From the sequence record PV764601.1: DNA of 64,000 nt; one strand, written 5' to 3'. Numbering within the stretch: the first letter of the stretch is position 1; each line of letters starts with the position of its first letter. The notes beneath the pieces are model-generated. The model was not told where the DNA came from, made no database searches, and saw only the letters and a program-made list of their open reading frames with translations. Positions 1 through 64,000 of this stretch are shown here, one piece after another. The position numbers were made by a program, and so were the translations under genes.

Positions 1-1
1 C

Positions 2-2095
2 CAGCGGGAAGTCAGCGTACTCATCGATCCGATGGTTGTAGGTGTCGATGGGCATCCAACCCTGCGGCCACTTGGTACGGTGCATCCACGGTGCGTTTCC
101 GAGTTCCTTACCGAGGCGCAGCGAAGCCTTGATGAGGGCATACATGTGACGCTCGGCCAGTCGATGCAGTTCACGCATACCTTCCGGCGAGTTGAACTTG
201 AGCTTCTTGCGAGCCATGTAGTACGCAACACCCGTCATACCAACGCCAGCAGACAGGCGTTGACGGCTGCTCCATGCAACGTGAGGCAGCGGATGATCCG
301 ACAGGTGGATAGCCTTGTCGATCATCTTGAGGGCGTAGTAAGCAGCGTCCTCGTACTCTTCCTGGGAATGGATGTTGTGCACGCACAGCGCAGCCAGCGA
401 GCACATTGCGACTTCCGGTTCTTTCTTGAGCTTGACAATCTTGTAGACCGTCTGCGGTTCATCCCACGTCCGCTGCTCAATGCGCCCATCCCGCATACGC
501 ATTTCAAGCGTCTGCCCCTCCAGAATAATGTCGCCATCCTGGATTTCCTGTGCGGCAATGAAAATGTCCTGAATGCTTTCAATGAACGGCCCCGGGATAA
601 GGTGGCCCTTCTCATCCCGATACGAGACAAGCTTGCCGGGGTGTTCGTGACGTGCGTACTTGCGGACCGAGCGGCGGACCTTGACCTTACTAGGTGCAGT
701 AAGGGTCAGATCGCAGTTGGTCATTTCCAGTTCGACGTAGCCAACCGGGCCATTGGTATACAGGTCAGGCATCGACTCGTAACCGTAGGTCGGTTCAGTG
801 ATTTCAGCGCACAGGTTGCTGCTGTAGATGGAGTCGTTGAACGGAGTGTGGATGTTCACCTCGTCGCTGTTGAACAGGTACAGGCGACCCGTCTCTAGGC
901 CAACGTTGATGACATTCACCGCCAGCTTACGAGCGCTGACGTACTTCTTGACGAACGAATCGTCGGCCTCGTACTTGGCGTACAGGGACTCGAACAATTC
1001 GGGGTTACCTTGGAACTGCGCCTCCCACAGATCAGGAGCCGACTTGATGTTGAACAGGAACACCTGCTTATTCAGCGCAGCTTGACGCACGAAGAACCGA
1101 TTGAAGATGACGTTGTAGTCAATGTCAAGGTTCTGTTTCTCTTCCGGGGTAAGCGGGTGCTTGAGGCGAATCAGCACTTCAATCTCAGGGTCGTAGACCG
1201 AGAAGTAAGTAGTGCACGCACCACCGCGACCGTTCTGCAAGCTGGACTTCACAGCGCCAGCCAGTGCAGTGTAGTAGGGCAGCTTACCCTGATGCTCGAT
1301 CAAACCACCACGCACCTTGTCGCTCAGGCTCCGGCTCTGGATGATGCCGCCGATGCCTGCACTCTGCGCCGTCATGGCGCGCGCGATATGGTCGCCCACT
1401 TCCAACGAGGGTTCCGTGTCCAGCGTGGTATACAGACAGCACGACGCGTAACCACGATGCGACGTACCGAGGTTGACCCAATTAGGGGTCGGAGCGTTGA
1501 TGCGGTTGTACGAGAAGTGGTCGTACCACTTCCGGGTGTGCTCAAGGCGAGTTGCCTTGGGTTCATCGTGCGCAAGCGAACTCGCCATGCGCATAAAGGT
1601 GAACTGCGGAGTTTCGTACTCCTTACCTGCAACGCGGTCGCGCAGCGAATACTTCCTGCGGATGTGATCCGTCTGGAAGTACGCATAGCCAAAGTCTCGG
1701 TCATGGTCAATCATGCCCTCGATCTTTTCCCAATCAGCATCGGTGTAGTCATAACGTTCGACCACATCACCGAGGTGTTCAGCCATACGCTCTTGCAGTT
1801 CGCGGTAGGTCGGAACCTTACCGTCGAACAGTTGCTTGCGACGCAGTGCGGTGTAGAGACGTCCCGCCATACGATTGTGTGCCCAATCCGCTTGGTCCAG
1901 ACAGGCTTGGATGAGCGCCAGTTGCAGCTTCTCACTATCGCAGTATTCAGGCAGACCCGCCACAGCAGTCATCACAACGCCGGACCAATCTACGTAACCG
2001 CCTAGGGATTGCGCTGCCCACACGCCCCATCCATTGATCTTCTCCGGGCTAAAATCTTCTACTCGCCCGTCCCGCTTGATAATCGTCTTAATCAT
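2..2095 (-). CDS. nrdA: Ribonucleotide reductase class Ia alpha subunit (3' end outside the window)
   Basis: Hand-translated, not in the ORF track: MIKTIIKRDG (ATP cone), ETPQF, APTP..NLG, ASCC, SNLCAEI (thiyl Cys at 809-811), EVAMCSL (Cys at 401-403). Frame stays open to the window edge. Confidence 0.95.
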   Translation of the reverse strand, partial: MIKTIIKRDGRVEDFSPEKINGWGVWAAQSLGGYVDWSGVVMTAVAGLPEYCDSEKLQLALIQACLDQADWAHNRMAGRLYTALRRKQLFDGKVPTYRELQERMAEHLGDVVERYDYTDADWEKIEGMIDHDRDFGYAYFQTDHIRRKYSLRDRVAGKEYETPQFTFMRMASSLAHDEPKATRLEHTRKWYDHFSYNRINAPTPNWVNLGTSHRGYASCCLYTTLDTEPSLEVGDHIARAMTAQSAGIGGIIQSRSLSDKVRGGLIEHQGKLPYYTALAGAVKSSLQNGRGGACTTYFSVYDPEIEVLIRLKHPLTPEEKQNLDIDYNVIFNRFFVRQAALNKQVFLFNIKSAPDLWEAQFQGNPELFESLYAKYEADDSFVKKYVSARKLAVNVINVGLETGRLYLFNSDEVNIHTPFNDSIYSSNLCAEITEPTYGYESMPDLYTNGPVGYVELEMTNCDLTLTAPSKVKVRRSVRKYARHEHPGKLVSYRDEKGHLIPGPFIESIQDIFIAAQEIQDGDIILEGQTLEMRMRDGRIEQRTWDEPQTVYKIVKLKKEPEVAMCSLAALCVHNIHSQEEYEDAAYYALKMIDKAIHLSDHPLPHVAWSSRQRLSAGVGMTGVAYYMARKKLKFNSPEGMRELHRLAERHMYALIKASLRLGKELGNAPWMHRTKWPQGWMPIDTYNHRIDEYADFPL

Positions 2096-2170
2096 GGTTC
2101 ACCTGCAACCGCCGACGTAGTTGGGTGTCAGCCCTGTACGCCCTTGGTCTATTAGTTGGATTTAATTCAC

Positions 2171-2512
2171 TTACGCTTCACAGCTGGACAGCAGATGCTG
2201 GTCAACTGCACTGATGAAAGGCACCGCGCCAGTAAAGCTGTTGAGACGGTACACTTCGTCCCCATACCGATACAGCAGAGTGGTAGGGGCTGCACGTGCT
2301 ACAGTGATGAATTCATCACGGCCGATCTTCTCCAACTTGACGTTAGCAACAACCACCTCAGTGTACTCCGCCTTGCTACGCATGTTCTGCAAGGTAATAT
2401 CCAGAGCGTTGCAGCCGGGGCAGTTGTCCTTACCGAACTTGGCGATCACCAGCGGGTTGCTGGCGACCACTTCATCCAGATGGTCAAGTGATTCAATGGA
2501 GATTTCTTTCAT
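2171..2512 (-). CDS. Thioredoxin-fold redoxin
   Basis: CPGC CxxC motif, 113 aa, directly upstream of nrdA. Confidence 0.85.
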   Translation of the reverse strand: MKEISIESLDHLDEVVASNPLVIAKFGKDNCPGCNALDITLQNMRSKAEYTEVVVANVKLEKIGRDEFITVARAAPTTLLYRYGDEVYRLNSFTGAVPFISAVDQHLLSSCEA

Positions 2513-2572
2513 GGTCAGTAGTCCGATGAGTTTGGGAATGCCCTCAGAGGGGCAAGATGAAATTGCAAAATT

Positions 2573-3406
2573 TCATTCCTTCAACCGCTTCTCTTTCTGG
2601 CGGGTGTCATACAGTTCTTTGACCGTCTTTTGAACCACATGATACTTGCCAAGTTTGCGGACAACACTCATCGTATACCGGAGGTCAAACACAGCCACTC
2701 CGTACTTCGCACTCAACTTCTTGTAGCTCACCGCCTTACCCGCTTCCGTCCTGCTCAGGACTTCGCGGAATGCCTCGCGTGCCTTGTCCATTGGCGTCAT
2801 GGCTTCGACCAACTTGGCAAGTGCGGCGGGAACCTTCTTGTAGTTACCGTCTTCCATGATCTTGGATTGCAGCGCACTGACAGGAGCGTCAGAGAACAAC
2901 CATGTGTATACCAGCTTCTGATAGTGCTGCCTGTTGTCAGGGTCACGCACAGAATGCAGGAACGTCATGATCGGATTCAGGATGCTGGTAAGCTGCTGGT
3001 TCATCAAACGCGGAGCGACTTCAATTCGCTCCCACTCAATGTCAACAGACTTTGCCCCGAACGCCTTGTCCAGTTCTTCACTGACCAATCCCTGAGTCAG
3101 CTTACGGAACGCACACTTGTAGCTAGGACGCTGATACTCAATGTCCAGATGCGTTGCCGGTTGGATCATCGTGCACTGGAGCGGGGCGTCAAACACAATC
3201 ACCACCGACTTCATCTTGGCCAACTTCTCCCGTGCGCTATACAGCATGGAGGAAGCGGGCAGCAACAGCACGTCTGCGTCACGCAGCTTTTCTCCGAAGC
3301 CAATCAATTCGACTTTCGGTTTCTTTGGATGACCCTCAGCCCATCGGTTGACGAGCTTGAGGGTATCCGCGATGCAATTGTTGGAAACAGTCAGTACAGC
3401 CTTCAT
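2573..3406 (-). CDS. Hypothetical protein (277 aa)
   Basis: Long ORF coupled to the MazG-like gene; no motif recognised. Confidence 0.8.
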   Translation of the reverse strand: MKAVLTVSNNCIADTLKLVNRWAEGHPKKPKVELIGFGEKLRDADVLLLPASSMLYSAREKLAKMKSVVIVFDAPLQCTMIQPATHLDIEYQRPSYKCAFRKLTQGLVSEELDKAFGAKSVDIEWERIEVAPRLMNQQLTSILNPIMTFLHSVRDPDNRQHYQKLVYTWLFSDAPVSALQSKIMEDGNYKKVPAALAKLVEAMTPMDKAREAFREVLSRTEAGKAVSYKKLSAKYGVAVFDLRYTMSVVRKLGKYHVVQKTVKELYDTRQKEKRLKE

Positions 3407-4215
3407 TACTTGGAAGCGAGGAGTTCAAAGATGGGTGCGTCTTCCGGCAAGGGCTGGAAGCGCGGCTCGAAGAAGTTGCTGGACTTGAGGAACTTACCAG
3501 CAGGGTAGTCCTTGCCATCAGTGCCCTTCTGATCCTTGGCCGACTTGAGGACAAAGTATTCCACGTCGTTGATGGTGTTCGGGAAGATTTCCACTTCGAC
3601 ACCAACGGTACGCCAGTAGCGACCGACGCCTTCCTCAGCCACACTGCGGTCGGTGTCGAACTTGCTCATGTTCGACTCGTACACGGCCTGCTGATCGGCA
3701 GCAATGTCAACACCGAACATGGAAGACAGTAGGTAGGCAGAGCGGCGCAGTATATCACAGCTGGCAATGGTATCCTTGATCCAAGCTTCGTTGGCCTGTT
3801 CCTTCGTGGAAGTGTGGTTCTTGAATGCCATGCCGTCCAATTGATCCTGGGTCAGGCCACCGACGACAGCAAGGAAGTTGATCTGAGCGTTGATCTGCTC
3901 CAGTACGATACTCAGCAGGGAAGGTGCGCTCTTGACCTCGTACACTGCGGAAACATCCGCAGCAGCCTTTGCCACTTCTTCCAGATCGGCACCATCGATG
4001 CCGAGACGATGGTACATGCCGTCGGTGGTAACGATCACGTCGCTCAGACCGTCACGAACTTCGGTAATGTCCTTGGCCAGAATAGCAGCCATCAACTCTT
4101 CCGCTTCCTGCTTGATGATCCGACCCTGCGAGGTCAAAATGCGCAGCAGCGGGTGGGCGTTCGGGGTATTGCCTACGAGGTTATTGACGTTGGCATTGAG
4201 TTGCTGATGAGACAT
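3406..4215 (-). CDS. MazG/PRA-PH-like NTP pyrophosphohydrolase
   Basis: QEAEEL...EVRDGLSD, VYESNMSK and GKFLK motifs; start moved to MSHQQ. Confidence 0.8.
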   Translation of the reverse strand: MSHQQLNANVNNLVGNTPNAHPLLRILTSQGRIIKQEAEELMAAILAKDITEVRDGLSDVIVTTDGMYHRLGIDGADLEEVAKAAADVSAVYEVKSAPSLLSIVLEQINAQINFLAVVGGLTQDQLDGMAFKNHTSTKEQANEAWIKDTIASCDILRRSAYLLSSMFGVDIAADQQAVYESNMSKFDTDRSVAEEGVGRYWRTVGVEVEIFPNTINDVEYFVLKSAKDQKGTDGKDYPAGKFLKSSNFFEPRFQPLPEDAPIFELLASK

Positions 4216-4277
4216 GGAAACTCCGATTGGGAAATGAAAAATGAGCGGCATGCCGGAGCATACCACCCATAGGTTAT

Positions 4278-4856
4278 TTACACTATTGAAACTGCGGTAA
4301 TGTCCTGCGTTTCCTTGTACTGCTGGAGGGCCTTTACGTACCACTTTGGAGCAGGGCGTGCTCGACTCCACCTAGCAAAGCTAGACTTGTCGGCCACGTA
4401 GAAACGGCGATACGTCTCCACTGCACAATCCGTGATGCACTCAGGCACCTTGTTCACAGCCAGCACAAAGTCCTCCGGTTCCCCCTCAACGTCCTGCACC
4501 CTTTCCATAGTAGGCAAGCGGCGCAACGCGGGTAGCATTTGGATCACGTTTGCGTACTTGCCATCCTTCAAGCCGTCGTACCGATAGTCGTACTCTTTGA
4601 GCATCGCTCTGAGCAGGCGGTAGCCCCAAGCGTAGTTCCGAGGGTCTTCCATCAGCCATACCGTGCAGGGATGCTTTGCGTGCGATGCGTTGAGCTTGAA
4701 CGGGATGTTGCGCTCTACCCACTTCTTCCTCTTGTTCCGAAGGTGGTGGACAAAGCACAGCATCTGTGCTTGCTCAACGATCATTTTGGTGACGTGTTGG
4801 TCACACATCATCCGAGCAGCGATGGTTGGCTTGTGGTGCAGGACAAAGATATTCAT
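4278..4856 (-). CDS. Pyrimidine-dimer DNA glycosylase / endonuclease V (DenV)-like protein
   Basis: MNIFVL...CDQHVTKMIVEQAQML, HAKHPCTVW and ETYRRFYVADK family motifs. Confidence 0.8.
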   Translation of the reverse strand: MNIFVLHHKPTIAARMMCDQHVTKMIVEQAQMLCFVHHLRNKRKKWVERNIPFKLNASHAKHPCTVWLMEDPRNYAWGYRLLRAMLKEYDYRYDGLKDGKYANVIQMLPALRRLPTMERVQDVEGEPEDFVLAVNKVPECITDCAVETYRRFYVADKSSFARWSRARPAPKWYVKALQQYKETQDITAVSIV

Positions 4857-5119
4857 GGGGTGTTACCGAACCATACCTTTGATTTGTGGTACCGAGGTTC
4901 AACCTCTACGCCGTCCTTCATGCAGAAGGTGCGTGGTGGGTATCGCTGGAACGTTAGGTGGCCACCACGTTCTTCACACCATTCCGTGTTGATTGCATCC
5001 TGCTTGCTGTCCAAGTTCTTCCCGATCACGTAGGTGCGGTTGACAAAGACTGCAAGCAGGAGAACACACGCGACGTACAGGGCACCGAACAGGAGCTTAC
5101 GCTGCTGGCGTTTCATCAT
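4853..5119 (-). CDS. Small membrane protein
   Basis: One N-terminal hydrophobic helix; overlaps its neighbours. Confidence 0.7.
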   Translation of the reverse strand: MMKRQQRKLLFGALYVACVLLLAVFVNRTYVIGKNLDSKQDAINTEWCEERGGHLTFQRYPPRTFCMKDGVEVEPRYHKSKVWFGNTP

Positions 5120-5303
5120 CCATTTCCTTGAGGGTCCGGTTGATGTGGGCCTCCTGCTGTTCCTTGGTAGGGATCACAGTGAGGTGTCGGAGGTCAGGGC
5201 GTTGCATGAGCCCTTCCTCAACCGCGATGATGCGTCGGGCTTGCTCAAGATCGTTCGCGCCAGTCAGGAATACCAGTGGGTCCAGCTTATGGGTAAGAAG
5301 CAT
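5097..5303 (-). CDS. Hypothetical protein
   Basis: Coupled ORF in the operon. Confidence 0.6.
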   Translation of the reverse strand: MLLTHKLDPLVFLTGANDLEQARRIIAVEEGLMQRPDLRHLTVIPTKEQQEAHINRTLKEMDDETPAA

Positions 5304-5725
5304 TAGCGTCCTCGTTGCAGAAGTCGAGCGTTACGGAGTGCCTGCAAATCACGTGAGCCCACGTTGTAGCGACCCAGCTCTTTGAGGTCGATCCATTGTG
5401 CATCGTGATGCTTGGCAGGTTCAATGTTGTGGATGGGATACATTTCGTCTACCTGTACCAGGTAGTACAGAATGAGTGTGTGCTTGGATGGCACACCCAG
5501 CTTGGGCGAGGCAAACCAACAGGGTTGCATATCCATGCTGATATAGCCCAGCGAAAGCAAGTCGATGCCCGTCTCTTCCTTGAGTTCACGAATCGCTGTC
5601 ATGACAGGCAACTCGTTGTGGTCAGGCTTACCGCCCGGGATCACCCACTTGTTGTTATCGCGGCGATGGATCATCGCCACGTGCGTGTTGCGAAACATCA
5701 ATATCGGACCAGCCACAAAGTCCAT
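5303..5725 (-). CDS. Nudix hydrolase
   Basis: Nudix box GGKPDHNELPVMTAIRELKEETGI. Confidence 0.92.
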   Translation of the reverse strand: MDFVAGPILMFRNTHVAMIHRRDNNKWVIPGGKPDHNELPVMTAIRELKEETGIDLLSLGYISMDMQPCWFASPKLGVPSKHTLILYYLVQVDEMYPIHNIEPAKHHDAQWIDLKELGRYNVGSRDLQALRNARLLQRGR

Positions 5726-5994
5726 TAGGCGTTCACCTTCTCCAGCGCCTTGAGGGTAGCTACCGCGAACTCCTGAGCACTCTCCCGATTGCCCGCGTGG
5801 ATATGAATGCTCACGCGTTGACCACCATAGGTGGCAGGCGTGGTGTCGTCGGGATGAATCAGGACAACGTTCTCTGGCGTAATCGCAGCGACATAGCCCG
5901 CATAGCGCGCCTCGTCAACCTGCTGTATTCTCATGCCTCGGGTGTGTGGCCCGAAGCTGACCATCTTGCTAACTGACTGCCATTTAAGCTTCAT
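5725..5994 (-). CDS. Hypothetical protein
   Basis: Coupled ORF. Confidence 0.65.
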   Translation of the reverse strand: MKLKWQSVSKMVSFGPHTRGMRIQQVDEARYAGYVAAITPENVVLIHPDDTTPATYGGQRVSIHIHAGNRESAQEFAVATLKALEKVNA

Positions 5995-6307
5995 CGCTTT
6001 TCTCGTTAGGGTCAGGTTCCCACGGATACTGCCGCATGGACAAACGAATGCGCTTCACTTGACTATCATCAACCCGATTGGGTTCTCCCTTGCGGTCAAC
6101 GTTGGCATACCAGCCCGAACCGTTGGGGCGATACTCAGTGAGGACACGACCGTCCTTGAGTTCAATGTCGTGCGCCATCTTGAGCCGATTCTTGTGGTTG
6201 CCTTCGTAGTCTATCCATTGCGTGATGTAGGGCAGGAAGTCCGGGTCACGACTAACCAAGATGGCTTGGAATTGCTCGCGGCGTTCTGAGTATACACTTC
6301 TTGTCAT
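5984..6307 (-). CDS. Hypothetical protein
   Basis: Coupled ORF. Confidence 0.7.
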   Translation of the reverse strand: MTRSVYSERREQFQAILVSRDPDFLPYITQWIDYEGNHKNRLKMAHDIELKDGRVLTEYRPNGSGWYANVDRKGEPNRVDDSQVKRIRLSMRQYPWEPDPNEKSDEA

Positions 6308-6317
6308 GACAGCTCCG

Positions 6318-7313
6318 TTACTTGTTGACTTCGCGTGGACCTAGGAACGCAACGCGGGCTCCATTGGAAATGATGACGCCTTCGGTGGTGGACGAAATCA
6401 TGCACTGGCCTTGCGCTTCAAAGCGCCCGGTCCACACTGGATCGTTGTCTGCATCCACACCCTCTCGCGTAGGGAAGTGATTCCAGTTTGGTTCCGGCTC
6501 CTGCATCAGCAGGATGACGCCGTTGTGACCATTATGCTCCTGCGCGCAAGTAACCGTACCGAACAGGCGACGACCTTCGGAACCAAATATGGAGTCAAGG
6601 TCAACGCTGACTTCGGTGCCTTCGATCATGGTGGGCAGCCAGTCCTGCATGACAAGCTTGATGTATTCCTCCAGCTTCTCCTGACTGTCGAACTCGAACC
6701 AGCTATCTTCGCCAATGGCACCAAGGTCGATAGCACGTTCGTGCACGATGTCCGAGAACATGCGGTCGAGGCCATCCTTGTGATCCCCATCAATGGGAGC
6801 ACGTTCGGCACGGCGACTCTGCATCAGGGTCAGCAGATTGGCCTTGGCTTCGCTTTGATCGTCGGTGACCAGCTGCTCGCGCTTCAACGAATTAAGGTGT
6901 TCCGACAGGGCACGATGTTCGTCAGGCGTGGTGGGTTCCACGATCAGGCGTGGGATAGAACCTGCTGGCTTTGCGTAGGCACCCAGCTTGAACCGAAGGT
7001 CGGTAGGCAGACCCGGTAGTTGTGCAGGGTCCACGTGCTCCATGACTTCGTTCAAAGTGCGCAGGCGCGATGCTAGTGCAGCCAACAGGGCTCGACCCGT
7101 ACCACCAATACCATGCGGCACCAACACGCCGTCAAGGTCCATTGCAATCAAGGATTCAACCGATGCGATCAGACGGGCATCGTCACCTTGGAAGGTGTCT
7201 TGCAGATGCGGCTGCAACTCTGCTTGCTTGCGTGCTCGGAATTCCTCAAACGTTTCTTTCTGTTCGGTCACGACTTCATCCTCTTCTTTTTGAGTTTCTC
7301 GACAAGCTCGCAC
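6318..7313 (-). CDS. Hypothetical multi-domain protein (true start probably about 40 nt downstream)
   Basis: Long ORF, mosaic-looking segments. Confidence 0.75.
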   Translation of the reverse strand: MRACRETQKEEDEVVTEQKETFEEFRARKQAELQPHLQDTFQGDDARLIASVESLIAMDLDGVLVPHGIGGTGRALLAALASRLRTLNEVMEHVDPAQLPGLPTDLRFKLGAYAKPAGSIPRLIVEPTTPDEHRALSEHLNSLKREQLVTDDQSEAKANLLTLMQSRRAERAPIDGDHKDGLDRMFSDIVHERAIDLGAIGEDSWFEFDSQEKLEEYIKLVMQDWLPTMIEGTEVSVDLDSIFGSEGRRLFGTVTCAQEHNGHNGVILLMQEPEPNWNHFPTREGVDADNDPVWTGRFEAQGQCMISSTTEGVIISNGARVAFLGPREVNK

Positions 7314-7501
7314 AATGCAGTAGCTTGCTTCCTCTTGCCTTTGCTGAACTCCCAGCCTGCCAGCGCGAGGATACTTATCTCGGGAACCTCAGATGGTTCG
7401 GCACAGTAGCGCGCGATAGTCCGCTTCCCCAAGTCCAGTTCCTTTGCCCCTTGGATTAGCGTCAAGTTGTTCCGTGTGAGCCAATCCTTGAAGACGTTCA
7501 T
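7268..7501 (-). CDS. XRE/Cro-like HTH DNA-binding protein
   Basis: LTLIQGAKELDLGKRTIARY helix-turn-helix pattern. Confidence 0.7.
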   Translation of the reverse strand: MNVFKDWLTRNNLTLIQGAKELDLGKRTIARYCAEPSEVPEISILALAGWEFSKGKRKQATALCELVEKLKKKRMKS

Positions 7502-7938
7502 GCACTACTATTCGCCAGTGAACTACGGAGGTGACGTTCGATGGATTCAAGTTCTTTCCGCGAACCGTCGGTGAGTGCTACGCCATCAAGGTACAGAACA
7601 TGCGTTGAACACGCACACGTTTCCATGTGGCACGGATGCACATGCTCAAACTCTTTGATTTCTATGCGTTGCTGTGCGGCTGCAACTTTCATCAGCGCCC
7701 GAGTGGTCAGCTTCTTGGCAATCTCTATTGGATGATCGCGCAGGAAGTCAATCTCGCTGTCCTGCAACTCACCATCGTCCCGATACAACAGTGGACTGCC
7801 TGCGTAGCTGGCCAGTAGCTCCCGAAGGATCATTTCCTGCTGAGTAGGATTAGGCTTGCAGCAAGGTGTATCGTGGTCTACCGTGGAATCCGGCACGTGA
7901 CATTTGCATTTGCACTCGTATTGATAAGGCGTATACAT
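7498..7938 (-). CDS. Hypothetical protein
   Basis: Coupled ORF with Cys/His clusters. Confidence 0.7.
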   Translation of the reverse strand: MYTPYQYECKCKCHVPDSTVDHDTPCCKPNPTQQEMILRELLASYAGSPLLYRDDGELQDSEIDFLRDHPIEIAKKLTTRALMKVAAAQQRIEIKEFEHVHPCHMETCACSTHVLYLDGVALTDGSRKELESIERHLRSSLANSSA

Positions 7939-7947
7939 GTGCGTTCC

Positions 7948-8355
7948 TTAGCAGGATGGATACTCGGATTCCCACGCTCGGTTAGGGTGGCGAGCAAGGG
8001 GACGTGCTAGACGTTTTGCATGCGCCTCAATCTCCGCCTCAAACTCAGCAATCCCGCTAATCAGCAGTGAGTGCAATTGTGGGTTGCGTTCCTGACACGC
8101 AGCCTGACACAACTCGGCCAGCGTATTGAAACCCTCGATGGGTTGCTTGAGGCCATACGACAGAACATGCGAGGTTGCGATTTGATGGTGTACCGAAGGG
8201 CAGTTGGCGAGGATGGCGTTAACCGTTTCGATTACGTCCATCTGTTTCATCGTCGGCAGGGTCTTGCCACTCTGCCACATGGCTATGGTTCGGGAGGTGA
8301 CACCTGTAATGGCACGCACGTACTCAAGGTTAAGCCCAGGAATTTTAACGTCCAT
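7948..8355 (-). CDS. HTH-domain protein
   Basis: VRAITGVTSRTIAMWQSGKTLP XRE-like HTH. Confidence 0.65.
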   Translation of the reverse strand: MDVKIPGLNLEYVRAITGVTSRTIAMWQSGKTLPTMKQMDVIETVNAILANCPSVHHQIATSHVLSYGLKQPIEGFNTLAELCQAACQERNPQLHSLLISGIAEFEAEIEAHAKRLARPLARHPNRAWESEYPSC

Positions 8356-8860
8356 CCTCAGCCTCCATTTCCTGTTTCAACAGGCGGTAGATATTGGCGT
8401 CGGGGTTAGCACGTACCAAGCGTGCGAGGTCTTCGTTGTAACAGCAGCGGTACTTGGTGACTTCCTTGCCAAGCCATTCCGGCAAGGCAAACTCTTCGTC
8501 TTCGCTTTTGAGTTCAAGCTCGACCATGACAAAGCCTTGCAGGGGCCCGTGGAAAACGTCAACCTCAAAGGTGTGACCACCATAGGGGACAAGGTGACGG
8601 GTCTTGCTAACGATGAGGCTGCACATGTTCATCAGTGCGTCTGCGTCTTCGGCAGGGATTCGGTATTCAAATTCCTGCCGTGACACGCCTGCGTTTCTTG
8701 ACTTGATGCACACCTGTGCACCCTTGTCTCCGTTACGCACCCGAACAGTCGCGTCGGCAGACATTGCCAAGTAGCCCTGCACGATAGAGTAGTGCATAGT
8801 GGATTGCTTCTCCCATTCCTGGGATTTCACAAACCACTTGCGTTCGATTTCAACGGCCAT
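8345..8860 (-). CDS. CYTH-domain (adenylate cyclase / triphosphatase-like) protein
   Basis: MAVEIERKW, QGYL, VRVR, EFEY, FEVDVF and VELELKSEDE motifs; start moved. Confidence 0.9.
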   Translation of the reverse strand: MAVEIERKWFVKSQEWEKQSTMHYSIVQGYLAMSADATVRVRNGDKGAQVCIKSRNAGVSRQEFEYRIPAEDADALMNMCSLIVSKTRHLVPYGGHTFEVDVFHGPLQGFVMVELELKSEDEEFALPEWLGKEVTKYRCCYNEDLARLVRANPDANIYRLLKQEMEAEDGR

Positions 8861-8880
8861 GAAGACTCCAATAATCGAGG

Positions 8881-8914
8881 GTGCCATTTTGGCACCGTTG
8901 CCATTTTGGCACCC
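8881..8914. promoter_or_regulatory. Two tandem TGCCA-N3-TGGCA palindromic boxes upstream of the CYTH gene
   Basis: gtgccattttggcacc gttgccattttggcaccc, intergenic. Confidence 0.7.
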
Positions 8915-8921
8915 TATGCAA

Positions 8922-9440
8922 TCAGGGCGTCTTGGCGGTAAGGTCGGTGGTGAAGATGACAGCGTAAGAGTCTGCCAGATCAACGGGATTCAGATCGCGT
9001 GGGGCAATCTTGCGGCGTGCGTTGCGTGGATAGTGAGGGTACTCCCACCAGCATTCTGAGCGCAGCGCACGTGCTACGACAAATGTGCTCTCCGGGTGGA
9101 GCTTCTTGAGTGCCTTCGCCGACACCACTGCGAATCGCGCCAGTGAATACTCGACTGTCGGCGGAGTGAGGTTGCCCGGATCGCGGCGCAGAACAACGTA
9201 GCGGCCTTTGGATGGGTAGGTCAGAATCAGCCGTGTGTTGGCCGGCATCTTCTTTTCGCGTGTCAGGAACGGAGCGTCCGCCGGGTAGGTCTTGTGACCT
9301 CGCTTCTGATACCACTCACGCAGTTCTTGTGCACACACTTGAAACAGCTTGCTGCTCAAGGTCGGGCCAACATTGTTGAAGCCCATATCATCTTTCAGTT
9401 CTTCTACTGCGGGCAAGGTGCCCGTCATCGGATCGATCAT
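8922..9440 (-). CDS. Hypothetical protein
   Basis: Coupled ORF. Confidence 0.75.
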   Translation of the reverse strand: MIDPMTGTLPAVEELKDDMGFNNVGPTLSSKLFQVCAQELREWYQKRGHKTYPADAPFLTREKKMPANTRLILTYPSKGRYVVLRRDPGNLTPPTVEYSLARFAVVSAKALKKLHPESTFVVARALRSECWWEYPHYPRNARRKIAPRDLNPVDLADSYAVIFTTDLTAKTP

Positions 9441-9441
9441 T

Positions 9442-10011
9442 TCAATTCACCTGTGCCATAGAGAAGTTGGAACCACCTACGTAACGGCAGCCTACACCGT
9501 GCATAACCTCAAGCAGCGTAGGGCCACCGATGCGGCGCACCTTCGACCGTATCCGATACGTCATGACGTGCACTAGACTAGAGCGCGTGCTCTTGGTGTA
9601 ATTCCGCTCCTTACCATTGCGTGTGGGCAGCGACTCCAGCAAATTCAAGAGTTCGCCGTTACTCACTACCCGATTAGCTTCCATCAGGCAATGCAACAAC
9701 ACGCTCTCAGCGTGCGTAAGCTGAATCGGTACCTGCTGATCGCCCAAGGTTACATAGAGGATGCGATCTAGGTTAAAGTCCGGAGGGAACAGGTAGCGAT
9801 TGAGCGCCTGCATACGGACGCCTAGATGGTCTCGGTACTCATGTGCATTCATCCACTGAGGTACGTCATCCATACCGATGACGATCGGGAAGCGCATCTT
9901 GTTTACTTCATCGACAGAGAACAGGGACCGATGGTTGGCCATCAAAGCTTCCTTGTCCTGCACGTAGTAGGTGACGACGAAAGGGTCGTATAGCCTGATC
10001 GGGGCAGTCAT
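9442..10011 (-). CDS. OmpR/PhoB-type winged-helix DNA-binding protein without a receiver domain
   Basis: IQLTHAESVLLHCLMEANRVVSNGELL...VMTYRIRSKV...MHGVGCRY matches the Trans_reg_C pattern. Confidence 0.75.
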   Translation of the reverse strand: MTAPIRLYDPFVVTYYVQDKEALMANHRSLFSVDEVNKMRFPIVIGMDDVPQWMNAHEYRDHLGVRMQALNRYLFPPDFNLDRILYVTLGDQQVPIQLTHAESVLLHCLMEANRVVSNGELLNLLESLPTRNGKERNYTKSTRSSLVHVMTYRIRSKVRRIGGPTLLEVMHGVGCRYVGGSNFSMAQVN

Positions 10012-10038
10012 GACAGTCCTAGTGTGTTAGGTATCTGA

Positions 10039-10065
10039 TATTTACAGAGTTGCCAAAATGGCACC
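10039..10065 (-). promoter_or_regulatory. Putative phage promoter CTGTAAATA with upstream palindromic box
   Basis: Minus strand GGTGCCATTTTGGCAACTCTGTAAATA, 28 nt before the wHTH start. Confidence 0.7.
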
Positions 10066-10485
10066 CTATACCGTGATTTGATAAGTCCACTTGTGCAAGG
10101 TGGGCGGGGCCACAGTGGTGTTTCGTATCCGAGCTTCCATGACTACCTCGTCCAGTCCAGCGCCTCTTGAATTCTGTAGCACCCCGGTTCGCTTGAACCC
10201 CAAGCTGCTGTAGAATTTCAGCGCCACCTCGTTGTCGTGGTCTACCTTGAAGCTGATAGTCTTGTCAGGATCACGGAGGTAGGTTGCGATCCCCTCTAGC
10301 AGCATCCTACCCATCTTCATCCTACGGAACGGCTCATGCACCAGCACATTGAACACCCACGCGCCACGGTCGTCTGCGTAAAAATTGGCACGGGCGATTT
10401 GCTGGGAGCCACCTTCACTGAGAAGTTGAATGAGGAGCCTTCCTTCTAGCTCGCGCTGGATTAGAAAGATGCCGGGCTTAGTCAT
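10066..10485 (-). CDS. GNAT acetyltransferase
   Basis: VLVHEPFRRMKMGRMLL and NEVALKFYSSLGF motifs. Confidence 0.88.
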   Translation of the reverse strand: MTKPGIFLIQRELEGRLLIQLLSEGGSQQIARANFYADDRGAWVFNVLVHEPFRRMKMGRMLLEGIATYLRDPDKTISFKVDHDNEVALKFYSSLGFKRTGVLQNSRGAGLDEVVMEARIRNTTVAPPTLHKWTYQITV

Positions 10486-11020
10486 AGAGGTAGTCCGAAG
10501 GGTCACGATCAAAGTAAGCAACAGCCACTCGCCCCATCATGCAGCCGTCGAGCACCACCGGGTAGCCTTGACCTTCTTCATACCTGCCCACAAAGCGGCG
10601 CATGTTGGATAGAACAGGGTACTCCTTTTCGATCCAATCATTGAGGGTCTTCTTTACGTCCTGCGGCATAACCGTTATAGGCTTGGCATGCACCAAGGAC
10701 AATTCCGGGTCGATCCAGTTGATCTTGAATCCTTCCGTAGTCGGGTTGCCAGCACGCATCTTGAAACAGGTCAGGCATACCTCACCCGAGTCGATGTACT
10801 TGTTGCGCGCATCTACCCAATTGTGCAGACACTCCGCCTTGTACGTCATGGAGCGATGCCAATCACTAAGCGGGCGACTCCACACCCTACCGTTGTCACC
10901 TTCGTACACGACGGTCGGAGGGTACTTCGGATTCTCTGAATGCTGGTTAGCGATCAGCAGGACAGTGTAGTCCCTCCCGTTTGTGTGGGTCCAAACTTCA
11001 CGCGGCTGCGGCGGTCGCAT
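10478..11020 (-). CDS. Hypothetical protein with DUF1653-like N-terminus
   Basis: WTHTNGRDYTVLLIA...VVYEGDNGRVWSRPLSDW. Confidence 0.65.
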   Translation of the reverse strand: MRPPQPREVWTHTNGRDYTVLLIANQHSENPKYPPTVVYEGDNGRVWSRPLSDWHRSMTYKAECLHNWVDARNKYIDSGEVCLTCFKMRAGNPTTEGFKINWIDPELSLVHAKPITVMPQDVKKTLNDWIEKEYPVLSNMRRFVGRYEEGQGYPVVLDGCMMGRVAVAYFDRDPSDYLYD

Positions 11021-11225
11021 ACGTCACTACCTCCCAAGTTCCAACGGCACGTTCGGCGATGAATTCAGCAATGCCCTGTGCATTGATTTCCGAAGCGAAC
11101 TGAGTGGCCTTGGCCAGATCACCTTCGGACCACGCGGCACCGCCTCGATCAATGGTGGTGAAATACAGCGACTTCGTTCCCAGCTTCTGTTGCACTACAA
11201 AGCTATCACTCATTTGAACGGCCAC
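10998..11225 (-). CDS. Hypothetical protein
   Basis: Coupled ORF. Confidence 0.65.
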   Translation of the reverse strand: MAVQMSDSFVVQQKLGTKSLYFTTIDRGGAAWSEGDLAKATQFASEINAQGIAEFIAERAVGTWEVVTYATAAAA

Positions 11226-11455
11226 TCCGGGGAGATTGTGTTGGGGTCTACACCGCCGTAGTGCACAGCACCACGCACGTAGTAGAGCATTTCAGTGAAG
11301 CCGACCTTGCCCTTGCATTCAGTGCACGTGTACTTCTCCAACGGCGAACGTTTCTCACGTTCGATCTTCGGCCACTTGTGGCCCTTGCACGCTTGCAGTC
11401 GGTCTAGGTTCTCACGCACTTCGCGCATGATTTCCTGTACGTCGATCTTGCTCAT
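11210..11455 (-). CDS. Small Zn-finger-like protein
   Basis: ACKGH and CTEC motifs; start moved to MSKID. Confidence 0.6.
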   Translation of the reverse strand: MSKIDVQEIMREVRENLDRLQACKGHKWPKIEREKRSPLEKYTCTECKGKVGFTEMLYYVRGAVHYGGVDPNTISPEWPFK

Positions 11456-11871
11456 ACCGTGGCCTCGGAATGTAGGTAGTCGGCGATCTTGCCTGCCTTG
11501 AACACGCACACTTGTTTCTTAATCGGGAGATTCTTGCCCTTGTGCCTGCCTTGGCGAACAACCATCGGAACCATCGCAAGCGCAAAGGTGAAGTAGTCTT
11601 CTGCCACGATCAGATGGCCTGTCCCGGTTGCAGTACCGTCGCCATTGCTGACCACGTTAATAGCGCGCAGGTAGGACTCTGCGTTGAGGTACTTGGAATG
11701 CTTCTCAATATCCTCGGGATCGTCGCTGGGGAAGATGCCACGCTTGCCGTTGAATTCCAGAATGTGAGTGAAGCTACCGTTCGCTTCCTTTACCAATCGC
11801 CACACAATCTGGCGACCGTTCATTGCTCGGTAGTCGTTGTAACTCAGTCCTACGCCGTTTTCAATTCCCAT
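11452..11871 (-). CDS. Hypothetical protein
   Basis: Start moved to MGIEN; coupled. Confidence 0.65.
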   Translation of the reverse strand: MGIENGVGLSYNDYRAMNGRQIVWRLVKEANGSFTHILEFNGKRGIFPSDDPEDIEKHSKYLNAESYLRAINVVSNGDGTATGTGHLIVAEDYFTFALAMVPMVVRQGRHKGKNLPIKKQVCVFKAGKIADYLHSEATV

Positions 11872-12187
11872 TGCGATCCCTCTTAGCTTGGAGCGTGATT
11901 GCATCGAGCAGTGCAAGATGCGCAGGCTTGTACCTTCCGTTGTATGTCCGAGGCGGTTGCCAGAAAATACACAGCAGGTAGTTGGACGCTTCGGCCATTG
12001 TAGTAGCATAGGCTTCCACAGGAGTCGCAGCGCTGAACACGAAAGAAGGGCAGTCCTTTGGGTGGTACCCGTTAGTTGGTTTCCATGTGGCCTTCCATTT
12101 GCCGTCCTCTTGGGAGAGGTGAATCTTGGTGAGCCACTTTGTACTGCTACTGATTAGCATAGGTCCGCAGCCGCCTATATATTGCAT
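11861..12187 (-). CDS. Hypothetical protein
   Basis: Start moved to MQYIG. Confidence 0.6.
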   Translation of the reverse strand: MQYIGGCGPMLISSSTKWLTKIHLSQEDGKWKATWKPTNGYHPKDCPSFVFSAATPVEAYATTMAEASNYLLCIFWQPPRTYNGRYKPAHLALLDAITLQAKRDRNGN

Positions 12188-12230
12188 GGTATGTCCCTCA
12201 ATGGAATGGGGCCCGAAGGCCCCCTTTCGA

Positions 12231-12686
12231 TTACTTGCCTCCCCAAGAGTAGAAGCAAACCTCGCCATGCTGGATGGCAACTTGGGTCAGAATCTTGGTG
12301 ACCTTGATTTCGCGTTCGTTCACGTCGATGCCGCCCGAAGCGTCGCGCGTCAGCTTGGCGTAGAAGCGGTCCATATAGGACCCGACGCCGTGGCCAACTT
12401 CCTCTTCCATAGCAGCGAAGCCAAGGTGCGTGGTGAACGCGAGCAGCGGAGACACCGAGAGACGATTGCGCAGGCGCTCGGAAGCAATGCGACGGCCTTC
12501 CACCTTGTTGTAACGATCCCGGTGATCACACAGGGCCAGTGCTACGTTGGCGAACAGGTGGGAGACGCCGGTCGGGTCCTTGGTGGTCCACAGTTCGTAG
12601 GCCACAGTGATGCCGCCGAAGTGTTCACCCGTTTCTTGCAGGTACGGGATTACCGGGGAGCGCAGGTGGATATAGCGAATGGTCAT
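12231..12686 (-). CDS. Hypothetical phage protein
   Basis: ORF with phage-typical spacing. Confidence 0.7.
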   Translation of the reverse strand: MTIRYIHLRSPVIPYLQETGEHFGGITVAYELWTTKDPTGVSHLFANVALALCDHRDRYNKVEGRRIASERLRNRLSVSPLLAFTTHLGFAAMEEEVGHGVGSYMDRFYAKLTRDASGGIDVNEREIKVTKILTQVAIQHGEVCFYSWGGK

Positions 12687-12688
12687 AG

Positions 12689-13072
12689 TCAGTCTCGATC
12701 CGAAGTGTCGTCAGAAGAATTGAAGTTGAGGAGCAGGGGATTGGCGTAACGCACTGGAGCGTAGCCAAGGTGGGTCGTCCACTTGCGCAGACGTGCGGGC
12801 TTGTTGTCAAGCACTTGGACAAGGCGCTGGCGATCTACCAACCCGGCAGCGATTGCCTCGTCGATCAGCGTGAGGACGTCCGCAATTTCCTCAGTGAACT
12901 TTTCCTTGAACGTGAGTGCTTCACCAGTCGCAATGAATGGCAAACCGCAACGCTCGATCTTGCTGCATTCCTTCGCAAGCTCTACGCATTCTTCCGCGAG
13001 AATCTTTGAGGCTTCGGACTGCAACGGAGTAAGCGGATAAATCATTATGCCGCTATGGCCTAACTCTTTCAT
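12689..13072 (-). CDS. MazG-like nucleotide pyrophosphohydrolase
   Basis: LAEECVELAKE...EEIADVLTLI acidic EExxE...ExxD motif. Confidence 0.7.
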   Translation of the reverse strand: MKELGHSGIMIYPLTPLQSEASKILAEECVELAKECSKIERCGLPFIATGEALTFKEKFTEEIADVLTLIDEAIAAGLVDRQRLVQVLDNKPARLRKWTTHLGYAPVRYANPLLLNFNSSDDTSDRD

Positions 13073-13075
13073 GGT

Positions 13076-13354
13076 TTAGTCCCAATAGTCGTGATAGTTC
13101 TCGCTAGTGATTTGTGCTACTTGCTGATTGAGTTCCCGAATCTTGCGATCACGTGCGCTGGCAGCCAACTCACGTTCGGATGCCTCCTTCAAGACAGTGT
13201 AGATGCTGTCAAGGGAAGTGGGCGTCGTCTCTTCGGTGTAACGCTTGCGGTATTCAATCCAGTAGACGTGCAAGATTGCCTGCCACTTGATCTTGTCGTG
13301 GATGAAGTACCGCATCAACTGGACGAACAAGTAGCGTTTGATTTTCTCGAACAT
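13076..13354 (-). CDS. Hypothetical protein
   Basis: ORF. Confidence 0.65.
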   Translation of the reverse strand: MFEKIKRYLFVQLMRYFIHDKIKWQAILHVYWIEYRKRYTEETTPTSLDSIYTVLKEASERELAASARDRKIRELNQQVAQITSENYHDYWD

Positions 13355-13362
13355 GACGATCC

Positions 13363-13815
13363 TCAGCTAAACCAAAACACAAGTCGGTCGATACCCTTAT
13401 CTGGCAGGGAACGAATCTCGGCCACGCGCTCCGGACCGAGGTATTCTTCAAGGGTCATCGTCTCGCCCTGACCCGGCTCGCACGTTAAAGTCCCTGAGCG
13501 TAGATGCGTGCCATCCCATCTACGGTTCTCAACCAACTGCTGATAGTCGATGGCAAGCAGTTCCTCCACGGTGACATAACTAGGGGAACTAGCGTCGTAG
13601 CAGTGATCGTATTCAACCTCGGCCTCCTTGGATACGTCGGCAGGTAGGCCACGTCGTTCGGCAACCGAGGACACAGCTGCATAGTTGCGCACACCACCAA
13701 GCCATCCGAAGTATTCGTAGCACTGATAGTCCAGCAGCCACGGCAGGTGAATCTCTACAACCTCCCAGCCCGAGTCAGTCTTTCGCTCGGCGCATCCACC
13801 AATGTAAGTTCCCAT
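13363..13815 (-). CDS. Hypothetical phage protein
   Basis: MGTYIGG start; YEYFGWLGGVRN segment. Confidence 0.7.
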   Translation of the reverse strand: MGTYIGGCAERKTDSGWEVVEIHLPWLLDYQCYEYFGWLGGVRNYAAVSSVAERRGLPADVSKEAEVEYDHCYDASSPSYVTVEELLAIDYQQLVENRRWDGTHLRSGTLTCEPGQGETMTLEEYLGPERVAEIRSLPDKGIDRLVFWFS

Positions 13816-13825
13816 ACGCGGCCCC

Positions 13826-14131
13826 TTAGATGAGTGGAGCCGGGATGGGCTGGCTGTTGATGCACTCGATTTTGAACGCACGCCAGTCGCGCTTGTCTTC
13901 CCCCGGAGGCTTGCCGTCGTACAGGTCTTTGGTTTCGTTTGAAGTCTCGGCATTCAGCAGCTTGAGCAGCGCAGTGTCGGTACGAACCTTGATGAGGGTT
14001 AGTTCCATGTTCGGCTTGATCTGAATGGCCACGTCGCAGTTTTCAAGAATGCGCAGCGGCATCATTGTGTCTGTGAAGTGGAAGTAGCAGTTGCTGAAAG
14101 CAACGAGGTAACGGGCTTCCGGAAGCAGCAT
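13826..14131 (-). CDS. Hypothetical protein
   Basis: ORF; WRAFK motif. Confidence 0.6.
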   Translation of the reverse strand: MLLPEARYLVAFSNCYFHFTDTMMPLRILENCDVAIQIKPNMELTLIKVRTDTALLKLLNAETSNETKDLYDGKPPGEDKRDWRAFKIECINSQPIPAPLI

Positions 14132-14141
14132 GGTTTGTCCT

Positions 14142-14444
14142 TTAGATTTCGTCGCCTTCCCAAACGTAGCCTACGCATTGGCCGTCGAGAAGAACGTATT
14201 GATTGTTGGTACCGAGGCGCTTGTCAAAGCCTGCATCCTCGAATGTGATTTGCGAAGGGCCCACCACCTGACCGAGTATCTGAGTCAGGTGTGCAGCAAT
14301 ACCCTCGGGGGTGTTACGTACTCGCACAGTCTCAGCGTAGCTAGTTTGAAAGTCGCCACGCTGCGGCCGGAACAACACTGAGTAGCTCACGTCAAACTCC
14401 AATCGACACGGTGCTATCAGGCGGCAGGATGACAGCGGTATCAT
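14142..14444 (-). CDS. Hypothetical protein (start uncertain)
   Basis: ORF. Confidence 0.55.
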   Translation of the reverse strand: MIPLSSCRLIAPCRLEFDVSYSVLFRPQRGDFQTSYAETVRVRNTPEGIAAHLTQILGQVVGPSQITFEDAGFDKRLGTNNQYVLLDGQCVGYVWEGDEI

Positions 14445-14637
14445 TCAGGAGGAGGATGGACGTTTGCCCGTTGACCATAGAAGTCAGGGCTTCGGGTTTG
14501 AACTTGGCAACGTCATCGGGGAAATAGTGCTTGAGGTTGCGCACAATGTTGACTACGGCAGACTGCCTATCTGTCGCAACCGTCAGCATGTGAGTGCCGG
14601 GGCCTTGGATGTACGGTCGGTAGATGTATGTGTTCAT
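14392..14637 (-). CDS. Hypothetical protein
   Basis: Coupled ORF. Confidence 0.6.
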   Translation of the reverse strand: MNTYIYRPYIQGPGTHMLTVATDRQSAVVNIVRNLKHYFPDDVAKFKPEALTSMVNGQTSILLLNDTAVILPPDSTVSIGV

Positions 14638-14801
14638 GGCTTGGGAGGTCCGAGGCGCGCTGCGATAGCACGCGCCAGTTCTTGAATGTCAATGATCTGT
14701 CCATTCATCAGGGTGATCGTAGGCAAGTCCGTACCGATCTGCTCACGGATGGACTGTGCGATACGGGCTGTAACGCTTGTGGTTTCAGGCGCGCTAGTCA
14801 T
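14634..14801 (-). CDS. Small hypothetical protein
   Basis: MTSAPE start overlaps the upstream stop. Confidence 0.55.
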   Translation of the reverse strand: MTSAPETTSVTARIAQSIREQIGTDLPTITLMNGQIIDIQELARAIAARLGPPKP

Positions 14802-14926
14802 TAGAACTCCACGAATCCGCCGCCGGTAGGGCGCAGGTTGGCACCACACAGGAAGCCAAGGCAGCGTTCCGTATTGGGCATGTTGTAGTAGCCGCAGTAG
14901 CTACACTTGATTGCGTCCTTGGGCAT
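14801..14926 (-). CDS. 41-aa Zn-ribbon micro-protein (not in ORF track)
   Basis: MPKDAIKCSYCGYYNMPNTERCLGFLCGANLRPTGGGFVEF*; TAA/ATG overlap with the next gene. Confidence 0.6.
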   Translation of the reverse strand: MPKDAIKCSYCGYYNMPNTERCLGFLCGANLRPTGGGFVEF

Positions 14927-14948
14927 GAACAACGGTCGATGCAGAAGC

Positions 14949-15332
14949 TCACATAGATTCATTGGATTCTACCTGTACTTGGGTGGGCCTGCGGCTCTTG
15001 GCTGCATACGCTGCCTCCCGAAGGTTGCTAAGGTACTTCACTGCATCAGCGCGACTCCACGCGTGAACCATATGCGGGTCCTTGGTGGTGTCGTCCTCGG
15101 TGATGATGCCGCTGTGCATAGCGCTATCCCACTCAATCGAGATAACGCGCTTGCGCCAACCGATGCGAACACCACCGAAGTCAGTGCCTACGACGAACCA
15201 AGGACTTTCGGCTCGCAGCTGTTCGTACAGGGAGGTGCGAGGCCAATAGTCGTTCGGAATCTCAGTGATGCTGGTGACCTTGAAACCTGCAAGGTCGAAC
15301 ATCGTATACGCGGTCAGTAGATCGAATTTCAT
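14949..15332 (-). CDS. Hypothetical protein
   Basis: Start moved to MKFDL (ATGA overlap). Confidence 0.7.
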   Translation of the reverse strand: MKFDLLTAYTMFDLAGFKVTSITEIPNDYWPRTSLYEQLRAESPWFVVGTDFGGVRIGWRKRVISIEWDSAMHSGIITEDDTTKDPHMVHAWSRADAVKYLSNLREAAYAAKSRRPTQVQVESNESM

Positions 15333-15529
15333 TTCAGCTTCTCCGCAGCCTTGTCCATGATCTTGAGTTCTTTGCGCTGCTCGGCCTTGCAAATCTTGAT
15401 GATCTTGTCCAGTGCCGGGTGGACCCGTCCACCGTAGAAGCAACCGCTTTCGCACAGGGACTGGATCGCACCAAACATGGTCAGGTTGGTATGAGCCTCA
15501 GCGTGCTGGGTCAACAGGGTCTTGCTCAT
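15329..15529 (-). CDS. Hypothetical protein
   Basis: Coupled ORF. Confidence 0.65.
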   Translation of the reverse strand: MSKTLLTQHAEAHTNLTMFGAIQSLCESGCFYGGRVHPALDKIIKICKAEQRKELKIMDKAAEKLK

Positions 15530-15696
15530 TTGCGCTTCCCCTTCTTTCGGGTGTACTTACTCTTGCCCCGCCTGCGCGGCTCGGGCTTGCTGTGAGTGTG
15601 GATGCGATGCCCTTCCCATGTAAACATTCCATCAGAGGGATACGTTCGGGGCCGTGGCACAGGGAACTCTGTGATGGTATCAGTAGGTCCTAGCAT
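15526..15696 (-). CDS. 56-aa basic-tail micro-protein (not in ORF track)
   Basis: MLGPTD...PRRRGKSKYTRKKGKRK*; overlaps both neighbours; tail shared with 30541..30666. Confidence 0.75.
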   Translation of the reverse strand: MLGPTDTITEFPVPRPRTYPSDGMFTWEGHRIHTHSKPEPRRRGKSKYTRKKGKRK

Positions 15697-16013
15697 CAGA
15701 AAGGAATATCCTCGTCATTGAGTGGAACGCTGTGATCCTCGTAATCATGATGATCCGGCTGCGGCTTAGGCGCACGCTTCGCACGTGCCTCTTCCTGCAC
15801 AGGGTTGCCCGGTCGCCACTCGTTGACACAGACGTAATGATGACCCGAGCCCTTGGATGCCAACACGTTGAGGCGTACCACGTCGGACTTCTGCTCGCGT
15901 AGGAATGCAATGAATTCCTCAACGTCGAGGGTCAGTGCCGTAACGGCGTGTCGGGGTGCGTGCATCGGTGGACGATAGGCCCGCATGCCCTGCGGGAATT
16001 TGATCTTGCTCAT
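15696..16013 (-). CDS. Small protein ending in an SSB-Ct-like peptide (DEDIPF)
   Basis: C-terminus LNDEDIPF resembles the bacterial SSB DDDIPF tail. Confidence 0.65.
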   Translation of the reverse strand: MSKIKFPQGMRAYRPPMHAPRHAVTALTLDVEEFIAFLREQKSDVVRLNVLASKGSGHHYVCVNEWRPGNPVQEEARAKRAPKPQPDHHDYEDHSVPLNDEDIPF

Positions 16014-16336
16014 GGTTGGTTCCATTCAATGTCAACAGGGACGGCTCCCACAGAGCCCATGTACGGTTCGTAGTTCAGGTCGGCGCGCAGAGTGTATCGA
16101 CCCTCCCAGCAAATGCAGCCCTTGATCGTCAGGTAGATGGGTTGGTCCTGTTCGTCACGTGCGACAATGTTGCCTACGTGAGCGCTTACAGTCATTTGCT
16201 CCACGGTGCCTTTCAGGTAGAAGGGAACTTCGCCTATTCGGGCTACTTCGCGTATCGTACGTGCATCCCAAATCTCAGCGGTCTTGCCCACAAGCTGATC
16301 GGCTATTCGGTTGAGTTCATCCTCATTGAAAATCAT
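16010..16336 (-). CDS. Hypothetical protein
   Basis: Coupled ORF. Confidence 0.65.
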   Translation of the reverse strand: MIFNEDELNRIADQLVGKTAEIWDARTIREVARIGEVPFYLKGTVEQMTVSAHVGNIVARDEQDQPIYLTIKGCICWEGRYTLRADLNYEPYMGSVGAVPVDIEWNQP

Positions 16337-16683
16337 TGCACGCCGTCTCCGAAGATGTTTGACAGGTCGTTGTGGTAGTTGATGTGATCGAACTGTTCGG
16401 CCAATGTCTTGTGTCCCTTGGCAACTAACCGTTCGTCAATCAGGTCGAGGGCAGCACGGTAGGAACCGTATACCTTTTGGTAGGCTTCACGCTCAGGGTC
16501 CACCACGTTGAGGGGTACCGGCTCCCCGAACAGGTGTAGGCAGAATTCAGAACACAGGTCTTCGATGATCCAACGATGACCGTCGCTTTGCTCAATGCGG
16601 ATGCCAAGTTGGTTGGCTGCAAGCATACGAAGGGCGAGCAGTTCCCAGTCAATAACCATTGCTTTACTCCAATCGGTACTCAT
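16333..16683 (-). CDS. Hypothetical protein
   Basis: Start moved to MSTDW. Confidence 0.65.
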   Translation of the reverse strand: MSTDWSKAMVIDWELLALRMLAANQLGIRIEQSDGHRWIIEDLCSEFCLHLFGEPVPLNVVDPEREAYQKVYGSYRAALDLIDERLVAKGHKTLAEQFDHINYHNDLSNIFGDGVQ

Positions 16684-17072
16684 GCGTATGGATCCGTGTC
16701 TTGAAGGTGTAGGCACCACACGTCTTCGGTGACGCCTGCGTCGGAGGGATGCGGGTCCCACGCCAACTGTCCATCCTTGTAGATGACAGTGTGATGCCCT
16801 CGGCCTCTTACCGTGGGACCGCTTACGAGATACACACCCTGTTTGTGCTTGGTGGTGTACTTGATGTAGAGCCCGTGCTCAACCAAGAAGCTTTCAACGC
16901 TCTCCCAAAAGTCAGATGCGTCGTCTTCGCTACGGTTGAATTCGGGAACGGCGCTTAGGGGAATTTGCAGCAGGGTGGCAATAGCCGCCTCAGTGCAGTT
17001 ACCTGTCTTCGAGTTGGGGCCCACGAACTTGGTTTGGCGCACTGCTTTGGACAGGTCAAAGTCTGGGATCAT
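16680..17072 (-). CDS. Hypothetical phage protein (GNC...HTVI...DPHP; papain/C39-like pattern possible)
   Basis: Start moved to MIPDF, 21 nt after the promoter motif. Confidence 0.65.
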   Translation of the reverse strand: MIPDFDLSKAVRQTKFVGPNSKTGNCTEAAIATLLQIPLSAVPEFNRSEDDASDFWESVESFLVEHGLYIKYTTKHKQGVYLVSGPTVRGRGHHTVIYKDGQLAWDPHPSDAGVTEDVWCLHLQDTDPYA

Positions 17073-17092
17073 ATCGTCCTCCTTGTATCCTA

Positions 17093-17120
17093 TATTTACA
17101 GGATTGCCATTTTGGCAACC
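17093..17120 (-). promoter_or_regulatory. Putative phage promoter CCTGTAAATA with palindromic box
   Basis: Minus strand GGTTGCCAAAATGGCAATCCTGTAAATA, just after a terminator. Confidence 0.7.
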
Positions 17121-17138
17121 TCTCATTATTTCCGGCAA

Positions 17139-17168
17139 AAGAAAAGGCCCCAATTGGGGCCTTTTCTT
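17139..17168. terminator. Intrinsic terminator, perfect palindrome (possibly bidirectional)
   Basis: aagaaaaggccccaattggggccttttctt. Confidence 0.85.
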
Positions 17169-17488
17169 CAACGCATCAAATCGCCATAGCCGTCAGACTT
17201 GGTTTCAACGATGTCCAGGATCACGCTGATTGCATTGCACACTGCCAGCACAGGAGCAGCAACCACAGCGAACATCACCAGCTTGGACGCCTCACCGCCG
17301 TTGTCACCGCCAGAAATCAGGACAGACAGCATGGCAGTCACGGGGATAATCAGGATGCTGACCACGGTGGCCAAGAACTGGAGGCCACCCTTCTTCAAAT
17401 GTCCTGCGTAGAAGTTGTGGAACCCCAGCATGCCCGTGAGCAGCGCGATGATGATGTAGAGGCCACGATTACGGGTAGAGTATGGCAT
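17168..17488 (-). CDS. TM2-domain membrane protein
   Basis: ALLTGMLGFHNFYAGHLKKG TM2 motif plus further helices. Confidence 0.8.
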   Translation of the reverse strand: MPYSTRNRGLYIIIALLTGMLGFHNFYAGHLKKGGLQFLATVVSILIIPVTAMLSVLISGGDNGGEASKLVMFAVVAAPVLAVCNAISVILDIVETKSDGYGDLMR

Positions 17489-17498
17489 GAGTCTTTCC

Positions 17499-17801
17499 TT
17501 ATGGTTTGATTGAATTGAGCACGCGACCAGCAAACGGAACCAAGCAGAGATTGCCGTCGATCACAGTGGTCATTTGTTCCAGTGCATCATCGCCTAACGA
17601 AGTGTTGGGCGATTCGTAGTAGCCGCCGTCCATCACGTCTTCGGTCTTGTTCTGTAGCACATGATCCATTGCCTCGGCGAGGTCACGTGGGTGCAGCGTC
17701 CTGCTGGCCTTCTCTAGCTCGTCAGCTACTTCGGTCTTACCTGCACGGCGCAGTACATTGAGCGCCATCGTGAAAGCTCCCGAATCTACAATGTGCATCA
17801 T
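17499..17801 (-). CDS. Hypothetical protein
   Basis: Start moved to MMHIV. Confidence 0.6.
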   Translation of the reverse strand: MMHIVDSGAFTMALNVLRRAGKTEVADELEKASRTLHPRDLAEAMDHVLQNKTEDVMDGGYYESPNTSLGDDALEQMTTVIDGNLCLVPFAGRVLNSIKP

Positions 17802-18043
17802 GGCGCCTTGAGTTCCTCTTCGGTGAAGTATTCGATGCTCTTGACGCACTTGACGTTACCGGAACCTGCTTCGATCAGCACGCCGTTGTGTCGAGGGCAC
17901 CATTCTTTAGCGTGACGATTGGACTTGATCGTAAGCACGTTGATCCATACAATCATGCCGACAACGAACGTAACGCACACCACTATGGCAGCACGGCCGA
18001 TGAACAACCACCAATCATCTACGATCCTAAGTAGCTTCTTCAT
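17798..18043 (-). CDS. Small membrane protein
   Basis: Hydrophobic helix plus WC...C. Confidence 0.7.
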   Translation of the reverse strand: MKKLLRIVDDWWLFIGRAAIVVCVTFVVGMIVWINVLTIKSNRHAKEWCPRHNGVLIEAGSGNVKCVKSIEYFTEEELKAP

Positions 18044-18390
18044 AGGTCAATCCCATAGACTGCAAACAGCAAAGCCACTGCTTTGTTGTTGTCGATCTTT
18101 CGGTCCACCACGTCCTGTAGAATCTGGCGCGTCTGCTCTTGCTGGGAAACGGTAGGACCGTTCACAGAGTCGGCGCAGATTTGTGCCATCGGAAGGAAGT
18201 GGAAACGGACGGGTTTGCCGTCATCATCCACTACAACGTGGTCGGTGTTCTCAACCGTCCACCACTCTTCGAGCAACGTCCTCTTGCCTCCCGAACCAAA
18301 CTTGGTGCGCTTGTTGTAGAGGGGACGGAACTTGGTGGTCTGTTCTTTGAGCCAGTGTTCCTGCGGCTTCGGTGCGACAATGTGTGTCAT
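18040..18390 (-). CDS. Hypothetical protein
   Basis: Coupled ORF. Confidence 0.65.
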   Translation of the reverse strand: MTHIVAPKPQEHWLKEQTTKFRPLYNKRTKFGSGGKRTLLEEWWTVENTDHVVVDDDGKPVRFHFLPMAQICADSVNGPTVSQQEQTRQILQDVVDRKIDNNKAVALLFAVYGIDL

Positions 18391-18797
18391 TTTCGATTCC
18401 TGTTAACGGCGTAATCAACGCTGAGTTGCCATACGTTGTCACCGGGAGCGTATCCACTCAAAGGCCCTTGGATCAGGAAGGTGCCCTCTAGGGAAACACC
18501 TTCTACCAGTCGGTTCTTCTTGAACGTGCGTGGGTGCAGCGGACGCTTGACCTCGGTCCTAGCACGTTCAAACTCAGCTACCATATCCTCTGGACCGAAC
18601 GCAATCAGCGCAGAGGTTTGAACTACGAGGGTCCAATCGGTGTTGAGGATTTCGTCTCTACTGAGGGGCTTACTCATCGGTAAGTGGTTGCCCTCAAGGA
18701 GGCGATCTATCGAAAGAATCAAAGGGTAGGGCTTACCGTACAACTCGGACAGTGTCACCACGCGTGGACGTGGAGGGCCAAGGCCAGTACCATTCAT
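18387..18797 (-). CDS. Hypothetical protein (start uncertain)
   Basis: 3' part of track ORF 18387..19007. Confidence 0.55.
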   Translation of the reverse strand: MNGTGLGPPRPRVVTLSELYGKPYPLILSIDRLLEGNHLPMSKPLSRDEILNTDWTLVVQTSALIAFGPEDMVAEFERARTEVKRPLHPRTFKKNRLVEGVSLEGTFLIQGPLSGYAPGDNVWQLSVDYAVNRNRK

Positions 18798-18925
18798 GCG
18801 GTCTTCTCCACACGTTGAGGAAAGACGATTGCTCCATGCGCGAACAGGAGCGGCGTTACACTCGGGTCGCCGTACCAAAATTCCTCGCTCTTGATCGAGG
18901 CACCCAGCATGGTGCGTAGCGAACG

Positions 18926-19123
18926 TCACAATGGATAATACCCTGTGTTCAAAATCGTACCGTCGGTCAGTTCGTACAGGTAGATAGGCTTGACAACAGG
19001 CTTGCATCCCAAGTCTCGGTACATCTTGGAAGGGTGGCGTACCCGCTCTAGCAAGATTGCTTTGTACTCGGCTATGGTCGTGCCATGCACTACCTGCATC
19101 TTGTCAATCCATTTGCCCATCAT
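18926..19123 (-). CDS. Hypothetical protein
   Basis: Coupled ORF. Confidence 0.6.
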   Translation of the reverse strand: MMGKWIDKMQVVHGTTIAEYKAILLERVRHPSKMYRDLGCKPVVKPIYLYELTDGTILNTGYYPL

Positions 19124-19430
19124 TTCTCTCCTTGCGTTCGGGCAGCCGTTTCAGCGACCGCATCATTTCGTCCACTGCCTCCCACGATTCGCAGTTGGCA
19201 AGGTAGCACCATTCGGTGCTCCACACGTGCACGACGATGCCGCCCTTCGGATACTCGCCGTCGATAAACGGCGTCTTGGTGTAGACCGCTCGGTACTTGC
19301 GGCCGTTCTCCAACTCGTACTCACGCGGCTCTGTGCTACACTGGCACTTGTGCCACTTTCGGTCGCATAGACCGCAGGTATCTGGACAGATGCAGTCCAT
19401 ACACGAATACGATCCACAGTGGCAAGTCAT
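19104..19430 (-). CDS. Cys-rich hypothetical protein
   Basis: Nine N-terminal Cys residues. Confidence 0.65.
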   Translation of the reverse strand: MTCHCGSYSCMDCICPDTCGLCDRKWHKCQCSTEPREYELENGRKYRAVYTKTPFIDGEYPKGGIVVHVWSTEWCYLANCESWEAVDEMMRSLKRLPERKERNDGQMD

Positions 19431-19445
19431 CGTCGGTCTCCTTGG

Positions 19446-19859
19446 TTACAGGAACTTGCTGGGGTCGAAGCTCACGTTGAGCAACGTGAATTGAGGACCA
19501 GCCACGAACATGCCAACCTCTGCACCAATGCGAATGTCCGGATTGGTGAACACAATGATTGCACTCTCATCACCCTCAGCAATACTCTTCATGACCGTAC
19601 TGACAAGATCGGCCGCACCTTCGTAGGCGTGGGGTGGGCAGATGAGCGAGACAACACCGGCGCGACGGTAGGGACTCGGGTTGAGGAACCCTGCGCTTTC
19701 CAGCGCAGTCATCACGTCATCCAGATTGTAGTTGCCTGCGTCGTACTCTTCCAGAATCGGACGCGTGAGATTGAACAAGCGGTCGGTGATACGGGGCACG
19801 TCTGCTGCATCTGCGGCAGGAGCATCGCTGGGCCAACGGATTTGCAAAATGATTTTCAT
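19446..19859 (-). CDS. Hypothetical protein
   Basis: Coupled ORF. Confidence 0.7.
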   Translation of the reverse strand: MKIILQIRWPSDAPAADAADVPRITDRLFNLTRPILEEYDAGNYNLDDVMTALESAGFLNPSPYRRAGVVSLICPPHAYEGAADLVSTVMKSIAEGDESAIIVFTNPDIRIGAEVGMFVAGPQFTLLNVSFDPSKFL

Positions 19860-20635
19860 GGGTATGCCTCAAAGGTAAAGTCAGTCAGCTGCCGCGACAA
19901 AGCGTAAGCTGGATTGGATGAATGACACTCGGTAACAAACTCGTTGGGATCAAGCGGCGACGTACTAAGCATCACCACCTTGTTTGATTCCCGTAACCGC
20001 GCAGGGCTTCGCACCAACACACCTCCATTGAACCCAACCTCCGCTACGGGTAGCTGGGGCACGTCATCAATGAAGTTGAAAGCCACGATCCCGTCGTCGG
20101 TCAACACACTACGTAGCTCCCGCAGGAACTCGGTTGAAAAGAACTGCTGGCCCATCGTGTTGTTCTCGAAGGGGTAGCAGTCCACCAGCACGAAATCAAG
20201 GTACCCAGCTTCGGTACGCTTGACCACTTGCACTGCATCGCCCTTAATGACTGGTCCGACGTCAGGCCACAGCTTTGCCACCGCGATCATTTCGGGACTT
20301 GCTTCGACAGACACTAGGGCTACATCGGGCCACGTGTAGCGAATGTAACGCGAGGCATTGCCGCCACCTAAACCCAGCACCAGCGCACGCCTATTGCTTT
20401 GACGGCGGCACAGCATCCACAAACCGGACATGGCTGAGTACAGGTATGGGAACGACAGGTAAGACGGAAGGTGCGTGTGCACCCCTGTGTGCAGCGAACA
20501 ACTGGACGCCTCAACTTGCTGACCAATCTGTAGCTCTATGGCGCAGGTTACGATGTACTCAACATCGGGAGTGCTCTCATCCACTGCAATGTAGACAGCT
20601 GAACTCCCGGTGCCGTACTTGGCTAAAATCCTCAT
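19856..20635 (-). CDS. Spermidine-synthase-like class I SAM-dependent transferase
   Basis: ALVLGLGGG, SVEASPEMIAVAK, GDA, LDFVLVDCY, FFSTEF...L..DGIVAFN. Confidence 0.8.
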   Translation of the reverse strand: MRILAKYGTGSSAVYIAVDESTPDVEYIVTCAIELQIGQQVEASSCSLHTGVHTHLPSYLSFPYLYSAMSGLWMLCRRQSNRRALVLGLGGGNASRYIRYTWPDVALVSVEASPEMIAVAKLWPDVGPVIKGDAVQVVKRTEAGYLDFVLVDCYPFENNTMGQQFFSTEFLRELRSVLTDDGIVAFNFIDDVPQLPVAEVGFNGGVLVRSPARLRESNKVVMLSTSPLDPNEFVTECHSSNPAYALSRQLTDFTFEAYP

Positions 20636-21030
20636 TCGCCCACCGGACCGTAGCGAATGATTTTGTCGAGCGTATCTTGGATCATGGTCTTGCTGCTACC
20701 GTCTGGAAGGTGGACAACCCATTCACCATACGACCGAATGTCCATAGTCCACCCACCTACCAACGTCGGGCTCCTACGTATCCGCAGGCGAGTGTTGCGC
20801 TTGGGCTCGATCAGGTACTGGGTTTGATCGTCGCTAATGGCCTCAAGGTATTCGTAACCTGGGTACTTGCGGTAGCGAGGATCGTCCACTGGCATCTTGC
20901 CCGTAAGATGCACAGCTTTGTTGGGGCCGAGGTCAGGCAGGTGGCCTTCACGGAACACAGGTTCGCCATCTTGTGTCATCCACAACGTGTGCCCATCGGC
21001 CTTGGTCCATCCTGTGAGCTTGACGGTCAT
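20632..21030 (-). CDS. Hypothetical protein
   Basis: Coupled ORF. Confidence 0.7.
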   Translation of the reverse strand: MTVKLTGWTKADGHTLWMTQDGEPVFREGHLPDLGPNKAVHLTGKMPVDDPRYRKYPGYEYLEAISDDQTQYLIEPKRNTRLRIRRSPTLVGGWTMDIRSYGEWVVHLPDGSSKTMIQDTLDKIIRYGPVGE

Positions 21031-21182
21031 GCGGTAGCCTCCTTGTTGGGCAGCAGCTTCATGATCTTCTGGACCAACGCGCTAGACAGCCACACCTTCT
21101 TGCCGGTCTTTACGTCGGTGGCCACCACGGGACCGTATGGGCAGGTGGGTCGAGTTGCTTTGCACAGCGGGCAATCATTCAT
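21027..21182 (-). CDS. Small hypothetical protein (CPLC)
   Basis: 3' part of track ORF; MNDCPLC start. Confidence 0.5.
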   Translation of the reverse strand: MNDCPLCKATRPTCPYGPVVATDVKTGKKVWLSSALVQKIMKLLPNKEATA

Positions 21183-21693
21183 CGTGGGCCTCCCTACACT
21201 CTGCCTGTTCTGCCTCACGCTTGGCCCGGATGACCCACGCGGCTTTGTGTTGTGGATGCAGCTGACTCCAGTAAGCAGGGCGGTTCTCTCGCTTGACTGC
21301 GTTGTGCTGGTGTTCGCACCACAGTTCGTAGGCACGATCCCCATACTGCAAAATGTCGGTCTCCAACTGCAACCGCTCTGCCTCGCGTTCTTCGTTGCGG
21401 CGGCGCAGCTGCCGGGCCATGCGCAGACTGGCAATTTCGCTGGTCACCATAGCGACGGCCAACGCTTCCATGTCGTGACTGTCGGCTCCACGCTCAATAA
21501 AGTGGGTGAGCACTGGTTGGATCGCAGCATGCAACGCCGCGTCAAACTCTTGGCCCATGTCACTGAGGGTTTCAGCTGGGGTGTACAGTCGAGTGTACGT
21601 GTTGGCCTTCGGAATCTGCTGGAAGGCAGGCGCAGGCATAGTCACGGTTCCAGTGACCACACGTGGGGGTTTGCTCAGGTCAATTGTGTCCAT
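21175..21693 (-). CDS. Hypothetical protein
   Basis: ORF. Confidence 0.7.
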   Translation of the reverse strand: MDTIDLSKPPRVVTGTVTMPAPAFQQIPKANTYTRLYTPAETLSDMGQEFDAALHAAIQPVLTHFIERGADSHDMEALAVAMVTSEIASLRMARQLRRRNEEREAERLQLETDILQYGDRAYELWCEHQHNAVKRENRPAYWSQLHPQHKAAWVIRAKREAEQAECREAHDE

Positions 21694-21735
21694 TGTCTCT
21701 CCACAGTGCGTCGGTGATTGCTTGTTCGTGGTTGG

Positions 21736-21867
21736 TCATACCAACATTTCCTTATCGCAATGATCGCACGTGACTACGGAACCTCGTTGATCGCCTTCGA
21801 CCTCAAAGGTGTTGTCACAATACGGACAGTCTACGTGGGTGTATAACATGCTGACGGCTTCTTCCAT
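21736..21867 (-). CDS. Zn-ribbon micro-protein
   Basis: CPYC...CDHC. Confidence 0.6.
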   Translation of the reverse strand: MEEAVSMLYTHVDCPYCDNTFEVEGDQRGSVVTCDHCDKEMLV

Positions 21868-22133
21868 CAGAGCACACTCGGTACGTGGTGGATGATCCCG
21901 AACTGCTCGCCAGTGGGGAACGGCCACACTACCACGTCGTTGACCGCCAAGTGTTGGGCCTTGACGCTCAGGTAGCTGACGCTATGGCTGTGACGGTGGG
22001 GAACCACACGCAGCAACAGGTGGTCGGGATCGAGGCTGGCTTCGTACACCTTGGCGAAGCTAGGCGGGTGCAGCCAGCAGTTCCTTTCTTCGCTCCAACC
22101 CGAGATTGGTTGGATGGTCAGATCGAAGGTCAT
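21867..22133 (-). CDS. Hypothetical protein
   Basis: Coupled ORF. Confidence 0.6.
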   Translation of the reverse strand: MTFDLTIQPISGWSEERNCWLHPPSFAKVYEASLDPDHLLLRVVPHRHSHSVSYLSVKAQHLAVNDVVVWPFPTGEQFGIIHHVPSVL

Positions 22134-22396
22134 AGATCACCTCGGGCGCTCTTGCATTGGGTGGGACGGTCGGCCCCATCTTTGGTCAGTAGATGGAACA
22201 CCGTAGCGCCTAGCAACGCAGGCCACGTGGCGCTGACGATCCCAGCTTCGGTGATGGTCAACATGCCACCGGCCTCACCGGGGCATTCCTTGGCGTACTG
22301 GCGCTCCACGATGCCGGTGATTAGACCACCTAGCATCAGGTAGATGCACAGCTTGGTGAAGAACTCGGTCTTGATGTTGAAGGTCTTGTTGGTCAT
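22130..22396 (-). CDS. Membrane protein
   Basis: Two hydrophobic segments; start MTNKT. Confidence 0.65.
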   Translation of the reverse strand: MTNKTFNIKTEFFTKLCIYLMLGGLITGIVERQYAKECPGEAGGMLTITEAGIVSATWPALLGATVFHLLTKDGADRPTQCKSARGDL

Positions 22397-22578
22397 AGCC
22401 TTTCCAGTAGAAGGAAGATGCCAGTGTAGCAGGCACCGAAACCAAAGGCGCTGGCGAAGACAGGAGTGATGCCGGTACGTGCACGACCACGCCATGCACC
22501 ACGTCCCAGCCACAGGAACACAAACGACAGCAGGACGAATACCACGATGAAGAGAATGCTGAGTGCGTCCAGGTTCAT
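22393..22578 (-). CDS. Two-helix membrane protein
   Basis: Hydrophobic, coupled. Confidence 0.7.
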   Translation of the reverse strand: MNLDALSILFIVVFVLLSFVFLWLGRGAWRGRARTGITPVFASAFGFGACYTGIFLLLERL

Positions 22579-23333
22579 GGCTTGTCCCTCTTCGTAGGTA
22601 CGGGCTTCTTGTGGTTCATCAATGCGTCGATGGCCTCGCGGAACTCAGGCGGTGGGCAGAAGCCATGATGCTCAATGTAGTGGACCAGCGTTTCCTTCCA
22701 CGTCACGTTTACCTGACGGCCACGATACCACATGCCCTTGCCGGTACCAACATGCAGATAGCGACCGCTGCCCAAGTCTCGGCACTGTGACATAGTGCAA
22801 CGACTGGTTCCCTTGGTGGTCTCGCGGGAGACACGCAAGCGATCCTTCTCCAGCTTCTTGATACGGGCCAAGAACGCAAGGCGCACGGTGTTGGATACCC
22901 AACAGAGGCCCATCCGATCCTGCTCGGGATCAAGCTCGATCCAGTTTGCACCTAGGTGCGCGTTGACCTCGTTCTCGGTACCGCAGTCACAGGGCTCACC
23001 CGGATCAGCGTCGCACTCACGACACTGTGGTGCCTGTTCGGGAGTCCTACGCGGGCGTACCCCTGGGGAACGGGCCTGCGGGGCGGGAGCATCATCATCA
23101 TCATCGGCTTCTTCCTCATCCTCCTCTACCTGCATGCGACGGTAGCCAGAGGTCAGCACACGCAGCTGCCGTACAAAGTCGTCATCGTCGGTGGACGTGA
23201 TGGTGACCACGGCGTCACCCGAATGGGCGATGAGGATCAGTTTAGTGCGCGTCAGTTCAAGGGTAGTGCGCTCCCACCCCGAGGTGCGGAGGAACTCGGT
23301 GATGGCTTTGGTGACGGAGTTGGTGACGTTCAT
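22575..23333 (-). CDS. Hypothetical multi-domain protein
   Basis: Acidic linker and Cys clusters. Confidence 0.75.
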   Translation of the reverse strand: MNVTNSVTKAITEFLRTSGWERTTLELTRTKLILIAHSGDAVVTITSTDDDDFVRQLRVLTSGYRRMQVEEDEEEADDDDDAPAPQARSPGVRPRRTPEQAPQCRECDADPGEPCDCGTENEVNAHLGANWIELDPEQDRMGLCWVSNTVRLAFLARIKKLEKDRLRVSRETTKGTSRCTMSQCRDLGSGRYLHVGTGKGMWYRGRQVNVTWKETLVHYIEHHGFCPPPEFREAIDALMNHKKPVPTKRDKP

Positions 23334-23848
23334 TACTGGTCCTTGTGTTGGCAGATGCAGTTCGGTCCCACGTGGCAGTCCTCAGTTGGAGGGAAGCGCA
23401 CTGGCAGCAGGCCCCGATCGTCGGCGCGGTCGATGATGATTTCCACGTCATCGATGGTTTTGTTTGTGCAGCCGTTCCCGAAGATGCCAGTGATGAGCAG
23501 GGTCGGTCGGTTGATGCACAGCCATTGCCAGCGTCGGGCCATTGCCGCCACGTCTTCCACGTCTTCCTCGGGATACTTGCCTGTCAGGAAGTGGTAGGTC
23601 TGCCTGTTGCCTCCTAGTGCAGCCAGCAGCGGATCAGGTTGGTCACTACCCGTAGATAGGGAGGTCGAGACCTCTCCGTACACTTCGGTTTCGTTGATCG
23701 CGTTGGTTAGCAGAGCACGCACGTGACCGGCCGGGTAGTTGAGGGTCAGTACGGCACCTATGCTGCGGCCGGAGTCCAGTCGGATGCGGAAGATCGAAGT
23801 GACCAGTTCGGATATGGTGTCTTCGTCCAGCAGTTCGGATATCTTCAT
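23333..23848 (-). CDS. Hypothetical protein, MKISE(L/I)L paralog family
   Basis: N-terminus aligns with 30656..31186. Confidence 0.7.
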   Translation of the reverse strand: MKISELLDEDTISELVTSIFRIRLDSGRSIGAVLTLNYPAGHVRALLTNAINETEVYGEVSTSLSTGSDQPDPLLAALGGNRQTYHFLTGKYPEEDVEDVAAMARRWQWLCINRPTLLITGIFGNGCTNKTIDDVEIIIDRADDRGLLPVRFPPTEDCHVGPNCICQHKDQ

Positions 23849-24381
23849 TTGGCGTCCTCACAGTGGCGGCACGGCTCAACAGTACGGAAGTTCTCGTTGA
23901 TGACCTTGCCGTCATCGCAGTGCGCGCACGGGTTACGTGCACCTTCCCCACGCTCGGTCATGGCCACCAGTTCTTGCAGCTGTCCGTACTCGGGTTGGTC
24001 GCTCATGTCCAGATGACCTATAGCAAACTTCAACGCCTCCCGGTACTTGGGATTGAGAGCGGGTGCTGAATCTTGCGTGTCGCCAATCAGCGCGCGAATG
24101 TCGTCAACCGGGCTGCCCTTGTAGTCACGATCAGCTGCCCAACGGTCGGCCAGCTGACGCAGGGTGTTGACAGGAACCACGCTCGGATCAAGCACGCTGT
24201 CGATCAGGTCACGCAGGCGCATCAGGCTACCCCGATCGGTGGGCAGGCGGAAACGAGGGCCTTCCGGGTCACCTTCGTAGGCAAACTTTATCGTGTGGGC
24301 AATCACGTCTTTCTGGAGGGTGACGATCACAGCCGACTGCTGGTTGTGGGTGTCGTTCATGATGCAGAGCTTCGGGCTCAT
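23845..24381 (-). CDS. Hypothetical protein
   Basis: ORF, C-terminal CAHC...CRHC. Confidence 0.7.
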   Translation of the reverse strand: MSPKLCIMNDTHNQQSAVIVTLQKDVIAHTIKFAYEGDPEGPRFRLPTDRGSLMRLRDLIDSVLDPSVVPVNTLRQLADRWAADRDYKGSPVDDIRALIGDTQDSAPALNPKYREALKFAIGHLDMSDQPEYGQLQELVAMTERGEGARNPCAHCDDGKVINENFRTVEPCRHCEDAK

Positions 24382-24494
24382 GGGGCTTCCTTGTTGGGCT
24401 ATGGGTGATGTAGCGAACGTCTACGAAGTCGGGGATAAAAGGACCACCCCGTTGGACCCGTTCTTTGAGGGGCATAGCGCCTCCTTTGTCCCTA

Positions 24495-24520
24495 TATTTA
24501 CAGGATGCCAAAATGGCACC
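24495..24520 (-). promoter_or_regulatory. Putative phage promoter CCTGTAAATA with palindromic box
   Basis: Minus strand GGTGCCATTTTGGCATCCTGTAAATA, just after the ART terminator. Confidence 0.7.
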
Positions 24521-24545
24521 CTCGACTCGGGAGCGCAGAAACGAC

Positions 24546-24567
24546 AAAGGCACCCTTTCGGATGCCT
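24546..24567 (-). terminator. Intrinsic terminator after the ART gene
   Basis: Minus strand AGGCATCC-GAAA-GGGTGCCT-TT. Confidence 0.7.
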
Positions 24568-24574
24568 GAGTCGC

Positions 24575-25363
24575 TCATTTGCGTTGCTTTACTAGCTTGA
24601 CGTGGGTTACGTGCACCCGGTGCTTGGTGCTATCGAATGAGGAAGAGTGTCCGGACGGACTACCCGGTAGATCGTGGACGCTGTGACCCAAGACCTTGAA
24701 CTTGTTACCGTGGTGCAGCACCGTTTCTGCCTCATGCCGGGTAAGGCCATCATCAACGTGGTGAGGTACGTGCATAATCTTGGAGCCTTTGGGCAAATGA
24801 ATCTTGACGACGTGATGCTCTCGATGCGTACCCGTGTGCTCGCTATGACCGAAGGAAGAAATGGCTACTGAGGGGCTATGGCTGGTACTGGTGTACCCGT
24901 GGTCAGTGAAGGTGTCTCCCTTCTTGAGCGCCTTGATCTTGTGGGCGGCTTCGCCCACCCCACGGTACACAGCGGTCTTGTGTTTCAGCTGATAACTGGT
25001 AGCGTGCCCCAATCCTTTATGCAGATCATGTAGCGAATGGTCGGTGAAGTTGTAGTCACCGTTGCCTTTGATCTTACCCTTGTGGGAGGGATGGCGGAGT
25101 TCTCGGTTAAAATCGTTGTGTCCGATACTTCTGTAGTGATCTACTGCATGGCCAACGTGTTCGGATGTTTGGCGTGCCCGAGTTACGTGTGCCTTGTGCC
25201 CTTTTTGGTCTTCGGGATGTAAGGAAGTACGTTTCAACGCATGAGCGTGTTCTTCGGAGGAAGCAGTCTCACTAGATAGCGAATCGTCTTCGGGTGCGGT
25301 GTAGTCTAGGTGATGATCGGTCCAGACGAACTTGTTGGACCCTACGGTAGACAGGACTCTCAT
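24575..25363 (-). CDS. His-rich mono-ADP-ribosyltransferase (VIP2/Alt/Mod-like, R-S-E class)
   Basis: VYRGV, GYTSTS, HEAETVL..G.KFKV catalytic motifs; about 39 His in 262 aa by hand count. Confidence 0.85.
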   Translation of the reverse strand: MRVLSTVGSNKFVWTDHHLDYTAPEDDSLSSETASSEEHAHALKRTSLHPEDQKGHKAHVTRARQTSEHVGHAVDHYRSIGHNDFNRELRHPSHKGKIKGNGDYNFTDHSLHDLHKGLGHATSYQLKHKTAVYRGVGEAAHKIKALKKGDTFTDHGYTSTSHSPSVAISSFGHSEHTGTHREHHVVKIHLPKGSKIMHVPHHVDDGLTRHEAETVLHHGNKFKVLGHSVHDLPGSPSGHSSSFDSTKHRVHVTHVKLVKQRK

Positions 25364-25448
25364 GGTTTCTCTGCTTAGGGGAAGACACCTGAAATTAGAG
25401 GACTCAGATGATGCACAGGTGCAGGGTAACGTCGGGCATGGGATTTCC

Positions 25449-25700
25449 TTATGCGTGCCGGCCCACTACGGGCATCAGTGTGTTGAGGTGGATGGCAGTA
25501 CACTGCACGTAATGATACCCGCAGTAGCCGACGGTGAACGTGACAAGACTCGGATAGGCGGTGGGCCAGTCGTGAATCGTGTCGCCCTTTACCTTACCGC
25601 CCCATGCTTTGAGGGCATGTCGGAAGCCTGCTTGCGTGCGCACCACGAAGGTGTTGTGGGTCACGGCCTCGACGTTGGGCAACGGGGTGTCGGTACTCAT
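25449..25700 (-). CDS. Hypothetical early protein
   Basis: Coupled ORF in the sigma70 cassette. Confidence 0.65.
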   Translation of the reverse strand: MSTDTPLPNVEAVTHNTFVVRTQAGFRHALKAWGGKVKGDTIHDWPTAYPSLVTFTVGYCGYHYVQCTAIHLNTLMPVVGRHA

Positions 25701-25963
25701 GCGGCTGCGTCGATGGCGTTGTCGGGGAGTACCTTGACGATGACCAGTCGGCCCGTGCTGACCAGCAGGTACTCGGGATGCTGCTGTTCGACGAAGTGCC
25801 AGTAGTTGCCGTGGCGCTGCACGAACTCAGGGTCGGCCACAGCGGCACGCCCTTCATCCAGCAGTTCCAGCGTGCGCTCACCTTTGACCTTGATGGAGAA
25901 CCCGTCAATGTCGGTAGCGGAAGAGGCGATCAGGTTGGAGAAGAATGCGGAGAGCTTGTTCAT
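25697..25963 (-). CDS. Hypothetical early protein
   Basis: Start MNKLS. Confidence 0.65.
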   Translation of the reverse strand: MNKLSAFFSNLIASSATDIDGFSIKVKGERTLELLDEGRAAVADPEFVQRHGNYWHFVEQQHPEYLLVSTGRLVIVKVLPDNAIDAAA

Positions 25964-26044
25964 GATGGTTCCTTTAGGTCGGGAGGGCAGACACGACAAA
26001 GCCGCCCGAAGGCGGCAGGGTCTAATCTAGGTTTACAGGGTGGG

Positions 26045-26380
26045 TCAGAGGAACTTGGCGTCGTCCGGACCTACTTGCTCGCGTGCCCAGCTGGACCGGC
26101 AGACGAGGTAGCCGCCCCATGTGTCCGGGTTGGTTGCGTGGGGCACCAGCGCAGCCATGAGGCCGAGGGATTCCAGCGCGTCAAGGTGGGCGGCACCGCC
26201 ACGGCCAGCGGGAGCGAGACCGAAGGTGTGGGCCTTGTCGAGGGGGACGAACAGGGGACCGTCGGCCGTCATGCTTTGCAGCAGGGAGTGGCGGCGGAAC
26301 TGCTCGGCCTTGTTGGCTTTCTGCATGGCATCGCGCTGTGCATCAACGTCCGAAGTGGTCTTGGCGGTCTTGGCGTTCAT
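26045..26380 (-). CDS. Hypothetical early protein
   Basis: Start MNAKT (or MTMNA). Confidence 0.65.
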   Translation of the reverse strand: MNAKTAKTTSDVDAQRDAMQKANKAEQFRRHSLLQSMTADGPLFVPLDKAHTFGLAPAGRGGAAHLDALESLGLMAALVPHATNPDTWGGYLVCRSSWAREQVGPDDAKFL

Positions 26381-26405
26381 GGTCATTCCTTTGGTGCTGG
26401 TTGGG

Positions 26406-26525
26406 TTAGGCGCGGACGGTGGTGGAAAGGGTGGGGCCGACGAACGGGGCGCTGCCAATCATGGCGACGGCCCAAAGGATGGCCGAGATAGCAACGGCGG
26501 TCAGCAGGATGGTCTTGATCTTCAT
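26406..26525 (-). CDS. 39-aa membrane/signal-like peptide (not in ORF track)
   Basis: MKIKTILLTAVAISAILWAVAMIGSAPFVGPTLSTTVRA*. Confidence 0.55.
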   Translation of the reverse strand: MKIKTILLTAVAISAILWAVAMIGSAPFVGPTLSTTVRA

Positions 26526-26535
26526 GGTCGGTTCC

Positions 26536-26898
26536 TTAGTGGTGGGCAGCGTTGCGGTTCAGCAGGCCGAGGAAGGTAAAGAGGGGCATGACGGCTTCGG
26601 GCTTGAAGTGGGTCTTCATCTTTTCGATGCAGTCGCGCAGTTCGTCGCCCCGAACGCCCTTGGTGGCGAACCCGATGGCCTGCAACTCCCCTTCGTGGTA
26701 TCCCATGTGAGCTTCGGGGTAGGCGGTCAGGACAGGGCCATACACAAATCGAAGGGCCGGAGCAGCTTGCACCAACATGCCTGCCGCTTCCATCTCCGAT
26801 TCATCAAACAGGACAGTAATGTCGTTGGCGGTATGCTGGACCACCAGTCCCATTTCAACGGCGGTCTGTACGATCAGGGCGAGGACGTTGGCGTTCAT
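26536..26898 (-). CDS. Hypothetical early protein
   Basis: ORF with C-ending codon bias. Confidence 0.7.
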   Translation of the reverse strand: MNANVLALIVQTAVEMGLVVQHTANDITVLFDESEMEAAGMLVQAAPALRFVYGPVLTAYPEAHMGYHEGELQAIGFATKGVRGDELRDCIEKMKTHFKPEAVMPLFTFLGLLNRNAAHH

Positions 26899-26915
26899 GA
26901 GGGGGCTCCGAAGGG

Positions 26916-27260
26916 TTAGACGATGCTGTCGAGGAAGGCGATGACCGAGGCGATGCGGTCGCGCTCCACGTCATAGTCGTCAAGCGTGGCGCTCAGGCTG
27001 TTCCGAAGCATGGCACCGCGCAGGTAAGGGGTGGCGCACTGCACATGACCCGCACGTTCCAGTTCCACCGAGGCCACCAGCTGGGCATTCTTGTTCAGCA
27101 TGAAGGTCAGGATAACCTGGGAGCCGTCCTGCTCCGGGAACTCCACCGTCATCAGGTGGCTGGACAGGTTGGCGGTCCGAAGGTCCATGCGCTCGGCGGC
27201 AGCGCGTACCGGCATCAGTTCAGCGATCAGGGGACGGTTCCGAGGGGACTTGCGCTTCAT
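26916..27260 (-). CDS. Hypothetical early protein, first gene after the sigma70 promoter
   Basis: GGAGA RBS. Confidence 0.75.
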   Translation of the reverse strand: MKRKSPRNRPLIAELMPVRAAAERMDLRTANLSSHLMTVEFPEQDGSQVILTFMLNKNAQLVASVELERAGHVQCATPYLRGAMLRNSLSATLDDYDVERDRIASVIAFLDSIV

Positions 27261-27343
27261 GAGATTCTCCGAGGTATCTGACTAGGGGTTCCGATAGGTG
27301 GGTCCCGGTGGGCATCAGCCCCTTGTTTCCCTACCACAAGCCT

Positions 27344-27372
27344 ATTATGCCTGGACCCTATCCCCCTGTCAA
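27344..27372 (-). promoter_or_regulatory. Host sigma70-type promoter
   Basis: TTGACA-17 nt-CATAAT on the minus strand. Confidence 0.85.
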
Positions 27373-27456
27373 CCACTGTTCATTTTCGTTCAGCTGCCGT
27401 TCAGGTTCGATTCAGGGACAACTTGCACGAAATTGGAACCTATCGCCGGGCTATGC

Positions 27457-27492
27457 AAAAGGGCCTACCCCACGTCAGCAGGATAGGCCCTT
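27457..27492 (-). terminator. Intrinsic terminator
   Basis: Minus strand AAGGGCCTATCC-loop-GGGTAGGCCCTT-TT. Confidence 0.75.
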
Positions 27493-27496
27493 CGGA

Positions 27497-27655
27497 TTAG
27501 TGCTTCGGACTGTGTGCGGTCAGGTGGACCACGTGGTAGATATGCCCGCTGTCGGGATCAGTGTGCTGGGAGTGGTGCGATACCTTGTACTTGGTGCCGG
27601 GATGCAGGATGACCTCGCCTTCATGGTGGTTGAGCTTCCCGATGTTGTACCACGT
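27497..27655 (-). pseudogene. 3' relic of a second His-rich ADP-ribosyltransferase gene
   Basis: Startless frame TWYNIGKLNHHEGEVILHPGTKYKVSHHS...HIYHVVHLTAHSPKH* aligns with the ART C-terminus HEAETVLHHGNKFKVLGHS. Confidence 0.7.
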
Positions 27656-27928
27656 TCATTGCGCTACCTCCGCATCCATCACGTCCAGTACGCGGTGGTG
27701 TCCGATGCTGCCTTGGTCGTCGTGGAGTTCCACAATGTCACCGAGGCACAGGAACAGGTAGGTCTGGGACAACGTTTTGCCGGTGGATTCGCCGTTGTCG
27801 TCAAACTGCAACACCGCCAGTGTATCCGTGGTGTTCATCAGGTGACTGCGCTCAACACGATCCGGGTCGCTCACCCAACCGCCGAACGCCCTGCATACAG
27901 GCTGCAACACAACTCGATACATGCTCAC
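27656..27928 (-). CDS. Hypothetical protein
   Basis: Coupled ORF; its TGA is in frame with the ART relic. Confidence 0.65.
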   Translation of the reverse strand: MSMYRVVLQPVCRAFGGWVSDPDRVERSHLMNTTDTLAVLQFDDNGESTGKTLSQTYLFLCLGDIVELHDDQGSIGHHRVLDVMDAEVAQ

Positions 27929-28083
27929 TTGGACTCTCCTTTGTATCGTTGCGCCTGCTTCTTGGCAAGCACCATTTCCAGCATCTTGATGTGGTCACGC
28001 AGACGTTCTTCTGTCCACTGTTCGTACTGGTGGCCGCAGCCACACGGCGTGTCCCAACACTTAGGGCAATCACTCAGACTCAT
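27925..28083 (-). CDS. 52-aa Cys-motif micro-protein (not in ORF track)
   Basis: MSLSDCPKCWDTPCGCGHQY...; overlaps both neighbours. Confidence 0.65.
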   Translation of the reverse strand: MSLSDCPKCWDTPCGCGHQYEQWTEERLRDHIKMLEMVLAKKQAQRYKGESK

Positions 28084-28448
28084 TCTGCGGCCTCCACGGG
28101 GAAGGTGACGCCCGTCAGTTCGGTGGCGATGGAGAGGATCATGTCTTCGGTGTGCGTGATGGTGGTCAGTGCTTTGTGCAGACCCGCGCGCTGTTGTGCA
28201 AGGGAACTCAGGATCGCCAGTACGTGAGCGCGCTGTTCATGGCTGGCCTCTTCCAGCTTCTTCGTCCACTCAGCATGCAGAGCTTCGGTGGTGAGGTGCA
28301 TTTCATGCAGGGCGCTACGCGTAGAGCTGAAAGCGCGGAGTCCACGTGCGATACCCTGCATCGCCTCTGTGCCCGAGGACAGAGTGAAGTTCTGCATGTT
28401 GATGCTGTTGAGGGCATTGGCCAGTTCGTCATTGCTAAGGTCAAGCAT
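28080..28448 (-). CDS. Hypothetical coiled-coil protein
   Basis: Coupled ORF. Confidence 0.7.
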   Translation of the reverse strand: MLDLSNDELANALNSINMQNFTLSSGTEAMQGIARGLRAFSSTRSALHEMHLTTEALHAEWTKKLEEASHEQRAHVLAILSSLAQQRAGLHKALTTITHTEDMILSIATELTGVTFPVEAAE

Positions 28449-30057
28449 TGTTGTCTCCGGGTACGTGTCGCTGTAGGGTGTGGTGAACGATCTCGGCCAA
28501 CGGTTGTTCAGTGCTGGTGCGCACCATTGCGTTGAAGTGATCGCGGATCTTCGTGGCCGTAGCCTTACGGAAGAAGTGGACGTGGGAGCCTCGGTTGAAA
28601 CGCTGGATCAGCGGGGAAGGATCGTAGTAGGCGTTCGGCCCGATGGACAGCGGCAGCATCACAGCCCACACGGGACCATCCTCGCCACCAAGATCAGCAT
28701 CGGCAGGCACCGGGTTGGTGGTCACCTGCCATTCGGTATCAAGGGGAACGACAGCACCGTGATCGATAGCAGTAAGCGGCAGGGGTTCGGCCCACCACAC
28801 GTCATCTGGGTCCTTGCTCAGGTGGTTGTGTTCGTGCAGCGCGCGCTCAGCATCACGGGCAAGACGCAGTGCCTCAGCACGATCAATCCCACGTTCCTCC
28901 AACTCAGTGTCGCTGGCATCAACGTAGAACCGAAGAGCATCATACGCTCGCTTGAGGTTGGTGCACGGAGTCTCCATCCCATCAAAGGTAACGAAGCGTG
29001 CCATATCGGGATCAGTGCAGACGTACCACTGGCCATCAATCCTCCGGCAGTCACCCTTCTGCAAAGCATCGACGCGCGCTGCCGAGAGGGTGTTGAGAAT
29101 ACCGGTCATGCGTTCCTCCTGTGCAGCAAAGAATGCAACGGTAGACCGAATGCTTTCACGCATCTGCTCAGAGGGAAGAGTCTCGGTCAGGACAATGGCT
29201 GCGTCCTTGCCACGCTGAGACACAGCCCGCATTTCATGTGCAGCGAGCGCCACCGCGTGCAAGCCCTGTTCGGCTCGCTCACGCAGCGCCATGTACTTGT
29301 TGCAACGTTCAACCAAATCGTTGGGATCACTGGTGGTCATCGGCGCATCCGAGTCAAGGTAGTCGAGGTAATCAGCAGAGCCAAGGCGCATATCGGGAGG
29401 CAGGGATTCGAGGCTATCCACCGGGTCCATGCAATCAGCAGGCAGGCTACTGATCTTCATGGTGACCGAGGGCGACGGTGCACCAGCAGCATGAGGTGCG
29501 GGGTTCTCCCACAGTAGCTCATGGCCGTTCGGGTGGTCTGTCGTGCGTGCACAGTAGCAGGGTAGAGACTCTGCACCCCGATGCACGTGATGGGTGGACA
29601 CAGGGTCTACGGGTACAGCGCGCGCATCCCGTGCTTCCTCCACCGCTGTCTCTGATTGTACATCGGCTACGGCATCCCGTGATGCGCGCGCTGTACCCTC
29701 CGGCATCACCGTTACCCTAAGCTCATCCTCCAGCCACCGCATGCACATGGGCGTACCCGTCTCGCTGTATCGAGCAAGGTAGCACTCGGTGCCGAAGCTC
29801 ATGAGGTAGATGCCACCCTTGTACCCGTCGTATGCACCCACACCTTCCCGAAGCCTGTGCAACAACTCTGCCTTGCTGATGGTCTCGGGGCTAGGAGTGA
29901 ACGCCAAGCATTGGTAGTAGCCCCGGTAACTGTGCGGCATGTGCAGGCCATAGAAGCATTGACCTTCCGGCTGTGTCTCCACCCACTTGATGATCTGACC
30001 CAGCGTCAGGGGCGCGTTCGCATCCTCATCGTATCGGTCACGGTCAATCTTGAGCAT
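28441..30057 (-). CDS. Large mosaic hypothetical protein
   Basis: Start moved to MLKID; PHSYRGYY...GYKGG N-terminal module. Confidence 0.75.
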   Translation of the reverse strand: MLKIDRDRYDEDANAPLTLGQIIKWVETQPEGQCFYGLHMPHSYRGYYQCLAFTPSPETISKAELLHRLREGVGAYDGYKGGIYLMSFGTECYLARYSETGTPMCMRWLEDELRVTVMPEGTARASRDAVADVQSETAVEEARDARAVPVDPVSTHHVHRGAESLPCYCARTTDHPNGHELLWENPAPHAAGAPSPSVTMKISSLPADCMDPVDSLESLPPDMRLGSADYLDYLDSDAPMTTSDPNDLVERCNKYMALRERAEQGLHAVALAAHEMRAVSQRGKDAAIVLTETLPSEQMRESIRSTVAFFAAQEERMTGILNTLSAARVDALQKGDCRRIDGQWYVCTDPDMARFVTFDGMETPCTNLKRAYDALRFYVDASDTELEERGIDRAEALRLARDAERALHEHNHLSKDPDDVWWAEPLPLTAIDHGAVVPLDTEWQVTTNPVPADADLGGEDGPVWAVMLPLSIGPNAYYDPSPLIQRFNRGSHVHFFRKATATKIRDHFNAMVRTSTEQPLAEIVHHTLQRHVPGDNNA

Positions 30058-30544
30058 CTTGTTCTCCTTGTTGGTCACGCTTGATTGCTTCCCAGTTACG
30101 CAGACTCCACTCGCCCGCCTCGTATGCTGGTCCTCGCAGGGGATCACCATTCTCATCAACCCGTACTGCCCTGAGTCCTGACATGCTACGGAACACCCGA
30201 GCCTCAGCCAAGCTCACGGCCTCTCGTAGGTTCCAGTCTGTCTCCGCCTTGCCTAGCAGCCTGCGCGTGGTACCCGGCTGCATGGACAGGGCGTGCATAC
30301 TATCGGCCAGCCCCTCACCTAACTTCTGCATCGACTCCGGCGACACGCTATCCCATATCAGGGGAGGATCATCCTCGGTAGCGCACGTTGCAAGCTTGTG
30401 TGCCTCCACTGCTACCCCGATCATATAGGGTGGTTCAAACTCATACCCACCCAGCTTCTCGATCAGGGATTCGTAGTTCCCGGACGACACCTCATCTGCC
30501 AGATCAATCAAATCCCGCTCAGTCAGAATGTCACTCAACTTCAT
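30044..30544 (-). CDS. Hypothetical protein, MKLSDIL paralog family
   Basis: Coupled ORF. Confidence 0.7.
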   Translation of the reverse strand: MKLSDILTERDLIDLADEVSSGNYESLIEKLGGYEFEPPYMIGVAVEAHKLATCATEDDPPLIWDSVSPESMQKLGEGLADSMHALSMQPGTTRRLLGKAETDWNLREAVSLAEARVFRSMSGLRAVRVDENGDPLRGPAYEAGEWSLRNWEAIKRDQQGEQDAQD

Positions 30545-30666
30545 TTCCGCTTACCCCTCTTCCTAGTGTACTTGGATTTCCCGCGTTTCCTCACTCCCAT
30601 AGTGGTAGCCAATTCGGTCCACCCTTTGAAGAACCCATACAAGGCTGGGCTGATCCTAAACATCAT
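30541..30666 (-). CDS. 41-aa basic-tail micro-protein (not in ORF track)
   Basis: MMFRISPALYGFFKGWTELATTMGVRKRGKSKYTRKRGKRK*; GAGGT RBS; overlaps both neighbours. Confidence 0.75.
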   Translation of the reverse strand: MMFRISPALYGFFKGWTELATTMGVRKRGKSKYTRKRGKRK

Positions 30667-31186
30667 TAGGTACCTCGATAGCATGCTGGACTATCCCTAC
30701 CTTATGCAGCGCTTCGTCTATCAGATCGTCAGCGGTAGCGGTGTAGTAGAAGTAGCCGGGATCGAGTCGCATCCCGTTCACCCGATTCTGGACCGCCTCT
30801 ACGCTCTCAAAGTGAGTCAGCGCATCCTGGGGTATGGACTGCTGCCACCCGTACAGATTCGTGCTCACGTGCAGGTATTCCCTCCGGCCCCTACCACTCT
30901 TGTCCTGCCGGAACAGGACATAATCGCGCACACCCCTCTTGTACCCTCGGTCCTCCCTTGAATCTGGAGTCGCTACCTCGGTCCCCTTCGATGAGGCAGG
31001 AATTTGCACCTCGGTGTTGGCGATCACTGAGAAAAGTCGTGCTCCGAACAGGTCAGGATCAATATCGCTGTTGTCCCTGATGATTTCGGAGAGAGAAAGA
31101 CCTCGGACCACCACTAGGCGATGCAAAACAGATCGCACCACTTCGGTCACTGCGTCGTCGGGTAAAATATCTGAAATTTTGGTCAT
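30656..31186 (-). CDS. Hypothetical protein, MTKISDIL paralog family
   Basis: Start moved; first gene after the large intergenic region. Confidence 0.7.
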   Translation of the reverse strand: MTKISDILPDDAVTEVVRSVLHRLVVVRGLSLSEIIRDNSDIDPDLFGARLFSVIANTEVQIPASSKGTEVATPDSREDRGYKRGVRDYVLFRQDKSGRGRREYLHVSTNLYGWQQSIPQDALTHFESVEAVQNRVNGMRLDPGYFYYTATADDLIDEALHKVGIVQHAIEVPNDV

Positions 31187-31189
31187 TTT

Positions 31190-31830
31190 TGACCCTCGGC
31201 CATCAAAAAATTCATACCCTCGGACGGAGGGTGCGTTCTGCGTCGAAAAATTGGTCGGACAGGGCAGTGATGTTGCCATTTTGGCACCCTGTTTTGCCCA
31301 CACCCAATATTTACAGGATTGGCCTGCTCAGACTCAAAATATTTGAAAAATCCTTGCATCAAACTCGGTAATCCTTGGCAAGGATCGGGTGTCTAGACGC
31401 ATCCTGGAGCCCCTAAATTTTTTGCCCTGTGGGGTACCACGTCAAGGGCCATTTTCGGGTGTATTCCGACACTCCGACGGTGCCATTTTGGCAACGCATG
31501 AGGGGATGCCCGAGGTCCGAGAAGAAAATCTTCTTTCGGCCTCTACAGGAAGGTGCCAAATCCTTGACTCCGGTCATTCAGATGGTCAATCAGTCATATT
31601 TCGGTCAAAAAGAAGGGCCTCCACTCGTTCAAAGGGGAAGCCCTAGGGGTTTGCAGGGTGTTCGCACGAAAATACTGGTCTTTAGTGCCCTAAACTCCGG
31701 TAGTTGTCCAGATGATGCCAAAATGGCACCCTGTTGCCTTATCTGCCCGATTACTCAGTGGGTGTAACCGACAAGTAGGGAATTAGGGCGCTCAATGGTG
31801 CTGAGGATATGGGAGGGAAGTGGGTATGCG
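31190..31830. other. Candidate replication origin or genome-terminus region
   Basis: Non-coding, A/T tracts, three TGCCA-N3-TGGCA boxes (31274, 31481, 31716), promoter motif at 31308, GC-skew flip across it. Confidence 0.5.
31308..31317 (-). promoter_or_regulatory. Putative phage promoter CCTGTAAATA
   Basis: Exact motif, intergenic. Confidence 0.6.
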
Positions 31831-31970
31831 CACCGGATAGCGATCTGCCCTTGAGTTGGGTCGGCAGACAGGATGGTCACGCAGTAGGTGAGGTGTTTCG
31901 TGTTGTAGTCCGATTGAGAACAGTTGACCACAGCTGTTATGCCCAGCTTGGATCGCTGTGTCGAGTAGGG

Positions 31971-32243
31971 TCAGTAATGGGGAGACGTGGATTCCCCATA
32001 GCGACGGTAATAGGGTGATCCTCCCGTGATGGTGAATGGTGTGGTAAGCAGGGCAGTCAGTGTAGGATGACCAATGATTGCCGTGCGGTCAGACAGTAGG
32101 GCGGTGGAGCGCTGCTCCGAGAGGATAGCTCTGACCATAGGGGAGATTAGGTCATTGTCTACTAACTGCCTAGTCTGCTCCTGTAGGGTGGTTACTTCAT
32201 TCTGGAACGTATGATCTGGATGCGTAGCTGCTATCTCTTGCAT
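31971..32243 (-). CDS. Hypothetical protein with atypical codon usage
   Basis: GGAG RBS, ORF. Confidence 0.5.
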   Translation of the reverse strand: MQEIAATHPDHTFQNEVTTLQEQTRQLVDNDLISPMVRAILSEQRSTALLSDRTAIIGHPTLTALLTTPFTITGGSPYYRRYGESTSPHY

Positions 32244-32545
32244 GATCTTCCTATGCTCCTTCTTCTCTATGGGGTGGATACCAGCTTATGTCCCTGTGCT
32301 CTCTGTATTGTGTGCAGTAGGCTTATCCCCTGTCTATGCTTCCTCCCCTATGTTCTTCCCTGTATTCTCTTCCCTCACTGTCTATGCTGCTATGGTTGTC
32401 TCCCTATCCTCCCTATCCCTAACTACCTTGTTAGTGGGGTGGGAAGCTTTTGCCGGAGGGAATGTGCAGGGGAGGAGGATAGGCGGGATGGGTGTGGATG
32501 GGCCTAGAGTGGAGGGACAGGGGAATAGGGATTGCCGGAGGGAGG

Positions 32546-33274
32546 TTAGGAGTGCCACACCGTTCCCAGGATGTTTGCGGGCAGGCATCGCTCTGTCTTG
32601 ACCGTAACCTCCATGATCCTGTGGCTGCTGGCTGGGTCGAGGGCGTCGATACTGAGGTGGTCGATGGTCAGGGTGTGGACCGTGTTCCCTGCGGGGCTGT
32701 GGTGGTGCAGACACAGGGGTAGATTGGGCAGCAGGGGCAGCAGGATGTGGATTCCCAGAGTGTGGGGAATCTTGGCGGTCAGCGTGTAGGTAAGCTGGTC
32801 CTGCTGCTCGATGCTGGTCAGGAAGGTGAGAAGGGCAATCAGTTCAGAACTACCCTCCAGACCGAGTAGTTCGTTGTACCTGTGCAGCGCCCTATCCTGC
32901 TCTAGAATCGTAGCTAGGTTGGGGTGGTCGATCCGAAGCAGGTCTATTGCCTCCTTCCTGCCCTTCCTCCTATCCTCAGACTCTGCCGCAGCCTCCATAA
33001 TCTGAGACGTGGAGTTAGACTTTGGCGGGACTAGATCGCGGGTGAAGGTAGCCGGGCGTGCGTATGGGTCGTCGTAGGGGTAGCCGGAAGGATGTGCGTG
33101 CGGTGCTGGACAGATGCCCGTCAGGTATGCAGCCATGCTGGCGCGTGCAGCCGCCAAATCCTTGTCACCCGGTCCCCAATAGTTGATGTCTGCGTTAGCC
33201 TGCCGGTCTTCCTCAATCAGCTGGTCCAAAAGCTCCAAGATGGTTTCTGCTTTGTCGCGCATGAGCGTGTTCAC
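32546..33274 (-). CDS. Hypothetical protein
   Basis: GGAG RBS, coupled. Confidence 0.7.
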   Translation of the reverse strand: MNTLMRDKAETILELLDQLIEEDRQANADINYWGPGDKDLAAARASMAAYLTGICPAPHAHPSGYPYDDPYARPATFTRDLVPPKSNSTSQIMEAAAESEDRRKGRKEAIDLLRIDHPNLATILEQDRALHRYNELLGLEGSSELIALLTFLTSIEQQDQLTYTLTAKIPHTLGIHILLPLLPNLPLCLHHHSPAGNTVHTLTIDHLSIDALDPASSHRIMEVTVKTERCLPANILGTVWHS

Positions 33275-33642
33275 TGGGTTCTCCTTTCCCGCTGCATGAG
33301 GTAGTGGGCTTGCTGGTAGGCTGGGTATGCCTGCTCACAGATGGCCAGCAGGTGCTGGGTGTTGAAGGGGTCGAAGGGCTGGCCGTACACCCGAGTACAG
33401 TAGTGATCGAGGAAGGGGTCAGGACTGTCGGTGAACGTCAGCTTCCTGTAGAACTCGTCAATGTCCTCGATGCGCGTGGGGTCTAGCCCGTCTGCAATCA
33501 TACGCTCTGCCGCCCTGTCTGCGTACAGCTGGAGCATTTCCTTGTTGCTCAAGGGGCTAAGGACTTCGCGGTACACTTCTGACAGGCGGATGATTAGTCC
33601 CACGATGATAATAGCGCCCACGAAGGCGACTACTTGCCACAT
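33271..33642 (-). CDS. Membrane-anchored hypothetical protein (GQPFDP motif)
   Basis: N-terminal TM helix. Confidence 0.7.
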   Translation of the reverse strand: MWQVVAFVGAIIIVGLIIRLSEVYREVLSPLSNKEMLQLYADRAAERMIADGLDPTRIEDIDEFYRKLTFTDSPDPFLDHYCTRVYGQPFDPFNTQHLLAICEQAYPAYQQAHYLMQRERRTQ

Positions 33643-33902
33643 AGCTGGTTCTCCCTCGGTGGTTCAAGTTTGGTGCAGATCATTACCAGCACCTGCATAC
33701 AGGCAAAGTCTTCGGGATCGAAGGGCTGGCCAAAGAGGGTGCCCCCTCGCATCGCTTGTTCCCATTCTTCGTAGTTGATGTTGCAGTGCTCAACCACGTA
33801 GGCCCGAAGGTGGGTGAGGTCGTAGGGATCAAGATGCAGGCGCTCCATCCGCTCTAACCCGCGCTTCTTAATCTGCATGAAGATGGGTGACGGCTCAATC
33901 AT
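33630..33902 (-). CDS. Hypothetical protein (GQPFDP motif)
   Basis: Shares motif with neighbour. Confidence 0.65.
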   Translation of the reverse strand: MIEPSPIFMQIKKRGLERMERLHLDPYDLTHLRAYVVEHCNINYEEWEQAMRGGTLFGQPFDPEDFACMQVLVMICTKLEPPRENQLCGK

Positions 33903-34236
33903 GGCGCTTCACCTTGCCCATGACGCTCCAGATCACAATGTCACCCGTAGGGCCTAGGCGTACTGCTATTGCGCGTAGGGCCCAGTTCACGTCCACCACG
34001 TACAACGGCGTCAGGGTCCAGCCTGCTGCGTAAACTTCGTCTCCCTTCTTGATGCTGTAGTCTGCGTATTCGGGATCGTGCAGGCGTGGATCGTCGATGG
34101 GGTCAGGCTTCTTTACTCCCTTTGGCCAGAATTGAGCTTTGCCGGAGACGTTCCTGTGTGGGTCGCTGGTGCTCAGTGTGTCGGTAGGACGCGGGAGGTG
34201 GGGAGCACCCCGGTCTTGGAATTCGCTGTCGATCAT
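33895..34236 (-). CDS. Hypothetical protein
   Basis: Coupled ORF. Confidence 0.65.
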   Translation of the reverse strand: MIDSEFQDRGAPHLPRPTDTLSTSDPHRNVSGKAQFWPKGVKKPDPIDDPRLHDPEYADYSIKKGDEVYAAGWTLTPLYVVDVNWALRAIAVRLGPTGDIVIWSVMGKVKRHD

Positions 34237-34742
34237 ACCTCGATCCCCGTGTTGCCGCGCAGCAGCCAGATGGCCAGTCGTTCACGGGCAGTAGCGAACC
34301 TAGACTTGCCACGTCCGGTGATAAGCAGCAGCCCGTCCTTCTTCTTGTGGACGCGAATGGCCACGCTGTCGAGAGCATGGGATGCTTCGTGCAGGCGATG
34401 CTTGAGTGGCCCGTTCTCATCGTTGTAGCTCAGGCAACGCGCATGGCCCTGTAGGCTGCTGGCGAGGTCAGAGAAATACTTTTCGCGGGTCTTCGGCGGC
34501 GTAGGATCACCCATGCGGTTGTCTCCTTCCGGCTGGTTGGCGTAGGGGAGGTTGGTTTGATCCTGACTGCTGGTGTTACCGAGTTCAGACTTCTTCATGG
34601 TGGCGTCCTTTATGGGTTGACGATCGGGGTCAGTGAGTGCAGCCATCGTGGTTTGGCTGAAACCACGGGCGCGTCCTTTGGTTGGCGAGCGCAGGCCCTT
34701 GCCCGAGCAGCTGCTGCCCAGTCCTTCACCGTACTTTGTCAT
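34233..34742 (-). CDS. Hypothetical protein (start uncertain)
   Basis: Coupled ORF. Confidence 0.6.
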   Translation of the reverse strand: MTKYGEGLGSSCSGKGLRSPTKGRARGFSQTTMAALTDPDRQPIKDATMKKSELGNTSSQDQTNLPYANQPEGDNRMGDPTPPKTREKYFSDLASSLQGHARCLSYNDENGPLKHRLHEASHALDSVAIRVHKKKDGLLLITGRGKSRFATARERLAIWLLRGNTGIEV

Positions 34743-35095
34743 GGTGCTTTGATCCTTGTGATTGGCACACCGTGATGTGCGCAGTGGTCAGTCATATCCT
34801 TGGTGCCGTTACCGCCGGGGAACGACAAGAGCCGAGCGATCAGGGGACGCATTGCCCTATTCCTGATCGGCCCGGCTGCCTTGTTGCCATCACGATTCCA
34901 CATGGCACGGCAGCACACAGGTTGCACACCCGGCTTCGTCTCACACCATTGATCGGCTAACGTGTCCAGCCCTCTTGCCCCTCCGTGGACAAGATGGGTG
35001 AACTGGTACTTCTTGTGGTAGCGGTCGAGCTTCTTGTAGACCCAGGCTCTATCCTCTTCACCTAGGTCCCGCCCTCCTGTTACACCAACGATCAT
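34739..35095 (-). CDS. SLOG-superfamily YspA/DUF2493-like protein
   Basis: VTGGRD, LVHGGARGLD, AAGPIRN..M, FPGGNGTKDM. Confidence 0.88.
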   Translation of the reverse strand: MIVGVTGGRDLGEEDRAWVYKKLDRYHKKYQFTHLVHGGARGLDTLADQWCETKPGVQPVCCRAMWNRDGNKAAGPIRNRAMRPLIARLLSFPGGNGTKDMTDHCAHHGVPITRIKAP

Positions 35096-35505
35096 TAGAA
35101 CAGGCCACGCACCGCTTTCGGGATATGGCCCACGATGGTGTAATACTTACGTACCAGTTCCATGCTGCGAGGGTCTGCAATCAGCTGGTGCATGACCGAC
35201 AGGTGCTTGGGGTGCGACGGATCATCCAGCAGACGCTTCATGGCGATGCGTTCGCTGGAAGTGATCTGCGTGTAGCCAAGCAGACGTAGCAGCTGGGTGA
35301 TGAGGGGCGACGGATCGTTGGCGTCTACTTTGTTCTTCTTGACAATAGGCGGAACAGGTGCTGCCTTGTTCATGCCCACGCTGTCATCGGGATACGATGC
35401 ACGCTTGGGTGCCTCACGCTGACCATTGACCGTAGGACCGCGCCCGAGGGTAGGGCCACGGCCAATCCTGATTGCTTGAGTGATGGATGGGGACCAGTTA
35501 GTCAT
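35095..35505 (-). CDS. Hypothetical protein
   Basis: Coupled ORF. Confidence 0.7.
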   Translation of the reverse strand: MTNWSPSITQAIRIGRGPTLGRGPTVNGQREAPKRASYPDDSVGMNKAAPVPPIVKKNKVDANDPSPLITQLLRLLGYTQITSSERIAMKRLLDDPSHPKHLSVMHQLIADPRSMELVRKYYTIVGHIPKAVRGLF

Positions 35506-35893
35506 CAGGGTATTCTCCCTCAGCAGATGCAGGGGCAGCAGCTTCCGTGTTCAGCGGCAGGACCGCAGCTGGTGCCTCGACGTTCTGCTGGGCGGTTTCG
35601 ATCATGCGAACGTAGTTCTCATTGGCCGCAGTCACGTCTTCCAGTCTCTGCGTCAGCACAGTGACCAGTGCCCGTTGTTCGTCGGCTGCCTGATTGACCA
35701 CGTTGCCGTTGGCTTCGATCCGAACGCCTTGGGTGAGCAGCGCGGAGGTCAGGCATTGCAGGAACAGTTCCTTCATACCAAGCAGCTGCGTGGACTGCTG
35801 GAGTGCAGTGCGGGTAGCAGCCAAGTCACGGGTGAGGGAGGCGAGGCGTTCTTCAACACTCATGGAGGGGATTTCGATTCCAGCTTCTTGCAT
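35498..35893 (-). CDS. Coiled-coil hypothetical protein
   Basis: Start MQEAG. Confidence 0.7.
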   Translation of the reverse strand: MQEAGIEIPSMSVEERLASLTRDLAATRTALQQSTQLLGMKELFLQCLTSALLTQGVRIEANGNVVNQAADEQRALVTVLTQRLEDVTAANENYVRMIETAQQNVEAPAAVLPLNTEAAAPASAEGEYPDD

Positions 35894-35894
35894 G

Positions 35895-36269
35895 TTACTT
35901 CTCCGGGTAGATAGTGACGACCGACAGGTCATCCTTGACAGTGAGGGCGGCGATGGTCTTGCGCTTGTACTTGAGGCGGCACCCGTTAGCGTGCAGGTGG
36001 TTGACGACTTCGGTTACAACCTCGTTGGCAATGGCAACCACTTCTGCCCAACGCTCCACGTCATCACGGGTGGTCTTGGAGTGACCTGCCATAGCGATCC
36101 GCACTTCGATGCGCTGATAGATGACGGTTAGAATGAAGCTGCCCTCCATGCTGGCATCCAGATGGATGATCCGATTGCTGTAGAGCGGTAGGCGTCGCTC
36201 TGCCTTCACTGCATTGTCATATGCCTCGGGCCACGATCCCGCTTCTTCGACGTGGTTAAACTGCTGCAT
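35895..36269 (-). CDS. Hypothetical protein
   Basis: Coupled ORF. Confidence 0.7.
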   Translation of the reverse strand: MQQFNHVEEAGSWPEAYDNAVKAERRLPLYSNRIIHLDASMEGSFILTVIYQRIEVRIAMAGHSKTTRDDVERWAEVVAIANEVVTEVVNHLHANGCRLKYKRKTIAALTVKDDLSVVTIYPEK

Positions 36270-36636
36270 CGGTCTTCCTCTTCATGAAATAAATGTTGGC
36301 AACGTGCGGAGAGAGTGTGGCGAACGGCGTCTCACCTTCGGGGTAGATTTGGAAGTAAAGCTCCTTGTCCTCAGCGTAGCAGCATGCGGTGTTCCCGTTT
36401 ATCGCCCAATCACCTACAGGTACGGGCAGAGCCAGCTTGTCAGGGAAGTTGATTACCAGCTTGGCGCCACCCGCTACAATGCACAGCACTTCACCGCTTT
36501 CCATTTCGCACAGCACTTCATTGCCTGCGTGCGTGATTGATACCAGCTTCGCTCCCCAAATCAATTTGCTGAACTCGCCCGTGGACTGCTCTAGCTCACT
36601 CTTCATTACCATTTTCGGTCTCCTCTTCTTGTGCAT
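36256..36636 (-). CDS. Hypothetical protein
   Basis: Coupled ORF. Confidence 0.65.
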   Translation of the reverse strand: MHKKRRPKMVMKSELEQSTGEFSKLIWGAKLVSITHAGNEVLCEMESGEVLCIVAGGAKLVINFPDKLALPVPVGDWAINGNTACCYAEDKELYFQIYPEGETPFATLSPHVANIYFMKRKTDAAV

Positions 36637-37015
36637 CGGTATCGTGTAGGTCCAGCGACTTATACATCAGTGGAACAATGTTGATTTCGCTCGGGCGCAT
36701 CGGGTTGGCGCGTGCAACGAAACCTACCACTTGATTGCCCGGCTTCACTTCACCCCGATAGAAGGAGACACCACGCGCTTGCAGGTTGGTGAACACTTCG
36801 TTGACGCGACCTGTGATCGCAGCCCGGTTGGCAGCAGTGTTGGTTACACCTTCGTAGGAATGTGCTGCCATATGTACCAGCTTCTGGACTGCGGTGCCGA
36901 CCGCAGGATCATTAAGATCGTAACAGCCCGGAGTGGTGAATTCAGGTGGGACGATTAAGGTCGTCTCTTGCGTGTCCACTACCCTGACGTGTAGGTTCGG
37001 TGTTTGGTCGTTCAT
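36596..37015 (-). CDS. Hypothetical protein
   Basis: Coupled to SbcC. Confidence 0.7.
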   Translation of the reverse strand: MNDQTPNLHVRVVDTQETTLIVPPEFTTPGCYDLNDPAVGTAVQKLVHMAAHSYEGVTNTAANRAAITGRVNEVFTNLQARGVSFYRGEVKPGNQVVGFVARANPMRPSEINIVPLMYKSLDLHDTDAQEEETENGNEE

Positions 37016-39327
37016 GACATACCCGTTGAAATGAGTTTGGATTCGTTGCCATCCTTGACCACGGTGAAGACTCGGGCGGATGGGTATACGTCATCTAGTG
37101 GAGTGATGACGATGACGTGAGGCACTACCTTTTGCAATGCTGGGATGAAGTCGTTGACATACAGGTCACGCGCTGCCTCGCTGAGATTCGCTTCGCATTC
37201 GTCCAGCACAATGATGTTGGCACGGCGCGAGGCAGGGATCATCGGAAGCAGGGACTTCACTAGGCACAGGTTGAACTGCTTACTCTCGGCACCACTAAGG
37301 AACCGAACGTCAGAAGTCAGCGCTTCCTTGCCAGTCCCTCGGGTGACGTTGATGCTAAAGTTGTTCGCCTGCACCACGAACTCAAAACGCATAGGCTCCG
37401 GGAACACCAGCGGGGCGTTAGCGTTCATGTGGTGCTCTAGACTCAGGGCGAACTGTTTCATCACCTCCAACTTGCGGCCGTTCTTGGAGTAAATGTCGAT
37501 CAGGCTATCGAGGATCGGGAGGTCTTCCAAGTCTGCGCCAATGTTGCGTACCTGTGCCCGAAGCTGCTTGATGGCGCGCAGCAGCTTTTCCTGATACTCA
37601 ATGCGAGGTGCAAGCTCCGCGTTCTTGGCCACCATGTTAGACAGCTTCTTGCTTACCGACTCATATTCCTTGTCAGCCGATCGGAGTTCCTCAACGTCGA
37701 TCTGCGCCGCTTCCCTCAACTGTTCTTCAACAGGTAGCAGGGTGCGGATCACCGACTGCTGTGCAACCAACTTGTCACGTGCCTTGGTGCTGGGCTTCTC
37801 AGGAACGTCGCCCTTCCACTTGGGCTTGGGATTCTCTTCCAGCCATTCCAGATACTTGATGGCCTTCTCATACTTGGACACGTCGGGCAAGTCATCAAGG
37901 ATCGCTTGCAGCTTCTTGCGCTGCTTCTTGAATGCCGACAGTTCCTTCTCGTACTCTGCTGCCTCTTCCTGATACTCAGCGTAGTCCCGTGCTGCTTCGA
38001 TCCGCTCTGTTGCCTTGCGCCAGCGCTTCGCCTGATTCTCGTACTCGGGAAGATGGTCAGTGACTTTCCCGCCTTTCGAGCCACACACGAAACACTTGCC
38101 ACCCTTGCTACCGATCTTGTTGATCTGCTTCTGTAGACCGATCAGTGCTTCAAAGCGCGCACGTTCCTTATCGGCTGCCACGATCCAGTGCTTGAACGTG
38201 TCGCCTTCCAACCCGTAGTCAGCAGGGTTGAACGTGGCCTTGGCTACGGCCTCGGGTTGGGTCGGCTTGCGCAGCCCATCCAGTGCTCGACGTGCATCAC
38301 GGTCCGCCCTCTTGGCGCTTTCGATTTTCTCCCTGCACTTTTCCAGCGTGAGCTTACCCGCCTTCTCAGTGGCCTTGAGGTACTCGGCCTTCCAGCGAGT
38401 CAAGTCATCTTGGTGGCGTTCGTACTTGCGCCATGCGGTTGCAGCGTCATCCAACTTCGTGATCTTGGCGCTGACCTGTTTCAGCTGGTCCTTCAACGGA
38501 ATGCTGTGATCCAGCTTCTCCCATTCCTTCGCATGCGTGGTGTAGACCGTGTAGATGCGCTGGCGACTACGCAGTCGTTTGACCTTCTTCTCCAGCTTCT
38601 TGATCTTGCCCTGATACTTGACAGCCCTAGCGCGCAGCATATCAATGTCTACGCGTCCCGCTTCTTCGTCCAAGGCAGCCAGCTGCTTGCGTAGCTCCTT
38701 GATCCGAATCTCGCTGTCCTTCAACTCGTTGCGTCGTGCATTACATGCCGCGCGTACCAAGTCGAACTTCTCCAACCGGAACATATCAGAGAAGAACTGC
38801 ATACGATCCGTGGAGGTGCCCATCTGCAACGGGAAGGTGCGGGTGCCATGCAGATAGACGTAACTGTAGAACTCATCATCCGAAATAGGGAACAGGGTGT
38901 CAGCGATGTGCGCTTCGGCCTTGGTCGCGGTAGGGAACTTCATGTCCTTACCGTTCTCGGTGATCTGATACTTCACTGACGCAGACTTATCCCGGTACTT
39001 CTTGATGCCGTAGTCATTGCCATTACACCGAACGTCAAACTCAATTGCGCTGTTCGGTTTGATTAGCAGGCTAGTTTTGGCACCACTGTTGCGCTTGCCG
39101 ATGCTGAGTGCTGGTGCCGAGTTGCGCACCACGTTAGCAAGGGATGCAACCAACACCGACTTACCTACGCCGTTGCTGGTCTTGCGCTTGAGCCGAGAGT
39201 TCTTGTTCAGACCTTTGATGACGGTGGTGCCCTCGTACCCGAGGTCTAACTCCGCCTTCTTGAAATACACAACGTTGGTGAGGCTGAGGTGGCCGAATCG
39301 CCACCCCAGCTTCTGCTTCTTAGCCAT
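37012..39327 (-). CDS. SbcC/Rad50/gp46-like SMC ATPase
   Basis: Walker A NGVGKS, coiled coil with CFVC Zn hook, LSGAE signature, IIVLDE Walker B. Confidence 0.93.
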   Translation of the reverse strand: MAKKQKLGWRFGHLSLTNVVYFKKAELDLGYEGTTVIKGLNKNSRLKRKTSNGVGKSVLVASLANVVRNSAPALSIGKRNSGAKTSLLIKPNSAIEFDVRCNGNDYGIKKYRDKSASVKYQITENGKDMKFPTATKAEAHIADTLFPISDDEFYSYVYLHGTRTFPLQMGTSTDRMQFFSDMFRLEKFDLVRAACNARRNELKDSEIRIKELRKQLAALDEEAGRVDIDMLRARAVKYQGKIKKLEKKVKRLRSRQRIYTVYTTHAKEWEKLDHSIPLKDQLKQVSAKITKLDDAATAWRKYERHQDDLTRWKAEYLKATEKAGKLTLEKCREKIESAKRADRDARRALDGLRKPTQPEAVAKATFNPADYGLEGDTFKHWIVAADKERARFEALIGLQKQINKIGSKGGKCFVCGSKGGKVTDHLPEYENQAKRWRKATERIEAARDYAEYQEEAAEYEKELSAFKKQRKKLQAILDDLPDVSKYEKAIKYLEWLEENPKPKWKGDVPEKPSTKARDKLVAQQSVIRTLLPVEEQLREAAQIDVEELRSADKEYESVSKKLSNMVAKNAELAPRIEYQEKLLRAIKQLRAQVRNIGADLEDLPILDSLIDIYSKNGRKLEVMKQFALSLEHHMNANAPLVFPEPMRFEFVVQANNFSINVTRGTGKEALTSDVRFLSGAESKQFNLCLVKSLLPMIPASRRANIIVLDECEANLSEAARDLYVNDFIPALQKVVPHVIVITPLDDVYPSARVFTVVKDGNESKLISTGMS

Positions 39328-39763
39328 TGTTACTCTTGAAGATGAGGGCCATCATGGTGATAAACAGACCGATCACACCACACGTCAGCAACCCTGCCTG
39401 TCGCTTCCACCAACCACGAGCCAGCATCCACTCACGGGCTTGGCGTTCGGCATCGTGCTTCTTGGCGTACACCTCAGCCAACTCTTCGGCCTGCTCGGCG
39501 ATGGTGGCGGTTAGCGTTTCCACCTCCACCTCCAGCGTGCTGTTCTCTGCTCCCAACATTTGAACGTCGCGCAGCGCGGCAGACTTTTCTGAGCGCAACC
39601 GAATCACTTCCCCTTCAAGATGCTCCACCTTACGGGCCAGCTTGACTGTCTTGCGGCGAGCATCACGGCGATCCCGTTTTGCTGTGGCTACTTGATTGTC
39701 TTTCTTTCGGTTGGCGTTACGCTTGGTGAAAGCTTCGGTCGTGGCGCTCTTATCGGTGTTCAT
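39320..39763 (-). CDS. Coiled-coil protein with C-terminal TM helix
   Basis: Heptad repeats and hydrophobic tail. Confidence 0.75.
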   Translation of the reverse strand: MNTDKSATTEAFTKRNANRKKDNQVATAKRDRRDARRKTVKLARKVEHLEGEVIRLRSEKSAALRDVQMLGAENSTLEVEVETLTATIAEQAEELAEVYAKKHDAERQAREWMLARGWWKRQAGLLTCGVIGLFITMMALIFKSNNG

Positions 39764-39999
39764 CTGTTCACCATAGTGAGTAGTGGCTGCACAGTTTCAG
39801 GAGTGGTACCGATGACGTGGAAGCCCACTACTTCGTGCCATCCCAAAGGCAGCTTAATGAATATCTTGCGGGTCAAGCGTAAATCTTCGTACACGGTTGC
39901 CCGTTTGAATGGATCAGTGTGTTGCAACACGTCTGCGGCCATGTCTTTGCACAGCCGCTCCATAGCGTCGTCCCCGACGTATTCAATGACCTTGCTCAT
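39760..39999 (-). CDS. Hypothetical protein
   Basis: Start MSKVI overlaps the dnaX stop. Confidence 0.6.
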   Translation of the reverse strand: MSKVIEYVGDDAMERLCKDMAADVLQHTDPFKRATVYEDLRLTRKIFIKLPLGWHEVVGFHVIGTTPETVQPLLTMVNR

Positions 40000-41246
40000 T
40001 ATCCCTTCTTGGAATCCACAACCCAGCCGATCAGGTGGGAGGTAATCATCATCCGCTCGACGCTGGCAATGCCGCCACTGATGCACTTCTGTCGGAGGTC
40101 GATCAGGGTACGCTGCAACGATGCGAGCATTTCAATCACCTTGCCCTTGCTGGGATCGAAGCCCTCGACCGAGTTCTTGATGACAGACGCGAAGCGCTTG
40201 TTGAGTGGGTTATGCCACACGTTCGGGTGGTAGCGCATGTTCTTGGTCAGTTCCGCATCCACGATGTACTGATTCAGCCAGATGCACTTGGACAGGAACG
40301 GCACCCAATCGGTACGCAGGTCGAGCATGTACTTGGCGACGCCAACACGATTGAGCCCGTAGCACGCAGTCAGCACCTTGATCGCTAGGTCGTCCAAACC
40401 TTCCTGACCACCAGCTTGTGCGTTGTTGCTCAAGATGGCCTTGAGTTCGTCGGCACTGAGCTTCGGGTTGTTAGCCAGCTGCATCTGCACAGCTTCCAGC
40501 AACTGCACGCTGTCACGCATGTAACCCTGCGACAGGTTGGCCAGATGCTCGATCACCTCATCCCCGACCTTGATGTTCTCCTTCCCTGCGATGAACTTGA
40601 TGCGCTTGATTACGTCCGCCGTCGGCACCAGCTGGATGTTCATCGGCACACAGCGATTGCGCATCGTCTGCTTGAGCATCTGCGGATCGGTGGTGCTCAG
40701 GATATACAGCGTCTGTTCCGGTGGCTTCTCCAGAGGCACCAGCAGGGCCTCAGCAGCCTGTGGTGTAAGCTGGTGCACTTCGTCCAGATGCAGGATGCGA
40801 AGGTTACCGAGGCGCGGACGGTTCTTGCTGCGCTGGATGATCGCGCGCACGTCGTCGATGCCACGCTTCTCCGAAGCATTCACCTGCTCGTAGTCAGGAT
40901 GGGACTCAATCGGCATCAGGCAGTTCTGACACTTGCCACATGCGTTCATGGTTTCGCAGTTGACGTACCGAGCGATCATCTGGCTAACAGTGGTCTTGCC
41001 ACAGCCAGTGGGACCGACCAGCAGGATCGCGCCCGGAATCTTCTTGGTCTTCAACATGCCCCTGAACTTGTTGATGATCTCCGTCTGACCAACGAGGTCA
41101 TCAATGTCCTTCGGACGCCAGCGCACAGCGAGGCTGCGATTGTCCACCGTATCGCTTACGGGTACTGCAACCTCCGTAGACTTGGACTTCTTCTTGACCT
41201 TCCCATCCTTGTTCTTGGACTTCTTCTTACTCTTCGTGTCGCTCAC
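39999..41246 (-). CDS. dnaX: DNA polymerase III gamma/tau-like clamp-loader ATPase
   Basis: LAVRWRPK, GPTGCGKTT, Zn CxxC, LDEVHQL, EKPP, RNRC, GYMRD; GTG start at 41246 with GGAGA RBS. Confidence 0.92.
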   Translation of the reverse strand: MSDTKSKKKSKNKDGKVKKKSKSTEVAVPVSDTVDNRSLAVRWRPKDIDDLVGQTEIINKFRGMLKTKKIPGAILLVGPTGCGKTTVSQMIARYVNCETMNACGKCQNCLMPIESHPDYEQVNASEKRGIDDVRAIIQRSKNRPRLGNLRILHLDEVHQLTPQAAEALLVPLEKPPEQTLYILSTTDPQMLKQTMRNRCVPMNIQLVPTADVIKRIKFIAGKENIKVGDEVIEHLANLSQGYMRDSVQLLEAVQMQLANNPKLSADELKAILSNNAQAGGQEGLDDLAIKVLTACYGLNRVGVAKYMLDLRTDWVPFLSKCIWLNQYIVDAELTKNMRYHPNVWHNPLNKRFASVIKNSVEGFDPSKGKVIEMLASLQRTLIDLRQKCISGGIASVERMMITSHLIGWVVDSKKG

Positions 41247-41280
41247 TTCGGGTTCTCCAATGGAGGCATCTGCCACTGAT

Positions 41281-41290
41281 TATTTACAGG
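41281..41290 (-). promoter_or_regulatory. Putative phage promoter CCTGTAAATA upstream of dnaX
   Basis: Exact motif following a terminator-like hairpin. Confidence 0.65.
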
Positions 41291-41302
41291 ATTCCGAATA
41301 CG

Positions 41303-41334
41303 AAAAAGGCCCCATCCCGCTAGGGAATGGAGCC
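41303..41334 (-). terminator. Probable intrinsic terminator
   Basis: Imperfect hairpin followed by TTTTT on the minus strand. Confidence 0.5.
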
Positions 41335-41340
41335 TCGGTT

Positions 41341-41652
41341 TCAACCTTCGTAAGTGGCAGGATGGTCGCCCTGCTCAATGATCCGATGGGCCAGTCGGTA
41401 GCCTTCCAACTCCCAAATCTTGTTGGTGGCCTGCTTGAACGCGGCCTCTTCCCCGAACTGCGCGTTGAACTGGCCGTCACATACGCATGCGCTCTGACCA
41501 GTCACCGGGAAGCCAACCGACTTGCCATCCCGCAGCACGTCAATGGTGCAGACGGTGATGGTGGTGCCGGGGATACGGTCGTAACGAACCTCGCCGATGC
41601 ACGGCAGAATATCACGCACGTAGTCCAGCTTTACAGGTGCACGTTCACTCAT
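41341..41652 (-). CDS. N4 gp49/Sf6 gp66-family protein (probable Acb4-like nucleotide sponge)
   Basis: TITVC...GFPVTGQSACV...FNAQFGEEAA...KIWELEGYRL family signature. Confidence 0.75.
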   Translation of the reverse strand: MSERAPVKLDYVRDILPCIGEVRYDRIPGTTITVCTIDVLRDGKSVGFPVTGQSACVCDGQFNAQFGEEAAFKQATNKIWELEGYRLAHRIIEQGDHPATYEG

Positions 41653-41891
41653 TGATAGTTCCTCATGTATGCGATGATGGCGTGTAGGCTACGCGGGTCA
41701 GTGATGTTAGTGATGGCATACGATTTGCCATCCACTTCCACACAGCGATTGTCGATAGTGCCGGGAGGTAATGCTTGGTCAATGAACCAGTCCGGCAGCT
41801 TCGACTGATCTTCTGCCCACTCTACCCGAACAGACCCTTCGGTCTGTTCTTGATTTCCTTCACCCTCTTGGCTGCTGCATTCAGTTCCCAT
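41649..41891 (-). CDS. Hypothetical protein (start probably near 41820)
   Basis: Coupled ORF. Confidence 0.5.
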   Translation of the reverse strand: MGTECSSQEGEGNQEQTEGSVRVEWAEDQSKLPDWFIDQALPPGTIDNRCVEVDGKSYAITNITDPRSLHAIIAYMRNYQ

Positions 41892-42688
41892 TTGTCGAAT
41901 ATCTCCAGCAGTTTTTCCGTGTCGATCTTGGTAGGTGTCAAGTCGTCCACACTGAACGGTAGCGCGATCTTGCGACGGATGCGCGCCACCTTGTAGTTAG
42001 CCTCCAGCGTTTCCAGATTGGCCTTGACAGTCTTGGCAAGCTTGCCTGCGGTCTTCGGGTCAGCCAGCATGGCCTTAACCGATCCACCGGCAGAAAGCAA
42101 CGCCTTGGCCGTCTTCGGTCCACAGTCAGGAAGGCCGGGGTAACCGTCAGTGCTGTCTCCCATCAACGCTAGGTAGTCAACAAAACGTGCAGCACCGAAA
42201 CCAAACTCCTTCTTGAGTGTTGCCTCAGTAGTGATCTTCCCCGACACTGGATGGATAATGTCTACCTTGGTTCCTTTCAGAAGCTGGTTCATATCCTTGT
42301 CGCCAGTATGGATGCGGACGCGTGCGCCTTGCTCTAAGGCCATGCGTGTCACTGTACCGATCACGTCGTCCGCTTCCACTCCAGCCTTCGCCCACGTCTT
42401 GATGCCATAGGCTGCAACAATGTCCATCAGCACTTTCATCTGCACCCCAATGTCTGGGTCGTGCACACGATTTGCTTTGTACGTAGGGACCAGCTTTGCA
42501 CGCCACTTGCACTTGCCAATGTCAAAGGCGAACAAGGTTGGACCCATCTTCTTGTCTGCGGCCAGCTTGTGAATCGCAGACGCAGCACCGACCAGCATGC
42601 CAACGGGTTTGCCCAAGCTGTTGGTCAGCTTGGGCATCCCGTGGAAGTTACGATGTGCGAAATAGCTGCCATCGTACAGGTGAATCAC
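41822..42688 (-). CDS. 5'-3' exonuclease / flap endonuclease (PolA N-terminal-like)
   Basis: DGSY, YKANR, EADD, GDKD, GDSTDGYPG..GPKTA. Confidence 0.95.
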   Translation of the reverse strand: MIHLYDGSYFAHRNFHGMPKLTNSLGKPVGMLVGAASAIHKLAADKKMGPTLFAFDIGKCKWRAKLVPTYKANRVHDPDIGVQMKVLMDIVAAYGIKTWAKAGVEADDVIGTVTRMALEQGARVRIHTGDKDMNQLLKGTKVDIIHPVSGKITTEATLKKEFGFGAARFVDYLALMGDSTDGYPGLPDCGPKTAKALLSAGGSVKAMLADPKTAGKLAKTVKANLETLEANYKVARIRRKIALPFSVDDLTPTKIDTEKLLEIFDKWELNAAAKRVKEIKNRPKGLFG

Positions 42689-43038
42689 AGAGAGGACCGC
42701 TCCACCAGCGAGATAAGACGGAAGCGTGCCTCAACGATTCGATCACGCATGGAGAGTAGGGTGTTGACAAGATCGGACGATGAAGCATCCGCGATCTTGG
42801 CTTCATCCTTGACCGAAGCTTCGTCAGTCAGCACGATGGAGAACGTGTCGTTGACCTCGGTGATGTTGTCGTGCAGGTTGCGCAGTTCGCTGTCAATCGA
42901 CTGGATCAAGGAGCGGACCGAGGACGGCGGCAGAGGATCAGTGCTTTCCGAAGCGATACGCTTGACGCCAGTGACGACAACCTTGCTGTCAGCGGGGAGT
43001 TTGCCGGAGAGCTTACCGGGAATGCGTGGGTTAGCCAT
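42685..43038 (-). CDS. Hypothetical helical protein, paralog of 43049..43627
   Basis: Start MANPR; shared C-terminal pattern. Confidence 0.7.
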   Translation of the reverse strand: MANPRIPGKLSGKLPADSKVVVTGVKRIASESTDPLPPSSVRSLIQSIDSELRNLHDNITEVNDTFSIVLTDEASVKDEAKIADASSSDLVNTLLSMRDRIVEARFRLISLVERSSL

Positions 43039-43048
43039 TGTTCGTTCC

Positions 43049-43627
43049 TTACAGGCTGATACGATGGGTGAGACTGTAGACTTCACCGCGCAGTTTGCGG
43101 ATGTTGTTCAGCAGTCGGATCAGGGTGCGGTTGTTGGACGCAACGTTATCCGGCGTCTCAGCGAATTCAGTCGGAATACCCAGCACGTCAGTGTTGAGCA
43201 CAGGATAGAGCATGTCCTCCGTATGACTCAGAGCGCCAGTCAGTTGATTGAACTCCGATTCCACGTAGGTCAGCAGGCTGCCCACACTGTACACCGAGAG
43301 TTCACAGCAATCAGCTGCATCATCGCTCAGGAGGTTGGTGACGCTGCGCTCTGCCTGCTTCACCGGATCCGACGACTTCCACACCCTCGGGGACTCGCTG
43401 ATAGACACCGCGTTGCTTTCCACTTCGGCCGCAGCAGGTTCGTCGCCATCTGCCACCAGCACCGCACGCTGGAGCAGTTCCAGCTGGTCATGGGTCAGCG
43501 GGGTGTCACCGTTGATGATGCCGTTGATGAACTTGTCCGTCAGGGTCAAGGTCTTGGCAGGCTTGGCAGGCTTCACTACCTTCTTTGCCTTCGGTGCAGC
43601 CGACTTCTTCTTGCGCGGAGTAGCCAT
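43049..43627 (-). CDS. Hypothetical protein with Lys/Ala/Pro-rich N-terminus
   Basis: MATPRKKKSAAPKAKKVVKPAKPAK. Confidence 0.75.
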   Translation of the reverse strand: MATPRKKKSAAPKAKKVVKPAKPAKTLTLTDKFINGIINGDTPLTHDQLELLQRAVLVADGDEPAAAEVESNAVSISESPRVWKSSDPVKQAERSVTNLLSDDAADCCELSVYSVGSLLTYVESEFNQLTGALSHTEDMLYPVLNTDVLGIPTEFAETPDNVASNNRTLIRLLNNIRKLRGEVYSLTHRISL

Positions 43628-44484
43628 TAGTTTTCCTCGTTATCAGTGGATACAGCAGTGGTGAAGTACAGACCTTCGATACCGATCAGATGGTTGTACT
43701 TGGTCGGGTCAAGATAGCCAGTGGTCACAACAGGAGTGCCATGCCACGTACCGCAGTAGCCGCGCCCGATCATGAGGCTGTACTGCTTTGCGGGCTGCCA
43801 ATCAGCAAGGAATTTCTCGTTGAGCAGCAGAGTCTTGAGGCCGTCAACCGAAGTGTAGAGAATCTTTTCGTGATCGTGGGCGTACTGAACCGCTTCGAGT
43901 GCTGCGTCACTTCCGGTCAGCGTGGTCGGCACCGGAATCAGTTCCTCCACCACAAGGTTGCGCGCGTCGAGGTCATCAATCTCTTCGACGCCAACGTCCA
44001 GCAGTTCGCGGTGCTCAGAGTTCAGACGCTCCCACACAACCTGCGGAATCTCGTTGCCATCAAAGTCAACGTGACGTTCCTTGACGTCGGACATGATCGG
44101 CAGCTTGACCTCGATAGCAGGACCGTGGAAGCGTTCGCCCGAGGGGTCGATGCTGACCACTGCACCATGCAGGCGCATCACACCCTCGCCGTCCTTGAAC
44201 AGTCGGCTCAGGCGACGGTGCTGGAAGCACGGGTATCCGCTGGGCTCTGACACGTCATGCCAATCCTCCGGTTTATCCTCAACGATGGGCGTCAGGATTT
44301 CGTAGCGGGCGACCCGGCTAAATAGGTCGATTACAACCTCTGCACTTGCGCCGCTGTGGCCTTGCGCAGAGAAGGTGTCGATCAGCTGGAGCACGGCATC
44401 GCCAAGCATACCGCCGTAGTCACTCTCCGGGCTCAGTAGGCCCGCCAGTTCCAGTTCGCGTCGTGCGTGATTACTCAGTGACAT
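43627..44484 (-). CDS. Hypothetical phage protein
   Basis: ARRELEL...FSAQGHSGAS phage-type module. Confidence 0.75.
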   Translation of the reverse strand: MSLSNHARRELELAGLLSPESDYGGMLGDAVLQLIDTFSAQGHSGASAEVVIDLFSRVARYEILTPIVEDKPEDWHDVSEPSGYPCFQHRRLSRLFKDGEGVMRLHGAVVSIDPSGERFHGPAIEVKLPIMSDVKERHVDFDGNEIPQVVWERLNSEHRELLDVGVEEIDDLDARNLVVEELIPVPTTLTGSDAALEAVQYAHDHEKILYTSVDGLKTLLLNEKFLADWQPAKQYSLMIGRGYCGTWHGTPVVTTGYLDPTKYNHLIGIEGLYFTTAVSTDNEEN

Positions 44485-44485
44485 T

Positions 44486-44746
44486 TCAATTTCCTTGTTC
44501 CTTGTTTACGGGAGCAGGTGGTAGCCCATAAGGGTTGAAGGGTACGCCTGCGGCTGTGAGCATTAGTTCCAGATACTCGATGTGGTCGCTCATATCCAAC
44601 ATCATACGTTCGTCAGACGTGATTGCACTGTGGCTGGGTGCGGTAGGAAGTATCACCACACGGGCTAAAGTCCCGTCCTTGCTCTTGATGAATCGTGCAG
44701 ACTGCACGCTCTCAGGAACCTTTACAGGTTCATTGTTGACGCTCAT
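44486..44746 (-). CDS. Hypothetical protein
   Basis: ORF. Confidence 0.65.
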   Translation of the reverse strand: MSVNNEPVKVPESVQSARFIKSKDGTLARVVILPTAPSHSAITSDERMMLDMSDHIEYLELMLTAAGVPFNPYGLPPAPVNKEQGN

Positions 44747-44748
44747 GA

Positions 44749-45792
44749 CTACACTCCGATAGTGGGAAGGATTTCAGATACGATGGCTTCGCCGCGCTTG
44801 CGCTGCGCCTTGTTGTGACCTCGGGTCTTCAATTCACCATGCAGGTTGTCAGTGATACCGAACTTGATTTCAGTGTCAGTGTCAGCCAGCAGGGTTTCAG
44901 CTTGCCTGTCCGTCTTGTAGGTCACCACGTTATTGACCACGTTCGGATGGCGCGCGCCTACGTCGTAGGGCAACTCCACTCCACGTTTCACCACAACCTT
45001 GTAGAGCTTGAGCGGGTCATCTGCGATCTTCTTCAAGTCGCTGACCTTTTCCACCTTGAGATTGTGCAGGGTGAAGCCGGGCTGCGTCTCGATGAACTCG
45101 CGCTCGATCTTGAGTTTACCCGAAGTCAATCGCTTCGCCCTAAGCACACCGAACCCCTTGGGCAATGACTCGCCAAAGTTAGTTTGGTAGGGCGTGCCTA
45201 CGAACCAGCTGTTACCCATCATCTGCTGCGTGTGCAGGTGGCCAATGACCCAGTGATCGCTACCCTCTTCGGGCGTACCGTGGTTGAGGTCCATACGCGT
45301 GCCGTTGTCACGAATAGCGCCCGGACGTTCAAGGTGTGCAAGATTGAGTGTCTCACCTCCCTTCCGATAAGGCATCGCCTTCTTCTCAGGGAAGGGAAGG
45401 AAGTTGATGGGGACACCACCGACCACTACCTGCTTCTTGACGCAATGGAATCGGATGGACTTGAACATGCCCATCTTGGCCATTTCCTCAAACTGCTGCA
45501 TGGAATGGTAGCCCTCGTACTCGGTGTCGTGGTTACCGAGAATCCAATCCTGCTCCAGCAGTCCGTCATACTTGTGCATGAACCGCAGGAGCCAAACGCG
45601 AGCCTCTTCCGAGAGACGTGGCTTATCCGCTACGTCGCCCATCTGATACCAATTCTTGATGCCGTGCTCAAGTGCGTAGTCGGCACTCTTGCACCACTCG
45701 TTGTACTGCAATTCAAGGGATCGTTCAGCACCGAACAGGTGTGCGAGTTTGTCGGCGTGAATGTCCCCCATGAATACTCCGGCGAAGCTCAC
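44749..45792 (-). CDS. SbcD/Mre11/gp47-like metallophosphoesterase nuclease
   Basis: GDIH, GDV.D, GNHD, GHLH, GTPYQ. Confidence 0.92.
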   Translation of the reverse strand: MSFAGVFMGDIHADKLAHLFGAERSLELQYNEWCKSADYALEHGIKNWYQMGDVADKPRLSEEARVWLLRFMHKYDGLLEQDWILGNHDTEYEGYHSMQQFEEMAKMGMFKSIRFHCVKKQVVVGGVPINFLPFPEKKAMPYRKGGETLNLAHLERPGAIRDNGTRMDLNHGTPEEGSDHWVIGHLHTQQMMGNSWFVGTPYQTNFGESLPKGFGVLRAKRLTSGKLKIEREFIETQPGFTLHNLKVEKVSDLKKIADDPLKLYKVVVKRGVELPYDVGARHPNVVNNVVTYKTDRQAETLLADTDTEIKFGITDNLHGELKTRGHNKAQRKRGEAIVSEILPTIGV

Positions 45793-46910
45793 TCTGCGTT
45801 ACCTTCCTTACGCTCCAGAACGACAGTGCACATAGCACGCTGAGGGTCTGTAGGCATGTACCGAACATGGAAGTGCATAGGGTCGCTAGGGTCGATGTAC
45901 CAACACGGCAGCTGCGTACAGCTGTTGAACTCTTCCAGCGTGTGACATTGAGTAGGCTCACCATTGTACCGGGTGACTCCCATTGCCGTCAGCATCTTGA
46001 TGATGGTATCGGAGACGTGCAGTGCTCGTTCCTTCTCGGTCGGCGGAGGAACTACGCTGAGGCCGTTGTTGCCTTGGATGCTCAGTGTGCCATCTGCGAG
46101 GCCACGTTTCAGGTGCTCACTAAAGGCACCCGACACCAGCTGCGTCATGGTCAGGACGACAGGAGGGCGCGAGTACGTACCGATAGTGAACTCTACGCGA
46201 TCATCCAACACCAGCGCACGTGGGACCACGTCCGAGTTGTCAAAGGCAGTCTTGTTGTCGAAGATGTGAGCGAACGGAATACCCAGCACACCGAAAGCGT
46301 TCAACGCCAGAGCCGCTTGACTCAGGTTGGCGTTCTCGGGATTGGCCATGCACTCGAAGTAGGCGTCATGCAGCTTGGACCGGAAATTCAGTTCGTCGCG
46401 CACCTGCATCAGAATGAAGCCGTCATGATTGTCTCCCTTGTACGGACCATTCTTGCGGCGGGTGACTCCCCAATACCGATCGAGGAAACGATTGTGGAAG
46501 TAAATCTTGGCTTCGCCCGTGTCGATCAACTGCTGGGCCAGAGTGCTGCCATAGGGGAATTGCTGACGACGCATTTCCAGTCGCAGTCGCAGCTTCTTCC
46601 GAATCCACTGCCATGCCACCTTCTCTTCCCACGAGAACTTCTTGACTTCATGGGGATCATCAATCAGGAGGATCATTGCGTGACGTGCCCGATCGTTGGT
46701 CTTGCTCGCTTGGAAGGCGTGTAGCACCGAAGGGAACACTGTACCTGCATGCTCAATAGGCGCAGGGTAGGACTCAGACAGGAAGGCGTAGCGCCCGGTA
46801 AATGAATCAATGACGTTCTCAGCATTCGGCTTCAAGTGACCCTTGAGCGCAGCCAATTCCTCAAACGAATTCTTCTTGTGTTGCATGAGTTTCTCCGATA
46901 GCGAGTGCAT
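45789..46910 (-). CDS. NADAR (YbiA-like) domain fused to an unknown C-terminal domain
   Basis: FLSE.Y, HAFQASK, DRYWGV, N..G.ILMQVRDEL. Confidence 0.8.
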   Translation of the reverse strand: MHSLSEKLMQHKKNSFEELAALKGHLKPNAENVIDSFTGRYAFLSESYPAPIEHAGTVFPSVLHAFQASKTNDRARHAMILLIDDPHEVKKFSWEEKVAWQWIRKKLRLRLEMRRQQFPYGSTLAQQLIDTGEAKIYFHNRFLDRYWGVTRRKNGPYKGDNHDGFILMQVRDELNFRSKLHDAYFECMANPENANLSQAALALNAFGVLGIPFAHIFDNKTAFDNSDVVPRALVLDDRVEFTIGTYSRPPVVLTMTQLVSGAFSEHLKRGLADGTLSIQGNNGLSVVPPPTEKERALHVSDTIIKMLTAMGVTRYNGEPTQCHTLEEFNSCTQLPCWYIDPSDPMHFHVRYMPTDPQRAMCTVVLERKEGNAE

Positions 46911-46928
46911 AACACTCTCGTCAATACA

Positions 46929-47489
46929 CTAAGTACCCGACGCCTTCTCTTCCGCTTCTGTTAGGTATACTCGGCGTCGAACCGTGTTGCGTCTGCTGAA
47001 TTCCGCTGTACGATATGACAGGCGCATAGCAATGGAACGCCATACGTCATCGCCTAGATCGTACTCTTTAGTCCGCCTAACTGAGCGCAGCAACCCTGTC
47101 TTCATTGACAGGACCAATACGCCACAGCCTTCGGGAAACGGATACTTGTCCTTCATTTTCTTCCACACCGTTTCCGTGGTTACGATCCACAGACGATGGC
47201 AGTATCCACAATAGTTGTGCAGCTTCTTGTCAGCACGTAGATCGCTGACGCTGGACTTTATCTCGATTGCGGCGTACTTGCCTTTCAAGGTGTTGCAGAA
47301 TAGGTCCGCGCGGTAGTGGCCCTGTCCACCTCGCCGCGCCCTACCATTTAGACCAAACTCCCGATGGACGGCCCATCCTCTTTTGACCATGTGCCCGATG
47401 GCTGCACGGTACAGCTTCTCCCGCACAGTCACCCGACTGTTAGCTTTGACTACTGCCATGATAGATCGCAGAGTTTGCGCCGTGCTCAC
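46929..47489 (-). CDS. MmcB-like PD-(D/E)XK nuclease
   Basis: RADL...AIEIKSSVSDLRADKKL..Y..YC..LW. Confidence 0.8.
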   Translation of the reverse strand: MSTAQTLRSIMAVVKANSRVTVREKLYRAAIGHMVKRGWAVHREFGLNGRARRGGQGHYRADLFCNTLKGKYAAIEIKSSVSDLRADKKLHNYCGYCHRLWIVTTETVWKKMKDKYPFPEGCGVLVLSMKTGLLRSVRRTKEYDLGDDVWRSIAMRLSYRTAEFSRRNTVRRRVYLTEAEEKASGT

Positions 47490-47904
47490 TTACTTCTACC
47501 GATACCAACCGGCAGCGAGGACTGAACCCTGCATCCTTTAGCCACTGTTCGGTCACAGCGTACACCATTTCGGCGAAGCGCTCGCAACCCGCGTATGGGA
47601 ATACGACAAGGCGCAGGACACCACGGCGGTCTGCTTCCCTGAACCATTCCAGTTCCGGGTCGTCTTCGGCGATGATGGTTGTGTGGTCGAAGTTGTCCGC
47701 GAGGATTTGCTTGAGGTCGTCAAGGCCCCCGAAGTCCACTACCCAATTGCGTTCGTCCAGCTGGTCTGTCTCGAAGACAAACTTGAAGCCAAGGGCGTAC
47801 CCGTGAACCAATCGGCAATGGCTGTCGTGAGCACGCCACTGTCGGAAGGCACAGCTAAAGCCTCGTTCATGGCCCCATGTTTTCGTGCTACGGTACACGC
47901 TCAC
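47440..47904 (-). CDS. queD: 6-carboxy-tetrahydropterin synthase (QueD/PTPS family)
   Basis: HCRLVHGY, WVVDFGGL, FDHT, GCE.FA, EHGANSA. Confidence 0.88.
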   Translation of the reverse strand: MSVYRSTKTWGHERGFSCAFRQWRAHDSHCRLVHGYALGFKFVFETDQLDERNWVVDFGGLDDLKQILADNFDHTTIIAEDDPELEWFREADRRGVLRLVVFPYAGCERFAEMVYAVTEQWLKDAGFSPRCRLVSVEVSEHGANSAIYHGSSQS

Positions 47905-48218
47905 TTCTCCATCAATTGAATGCGGTTTAGGTGTTTCAGGTCAGAGCCGGGAACCAATCGTGCCTTAGACTCACTCACCTTGGCGAATGCCTTGATGATC
48001 TTCGGTTCAAGCTGTCGGCGCAGGAACGCGCTTAGGCTTGTCGCGTTGATGGGGTCGAGCACGATAGTGTTCCCGATCTGTGAATAGAGGTACGTGACAG
48101 TGAGGTTCAGCGTCAGCACTTCTGCTTCGGACTTGTGCTTAGTGCTCACTGTGATGGACAGGCTACCGTCAGGCTGCCCGAACCTTCCACGCAGTTTGTC
48201 GATAGCCTGTTGCATCAT
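47901..48218 (-). CDS. Hypothetical protein
   Basis: Coupled ORF. Confidence 0.7.
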   Translation of the reverse strand: MMQQAIDKLRGRFGQPDGSLSITVSTKHKSEAEVLTLNLTVTYLYSQIGNTIVLDPINATSLSAFLRRQLEPKIIKAFAKVSESKARLVPGSDLKHLNRIQLMEK

Positions 48219-49687
48219 TATTCCTCGTCCTCCTGTTCCTCAGCGGCACCCGCCTTGGAATGCTGGTACATGAGTTCCTTAGCCTTGCCCGACTTGATCT
48301 GCTTGAGACAGAACGCCTTTATGTCGAACGGCTTGAGCTTCATCTTACGGAAGTGTTCCTTGCGCTCGGCGCCCTTGAGCAGGATCATCTTCTTGAGGTC
48401 AACCATGTTGGCCTTGAACTCTTGACCCTTGTTCAATTTGACCGAGAACTTCTTCTGGCTGCCGGACAACTGGCCCGTCATCTTGAGGAAGTACCACACG
48501 TCGAACGCGGGACAGAAGCCATGCGCGATACCGTCTTCGTCAGCCACCCAAATGCGAGCGAAGCACTCATGGCCCGGAACGGCCAGCTTGTTCTTCTTCG
48601 CAACCATGTGGATGTACCGATACTTGTCAGTACCTTCGCCAGTGATCGAAGTCTCTTCATGCACAGGACCGCTCGCACCACTCAGGCCGATCTGCGGGGT
48701 GCTAAGAGCACGCGGCGTTTGCCAGATACGAATGTCCGACTGGAAGCGCAGCGCCTGACCACCGGGTTCATAGCGAGGATCACCCTGCGCCATCGGCTTC
48801 TCACGAAGCTGGTTCACACCCATTAGGATCGCGTTCTTACGACGCAGCTTACCCTTGATCTTCGACAGGTTAGCGGCCAGCAGACGTGCAACCGCTGCGA
48901 GGCCCGCTGCCGGATCATCATCGTCCATGTTCTCAGGGACCAAGCTAACCCAGCTATCCAACACGATCACGCACTGCGGTGCGTTGTTCGGTGCCTGTAC
49001 GTAGAACTTGTTGTGCTTGGAGAAGAAACTCTTGTTGTACCGATCACCAACGATCCTACGGTTCTCCTTGGTGTTCTCGTACACGTAGTACCACTGCTGA
49101 TCCATCAACTCCATGTCCGGCAGACGACGCAGGATCATCGCCAGTGCATTGAGCAGTAGTTCACCGCGCTCTTCCGGGTAGTAGCGGATGCGAGGACGTA
49201 CAGCCCACGACCCGTCCTTGGCGCGCTGGCCAAAGATTTCCTCTACCGGAATTCGATTCTTCATCATGTTGCTCATGTAGACTGCATCGGTCGAACCCTC
49301 GGGGTCGGCAGACACAATCAGACCGGGCTGTTCTTCTTCCGGCAGGTCGAGCAAGGTGGCGAGGAAGTTAGAGCAGTTGGTGGACTTGGCAGACTGTTCA
49401 CCACCGACGTTCGTTACCATTGCACCATACACGTAGCCACCACCCAGCAGCATGTCCTGACAGAGCAGTCCCGAGTGCATGGCGTAGTCGAAACGATTCT
49501 GCATGTTGCTAGACAGCTTGGACTTCTTTTCCACGACCGTGATAACGTCGTCGTAGTTAGGACGCCAAACCTTTACCGCAGGTGCAGAAGCCTTGAGTTT
49601 AGCTGGGGCTTCCTTCTTCTTGGAGGCAGCCTTGGCCGCTCCCTTCTTTACCGATTTCTTTGCAGGCTTGACAGCCTTCTTTGCCAT
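48218..49687 (-). CDS. RecA/UvsX-like recombinase with H1-like basic N-tail
   Basis: GGEQSAKST Walker A variant, VLDS Walker B, NQLREK, PGGQALRFQSDIR; start moved to MAKKA. Confidence 0.88.
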   Translation of the reverse strand: MAKKAVKPAKKSVKKGAAKAASKKKEAPAKLKASAPAVKVWRPNYDDVITVVEKKSKLSSNMQNRFDYAMHSGLLCQDMLLGGGYVYGAMVTNVGGEQSAKSTNCSNFLATLLDLPEEEQPGLIVSADPEGSTDAVYMSNMMKNRIPVEEIFGQRAKDGSWAVRPRIRYYPEERGELLLNALAMILRRLPDMELMDQQWYYVYENTKENRRIVGDRYNKSFFSKHNKFYVQAPNNAPQCVIVLDSWVSLVPENMDDDDPAAGLAAVARLLAANLSKIKGKLRRKNAILMGVNQLREKPMAQGDPRYEPGGQALRFQSDIRIWQTPRALSTPQIGLSGASGPVHEETSITGEGTDKYRYIHMVAKKNKLAVPGHECFARIWVADEDGIAHGFCPAFDVWYFLKMTGQLSGSQKKFSVKLNKGQEFKANMVDLKKMILLKGAERKEHFRKMKLKPFDIKAFCLKQIKSGKAKELMYQHSKAGAAEEQEDEE

Positions 49688-49710
49688 ACTGGATTCCGTC
49701 GAAAATACCG

Positions 49711-49746
49711 AAAAATAAGGGAGGACGTGGGGTAGCACGTCCTCCC
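49711..49746 (-). terminator. Intrinsic terminator after the SSB gene
   Basis: Minus strand GGGAGGACGTG-CTACCC-CACGTCCTCCC-TTATTTTT. Confidence 0.9.
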
Positions 49747-49853
49747 AAATCTGATGGTCCCAGGATGCCTCAAAACCCCTAATCCTACCGACTTTTGGGC
49801 GTTTTGAGGCAAGGATTTTCCTGTGTTTTTAGGCCAATCAGGGACTGCCGAGG

Positions 49854-51468
<1,615 letters not shown>

Positions 51469-51491
51469 AGTTGGGTCTCCTGTTGAATCAC

Positions 51492-52508
51492 TTATTGTTT
51501 ACAAGAATGTCGTTTGGCGTCGATGCGTACCACTTCATGCGGAAGCAGCAGTTCCTCAATGCCCAACTCTTGGCGCGCAAAACCATCCGGGTCAGCAATC
51601 TTTGCCAGCAGGCGTACCCGCTGTGCCCGATCTTCCTCGGTGAGTTTCTCAAACTCATCTGTGCTATCCGGTTGGTTGAACACTTCCTCAGTCTCAAAGT
51701 CCGAAGAAATATTCACCAGTTGTAGATCGCCCCTAGCCACAGCCCGCTTTGCATGCGGAGACAGGGAGTATGCGATCCCGTACTCATGAGACTGTGTAGG
51801 CGAATGCTTGGCATTCGTGATCCAGTTCTGAGTATAAGGAGCGAGCGTTCCCTTATCGGGGTTCATCTTGTTCACCGCTTTGTTCACCGCCAGCACAAAG
51901 TTTTGCGTTACGTCTTCAAGGTCAGTGCGTGGATTCTCCCGGTTGAACTTCACCGCTTGCATCATGGCGTGCCGCATGAACCGTTCAAGAATCTGATTCC
52001 TGAATTTGGTAGCTTCGGTTTCCCATGACTTGACGCGTTGAAGCACGCGACCTAGGTTCTTACCCGCACCGACTAGCTGCTCAATTCTCTCCATAGCTAT
52101 CCGACGCGACGGCAGGCGCTTCTGAGCGTAAAGCACCTCCAATTTCGGATAGTCCTTGGCCAACGTGCAGAAGCGCTTGATGATGAAGAAGAGGATGTTT
52201 CTCTCCAGCTTCATTCGGCGCACCAAGCGCACCTTATCCTGAGCCTTGTCGGCCAACAAGTACAGGTTCATGAGGTGCAGAACCTTGGGCTTGTCAACCG
52301 AACTAATCTTGCGTCCTGTGTTTGTTGCGTACCAGCAAAGCATCGCTGGCATGTTTCTATCAAAGAACTCCGTGTGCCTGATGATAGGCTCCACGGCCAG
52401 CATGAGAAGCTGGTCCAATGCAGTCATCATCTGACTATCATTCCAGCGTCCCTGCATCGTTTCCTTGACTGTCTTTGTAGCTTGGATAGATGCAGAGTTG
52501 CGACTCAT
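51492..52508 (-). CDS. Phage sigma-70-family factor (region 2 recognisable)
   Basis: EDVTQNFVLAVNKAVNKMNPDKGTLAPYTQNWI resembles region 2.2-2.4. Confidence 0.75.
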   Translation of the reverse strand: MSRNSASIQATKTVKETMQGRWNDSQMMTALDQLLMLAVEPIIRHTEFFDRNMPAMLCWYATNTGRKISSVDKPKVLHLMNLYLLADKAQDKVRLVRRMKLERNILFFIIKRFCTLAKDYPKLEVLYAQKRLPSRRIAMERIEQLVGAGKNLGRVLQRVKSWETEATKFRNQILERFMRHAMMQAVKFNRENPRTDLEDVTQNFVLAVNKAVNKMNPDKGTLAPYTQNWITNAKHSPTQSHEYGIAYSLSPHAKRAVARGDLQLVNISSDFETEEVFNQPDSTDEFEKLTEEDRAQRVRLLAKIADPDGFARQELGIEELLLPHEVVRIDAKRHSCKQ

Positions 52509-52909
52509 AGCTTCTTGGATCGTATTGCTAAGGCGATGCGCAGAGTGTGGTGGCAGAGCATCATGACTCCGCCCGGATTGCGAATGTTAGGCATGCTGCC
52601 GTCAGAGTACCGAATGCTACTGGCACCCTGCTTAGTCAGCAGCACTTCCTGTCCGTAGAAGACTTGGAATCCGCAGTCACACCACACCTTTACGTAGCCC
52701 TCACCGAGTAGAGTGTCAGGCTCTACGCACTGAATCTCTACCCGATGCTTGTCATGCGCGCCCTTGTCGCTGACGCGCTGTACTACGGCTCTGATGGTGC
52801 GAAGGCCCGAACGGCTCAGTCCGGCGCTGGCATTCAAGATGCGAGTCTCTCGTGCCTTCTCGTACTGAACCTTCGGGCAAAGCGCCATCAAGTCTGTGAT
52901 GGTCTTCAC
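52505..52909 (-). CDS. SWIM-like Zn-finger protein
   Basis: WCDC...LCHH. Confidence 0.65.
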   Translation of the reverse strand: MKTITDLMALCPKVQYEKARETRILNASAGLSRSGLRTIRAVVQRVSDKGAHDKHRVEIQCVEPDTLLGEGYVKVWCDCGFQVFYGQEVLLTKQGASSIRYSDGSMPNIRNPGGVMMLCHHTLRIALAIRSKKL

Positions 52910-54618
52910 TTCTTTTTCTTCTTGACCTTCTGCTTACCGGGGCGTTTGCTTCGAGTCACACCCATCGCCTTGTTACCGATCTTGGTCGCGCTGGCGATGT
53001 TCTTCTTCTTGCGGCCTGCCTTGTCCAACTTGACAGGTTCGACAACCTCGGGCTCAGGAGCCGCGCCTTCCTCAGCTTCCAGCTTCACCTTCTTTTTCTT
53101 CGGTGGGGCAGGCTTGCGTTCAGGGGTAGAGGACAACTTGAGCCTACCAGCCTGGGCGTCTTCATACTTCTTGAGGATCGCCAAGTCTCGGGTGGGATCA
53201 GCCGTCTCTTCCATTTCGATGCCCGAGAACAGAGTCTTGGTAGCACCTGTGTCACTGTCCGTCTTCGGCAAGTAGAACGCGAATTCCTTTCGCGCATCAG
53301 CCAAGCCCGAGGTCTTGACCATATCAACAAAGTCCAACGTGTGGAAGAACTCTTGCAGCTGCTTGCGCTTGGCCTTGGAGTTACCGAACAAGGTGCGCAA
53401 AGCATCCTTTGCTTCGCCGACAGGCACACCCGCCACCCGATCGTACAGGGACTTCTGGAACATTTGGATCGAGAACAGATTGTGGTACACCAGCAGCAGC
53501 GTGATCGTGTTGCTATTGACCATGCTTAGAACGTCGGTGTACTTCACCACTGAGCAGATAGGGCAGGTGCAGTTGAGCAGCTGGTTGCCGCCCGGATGGT
53601 AGCCACCCGCGTCAGCGTAGAACAGCACTTCCGGCAGCGCTTCGGTGCCGTTGGGCTTGTAATACTTGCGCCCATTAGCTGCCTGTAGGTGCGAGCTACT
53701 ATCCGAGGTGATGAGGGGCGCAATGTCGCTACCACTCAAACGCATCAAGGGAATCGTCTGCGTGATGTTGGCGATACCCAGCGCGTGATAGTGCTTGTAT
53801 CGCTGCCCACCTGTCATGATGGCGCACAGGCGGTCGATACTCGACAGGATGGAACCGAAGTAGATACCACCGACTGCAAGGCGATCAATGTCAGGGCGTT
53901 CAACGATCTTGCGGAAGGTGTCCATTTCCTTGCCGACCGCACCGTGGATGATGTTCAGCAGTTCCAGACCCGGCCGCTTGTTGTCCATCATGATGCGTGT
54001 GTTCTCAGCCTGCACCTTGGCGGACCGAGTGTAGATTTCAAGGCCGTTGGACGCCAGCGGCGTATCCAGCACCATGCCCCAATCCACATTGTCGTTGTAC
54101 CACGTGACCAGTTCCTTCGGGTCGATGTAGTCCACCGTACCCTTGACCAACTGGAAGCCACCGGAGTCTGCGATGATCTTGGTATGCTGGTCGATCCCGT
54201 AGCGGAAGTCCTTGCGACGGATGCCCGAAGAGCGTTTCTCCTTACCGATGTAGCTGGTGTAGTTCGTCATCACGCAACCATATTCAAGGTCGGCGGACGA
54301 ATGTTCCCAGAACGGCGAGAAGTTGTAGAACTCGTCGTAGGTGCCCTGCATGGGCCGGTAGATATGGGCACGCTGACCATTGGCTACGATCAGCAGTTCC
54401 CGGTCAGGACACTTGATACGCATGAAGTCGCTATCATGATCCACCACAGTTACGTGGCTCGGACCTCGACCATAGCGCACATAGATATGCACGCCTCCGC
54501 GCTTTGAATACTCACTTGCCGCAGGAACAAAGTTGTAGCTGGCTCCGCTTCGGAAGTCAGAGGCGGGAGTCCACCCTCCCCACGGTGCCCCTCCCGTTTT
54601 CTTCTTGCTCATTCTCAA
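52906..54618 (-). CDS. TGT/DpdA-family 7-deazaguanine transglycosylase
   Basis: DSGGFQ, MVLD, IHG, AVGG, HALG, SDSSS, CTCPIC...HN Zn site. Confidence 0.85.
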   Translation of the reverse strand: MRMSKKKTGGAPWGGWTPASDFRSGASYNFVPAASEYSKRGGVHIYVRYGRGPSHVTVVDHDSDFMRIKCPDRELLIVANGQRAHIYRPMQGTYDEFYNFSPFWEHSSADLEYGCVMTNYTSYIGKEKRSSGIRRKDFRYGIDQHTKIIADSGGFQLVKGTVDYIDPKELVTWYNDNVDWGMVLDTPLASNGLEIYTRSAKVQAENTRIMMDNKRPGLELLNIIHGAVGKEMDTFRKIVERPDIDRLAVGGIYFGSILSSIDRLCAIMTGGQRYKHYHALGIANITQTIPLMRLSGSDIAPLITSDSSSHLQAANGRKYYKPNGTEALPEVLFYADAGGYHPGGNQLLNCTCPICSVVKYTDVLSMVNSNTITLLLVYHNLFSIQMFQKSLYDRVAGVPVGEAKDALRTLFGNSKAKRKQLQEFFHTLDFVDMVKTSGLADARKEFAFYLPKTDSDTGATKTLFSGIEMEETADPTRDLAILKKYEDAQAGRLKLSSTPERKPAPPKKKKVKLEAEEGAAPEPEVVEPVKLDKAGRKKKNIASATKIGNKAMGVTRSKRPGKQKVKKKKK

Positions 54619-54854
54619 TCCTTCTTCTCAGCGGCCTGTCGGTACCACTCAGGAAGCTGATGATAGCGCACAATGGCGTTGTCCATCTGACGCTGTAACG
54701 TAGGGCTCAGGGTGACTTCCCTCGGACTCCAGATAATGGTACCCGGTTCCGCAGTGGTGGTCAGCTTGGCGTTGATAGTGTGGTGCACGTCCAGCGCAGT
54801 TGCGACAGGCTTTGACTGGTGCCCGGTCATGGCGTTACTCCTTGGTAGCTTCAA
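54615..54854 (-). CDS. Small hypothetical protein
   Basis: Coupled ORF. Confidence 0.55.
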   Translation of the reverse strand: MKLPRSNAMTGHQSKPVATALDVHHTINAKLTTTAEPGTIIWSPREVTLSPTLQRQMDNAIVRYHQLPEWYRQAAEKKD

Positions 54855-55779
54855 TGGTTTTGAGTAGGAGGGTCCGAATGCGCTTAGGAAGTTGGATGCC
54901 CGTCATGTGCATCGCCAGAGCTTCGCAGAAGAATTCGTTCCAGTTCTTGTTGGCGTAATCAGTGAGGGGCACTTCGTTGTCCGCTAGGTCCAGCGGGTGC
55001 GTCGGCCAGTAATCCTCAAGTGTGTATCCCTGTTCCAGCAGTTCCTCAATGTCACGCTTCTTGAGGCCGTAGTTGGAATGAATCGAGTCGATGCAGAGGT
55101 CGAGCTTCTCAGGGTCCACACCGTCAACACCATTGAGCGATCCTGTCCCTTCCACCAGCGCCCGAATGGCACGGATTTCGTCAGGGTCCAATTTGCTCAA
55201 CGTGGTGTAGTGGGTGTACGCCTTGATCCAGCGAGCGCGATACTCGACAGGCATCATGCGATCAAGGATGCCGTGGCCTGCCTCATGGTAGAACAGACGG
55301 ACCAGTTCATCGTAGTGGAACTCACGGGGCTTGAGGCACAGCACGTCAGTTTCCTGTGCCTTGTGAATCTTGTAGTAGCCGATTTCGCTACCCTTCGCCA
55401 ATCGCACTTCAATGGTCAGGGGTGCGAACGCAACCAATCCCAACTTCTTTAGGTGCTTCCACGACTTCGCAGCTGCCCGTTTGATCGTCTTCTTTTCGTC
55501 ACGCTCTAGGTCGCGGTAGTAATGGATATGGCCCCATCCGTCAATCTCGGCGGAGCTAACGTAGGGTTCGATCTTGCAGCCGTACACTAATCCCGGCTGT
55601 GGGTTTTGACCGAGGTTGAGAATTACAGATTCAGTGGACACCGTTTCTGTGATCCGACGACCTTCAACCTTGCTCTCTTCTCGACGGACGACCAACTCGC
55701 CTTCATTCGGGATAGAGACGATCTTGACGAGCGCATTTTTGCGCCCGTTTTTGATAATCAGAAAATCACCTTGATGCAC
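54835..55779 (-). CDS. Zincin-like metallopeptidase-domain protein
   Basis: YHEAGH plus YA..NWNEFFCEAL. Confidence 0.7.
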   Translation of the reverse strand: MHQGDFLIIKNGRKNALVKIVSIPNEGELVVRREESKVEGRRITETVSTESVILNLGQNPQPGLVYGCKIEPYVSSAEIDGWGHIHYYRDLERDEKKTIKRAAAKSWKHLKKLGLVAFAPLTIEVRLAKGSEIGYYKIHKAQETDVLCLKPREFHYDELVRLFYHEAGHGILDRMMPVEYRARWIKAYTHYTTLSKLDPDEIRAIRALVEGTGSLNGVDGVDPEKLDLCIDSIHSNYGLKKRDIEELLEQGYTLEDYWPTHPLDLADNEVPLTDYANKNWNEFFCEALAMHMTGIQLPKRIRTLLLKTIEATKE

Positions 55780-55807
55780 AAATGTCTCCAGCGGGACGTT
55801 TCAATAC

Positions 55808-56395
55808 TCAGCGTTTATTTACAGGATTGATCTTTACGAGGATTCCCTGCAACGCCTGCCCCAACTTGTCTTGGAGGTTCTCCAGAGGCAAGCCCGAGGG
55901 TGCGGAAATTTGGTAGTCGATGTAGTTGCTAAGGTCTTGGATTTCGACCCGATGATTGTGGAGGCCGTCCACAATGGGCTGGTCTTCGCGCTGCACTTCG
56001 ATGACGGTAAAGCCAGCACGTCGCAACACCATAGCCTCGATGGGGAAGCGCAGGTCCGTCACTACGATGTTGTCAGAGTGATAGTGGACCGATGCTTCCT
56101 TAGTCAGGGCGCGCGCAAAGAAGTCCTGCCCGAAACGTGGCTTGATGTAGTTCTCCGCCATATCGCGCCAAATGTCGCGCTTGCTCAGGTAGTCCCCTGC
56201 GATGTTACGGATCAGAGGACTGTCCTTGTCCTCCTCATCGTTAGCATCCCATCCGAACATTTCTGCGGCAGCCATCTTGACTGGAGTAGCGAACCGAAGG
56301 CGTACAAAGTCGAAGCGATCAACGAGAATATCTGCGCTGGTATCCTTGCCCGAGTGCGGCAAGCCGCAGAGTGCGATGCGGATGGGATTAGTCAC
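55808..56395 (-). CDS. Deoxynucleoside monophosphate kinase
   Basis: GLPHSGKDT, RFATPVK, VVTDLRFPIE. Confidence 0.9.
   Translation of the reverse strand: MTNPIRIALCGLPHSGKDTSADILVDRFDFVRLRFATPVKMAAAEMFGWDANDEEDKDSPLIRNIAGDYLSKRDIWRDMAENYIKPRFGQDFFARALTKEASVHYHSDNIVVTDLRFPIEAMVLRRAGFTVIEVQREDQPIVDGLHNHRVEIQDLSNYIDYQISAPSGLPLENLQDKLGQALQGILVKINPVNKR
55816..55825 (-). promoter_or_regulatory. Putative phage promoter CCTGTAAATA
   Basis: Exact motif at the end of the kinase gene, 37 nt before the next start. Confidence 0.6.
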
Positions 56396-56397
56396 TG

Positions 56398-57393
56398 TTA
56401 GTCCTTGGGTTTGATCTGACCCTTTAGGGCCTTGTCGATTTGTTTGAGCAATTGTCGGCGTCTAAAGCATACGTTGACTAACGGACACTCATCGTATCTG
56501 CTGTGCATCTTCTGATCGTAGTCATCCCGATCAGCGCAGGGCTTTTCCTCGATCAACTCGATGAAGAGTTTCTTGGAACGCTTGGCTACAGCTTCCTTCA
56601 TCGTGACGAACAGTGCATCGTCGCGCACTGCCTTCCGATATTCCTTCTTCTTGCGCTTACGCGTAGCGGGCAAGTACACGAACGCCACGTCACGGACAGT
56701 CTCGCGGCTCACGTAAGCCAAGATTGCGCCCATGACCGTAGTGCCTTCAAAGCGACCGCCGGGTTCAAACTCCTTGGCGAACACCTTTTCAAACAGACCG
56801 ACGTAACGCATGATCTGCGCGCGGTTGGCTGGGTATGGGAAGTAAGGCTCACCAGCAGGAGCGCCAGCGCGATGCTTGCGTATCGCCATAGAGCCCGTGG
56901 TCTTGTAGTCAAGAATGAAGAGGCAGTTGCCCACCCGGATCACCTTGTCGATGTGGCCAACGGTGGTACGCCAGTGGATAGAGATTTCCTCGTACTCGGG
57001 CGTGCCTCCGCACTTGCATGGCTTGTAGATGGTGAATCTACGCTTCCGACCGCATGCCTTGCAGTGCCAATGGCCTAGTGTCTCGACCTTGAGTTCTACG
57101 CCTTTGGAAACGGCCAAACGGCCCACGAAATTCTGCAAGAGTTCGTGAACCGCTGTACCGATGGAGGTGTAGAAGCTTTCGTTGAAGCTGGAGTAACGCT
57201 CTGTCTCCACGCCATTGACCACACGATTGTAGCCGACTTTGAGGGGACAGAAAGGGAGGGCGGAAGGTCGCAGGAATTCGTTACGTGATTGATCCACGGG
57301 GTCCATGCCACCGTGGTCGATTGCTTCCTTCCACCAAGAGAACAACTGTCGCTGCACCCAAGTATTGTCAGGAGGTGCGGTGAATTTTTTCAT
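56398..57393 (-). CDS. Cas4-like PD-(D/E)XK exonuclease
   Basis: LRPSALPFCP, GT.VHE, GHID, LDYKT, C-terminal CP..C. Confidence 0.8.
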   Translation of the reverse strand: MKKFTAPPDNTWVQRQLFSWWKEAIDHGGMDPVDQSRNEFLRPSALPFCPLKVGYNRVVNGVETERYSSFNESFYTSIGTAVHELLQNFVGRLAVSKGVELKVETLGHWHCKACGRKRRFTIYKPCKCGGTPEYEEISIHWRTTVGHIDKVIRVGNCLFILDYKTTGSMAIRKHRAGAPAGEPYFPYPANRAQIMRYVGLFEKVFAKEFEPGGRFEGTTVMGAILAYVSRETVRDVAFVYLPATRKRKKKEYRKAVRDDALFVTMKEAVAKRSKKLFIELIEEKPCADRDDYDQKMHSRYDECPLVNVCFRRRQLLKQIDKALKGQIKPKD

Positions 57394-57427
57394 TATGGGT
57401 ACCGGTTAGCGACAATCCTGTCTGGAG

Positions 57428-57790
57428 TTATGCGGCTACCGTTTCTCCTTTATGTGTGCGATCATGCAACCATCCTTTCCATCCCGTCTTCTTGCCAGTG
57501 GGAGTAAGGACCAATTCGTAGATGACTGTTGAGGCCGATAGGGATGGGCACTCGTAGGTCACTGTCTGAATCAATGTTCGTTGTAGATTCGCGGAGTTGC
57601 CAAGGGCGTCATGCTCGTTGGCAAACACACGGTTGCGCATACTGAAATTGGCGGCAGGAAATGCGACTTCCCGAAGGTAGTGTTTGAGGCTTTCGTGCAT
57701 GAACTCGCTGAATACACGGGCGAATCCATCGTGGGTGGTTGGACAAGGGACTTCCGCAGTTAACCGATCTTGATGTCTACGAAATCGCAT
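57428..57790 (-). CDS. Hypothetical protein
   Basis: ORF. Confidence 0.55.
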   Translation of the reverse strand: MRFRRHQDRLTAEVPCPTTHDGFARVFSEFMHESLKHYLREVAFPAANFSMRNRVFANEHDALGNSANLQRTLIQTVTYECPSLSASTVIYELVLTPTGKKTGWKGWLHDRTHKGETVAA

Positions 57791-58074
57791 GGCGGCCCGC
57801 TCAACAAAGTTGTGTGGTCAGGGAAGGTCATCCTCGGGAGGATTTCCCGAGCACGCTCTACGTTCTGCTGATGACTGATACCGAGCCAGAAGTCAGGGGT
57901 GGTTCCCCAATATCGGGCGAAGGCAGCGGCCATCAAGGGGTCAATCATGCACCAGCCCTTCCCGATGTTGGCATGGATAGCCTGCTCGGGAATGCCAATG
58001 CGCTGTGCGAACTGAGACAGGGTGATTCCTGCCTCAGCCAGTCGGGTGTCCAGTTCAGTGAGAACTGCCGTCAT
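57760..58074 (-). CDS. HigA-like XRE HTH protein (orphan antitoxin-like)
   Basis: ITLSQFAQRIGIP...MAAAFARYWGTTPDFWLG. Confidence 0.75.
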   Translation of the reverse strand: MTAVLTELDTRLAEAGITLSQFAQRIGIPEQAIHANIGKGWCMIDPLMAAAFARYWGTTPDFWLGISHQQNVERAREILPRMTFPDHTTLLSGPPCDFVDIKIG

Positions 58075-59006
58075 ACCGCAACGTCCGCCTTGATTGCAGG
58101 GTGCGACTTGTAGCCGATGATTTCCACGTCATCAAACTTGTAATCCCACAGGTTGTCCCGAGCGGTCTTGATGTTGATGAAGGGATAGGGATACGGCTCG
58201 CGGGTCAGCTGCATCTTGGCCAGAGACAGATGATTCGAGTACAGGTGGAAGTCAGTCACCGACAGCACAAGCTCACCCGGCTGCACACCGATAGTCTTGG
58301 CGACCAACGCATTCAGCAGCGCATACTGTGCGATGTTGAAGGGCGTTCCGAGGAAGGCGTCATTCGACCTCATGAAGAAGTGGCAGTTCATTCGACCGTT
58401 GCGCACGATGAACTGGAACAGGATGTGGCACGGCTGCAACTTCATTTCCGGCAAGTCCTGCGGATTCCACGCGCTGATGACCAGTCGGCGGCTGTACGGG
58501 TTGCGCTTCATTTCTGCCAGCACTTCCGTGATTTGATCGACACCAGCGAAATCACGCCACTGCTTGCCGTACACAGGACCGAGGTCGCCATTCTCGTCTG
58601 CCCACTCATCCCAAATCGTGACCTTGTTGTCGGTAAGGTACTTGATGTTGGTCAGGCCCTTGAGCATCCAAATCAGTTCATGGAACACCGACTTGAAGTG
58701 CACCTTCTTCGTGGTGACCAGTGGGTACACCGGCAGGCTCTGACCGAAGTAAGGACTGCTACTGTCAAGCACCGTATGCGGGTGCATGTTGAATCGCATC
58801 TGATGGCAGAACTGCGACAGGGTGCCGGTGCCAGTACGATCAGGGACAGGATCACCGTGCCCGAAGATGCTAGCGAGGCCGCGCTCGTATTCGCCAAAGG
58901 GACTGCGAACGGCAACGCATTGATCGTATCGGAAGGTGTCACGTTCGTGACGAATCTGCTCCTCAATGGGAGCGAACCACTTGGGGTAGGTCAGGTCGAG
59001 AGTCAT
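58071..59006 (-). CDS. thyA: Thymidylate synthase
   Basis: DRTGTGT, TTKK, GPVYG.QWR, SRR, PCH, RSND..G.PFNIA. Confidence 0.97.
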   Translation of the reverse strand: MTLDLTYPKWFAPIEEQIRHERDTFRYDQCVAVRSPFGEYERGLASIFGHGDPVPDRTGTGTLSQFCHQMRFNMHPHTVLDSSSPYFGQSLPVYPLVTTKKVHFKSVFHELIWMLKGLTNIKYLTDNKVTIWDEWADENGDLGPVYGKQWRDFAGVDQITEVLAEMKRNPYSRRLVISAWNPQDLPEMKLQPCHILFQFIVRNGRMNCHFFMRSNDAFLGTPFNIAQYALLNALVAKTIGVQPGELVLSVTDFHLYSNHLSLAKMQLTREPYPYPFINIKTARDNLWDYKFDDVEIIGYKSHPAIKADVAV

Positions 59007-59263
59007 GGCTGGATTACGTTGATGGGAGTGTTGCCGACCAAGCAAGTACGATGGTCAGGGTCGTTTGCGTACAGAGGGTTGCCACCCTGCTTCTTACACA
59101 GCTCCGAATACAGCTGGCTGTTGTGCTCGTTGAGTCGAGCCTCGTTCCGTTCCTTGATGAAGGTACCGTAAACGATGATTGCGACTAGGGCCAAGATCAA
59201 CACGACTAGAACCGGATTGTACGAGGGAGGGTCTTTCTGAGTATGGTGAGGGATCGTCATCAC
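59003..59263 (-). CDS. Small membrane protein
   Basis: TM helix plus a Cys pair. Confidence 0.7.
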   Translation of the reverse strand: MMTIPHHTQKDPPSYNPVLVVLILALVAIIVYGTFIKERNEARLNEHNSQLYSELCKKQGGNPLYANDPDHRTCLVGNTPINVIQP

Positions 59264-59463
59264 TATGCCTTTATGAGTCTGGACCCGTAGGGTAAGAGTT
59301 CGTCCATGCGTTGACTGGTAGAGCCTTCGCCAATCAAAGCTCCATTCTGCACTCGGAGGGGATCATGAAATTTCTTGCTGCGATCCATCGCTGCCCGCTG
59401 TTCAGGGGTTGGAGTGTACGGCCTGTTTCGGGCCAAGAACGGAGACAGTTCGGAATCGTTCAT
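59263..59463 (-). CDS. Hypothetical protein
   Basis: Coupled ORF. Confidence 0.6.
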   Translation of the reverse strand: MNDSELSPFLARNRPYTPTPEQRAAMDRSKKFHDPLRVQNGALIGEGSTSQRMDELLPYGSRLIKA

Positions 59464-60065
59464 GACTTTTTCTTACGCTTCTTCTTGGGAGTTGTGGTAG
59501 GTACGGCGTTAACCTTCGCGTCAATGTAATCGTGGTACTTGGCCCGGAAGGTCTTGACCATGAGGGGAGACTTGCGCTTGGCATTGGTCTTGCTAAGAGC
59601 GGCAAGAAACGGACTATCCTTGACCGCCAGCACAAGATCGGATTTACTCAGGACACGGCGGCGCGCAGATACGCTAGTGTTGAGTGTGTCCCGTGCTACA
59701 GGGGTGGGCAGAGTCCTACCATCGTCGCTGTCCACGTTGATGACCATGTAATCCAGCCCAAGGCGGCGTGCCATGATTTCGCAAGCACCTCGGTAGTAGT
59801 CGTGAGCCACCAACGTTACGTCGTTCTTGCGTGCAAGGCCGCTGACCTCAGCTTCGATGTCCGCCATTGCAGGATCGTACTCTATGCGTCCGGGCAGGAT
59901 CAGCACGCGCATCTTCGTGCTCAACTTGGCGTGCTTGGAGAACGGGTAGTGACGTGGTGCAGGGATCGTACACGGCCACGTACCCGGATACTTCTTGGCG
60001 TCCGTTGGAGTAATGTCTACTTCCGGCTTGGCTGGTTCAGGTTGTTTGGCCATCGGTGTACTCAA
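59460..60065 (-). CDS. Hypothetical alpha/beta protein (possible SLOG-like fold) with basic C-tail
   Basis: Weak pattern only. Confidence 0.6.
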   Translation of the reverse strand: MSTPMAKQPEPAKPEVDITPTDAKKYPGTWPCTIPAPRHYPFSKHAKLSTKMRVLILPGRIEYDPAMADIEAEVSGLARKNDVTLVAHDYYRGACEIMARRLGLDYMVINVDSDDGRTLPTPVARDTLNTSVSARRRVLSKSDLVLAVKDSPFLAALSKTNAKRKSPLMVKTFRAKYHDYIDAKVNAVPTTTPKKKRKKKS

Positions 60066-60549
60066 CAGTTGGGTTCAAGGCTGCGGTCTGCATGACTTCC
60101 CAAAGAGCATGCCATCGGAAGGAGTGAGGCAAGGTGAACCTGTTCTGGAAGGCCACCGACCGAATGTATTCATCGCCTGCTTCGCCCATCGCCACGGTGT
60201 ATTCAAGAGCACGTGGAACCACCTTCAACACCGGCTCTCCGTCGTGGATCACGAACTCATAGCTAACGCCCGGCGTGTTCGCAAGGCCATCCATCACAAC
60301 CTTGTTGAGGGACACTGCTTCCGAATGCGCAGCTTCCATTTCTCGCAGGGACTGCTGATAGCGGGTAGCTGCCAGCGGAAGGGCCGCAACCAAATCGCGC
60401 AGGCGGCGCAGATGGATCAAGCGCTTCTGATCGAACTCATCGGTATCATCAGCAGTCGCTTCACTGACTTCCAGTTCTTCTTCAAGCCACTTGAGCGTGG
60501 AGTGGTGTGGAGCAAGATCGAACAGGTCAAACACTGGATTGCGAATCAT
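60037..60549 (-). CDS. Hypothetical protein
   Basis: Coupled ORF. Confidence 0.7.
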   Translation of the reverse strand: MIRNPVFDLFDLAPHHSTLKWLEEELEVSEATADDTDEFDQKRLIHLRRLRDLVAALPLAATRYQQSLREMEAAHSEAVSLNKVVMDGLANTPGVSYEFVIHDGEPVLKVVPRALEYTVAMGEAGDEYIRSVAFQNRFTLPHSFRWHALWEVMQTAALNPTVEYTDGQTT

Positions 60550-60946
60550 TGGCTTCTCTCAGAATCATAAATGGATGCTTGCTACCATTCGGCGAAAACT
60601 TGAGGTGTTGCATGCCGAGCTTGTAGCCTTGAATGAGACTGCGCATGTAGAGCGGTTCAACTCGGCGCAGCAATTTACGGGCGCAGGGGTAGAGCACAGT
60701 GTACTCGGTGCCTAGCGCGTTGATAGCGTGGCGCAGTAGTTCGTGCAGGACTGCGCGAGGGAAGCGCTTGAATCGTTTCGGAAGTTCAATGTCCGTCACG
60801 ATTGCCCACCACTTCCCGTCATATTGGTGGGTGGCGTACCAAACCACTACCACCGGAACTCCATCTGAGCACCACGTCTCCGTTTGGACAGGTCCGTTGA
60901 ATGGTTTTCGGGAGGGCTCAGTAGTAAGTTCGACAGTCAAATCCAT
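60527..60946 (-). CDS. Hypothetical protein
   Basis: First gene after the promoter motif. Confidence 0.7.
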   Translation of the reverse strand: MDLTVELTTEPSRKPFNGPVQTETWCSDGVPVVVVWYATHQYDGKWWAIVTDIELPKRFKRFPRAVLHELLRHAINALGTEYTVLYPCARKLLRRVEPLYMRSLIQGYKLGMQHLKFSPNGSKHPFMILREANDSQSSV

Positions 60947-60975
60947 AGTAGAAAAATCCCTAGGTCGTCAGGGGT

Positions 60976-60998
60976 TATTTACAGGATGCCAAAACGCA
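60976..60998 (-). promoter_or_regulatory. Putative phage promoter CCTGTAAATA with a degenerate box
   Basis: + strand tatttacagg atgccaaaacgca. Confidence 0.6.
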
Positions 60999-61032
60999 AA
61001 GAGGGGCGCTGCCCGTAAGCAGACGCCCCTCT
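60998..61032 (-). terminator. Intrinsic terminator after the prohead protease gene
   Basis: aagaggggcg-ctgc..gcag-a-cgcccctctt. Confidence 0.85.
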
Positions 61033-61035
61033 TGG

Positions 61036-61842
61036 TTATCGCGTAATCAATGTTTCGGAGTTGTTGATGGGGATCACCGTATCTTGCGCCGCTACGCTGT
61101 ACGCAGGGGTTCCGACAGCGCTCGTTTCAAAGCCGCGAGGCTTCTTGACACGGCGGTAGACAAGGTGATTACCCAGCTTGTAGAAGTCGAGCTTCTTGTC
61201 CGGGTGCAGATGGCTACACGTACCCATCAAGCCGCCACACATGGAGCAGGTGTACCCGCCCACGTATGCGCCCATCGAATAGGCGTTGATCCTTCCCTTG
61301 AGAATGTCGTTGCACAGGTCAACGTCACGGGTGCGGTCGAACATGAGCAGTTCGACCATCTTGTAGATTTTGTTCTCGCTCCAGCCATCCAGCCTACGCA
61401 GGTACACGTCCGCAATGACGCCCTTGGCAATCGTGTAGTCTTTGTTGGCATGCTCGTAGTGAGTCGGCTTACCCTTGAACGTCTTGTAATACTGCATGCC
61501 GTCTTCGGGAGAGAACGCTACCAGTTCTTCCAGCGGGAAGCCAACGCCGTTACGGTTCGGCAGCTCCGAGGGAATGGTGAACACGGGGACCATCAGGTAG
61601 TCGTCAATGTTCGGGCTGATGTTGTATACCTTGGCAGCACTTGGCAGCCAGTTGGTAACGTCCAGCGTCTCACCCTGCGGAACGTCCGAGCTAATAGCCG
61701 AGGCTACCACAAGGCCGTTGGCGCCGTTGTTCACAATGTCTTTCCGCTTGAGCATCTTGTGCATGTCAAGTGGATTGATCGTAGTCGGAGTCAGGTCGAT
61801 GTGCTCGATGCCTGCCGTTTCCAGTAGAATGCGGTTACTCAT
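61036..61842 (-). CDS. Probable prohead (capsid maturation) protease
   Basis: GKPTHYEH, GVIAD, AYSMG...CSMCG; directly after the portal. Confidence 0.65.
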   Translation of the reverse strand: MSNRILLETAGIEHIDLTPTTINPLDMHKMLKRKDIVNNGANGLVVASAISSDVPQGETLDVTNWLPSAAKVYNISPNIDDYLMVPVFTIPSELPNRNGVGFPLEELVAFSPEDGMQYYKTFKGKPTHYEHANKDYTIAKGVIADVYLRRLDGWSENKIYKMVELLMFDRTRDVDLCNDILKGRINAYSMGAYVGGYTCSMCGGLMGTCSHLHPDKKLDFYKLGNHLVYRRVKKPRGFETSAVGTPAYSVAAQDTVIPINNSETLITR

Positions 61843-61871
61843 CTGTGATACCTCAATGGTAGGGAGCCCGG

Positions 61872-63710
61872 TTAGGGGACTCCCTTAGTCTTTGCATCTG
61901 CCAGCACCTTTGCGAAGTGATCCGCGTTGGTAAGGCGTCCAATAACAGTTGCCATCTGTTCGTTGTACTGGCGGTTGGCCCGGGCCTGATTGAGCACTGC
62001 CTTGGGCTTGCCAGTACGGCTGGTGCCGATAATCTCAGATGCACCGCCGAAGTCACGTGCGAGGATGGGTACCCGGTACTGACCAGTCTGCATGCGAACG
62101 GCAGCAGCGATTTCGGTATCACTCATGCTATCCACGATAGCAGCGACGTGTGCCTGAGCTTCCGAACCCTGATAGCTGTCGTCAGGGCCTTCATCCTGCT
62201 GCTGACCTTGGTTGCCTAGCACACCCGTAATCGACTGAATCTTCTTTCGGATCTGAATGTCGTTCTCCAGTTCCTTCACTTCCTTGTCGAGGTCGAGGCC
62301 ACCGGCAGCAGCCCAAGTCCGAAGGCCCACAGGCACGCCACGTTCAGCCATCGTGTTCAGCACGTCAAGGTGCTCACGGTCAGCCTCGGGGCGCAGCTGC
62401 TTGTGCCAACGCACTTGGGGAATCAGCACGTTATGGTCGCCCAGCTGGTGGAAGATGATTGCGTCTTCCGTCTCTTCGTCCAGCTGGTCAATGTTGCCAT
62501 TGGCCGTCTCGGTCAGAATCTTGGACTCTTCATGCTTGGACGGCTTGAACCCATTGACGATACTAATCATCGGGAAGATGCGGTCGTAGAACGTGCGGCG
62601 AGTAGCGTAGTCTCGGTAGGTACGCAACTGTTCAAGGAACAGAGACAGCGATGCTTCCTGTGTGCTGATGTTCGCTTCACCCGACAGCAGCGCGTCATTG
62701 ATTCCCAGTGCGCGCATCTTGAACGGCGTCAGCTGCTCCGCAGTGTCCGTCCACTTCCAGAAGTCGCCACCCGGTCGAATGTCCTGATACTGCACGTCGT
62801 TACGCGTAGCGATCATGGCACCGTTAGGGTCGAGGTCCGCTTGCTGGAACATGGCCAGCAGGTTCTGCAAGTCAGCGTCCTGTGGTTCCCAATACTGCGA
62901 GCCTGCCATGATGTGACCGATAGCACGCTGACGGCGAGCCGCCTCAGTGATGGTACCGCGATACAGCACCTTCTCCAGCAGGTAGATCGGGATCAGACGG
63001 CGGTACAGCGACGTACCAGTAGACCGAGGGGTCAGAGCACGCGGCAGGAACAAGGTAGTCAGCGGATCGAGAACCACATGGCTGTTCTTGAGTGCATGCA
63101 ACACACTCTCCGGCATGCGCTCCTTGAGCTTCGTGAAGTAAGGATCACGGGAGTCTAGGAACTGGCGTAGCTCGGGGTCGACACGACACTTGATGCGAGG
63201 CTCCTGATCGTACAGAGGATTCGGGGTAATCTCTGCGTTGTCAGGATTGTGCGACATTAGATCGGTGAAGACCTTCTTGTCGTTGTCGTACAGCATGCTC
63301 GAAATGCTACGCCCGGAGACATAGTAGTCCACACTCAGCTGTGGGAAGAGTGTGCGCATACCGAGGTTGTCGATGTTGCGGTTGAATACCTCCAGTTGTT
63401 TCGGCGTACCACCCTGCAAGGTGAAGTCCGAGAACGGAAGCACGCTCATCATTTCGACAGCGGTACCGGCAACAACGTCGTACCTGTATATGTCGCGGTA
63501 GAAAGTACGGAACGCCAATTCCTGTTCGTCAGCAATGCCTCGGAGCAGGGTTTCACTTCGTTGGAAGAAAGTGCTGATCGCACTTACGTTGAGGTTGCTG
63601 TAAGTACCCATGCTGGTACTCAAGCCACCCGAACCCATCAGGGGCATCTGCGCAGCAGTGACGAGGCCCCTGCCCCGCTTAACTGAAATGCGCTTGGTGG
63701 AATCAAACAT
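61872..63710 (-). CDS. Probable portal protein
   Basis: About 612 aa, helical, FYRDIYRYD..AGTAVEM..LPFSDF; portal-protease gene order. Confidence 0.6.
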   Translation of the reverse strand: MFDSTKRISVKRGRGLVTAAQMPLMGSGGLSTSMGTYSNLNVSAISTFFQRSETLLRGIADEQELAFRTFYRDIYRYDVVAGTAVEMMSVLPFSDFTLQGGTPKQLEVFNRNIDNLGMRTLFPQLSVDYYVSGRSISSMLYDNDKKVFTDLMSHNPDNAEITPNPLYDQEPRIKCRVDPELRQFLDSRDPYFTKLKERMPESVLHALKNSHVVLDPLTTLFLPRALTPRSTGTSLYRRLIPIYLLEKVLYRGTITEAARRQRAIGHIMAGSQYWEPQDADLQNLLAMFQQADLDPNGAMIATRNDVQYQDIRPGGDFWKWTDTAEQLTPFKMRALGINDALLSGEANISTQEASLSLFLEQLRTYRDYATRRTFYDRIFPMISIVNGFKPSKHEESKILTETANGNIDQLDEETEDAIIFHQLGDHNVLIPQVRWHKQLRPEADREHLDVLNTMAERGVPVGLRTWAAAGGLDLDKEVKELENDIQIRKKIQSITGVLGNQGQQQDEGPDDSYQGSEAQAHVAAIVDSMSDTEIAAAVRMQTGQYRVPILARDFGGASEIIGTSRTGKPKAVLNQARANRQYNEQMATVIGRLTNADHFAKVLADAKTKGVP

Positions 63711-63712
63711 GG

Positions 63713-63973
63713 TCAGAGTTCGCTGTTGGGTACCGGCAGGCACACGCGATGTTCAAGGCAGGCGTAGGCGTGAGTTTCCGTATCGGTGCCCTTCACGCCA
63801 CACATGACTCGCTGCATAGGACGCCCATCAACCGGACACCTGTTGGTGGTCTCCAGCTTGTTGGGGCGGATGGTGGCAGTTTCCTCGACCGGCGCGGTGG
63901 TGGCAGTTTCAGCAGCCGGAGCCGCAGGAGCGACCACAGGAAGGTCGGAGAAAGGATTGATCGTTTTGGTCAT
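63713..63973 (-). CDS. Small protein with Cys motif
   Basis: CPVD...C...CLEHRVC. Confidence 0.65.
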   Translation of the reverse strand: MTKTINPFSDLPVVAPAAPAAETATTAPVEETATIRPNKLETTNRCPVDGRPMQRVMCGVKGTDTETHAYACLEHRVCLPVPNSEL

Positions 63974-64000
63974 GGAACTGTCCTCGTTTACTGAGTAAAA

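What the first reader, a model, noticed from the sequence alone, without database searches (positions are those of the whole stretch)
47440..54618. DpdA/TGT-like transglycosylase plus QueD: 7-deazaguanine DNA modification in a jumbo-type phage
The 570-aa protein keeps the TGT catalytic aspartates (DSGGFQ, VLD, SD) and the Zn site, but has His in place of the usual Gln (IHG versus VQG), an N-terminal extension of about 140 aa and a basic C-tail. QueD lies about 5 kb away among replication genes. Established: phage dpdA with folE/queD/queE/queC installs preQ0, G+, preQ1 or ADG in DNA and protects against restriction. FolE, QueE and QueC are not in this window, so the product is unknown. The atypical pocket and unlinked layout may indicate a distinct subfamily or base. 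A tRNA target is not excluded.
Basis: partly seen in the sequence, partly recalled or inferred. Interest (0 to 1): 0.72.

Follow-up and report, generated by a model that had tools for sequence, protein, structure and literature searches.

The report
Jumbo-phage DpdA deazaguanine DNA modification
This 228-kb Xanthomonas phage carries an unannotated enzyme of the DpdA kind that most likely swaps guanines in the phage's own DNA for a 7-deazaguanine base, probably archaeosine, made by four other phage genes; this is a known anti-restriction device, seen here in a little-studied branch of the enzyme family.

Summary
The window is the last 64 kb of Xanthomonas phage PhiXhv-12 (PV764601.1). The ORF at 52906-54618(-) is annotated 'hypothetical protein'. 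It is a real member of the tRNA-guanine transglycosylase (TGT) superfamily. It keeps all three active-site Asp, the stacking Phe, the base-reading His and the CxCx2Cx23H zinc site. These are invariant or nearly so in 46 relatives.

The His is not atypical. It matches His181 of the solved bacterial DNA-guanine transglycosylase DpdA.

QueD lies at 47440-47898(-). The 'missing' genes are elsewhere in the genome:
- FolE
- a phage-type QueE
- a Gat-QueC fusion, 34% identical to that of the dG+ phages of the 9g group

The full published gene set for 2'-deoxyarchaeosine (dG+) in DNA is therefore present, though scattered.

The enzyme belongs to a jumbo-phage clade (Motura, BCSR5, NCTB, Vibrio GR11A, P. 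putida phages). This clade is distinct from nt-1-type DpdA2 and from DpdA3, but the literature already reads it as a DNA transglycosylase.

Verdict: a new member of a known kind; no chemistry has been measured.

Side lead: a GT4-like glycosyltransferase family specifically linked to dpd genes.

The parts
52906..54618 (-). dpdA-like gene (DNA-guanine transglycosylase candidate). 570 aa from TTG at 54618; probable true start is ATG at 54612 (568 aa, GenBank XYR92962.1 'hypothetical protein'). Stop codon at 52906-52908.
   Evidence: Family of 82 and 504 relatives. Profile against PDB: ArcTGT 3.5e-10, DpdA 7UI4 1.4e-3. AF2 pLDDT 82, and all top Foldseek PDB hits are TGTs.
54259..54540 (-). Clade-specific N-terminal beta-rich domain (residues about 27-120). 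A33, Y46, P71, D72, R73, M117 and N119 are invariant or nearly so. About 55 residues longer than the N-terminus of ArcTGT.
   Evidence: Shared with BCSR5 and Motura. Not aligned in nt-1 DpdA2 or PA5oct DpdA3.
53434..54258 (-). TGT-type TIM-barrel catalytic core (residues about 121-395). DSGGFQ 54151-54168 (D151 general acid/base, F155 stacking). D185 at 54064-54066. H225 at 53944-53946. D306 (nucleophile) at 53701-53703.
   Evidence: Roles taken from bDpdA (PMC10164549).
53482..53571 (-). Structural zinc site C350-x-C352-x2-C355-x23-H379.
   Evidence: Invariant in 46/46. Aligns with the Zn motif of ArcTGT 1IQ8. bDpdA has CXCX2CX22H.
53149..53433 (-). C-terminal helical region (residues about 396-490), conserved within the clade only.
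52909..53148 (-). Disordered Lys/Arg-rich tail (residues about 491-570). Inferred non-specific nucleic-acid contact.
   Evidence: 18 K/R against 4 D/E in the last 50 residues; family medians 14 against 5
47440..47898 (-). queD-like gene (6-carboxytetrahydropterin synthase candidate, XYR92954.1, 152 aa; the ORF listing extends it to a GTG at 47904). Keeps the catalytic Cys and CxxxHG, but has Tyr where QueD has the second His, and Phe where the comparator QueDs place an upstream His.
   Evidence: 52% identical to BCSR5 QueD. Not a DpdL (no LxxxHRHxF).
47901..52909 (-). Intervening co-directional genes (context, not part of the pathway): small ORF 47901-48218; UvsX/RecA-like recombinase 48218-49687; SSB-like 50041-51468; sigma factor 51492-52508; 134-aa ORF 52505-52909, which overlaps the dpdA stop by 4 nt.
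   Evidence: The same order (DpdA, small ORF, sigma..., RecA) occurs in Vibrio phage GR11A and in most of the 14 IMG/VR loci.

Best explanation
The 568-aa protein is a DNA-guanine transglycosylase of the DpdA family.

Inferred mechanism, taken from TGT and bDpdA:
1. Asp306 attacks C1' of a target deoxyguanosine in double-stranded phage DNA.
2. Guanine leaves, helped by Asp151.
3. A free 7-deazaguanine base is bound between Phe155 and the Asp185/His225 pair, and is joined to the sugar.

Supply of the base, all from phage genes:
- FolE (record 8706-9386): GTP to dihydroneopterin triphosphate
- QueD (window 47440-47898): to 6-carboxytetrahydropterin
- QueE (record 11391-12290): to 7-carboxy-7-deazaguanine
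- Gat-QueC (record 120910-122433): to preQ0 and on to the amidine G+

The expected end product is 2'-deoxyarchaeosine (dG+) at a fraction of the G positions, possibly with some dPreQ0. Its expected role is protection of the phage DNA from host restriction.

Shown here: fold, catalytic and metal residues, gene set, family relations, synteny.

Inferred: the DNA substrate, the base inserted, its level and sequence context, and the protective role.
For: Enzyme family and fold:
- TGT-superfamily membership. NCBIfam TIGR00432 E=7.9e-7 and tgt_general E=9e-4 for the single sequence. 29 of 46 relatives hit PF01702. The family profile hits ArcTGT at 3.5e-10, DpdA 7UI4 at 1.4e-3 and bacterial TGT at 0.015.
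- AF2 model pLDDT 82, pTM 0.81. The top 50 Foldseek PDB hits are all TGT or ArcTGT, E about 1e-10.

Pocket and metal site:
- D151, F155, D185, H225 and D306 match bDpdA D95, F99, D130, H181 and D256. The zinc site is present.
- All 14 clade members not linked to DpdL share F155/H225.

Pathway genes in the genome:
- FolE: PF01227 E=1.3e-27.
- Gat-QueC: GATase_7 plus QueC, PF06508 E=2.3e-49.
- QueE: weak match to TIGR03365, but full-length tblastn matches to the QueE of nt-1, CP220 and HVTV-1.
- Gat-QueC is 34% identical over its full length, with the N-terminal Cys kept, to the Nonagvirus 'dPreQ0 and archaeosine synthase'.

Literature:
- FolE + QueD + QueE + Gat-QueC + DpdA give dG+ in 9g, and the same genes do so in E. 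coli (PMC6884629).
- DpdA is the signature of 7-deazaguanine in phage DNA (PMC10516641).

Relatives:
- Motura clusters queD-like, queC, asnB-like, TGT, queE and folE. It was read as a DNA-incorporating system (PMC7824862).
- BCSR5 QRE00062.1 matches the family profile over its full length (99.8%, E=1.8e-30). It is listed as a DpdA.
- All 20 phage records of the clade that I could check carry QueE.

Context and architecture:
- The gene sits in the replication/recombination module in this phage and in most of the related loci examined.
- The basic tail is a family trait.
- No PUA or other tRNA-binding domain was detected.
Against: - No chemical or sequencing-signal data exist for this phage. The genome paper does not mention DNA modification or restriction.
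- By sequence the family profile is closer to the tRNA enzyme ArcTGT than to bDpdA. Archaea use ArcTGT together with Gat-QueC to make G+ in tRNA.
- No member of this clade has been assayed.
- DpdA3 and DpdA4 could not be made to work in E. coli.
- The QueD-like protein lacks two of the usual metal-binding His.
- The QueE match to curated models is weak.
- The genes are scattered, so co-regulation is not shown.
- Gat-QueC sits in an operon-like run with a glycosyltransferase, a PIG-L deacetylase and other genes. The final base may therefore not be plain G+.
Confidence: 0.75

Rival explanations
1. Same enzyme and same DNA target, but a different final base. Either preQ0 stays as such, or G+/preQ0 is further decorated (for example glycosylated and then deacetylated or acylated) by the genes that flank Gat-QueC.
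For: - Gat-QueC lies in a co-directional, overlapping run. Its members are a Leu/Phe-tRNA-protein-transferase-like protein, a 545-aa GNAT/FemAB-like protein, three unknown ORFs, a PIG-L deacetylase, a GT4-like glycosyltransferase and a GFO/IDH/MocA oxidoreductase.
- The glycosyltransferase's only tblastn relatives among 50,697 phage records are its own group, PA5oct-like phages, ACP17 and Phosso.
- In PA5oct, ACP17, BCSR5 and five metagenomic contigs it lies beside dpdA and dpdL.
- 9g dpdA expressed without gat-queC gave dPreQ0.
Against: - No decorated 7-deazaguanine of this type is known; a literature search gave none.
- In the other phages the glycosyltransferase goes with DpdL, whose product 7-deazaguanine has no side chain to glycosylate.
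- The other neighbours of Gat-QueC have no homologues in the other dpd loci compared (loci L002-L017; eight-locus clustering).
- The run could serve an unrelated purpose.
Confidence: 0.15
2. The enzyme is a tRNA-guanine transglycosylase. It would act on G34 of GUN-anticodon tRNAs or on G15, as ArcTGT does. The phage pathway would then tune translation rather than protect DNA.
For: - The best solved sequence match is ArcTGT.
- ArcTGT plus Gat-QueC is an archaeal tRNA G+ route.
- The phage's single tRNA is tRNA-Asn(GTT), one of the four queuosine-family tRNAs.
Against: - The protein has His, not the Gln of the tRNA enzymes (Gln from my background knowledge), at the base-reading position.
- It has no PUA or C-terminal tRNA-binding domains.
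- There is no QueF, QueA or QueG for the bacterial Q route.
- Every phage TGT-like enzyme tested so far acts on DNA, and 9g DpdA did not complement an E. coli tgt mutant.
- The gene lies in the replication module.
Confidence: 0.07
3. The TGT-like protein is a catalytically idle or structural relic. The FolE/QueD/QueE/QueC genes would only feed host folate or queuosine pools.
For: Some phages carry preQ0 genes without any recognised DpdA (2019 table). The genes are scattered in this genome.
Against: - Every catalytic and zinc residue is invariant across 46 relatives that are only about 24-64% identical. That indicates purifying selection on catalysis.
- The phages that 'lacked' DpdA later turned out to have one. 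NCTB, listed without DpdA in 2019, carries a member of this very clade.
Confidence: 0.03

Closest known systems
dG+ system of Enterobacteria phage 9g and other Nonagvirus phages (DpdA1 + FolE, QueD, QueE, Gat-QueC)
   Same: Same five functions. Gat-QueC is an orthologue (34% identity over the full length, N-terminal Cys and QueC Cys cluster kept). The same predicted product, dG+ (PMC6884629).
   Different: The transglycosylase belongs to another clade: the family profile against Nonagvirus DpdA1 gives only 9.5% hhalign probability, and the protein is 568 aa against 317 aa. The genes are scattered over a 228-kb myovirus genome instead of one 6-kb cluster.
Jumbo-phage transglycosylases of Achromobacter phage Motura and Burkholderia phage BCSR5 (the latter listed as DpdA2, QRE00062.1, in Hutinet et al. 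2023 data DS1)
   Same: Same family, including the N-terminal domain, His225, the zinc site and the helical C-terminus. Profile matches: Motura E=1.6e-58; BCSR5 99.8%, E=1.8e-30, 421 columns. Foldseek TM about 0.75-0.77. Motura was already interpreted as inserting a deazaguanine into DNA (PMC7824862).
   Different: Only 25-27% identical to the PhiXhv-12 protein. Motura and BCSR5 cluster their pathway genes. BCSR5 ends its pathway in DpdL with no QueC. Motura has separate QueC and AsnB-like genes. PhiXhv-12 has the Gat-QueC fusion.
DpdA2 of Vibrio phage nt-1 (YP_008125322), shown to insert preQ0 into DNA
   Same: Related barrel core: profile-profile 98.7%, E=3.9e-16 over 177 columns, running from the DSGG motif to the DSS motif. 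Foldseek E=3.2e-10.
   Different: No BLAST-level similarity: 22.7 bits, and the tblastn record sets do not overlap. DpdA2 has no conserved Cys column, so no zinc site. It has Gln in 21 and His in 6 of 27 at the His225 position. It lacks the N-terminal domain.
DpdA3 (PA5oct QCG76197.1; CP220; phiST), linked to complete G replacement
   Same: Profile-profile 98.5%, E=2.4e-15 over 315 columns. Similar length (about 520-540 aa). Also found in jumbo phages.
   Different: DpdA3 has Ser in 20 of 20 at the His225 position and DAAS in place of TSDSS. It has no CxCxxC...H site. The homologue sets do not overlap.
Bacterial DpdA (Salmonella Montevideo, PDB 7UI4)
   Same: Identical set of pocket residues (Asp, Phe, Asp, His, Asp) and a CxCx2Cx22-23H zinc site. 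Substrate preQ0, target DNA.
   Different: Distant in sequence (E=1.4e-3; NF041059 E=0.85; no PADLOC hit). bDpdA needs the DpdB ATPase and belongs to a restriction-modification island. I did not search for a DpdB-like partner here.
Archaeosine tRNA-guanine transglycosylase (ArcTGT, PDB 1IQ8/1J2B)
   Same: Best solved sequence match (E=3.5e-10). The DSGxFQ, LD and zinc regions align. Uses preQ0.
   Different: ArcTGT acts on tRNA G15 and carries C-terminal tRNA-binding domains that are absent here. Here the base-reading residue is His. The C-terminus is helical with a basic disordered tail.

Membership tests
TGT superfamily (PF01702-type TIM-barrel transglycosylases) | TGT-type (beta/alpha)8 barrel fold | tested here: met
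   AF2 model pLDDT 82, pTM 0.81. Foldseek PDB: the top 50 hits are all TGT/ArcTGT, E 1e-10 to 4e-8, probability 1.00.
TGT superfamily (PF01702-type TIM-barrel transglycosylases) | Score above the curated family thresholds | tested here: not met
   The single sequence gives PF01702 E=0.071 (12.6 bits against a cut-off of 26.3), and TIGR00449 18.2 bits against 47.6. Membership rests on profile and fold evidence: 29/46 relatives hit PF01702 at E<=0.01, and the family profile hits ArcTGT at 3.5e-10.
TGT superfamily (PF01702-type TIM-barrel transglycosylases) | Three active-site aspartates (general acid/base, base-binding, nucleophile) | tested here: met
   D151, D185 and D306 are invariant in 46/46. 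They align with the corresponding motifs of 1IQ8 and 7UI4.
TGT superfamily (PF01702-type TIM-barrel transglycosylases) | Structural zinc site CxCxxC...H | tested here: met
   C350, C352, C355 and H379 are invariant.
DpdA (DNA-guanine transglycosylases) | His at the position that reads the Watson-Crick edge (bDpdA His181; the 'conserved histidine' of 9g DpdA) | tested here: met
   H225 aligns with the HG of 7UI4. His in 43/46, Gln in 3/46. Role from PMC10164549.
DpdA (DNA-guanine transglycosylases) | Encoded together with preQ0-pathway genes in the same genome | tested here: met
DpdA (DNA-guanine transglycosylases) | Exchanges guanine in DNA (not tRNA) for a 7-deazaguanine | not testable with these tools
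   No biochemical or nucleoside data exist for this phage or for any member of its clade.
DpdA1 (9g/CAjan type) | Detectable homology to DpdA1 beyond the shared superfamily motifs | tested here: not met
   hhalign of the family profile against Nonagvirus DpdA1: probability 9.5%. HMM search E>10. BLASTP found no alignment at E<=10 in one direction and 17.7 bits in the other.
DpdA2 (nt-1 type) | Sequence-level membership in the nt-1 group | tested here: inconclusive
   Profile-profile 98.7% over the barrel core only, but 22.7 bits by BLASTP. The tblastn and homologue sets do not overlap. The zinc site and N-terminal domain are absent from DpdA2. Yet clade member BCSR5 is listed under DpdA2 in the 2023 data table.
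DpdA3 (phiST/CP220/PA5oct type) | Sequence-level membership and its pocket (Ser at the His position, DAAS motif) | tested here: not met
   Related at profile level (98.5%), but the pocket differs (S 20/20). There is no zinc motif, and the homologue sets do not overlap.
DpdA4 (archaeal virus type, DUF6610) | Homology to HVTV1_69 | tested here: not met
   hhalign probability 2%.
Gat-QueC (archaeosine/preQ0 synthase fusion) | Class-II glutamine amidotransferase domain with N-terminal Cys, fused to QueC | tested here: met
   GATase_7 plus QueC PF06508 E=2.3e-49. The first seven residues, including the N-terminal Cys, are identical to those of Nonagvirus Gat-QueC; 34% identity over the full length.
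QueD (6-carboxytetrahydropterin synthase) | Signature CxxxHGH with both His binding zinc | tested here: not met
   The window protein has CxxxHGY, and Phe where canonical QueDs have an upstream His. Fold-family membership holds (PF01242 E=2e-16). The same variant occurs in BCSR5, where it is listed as QueD, and in Motura.

The most novel reading that the evidence does not exclude
The PhiXhv-12 enzyme may represent a separate, ancestral-looking DpdA subfamily of jumbo phages. It retains the zinc site, is of the His type, has its own N-terminal domain, and is built into the replication module. In this phage its product may be processed beyond G+ by the GT4-like glycosyltransferase, PIG-L deacetylase and acyl/aminoacyl-transferase genes that flank Gat-QueC. 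That would give a sugar- or aminoacyl-decorated 7-deazaguanine not yet seen in DNA. More generally, the GT4-like family may be an unrecognised third component of dpdA/dpdL loci.
Probability: 0.15. Interest if true: 0.7.

Novelty: new member of a known kind. Interest (0 to 1): 0.4.

Why it matters
It gives a function to an unannotated 568-aa protein and its roughly 120-500 metagenomic relatives. [quoted passage not shown]

That matters in practice:
- Such DNA resists many restriction enzymes.
- It can bias sequencing and cloning.
- It may contribute to the broad host range reported for these jumbo phages.

For the 7-deazaguanine field, three points follow:
- The DpdA2 label currently covers at least two groups that differ in metal site and pocket.
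- Phage NCTB, listed without any DpdA in 2019, has one.
- A specific glycosyltransferase family travels with dpdA and dpdL. It is a candidate for the 'unknown enzyme' invoked when dpdA plus dpdL failed to give dDG in E. coli.

Tried and rejected
- Direct Pfam scan at E<=0.01: no family. PADLOC: no hit. The bDpdA model NF041059 gave E=0.85. Single-sequence family scans therefore under-call this protein.
- The search for related loci with the 46-sequence alignment failed because it had no conserved stretch. A 12-sequence subset worked.
- I looked for DpdA3 next to QueE in Campylobacter phage CP220 with HMM and hhalign scans and found nothing in that 17-kb stretch. I used PA5oct DpdA3 instead, located from the 2023 data table.
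- The PMC copy of the 2023 paper holds no supplements. The bioRxiv copy does.
- Is the small ORF downstream of dpdA a conserved partner, like DpdB? It is conserved only between PhiXhv-12 and Vibrio GR11A (34% identity) and not in Motura, BCSR5 or the metagenomic loci. Rejected as a general partner.
- Could the window 'QueD' be a DpdL decarboxylase? Rejected. It keeps the Cys, is 52% identical to BCSR5 QueD and shows no similarity to BCSR5 or PA5oct DpdL. No DpdL exists in the genome.
- 'Thiamine biosynthesis protein' as a hidden QueC: rejected; it is ThiF-like.
- The 563-aa plus-strand ORF at 49795-51486 has no family hit. It lies antisense to the SSB-like gene and is treated as spurious.
- Literature searches for DpdA5/6 or for a glycosylated 7-deazaguanine found nothing.
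- I did not make a separate model of the N-terminal domain and did not build a tree with cellular TGTs, because no comparator sequences were at hand.

Full report
WHAT THE WINDOW IS. Bases 47440-54618 are 100% identical to Xanthomonas phage PhiXhv-12 (PV764601.1, 227,648 bp, host X. hortorum pv. vitians). The window is the last 64 kb of that record, so window position equals record position minus 163,648. PhiXhv-15, PhiXhv-16, Xanthomonas phage Ep026 and 'Erwinia' phage Ep032 carry the same genes at 96.8-99.6% DNA identity. The paper describing these phages says nothing about DNA modification, queuosine genes or restriction. In GenBank the 568-aa protein is 'hypothetical protein' XYR92962.1, and QueD is annotated as QueD-like.

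- The ORF at 52906-54618(-) gives 570 aa from a TTG. The ATG at 54612 is the likelier start: it lies 2 nt after the upstream stop, with GAAGGA about 8 nt upstream. My residue numbers are GenBank numbers plus 2.
- DSGGFQ (151-156), LD (Asp185), IHG (His225), TSD (Asp306) and C350-x-C352-x2-C355-x23-H379 are all present.
- In 46 homologues of 24-64% identity these residues are invariant. The exceptions are F155 (F39, L5, Y2) and H225 (H43, Q3).
- The basic tail is real (18 K/R against 4 D/E in the last 50 residues). It is a compositional trait of the family (medians 14 against 5) and is predicted to be disordered.
- The N-terminal 'extension' is about 55 residues relative to ArcTGT, not 140. Residue 120 aligns with ArcTGT residue 65.
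- QueD is at 47440-47898(-), 5.0 kb away. A UvsX/RecA-like recombinase, an SSB-like protein and a sigma factor lie between.

WHAT THE PROTEIN IS.
- Single-sequence family scans nearly miss it: PF01702 E=0.071; TIGR00432 E=7.9e-7; bDpdA model E=0.85; PADLOC none.
- The protein has a large family: 82 relatives by word-indexed search, and 504 / 247 / 119 cluster representatives at E<=1e-3 / 1e-10 / 1e-30. Many lie on contigs of 100-295 kb.
- 29 of 46 members hit PF01702.
- The family profile hits ArcTGT (3.5e-10), the solved DNA-guanine transglycosylase DpdA 7UI4 (1.4e-3) and bacterial TGTs (0.015).
- An AlphaFold model built on the alignment is confident (pLDDT 82, pTM 0.81). Its best 50 PDB neighbours are all TGT or ArcTGT (E about 1e-10).
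- TGT-superfamily membership is therefore secure, even though the curated single-sequence thresholds are not reached.

THE POCKET IS THE DpdA POCKET, NOT AN ODD ONE.
- In the profile alignment to 7UI4, H225-G226 aligns with the HG of bDpdA.
- The structure paper assigns the bDpdA roles as follows: Asp95 general acid/base, Phe99 stacking, Asp130 and His181 reading the Watson-Crick edge, Asp256 nucleophile, and a CXCX2CX22H zinc site (PMC10164549).
- PhiXhv-12 has D151, F155, D185, H225, D306 and CxCx2Cx23H, which is the same set.
- bDpdA, DpdA1 and DpdA2 enzymes tested so far insert preQ0.

THE REST OF THE PATHWAY IS IN THE GENOME. I read the annotation of the whole record and scanned candidates:
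- 'GTP cyclohydrolase' (record 8706-9386, minus strand) is FolE (PF01227 E=1.3e-27).
- 'GTP 3',8-cyclase' (11391-12290, minus strand) matches QueE models only weakly (TIGR03365 E=7.7e-8). It has full-length tblastn matches to the QueE of nt-1, CP220, HVTV-1 and 140 other phage records.
- 'L-glutamine-D-fructose-6-phosphate aminotransferase' (120910-122433, plus strand) is a Gat-QueC fusion (GATase_7 plus QueC PF06508 E=2.3e-49). It is 34% identical end to end to the Nonagvirus 'dPreQ0 and archaeosine synthase', and the N-terminal nucleophile Cys is kept.
- A whole-genome HMM scan finds one copy each of FolE, QueD, QueE, Gat-QueC and the DpdA-like gene, and no DpdL.
- The 2019 study showed that FolE, QueD, QueE, Gat-QueC and DpdA give dG+ in phage 9g. 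It also showed that 9g dpdA plus gat-queC are enough to put dG+ into E. coli DNA (PMC6884629).
- The expected product here is therefore dG+. Whether G+ is formed before or after insertion is open even for 9g.
- FolE, QueE, DpdA and QueD are all on the minus strand. If the record ends are joined, they lie within about 29 kb around the portal/terminase region. Only Gat-QueC is far away.

WHERE IT SITS AMONG THE DpdA SUBFAMILIES. I fetched one reference for each subfamily named in the literature:
- DpdA1: Escherichia phage ChristophMerian
- DpdA2: nt-1 YP_008125322
- DpdA3: PA5oct QCG76197.1
- DpdA4: HVTV1_69

The family profile against these single sequences gives 9.5%, 94.8%, 97.3% and 2% hhalign probability. 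With profiles on both sides the results are:
- this clade against DpdA2: 98.7% (E=3.9e-16, 177 columns)
- this clade against DpdA3: 98.5% (E=2.4e-15, 315 columns)
- DpdA2 against DpdA3: 96.3%

At BLAST level the groups are closed and do not overlap. The PhiXhv-12 protein finds 21 phage records: its own group, Vibrio GR11A and GR7B, nine P. putida vB_PpuM phages, NCTB, BCSR5, Motura and, weakly, Phosso. nt-1 DpdA2 finds 71 other records.

Column counts separate the groups:
- At the His225 position, this clade has H43/Q3, DpdA2 has Q21/H6, and DpdA3 has S20/20.
- Conserved Cys columns number three here, none in DpdA2, and two isolated ones in DpdA3.
- The N-terminal domain is shared only within the clade.

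The clade is thus a third lineage beside DpdA2 and DpdA3. It has kept the ancestral zinc site and the bDpdA-type pocket.

It is not unknown, however:
- BCSR5 QRE00062.1 matches the family profile over its full length (99.8%, E=1.8e-30), and it is filed under DpdA2 in the 2023 data table.
- Iyer et al. 2021 already described the Motura genes as a deazaguanine synthesis system plus a transglycosylase for incorporation into DNA.
- Conversely, phage NCTB was listed in 2019 with FolE, QueD, QueE and QueC but no DpdA. It has a member of this clade (BFVD rank 2, a 531-aa unnamed entry, may be its protein).

CONTEXT.
- The order DpdA, small ORF, sigma factor, then (further on) RecA/UvsX recurs in Vibrio phage GR11A, in most of the 14 IMG/VR loci and in metagenomic jumbo contigs. 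The gene therefore belongs to the replication/recombination module of a whole group of large phages.
- Pathway genes are clustered with it in Motura and BCSR5 and partly in others (FolE or QueD within 10 kb in L025 and L031).
- The pathway ends differ within the clade: Gat-QueC (PhiXhv-12), QueC plus an AsnB-like gene (Motura), QueC (NCTB), and DpdL without QueC (BCSR5 and five metagenomic contigs).
- In DpdL-linked members the pocket changes in 6 of 7 loci (F155 to Leu in 4, H225 to Gln in 2). It changes in 0 of 14 others. This fits a change of substrate there and a standard preQ0-type pocket in PhiXhv-12.

HOW IT MOST LIKELY WORKS.
- Shown: a TGT-fold enzyme with an intact double-displacement apparatus and zinc site; a complete phage-encoded route from GTP to preQ0/G+; and embedding in the DNA-metabolism module.
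- Inferred: after replication the enzyme binds duplex DNA. The basic tail and perhaps the N-terminal domain help. It flips out a target dG, forms an Asp306-deoxyribose intermediate, releases guanine and installs preQ0 or G+. Gat-QueC supplies or finishes the amidine. The modified DNA resists host restriction.
- My estimates: DNA 7-deazaguanine modification about 0.75-0.8; dG+ as the main species about 0.55.

RIVALS.
- A different or further decorated base (0.15): see the side lead below.
- A tRNA target (0.07). For it: the closest solved sequence is ArcTGT; archaea pair ArcTGT with Gat-QueC; and the only phage tRNA is tRNA-Asn(GTT). Against it: the His-type pocket, the lack of tRNA-binding domains, the absence of QueF/QueA/QueG, and all precedent from phages.
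- An idle relic (0.03): contradicted by invariant catalytic residues.

SIDE LEAD. Two genes after Gat-QueC lies a 367-aa 'glycoside transferase' with no Pfam hit of its own.
- Five of eight members of its family hit PF00534, and the family profile hits the GT4 enzyme WlaC.
- By tblastn it finds only 19 of 50,697 phage records: its own group, 11 PA5oct-like phages, ACP17 (two records) and Phosso.
- In PA5oct it lies between DpdA3 and DpdL.
- In ACP17 it is YP_009609724.1, between DpdA2 (..723) and DpdL (..725).
- In BCSR5 and in contigs L015, L016, L026, L027 and L029 it lies beside the clade's DpdA and a DpdL.
- All seven GT-bearing loci have DpdL within 3 kb.
- This family is not among the gene columns of the 2023 table. 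[quoted passage not shown]
- In PhiXhv-12 the same family accompanies Gat-QueC, a PIG-L deacetylase, a GFO/IDH/MocA oxidoreductase, a GNAT/FemAB-like protein and a Leu/Phe-tRNA-transferase-like protein. A GT4 enzyme followed by a PIG-L deacetylase and then an acylation step recalls mycothiol and bacillithiol synthesis (my background knowledge).
- What it does is unexplained. It keeps open a small chance of a new decorated base.

CAVEAT ON QueD.
- The window protein is a T-fold PTPS/QueD-family member. Its best solved match is a 6-carboxytetrahydropterin synthase (E=5.7e-5).
- It has CxxxHGY where QueD has CxxxHGH, and Phe where canonical QueDs have an upstream His. According to the 2023 paper, both His of the motif bind zinc.
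- Other conserved His lie nearby.
- The variant is shared by BCSR5, where it is listed as QueD, and by Motura, where it lies next to queC. I therefore keep the QueD assignment, with reduced confidence. The host QueD could also serve.

VERDICT. This is a new member of a known kind of system, of moderate interest (0.4). It brings two useful by-products: a cleaner definition of a jumbo-phage DpdA clade, and a dpd-linked glycosyltransferase family.

No broken genes were met. I used no consensus line printed by the alignment tool as evidence in this report; conservation is given as column counts.

Noticed in passing
PV764601.1 record 123041-124144 (outside the window; locus L004:23041-24144); also L013:4137-5198, L014:5885-6997, L015:8887-9987, L016:12895-13974, L032:3387-4415: A GT4/GT-B-like glycosyltransferase family occurs almost only next to 7-deazaguanine genes. 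It lies between DpdA and DpdL in ACP17 and PA5oct. It lies beside DpdA and DpdL in BCSR5 and five metagenomic jumbo contigs. It lies beside Gat-QueC in PhiXhv-12. Its tblastn hits are confined to 19 of 50,697 phage records. It is not among the named Dpd genes of the 2023 survey.
   Followed up: partly
PV764601.1 record 115739-124996 (L004:15739-24996): Gat-QueC sits in a co-directional, overlapping gene run. Its members are a Leu/Phe-tRNA-protein-transferase-like protein, a 545-aa GNAT/FemAB-like protein, three unknown ORFs, a PIG-L deacetylase, the GT4-like protein and a GFO/IDH/MocA oxidoreductase. This may be a decoration pathway or may be unrelated.
   Followed up: partly
window 47440-47898 (-): The QueD-like protein has CxxxHGY instead of the QueD signature CxxxHGH. 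It also has Phe where canonical QueDs have an upstream zinc-binding His. The same variant occurs in BCSR5 and Motura; two other clade-bearing contigs have the canonical form.
   Followed up: partly
PV764601.1 record 83850-83925 (L003:33850-33925, -): The phage's only tRNA is tRNA-Asn(GTT), one of the four tRNAs that carry queuosine at position 34 in bacteria.
   Followed up: no
loci L015, L016, L026-L029 against L006, L007, L017-L025, L030, L031: Within the clade the pocket residues change (F155 to Leu, or H225 to Gln) in 6 of 7 DpdL-linked loci and in 0 of 14 others. This is a possible signature of a switch of substrate to 7-deazaguanine. L015 and L028 are the same contig type, so the count of independent cases is smaller.
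   Followed up: partly
Phage NCTB LT598654.1 9613-10890: NCTB was tabulated in 2019 with FolE, QueD, QueE and QueC but no DpdA or DpdA2. It encodes a member of this clade (29% identity, E=4e-45).
   Followed up: yes
window 55808-56395 (-) and 58071-59006 (-): A dNMP-kinase-like protein (PF21448 E=2.6e-11) and a strong thymidylate-synthase-family protein (PF00303 E=4.5e-97) lie just beyond dpdA in the record. I did not test whether the latter is a plain ThyA or a hydroxymethylase.
   Followed up: no
window 49795-51486 (+): A 563-aa ORF runs antisense to the SSB-like gene (50041-51468, minus strand) and has no family hit. The stretch 50001-52000 has the strongest GC skew (-0.20) and AT skew (-0.24) of the window. 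It is probably a spurious ORF created by the skewed composition.
   Followed up: no
window 52505-52909 (-): The 134-aa ORF that overlaps the dpdA stop by 4 nt is conserved next to the DpdA-like gene in Vibrio phage GR11A (34% identity) but not in more distant relatives. It matches only PHROGs of unknown function.
   Followed up: partly
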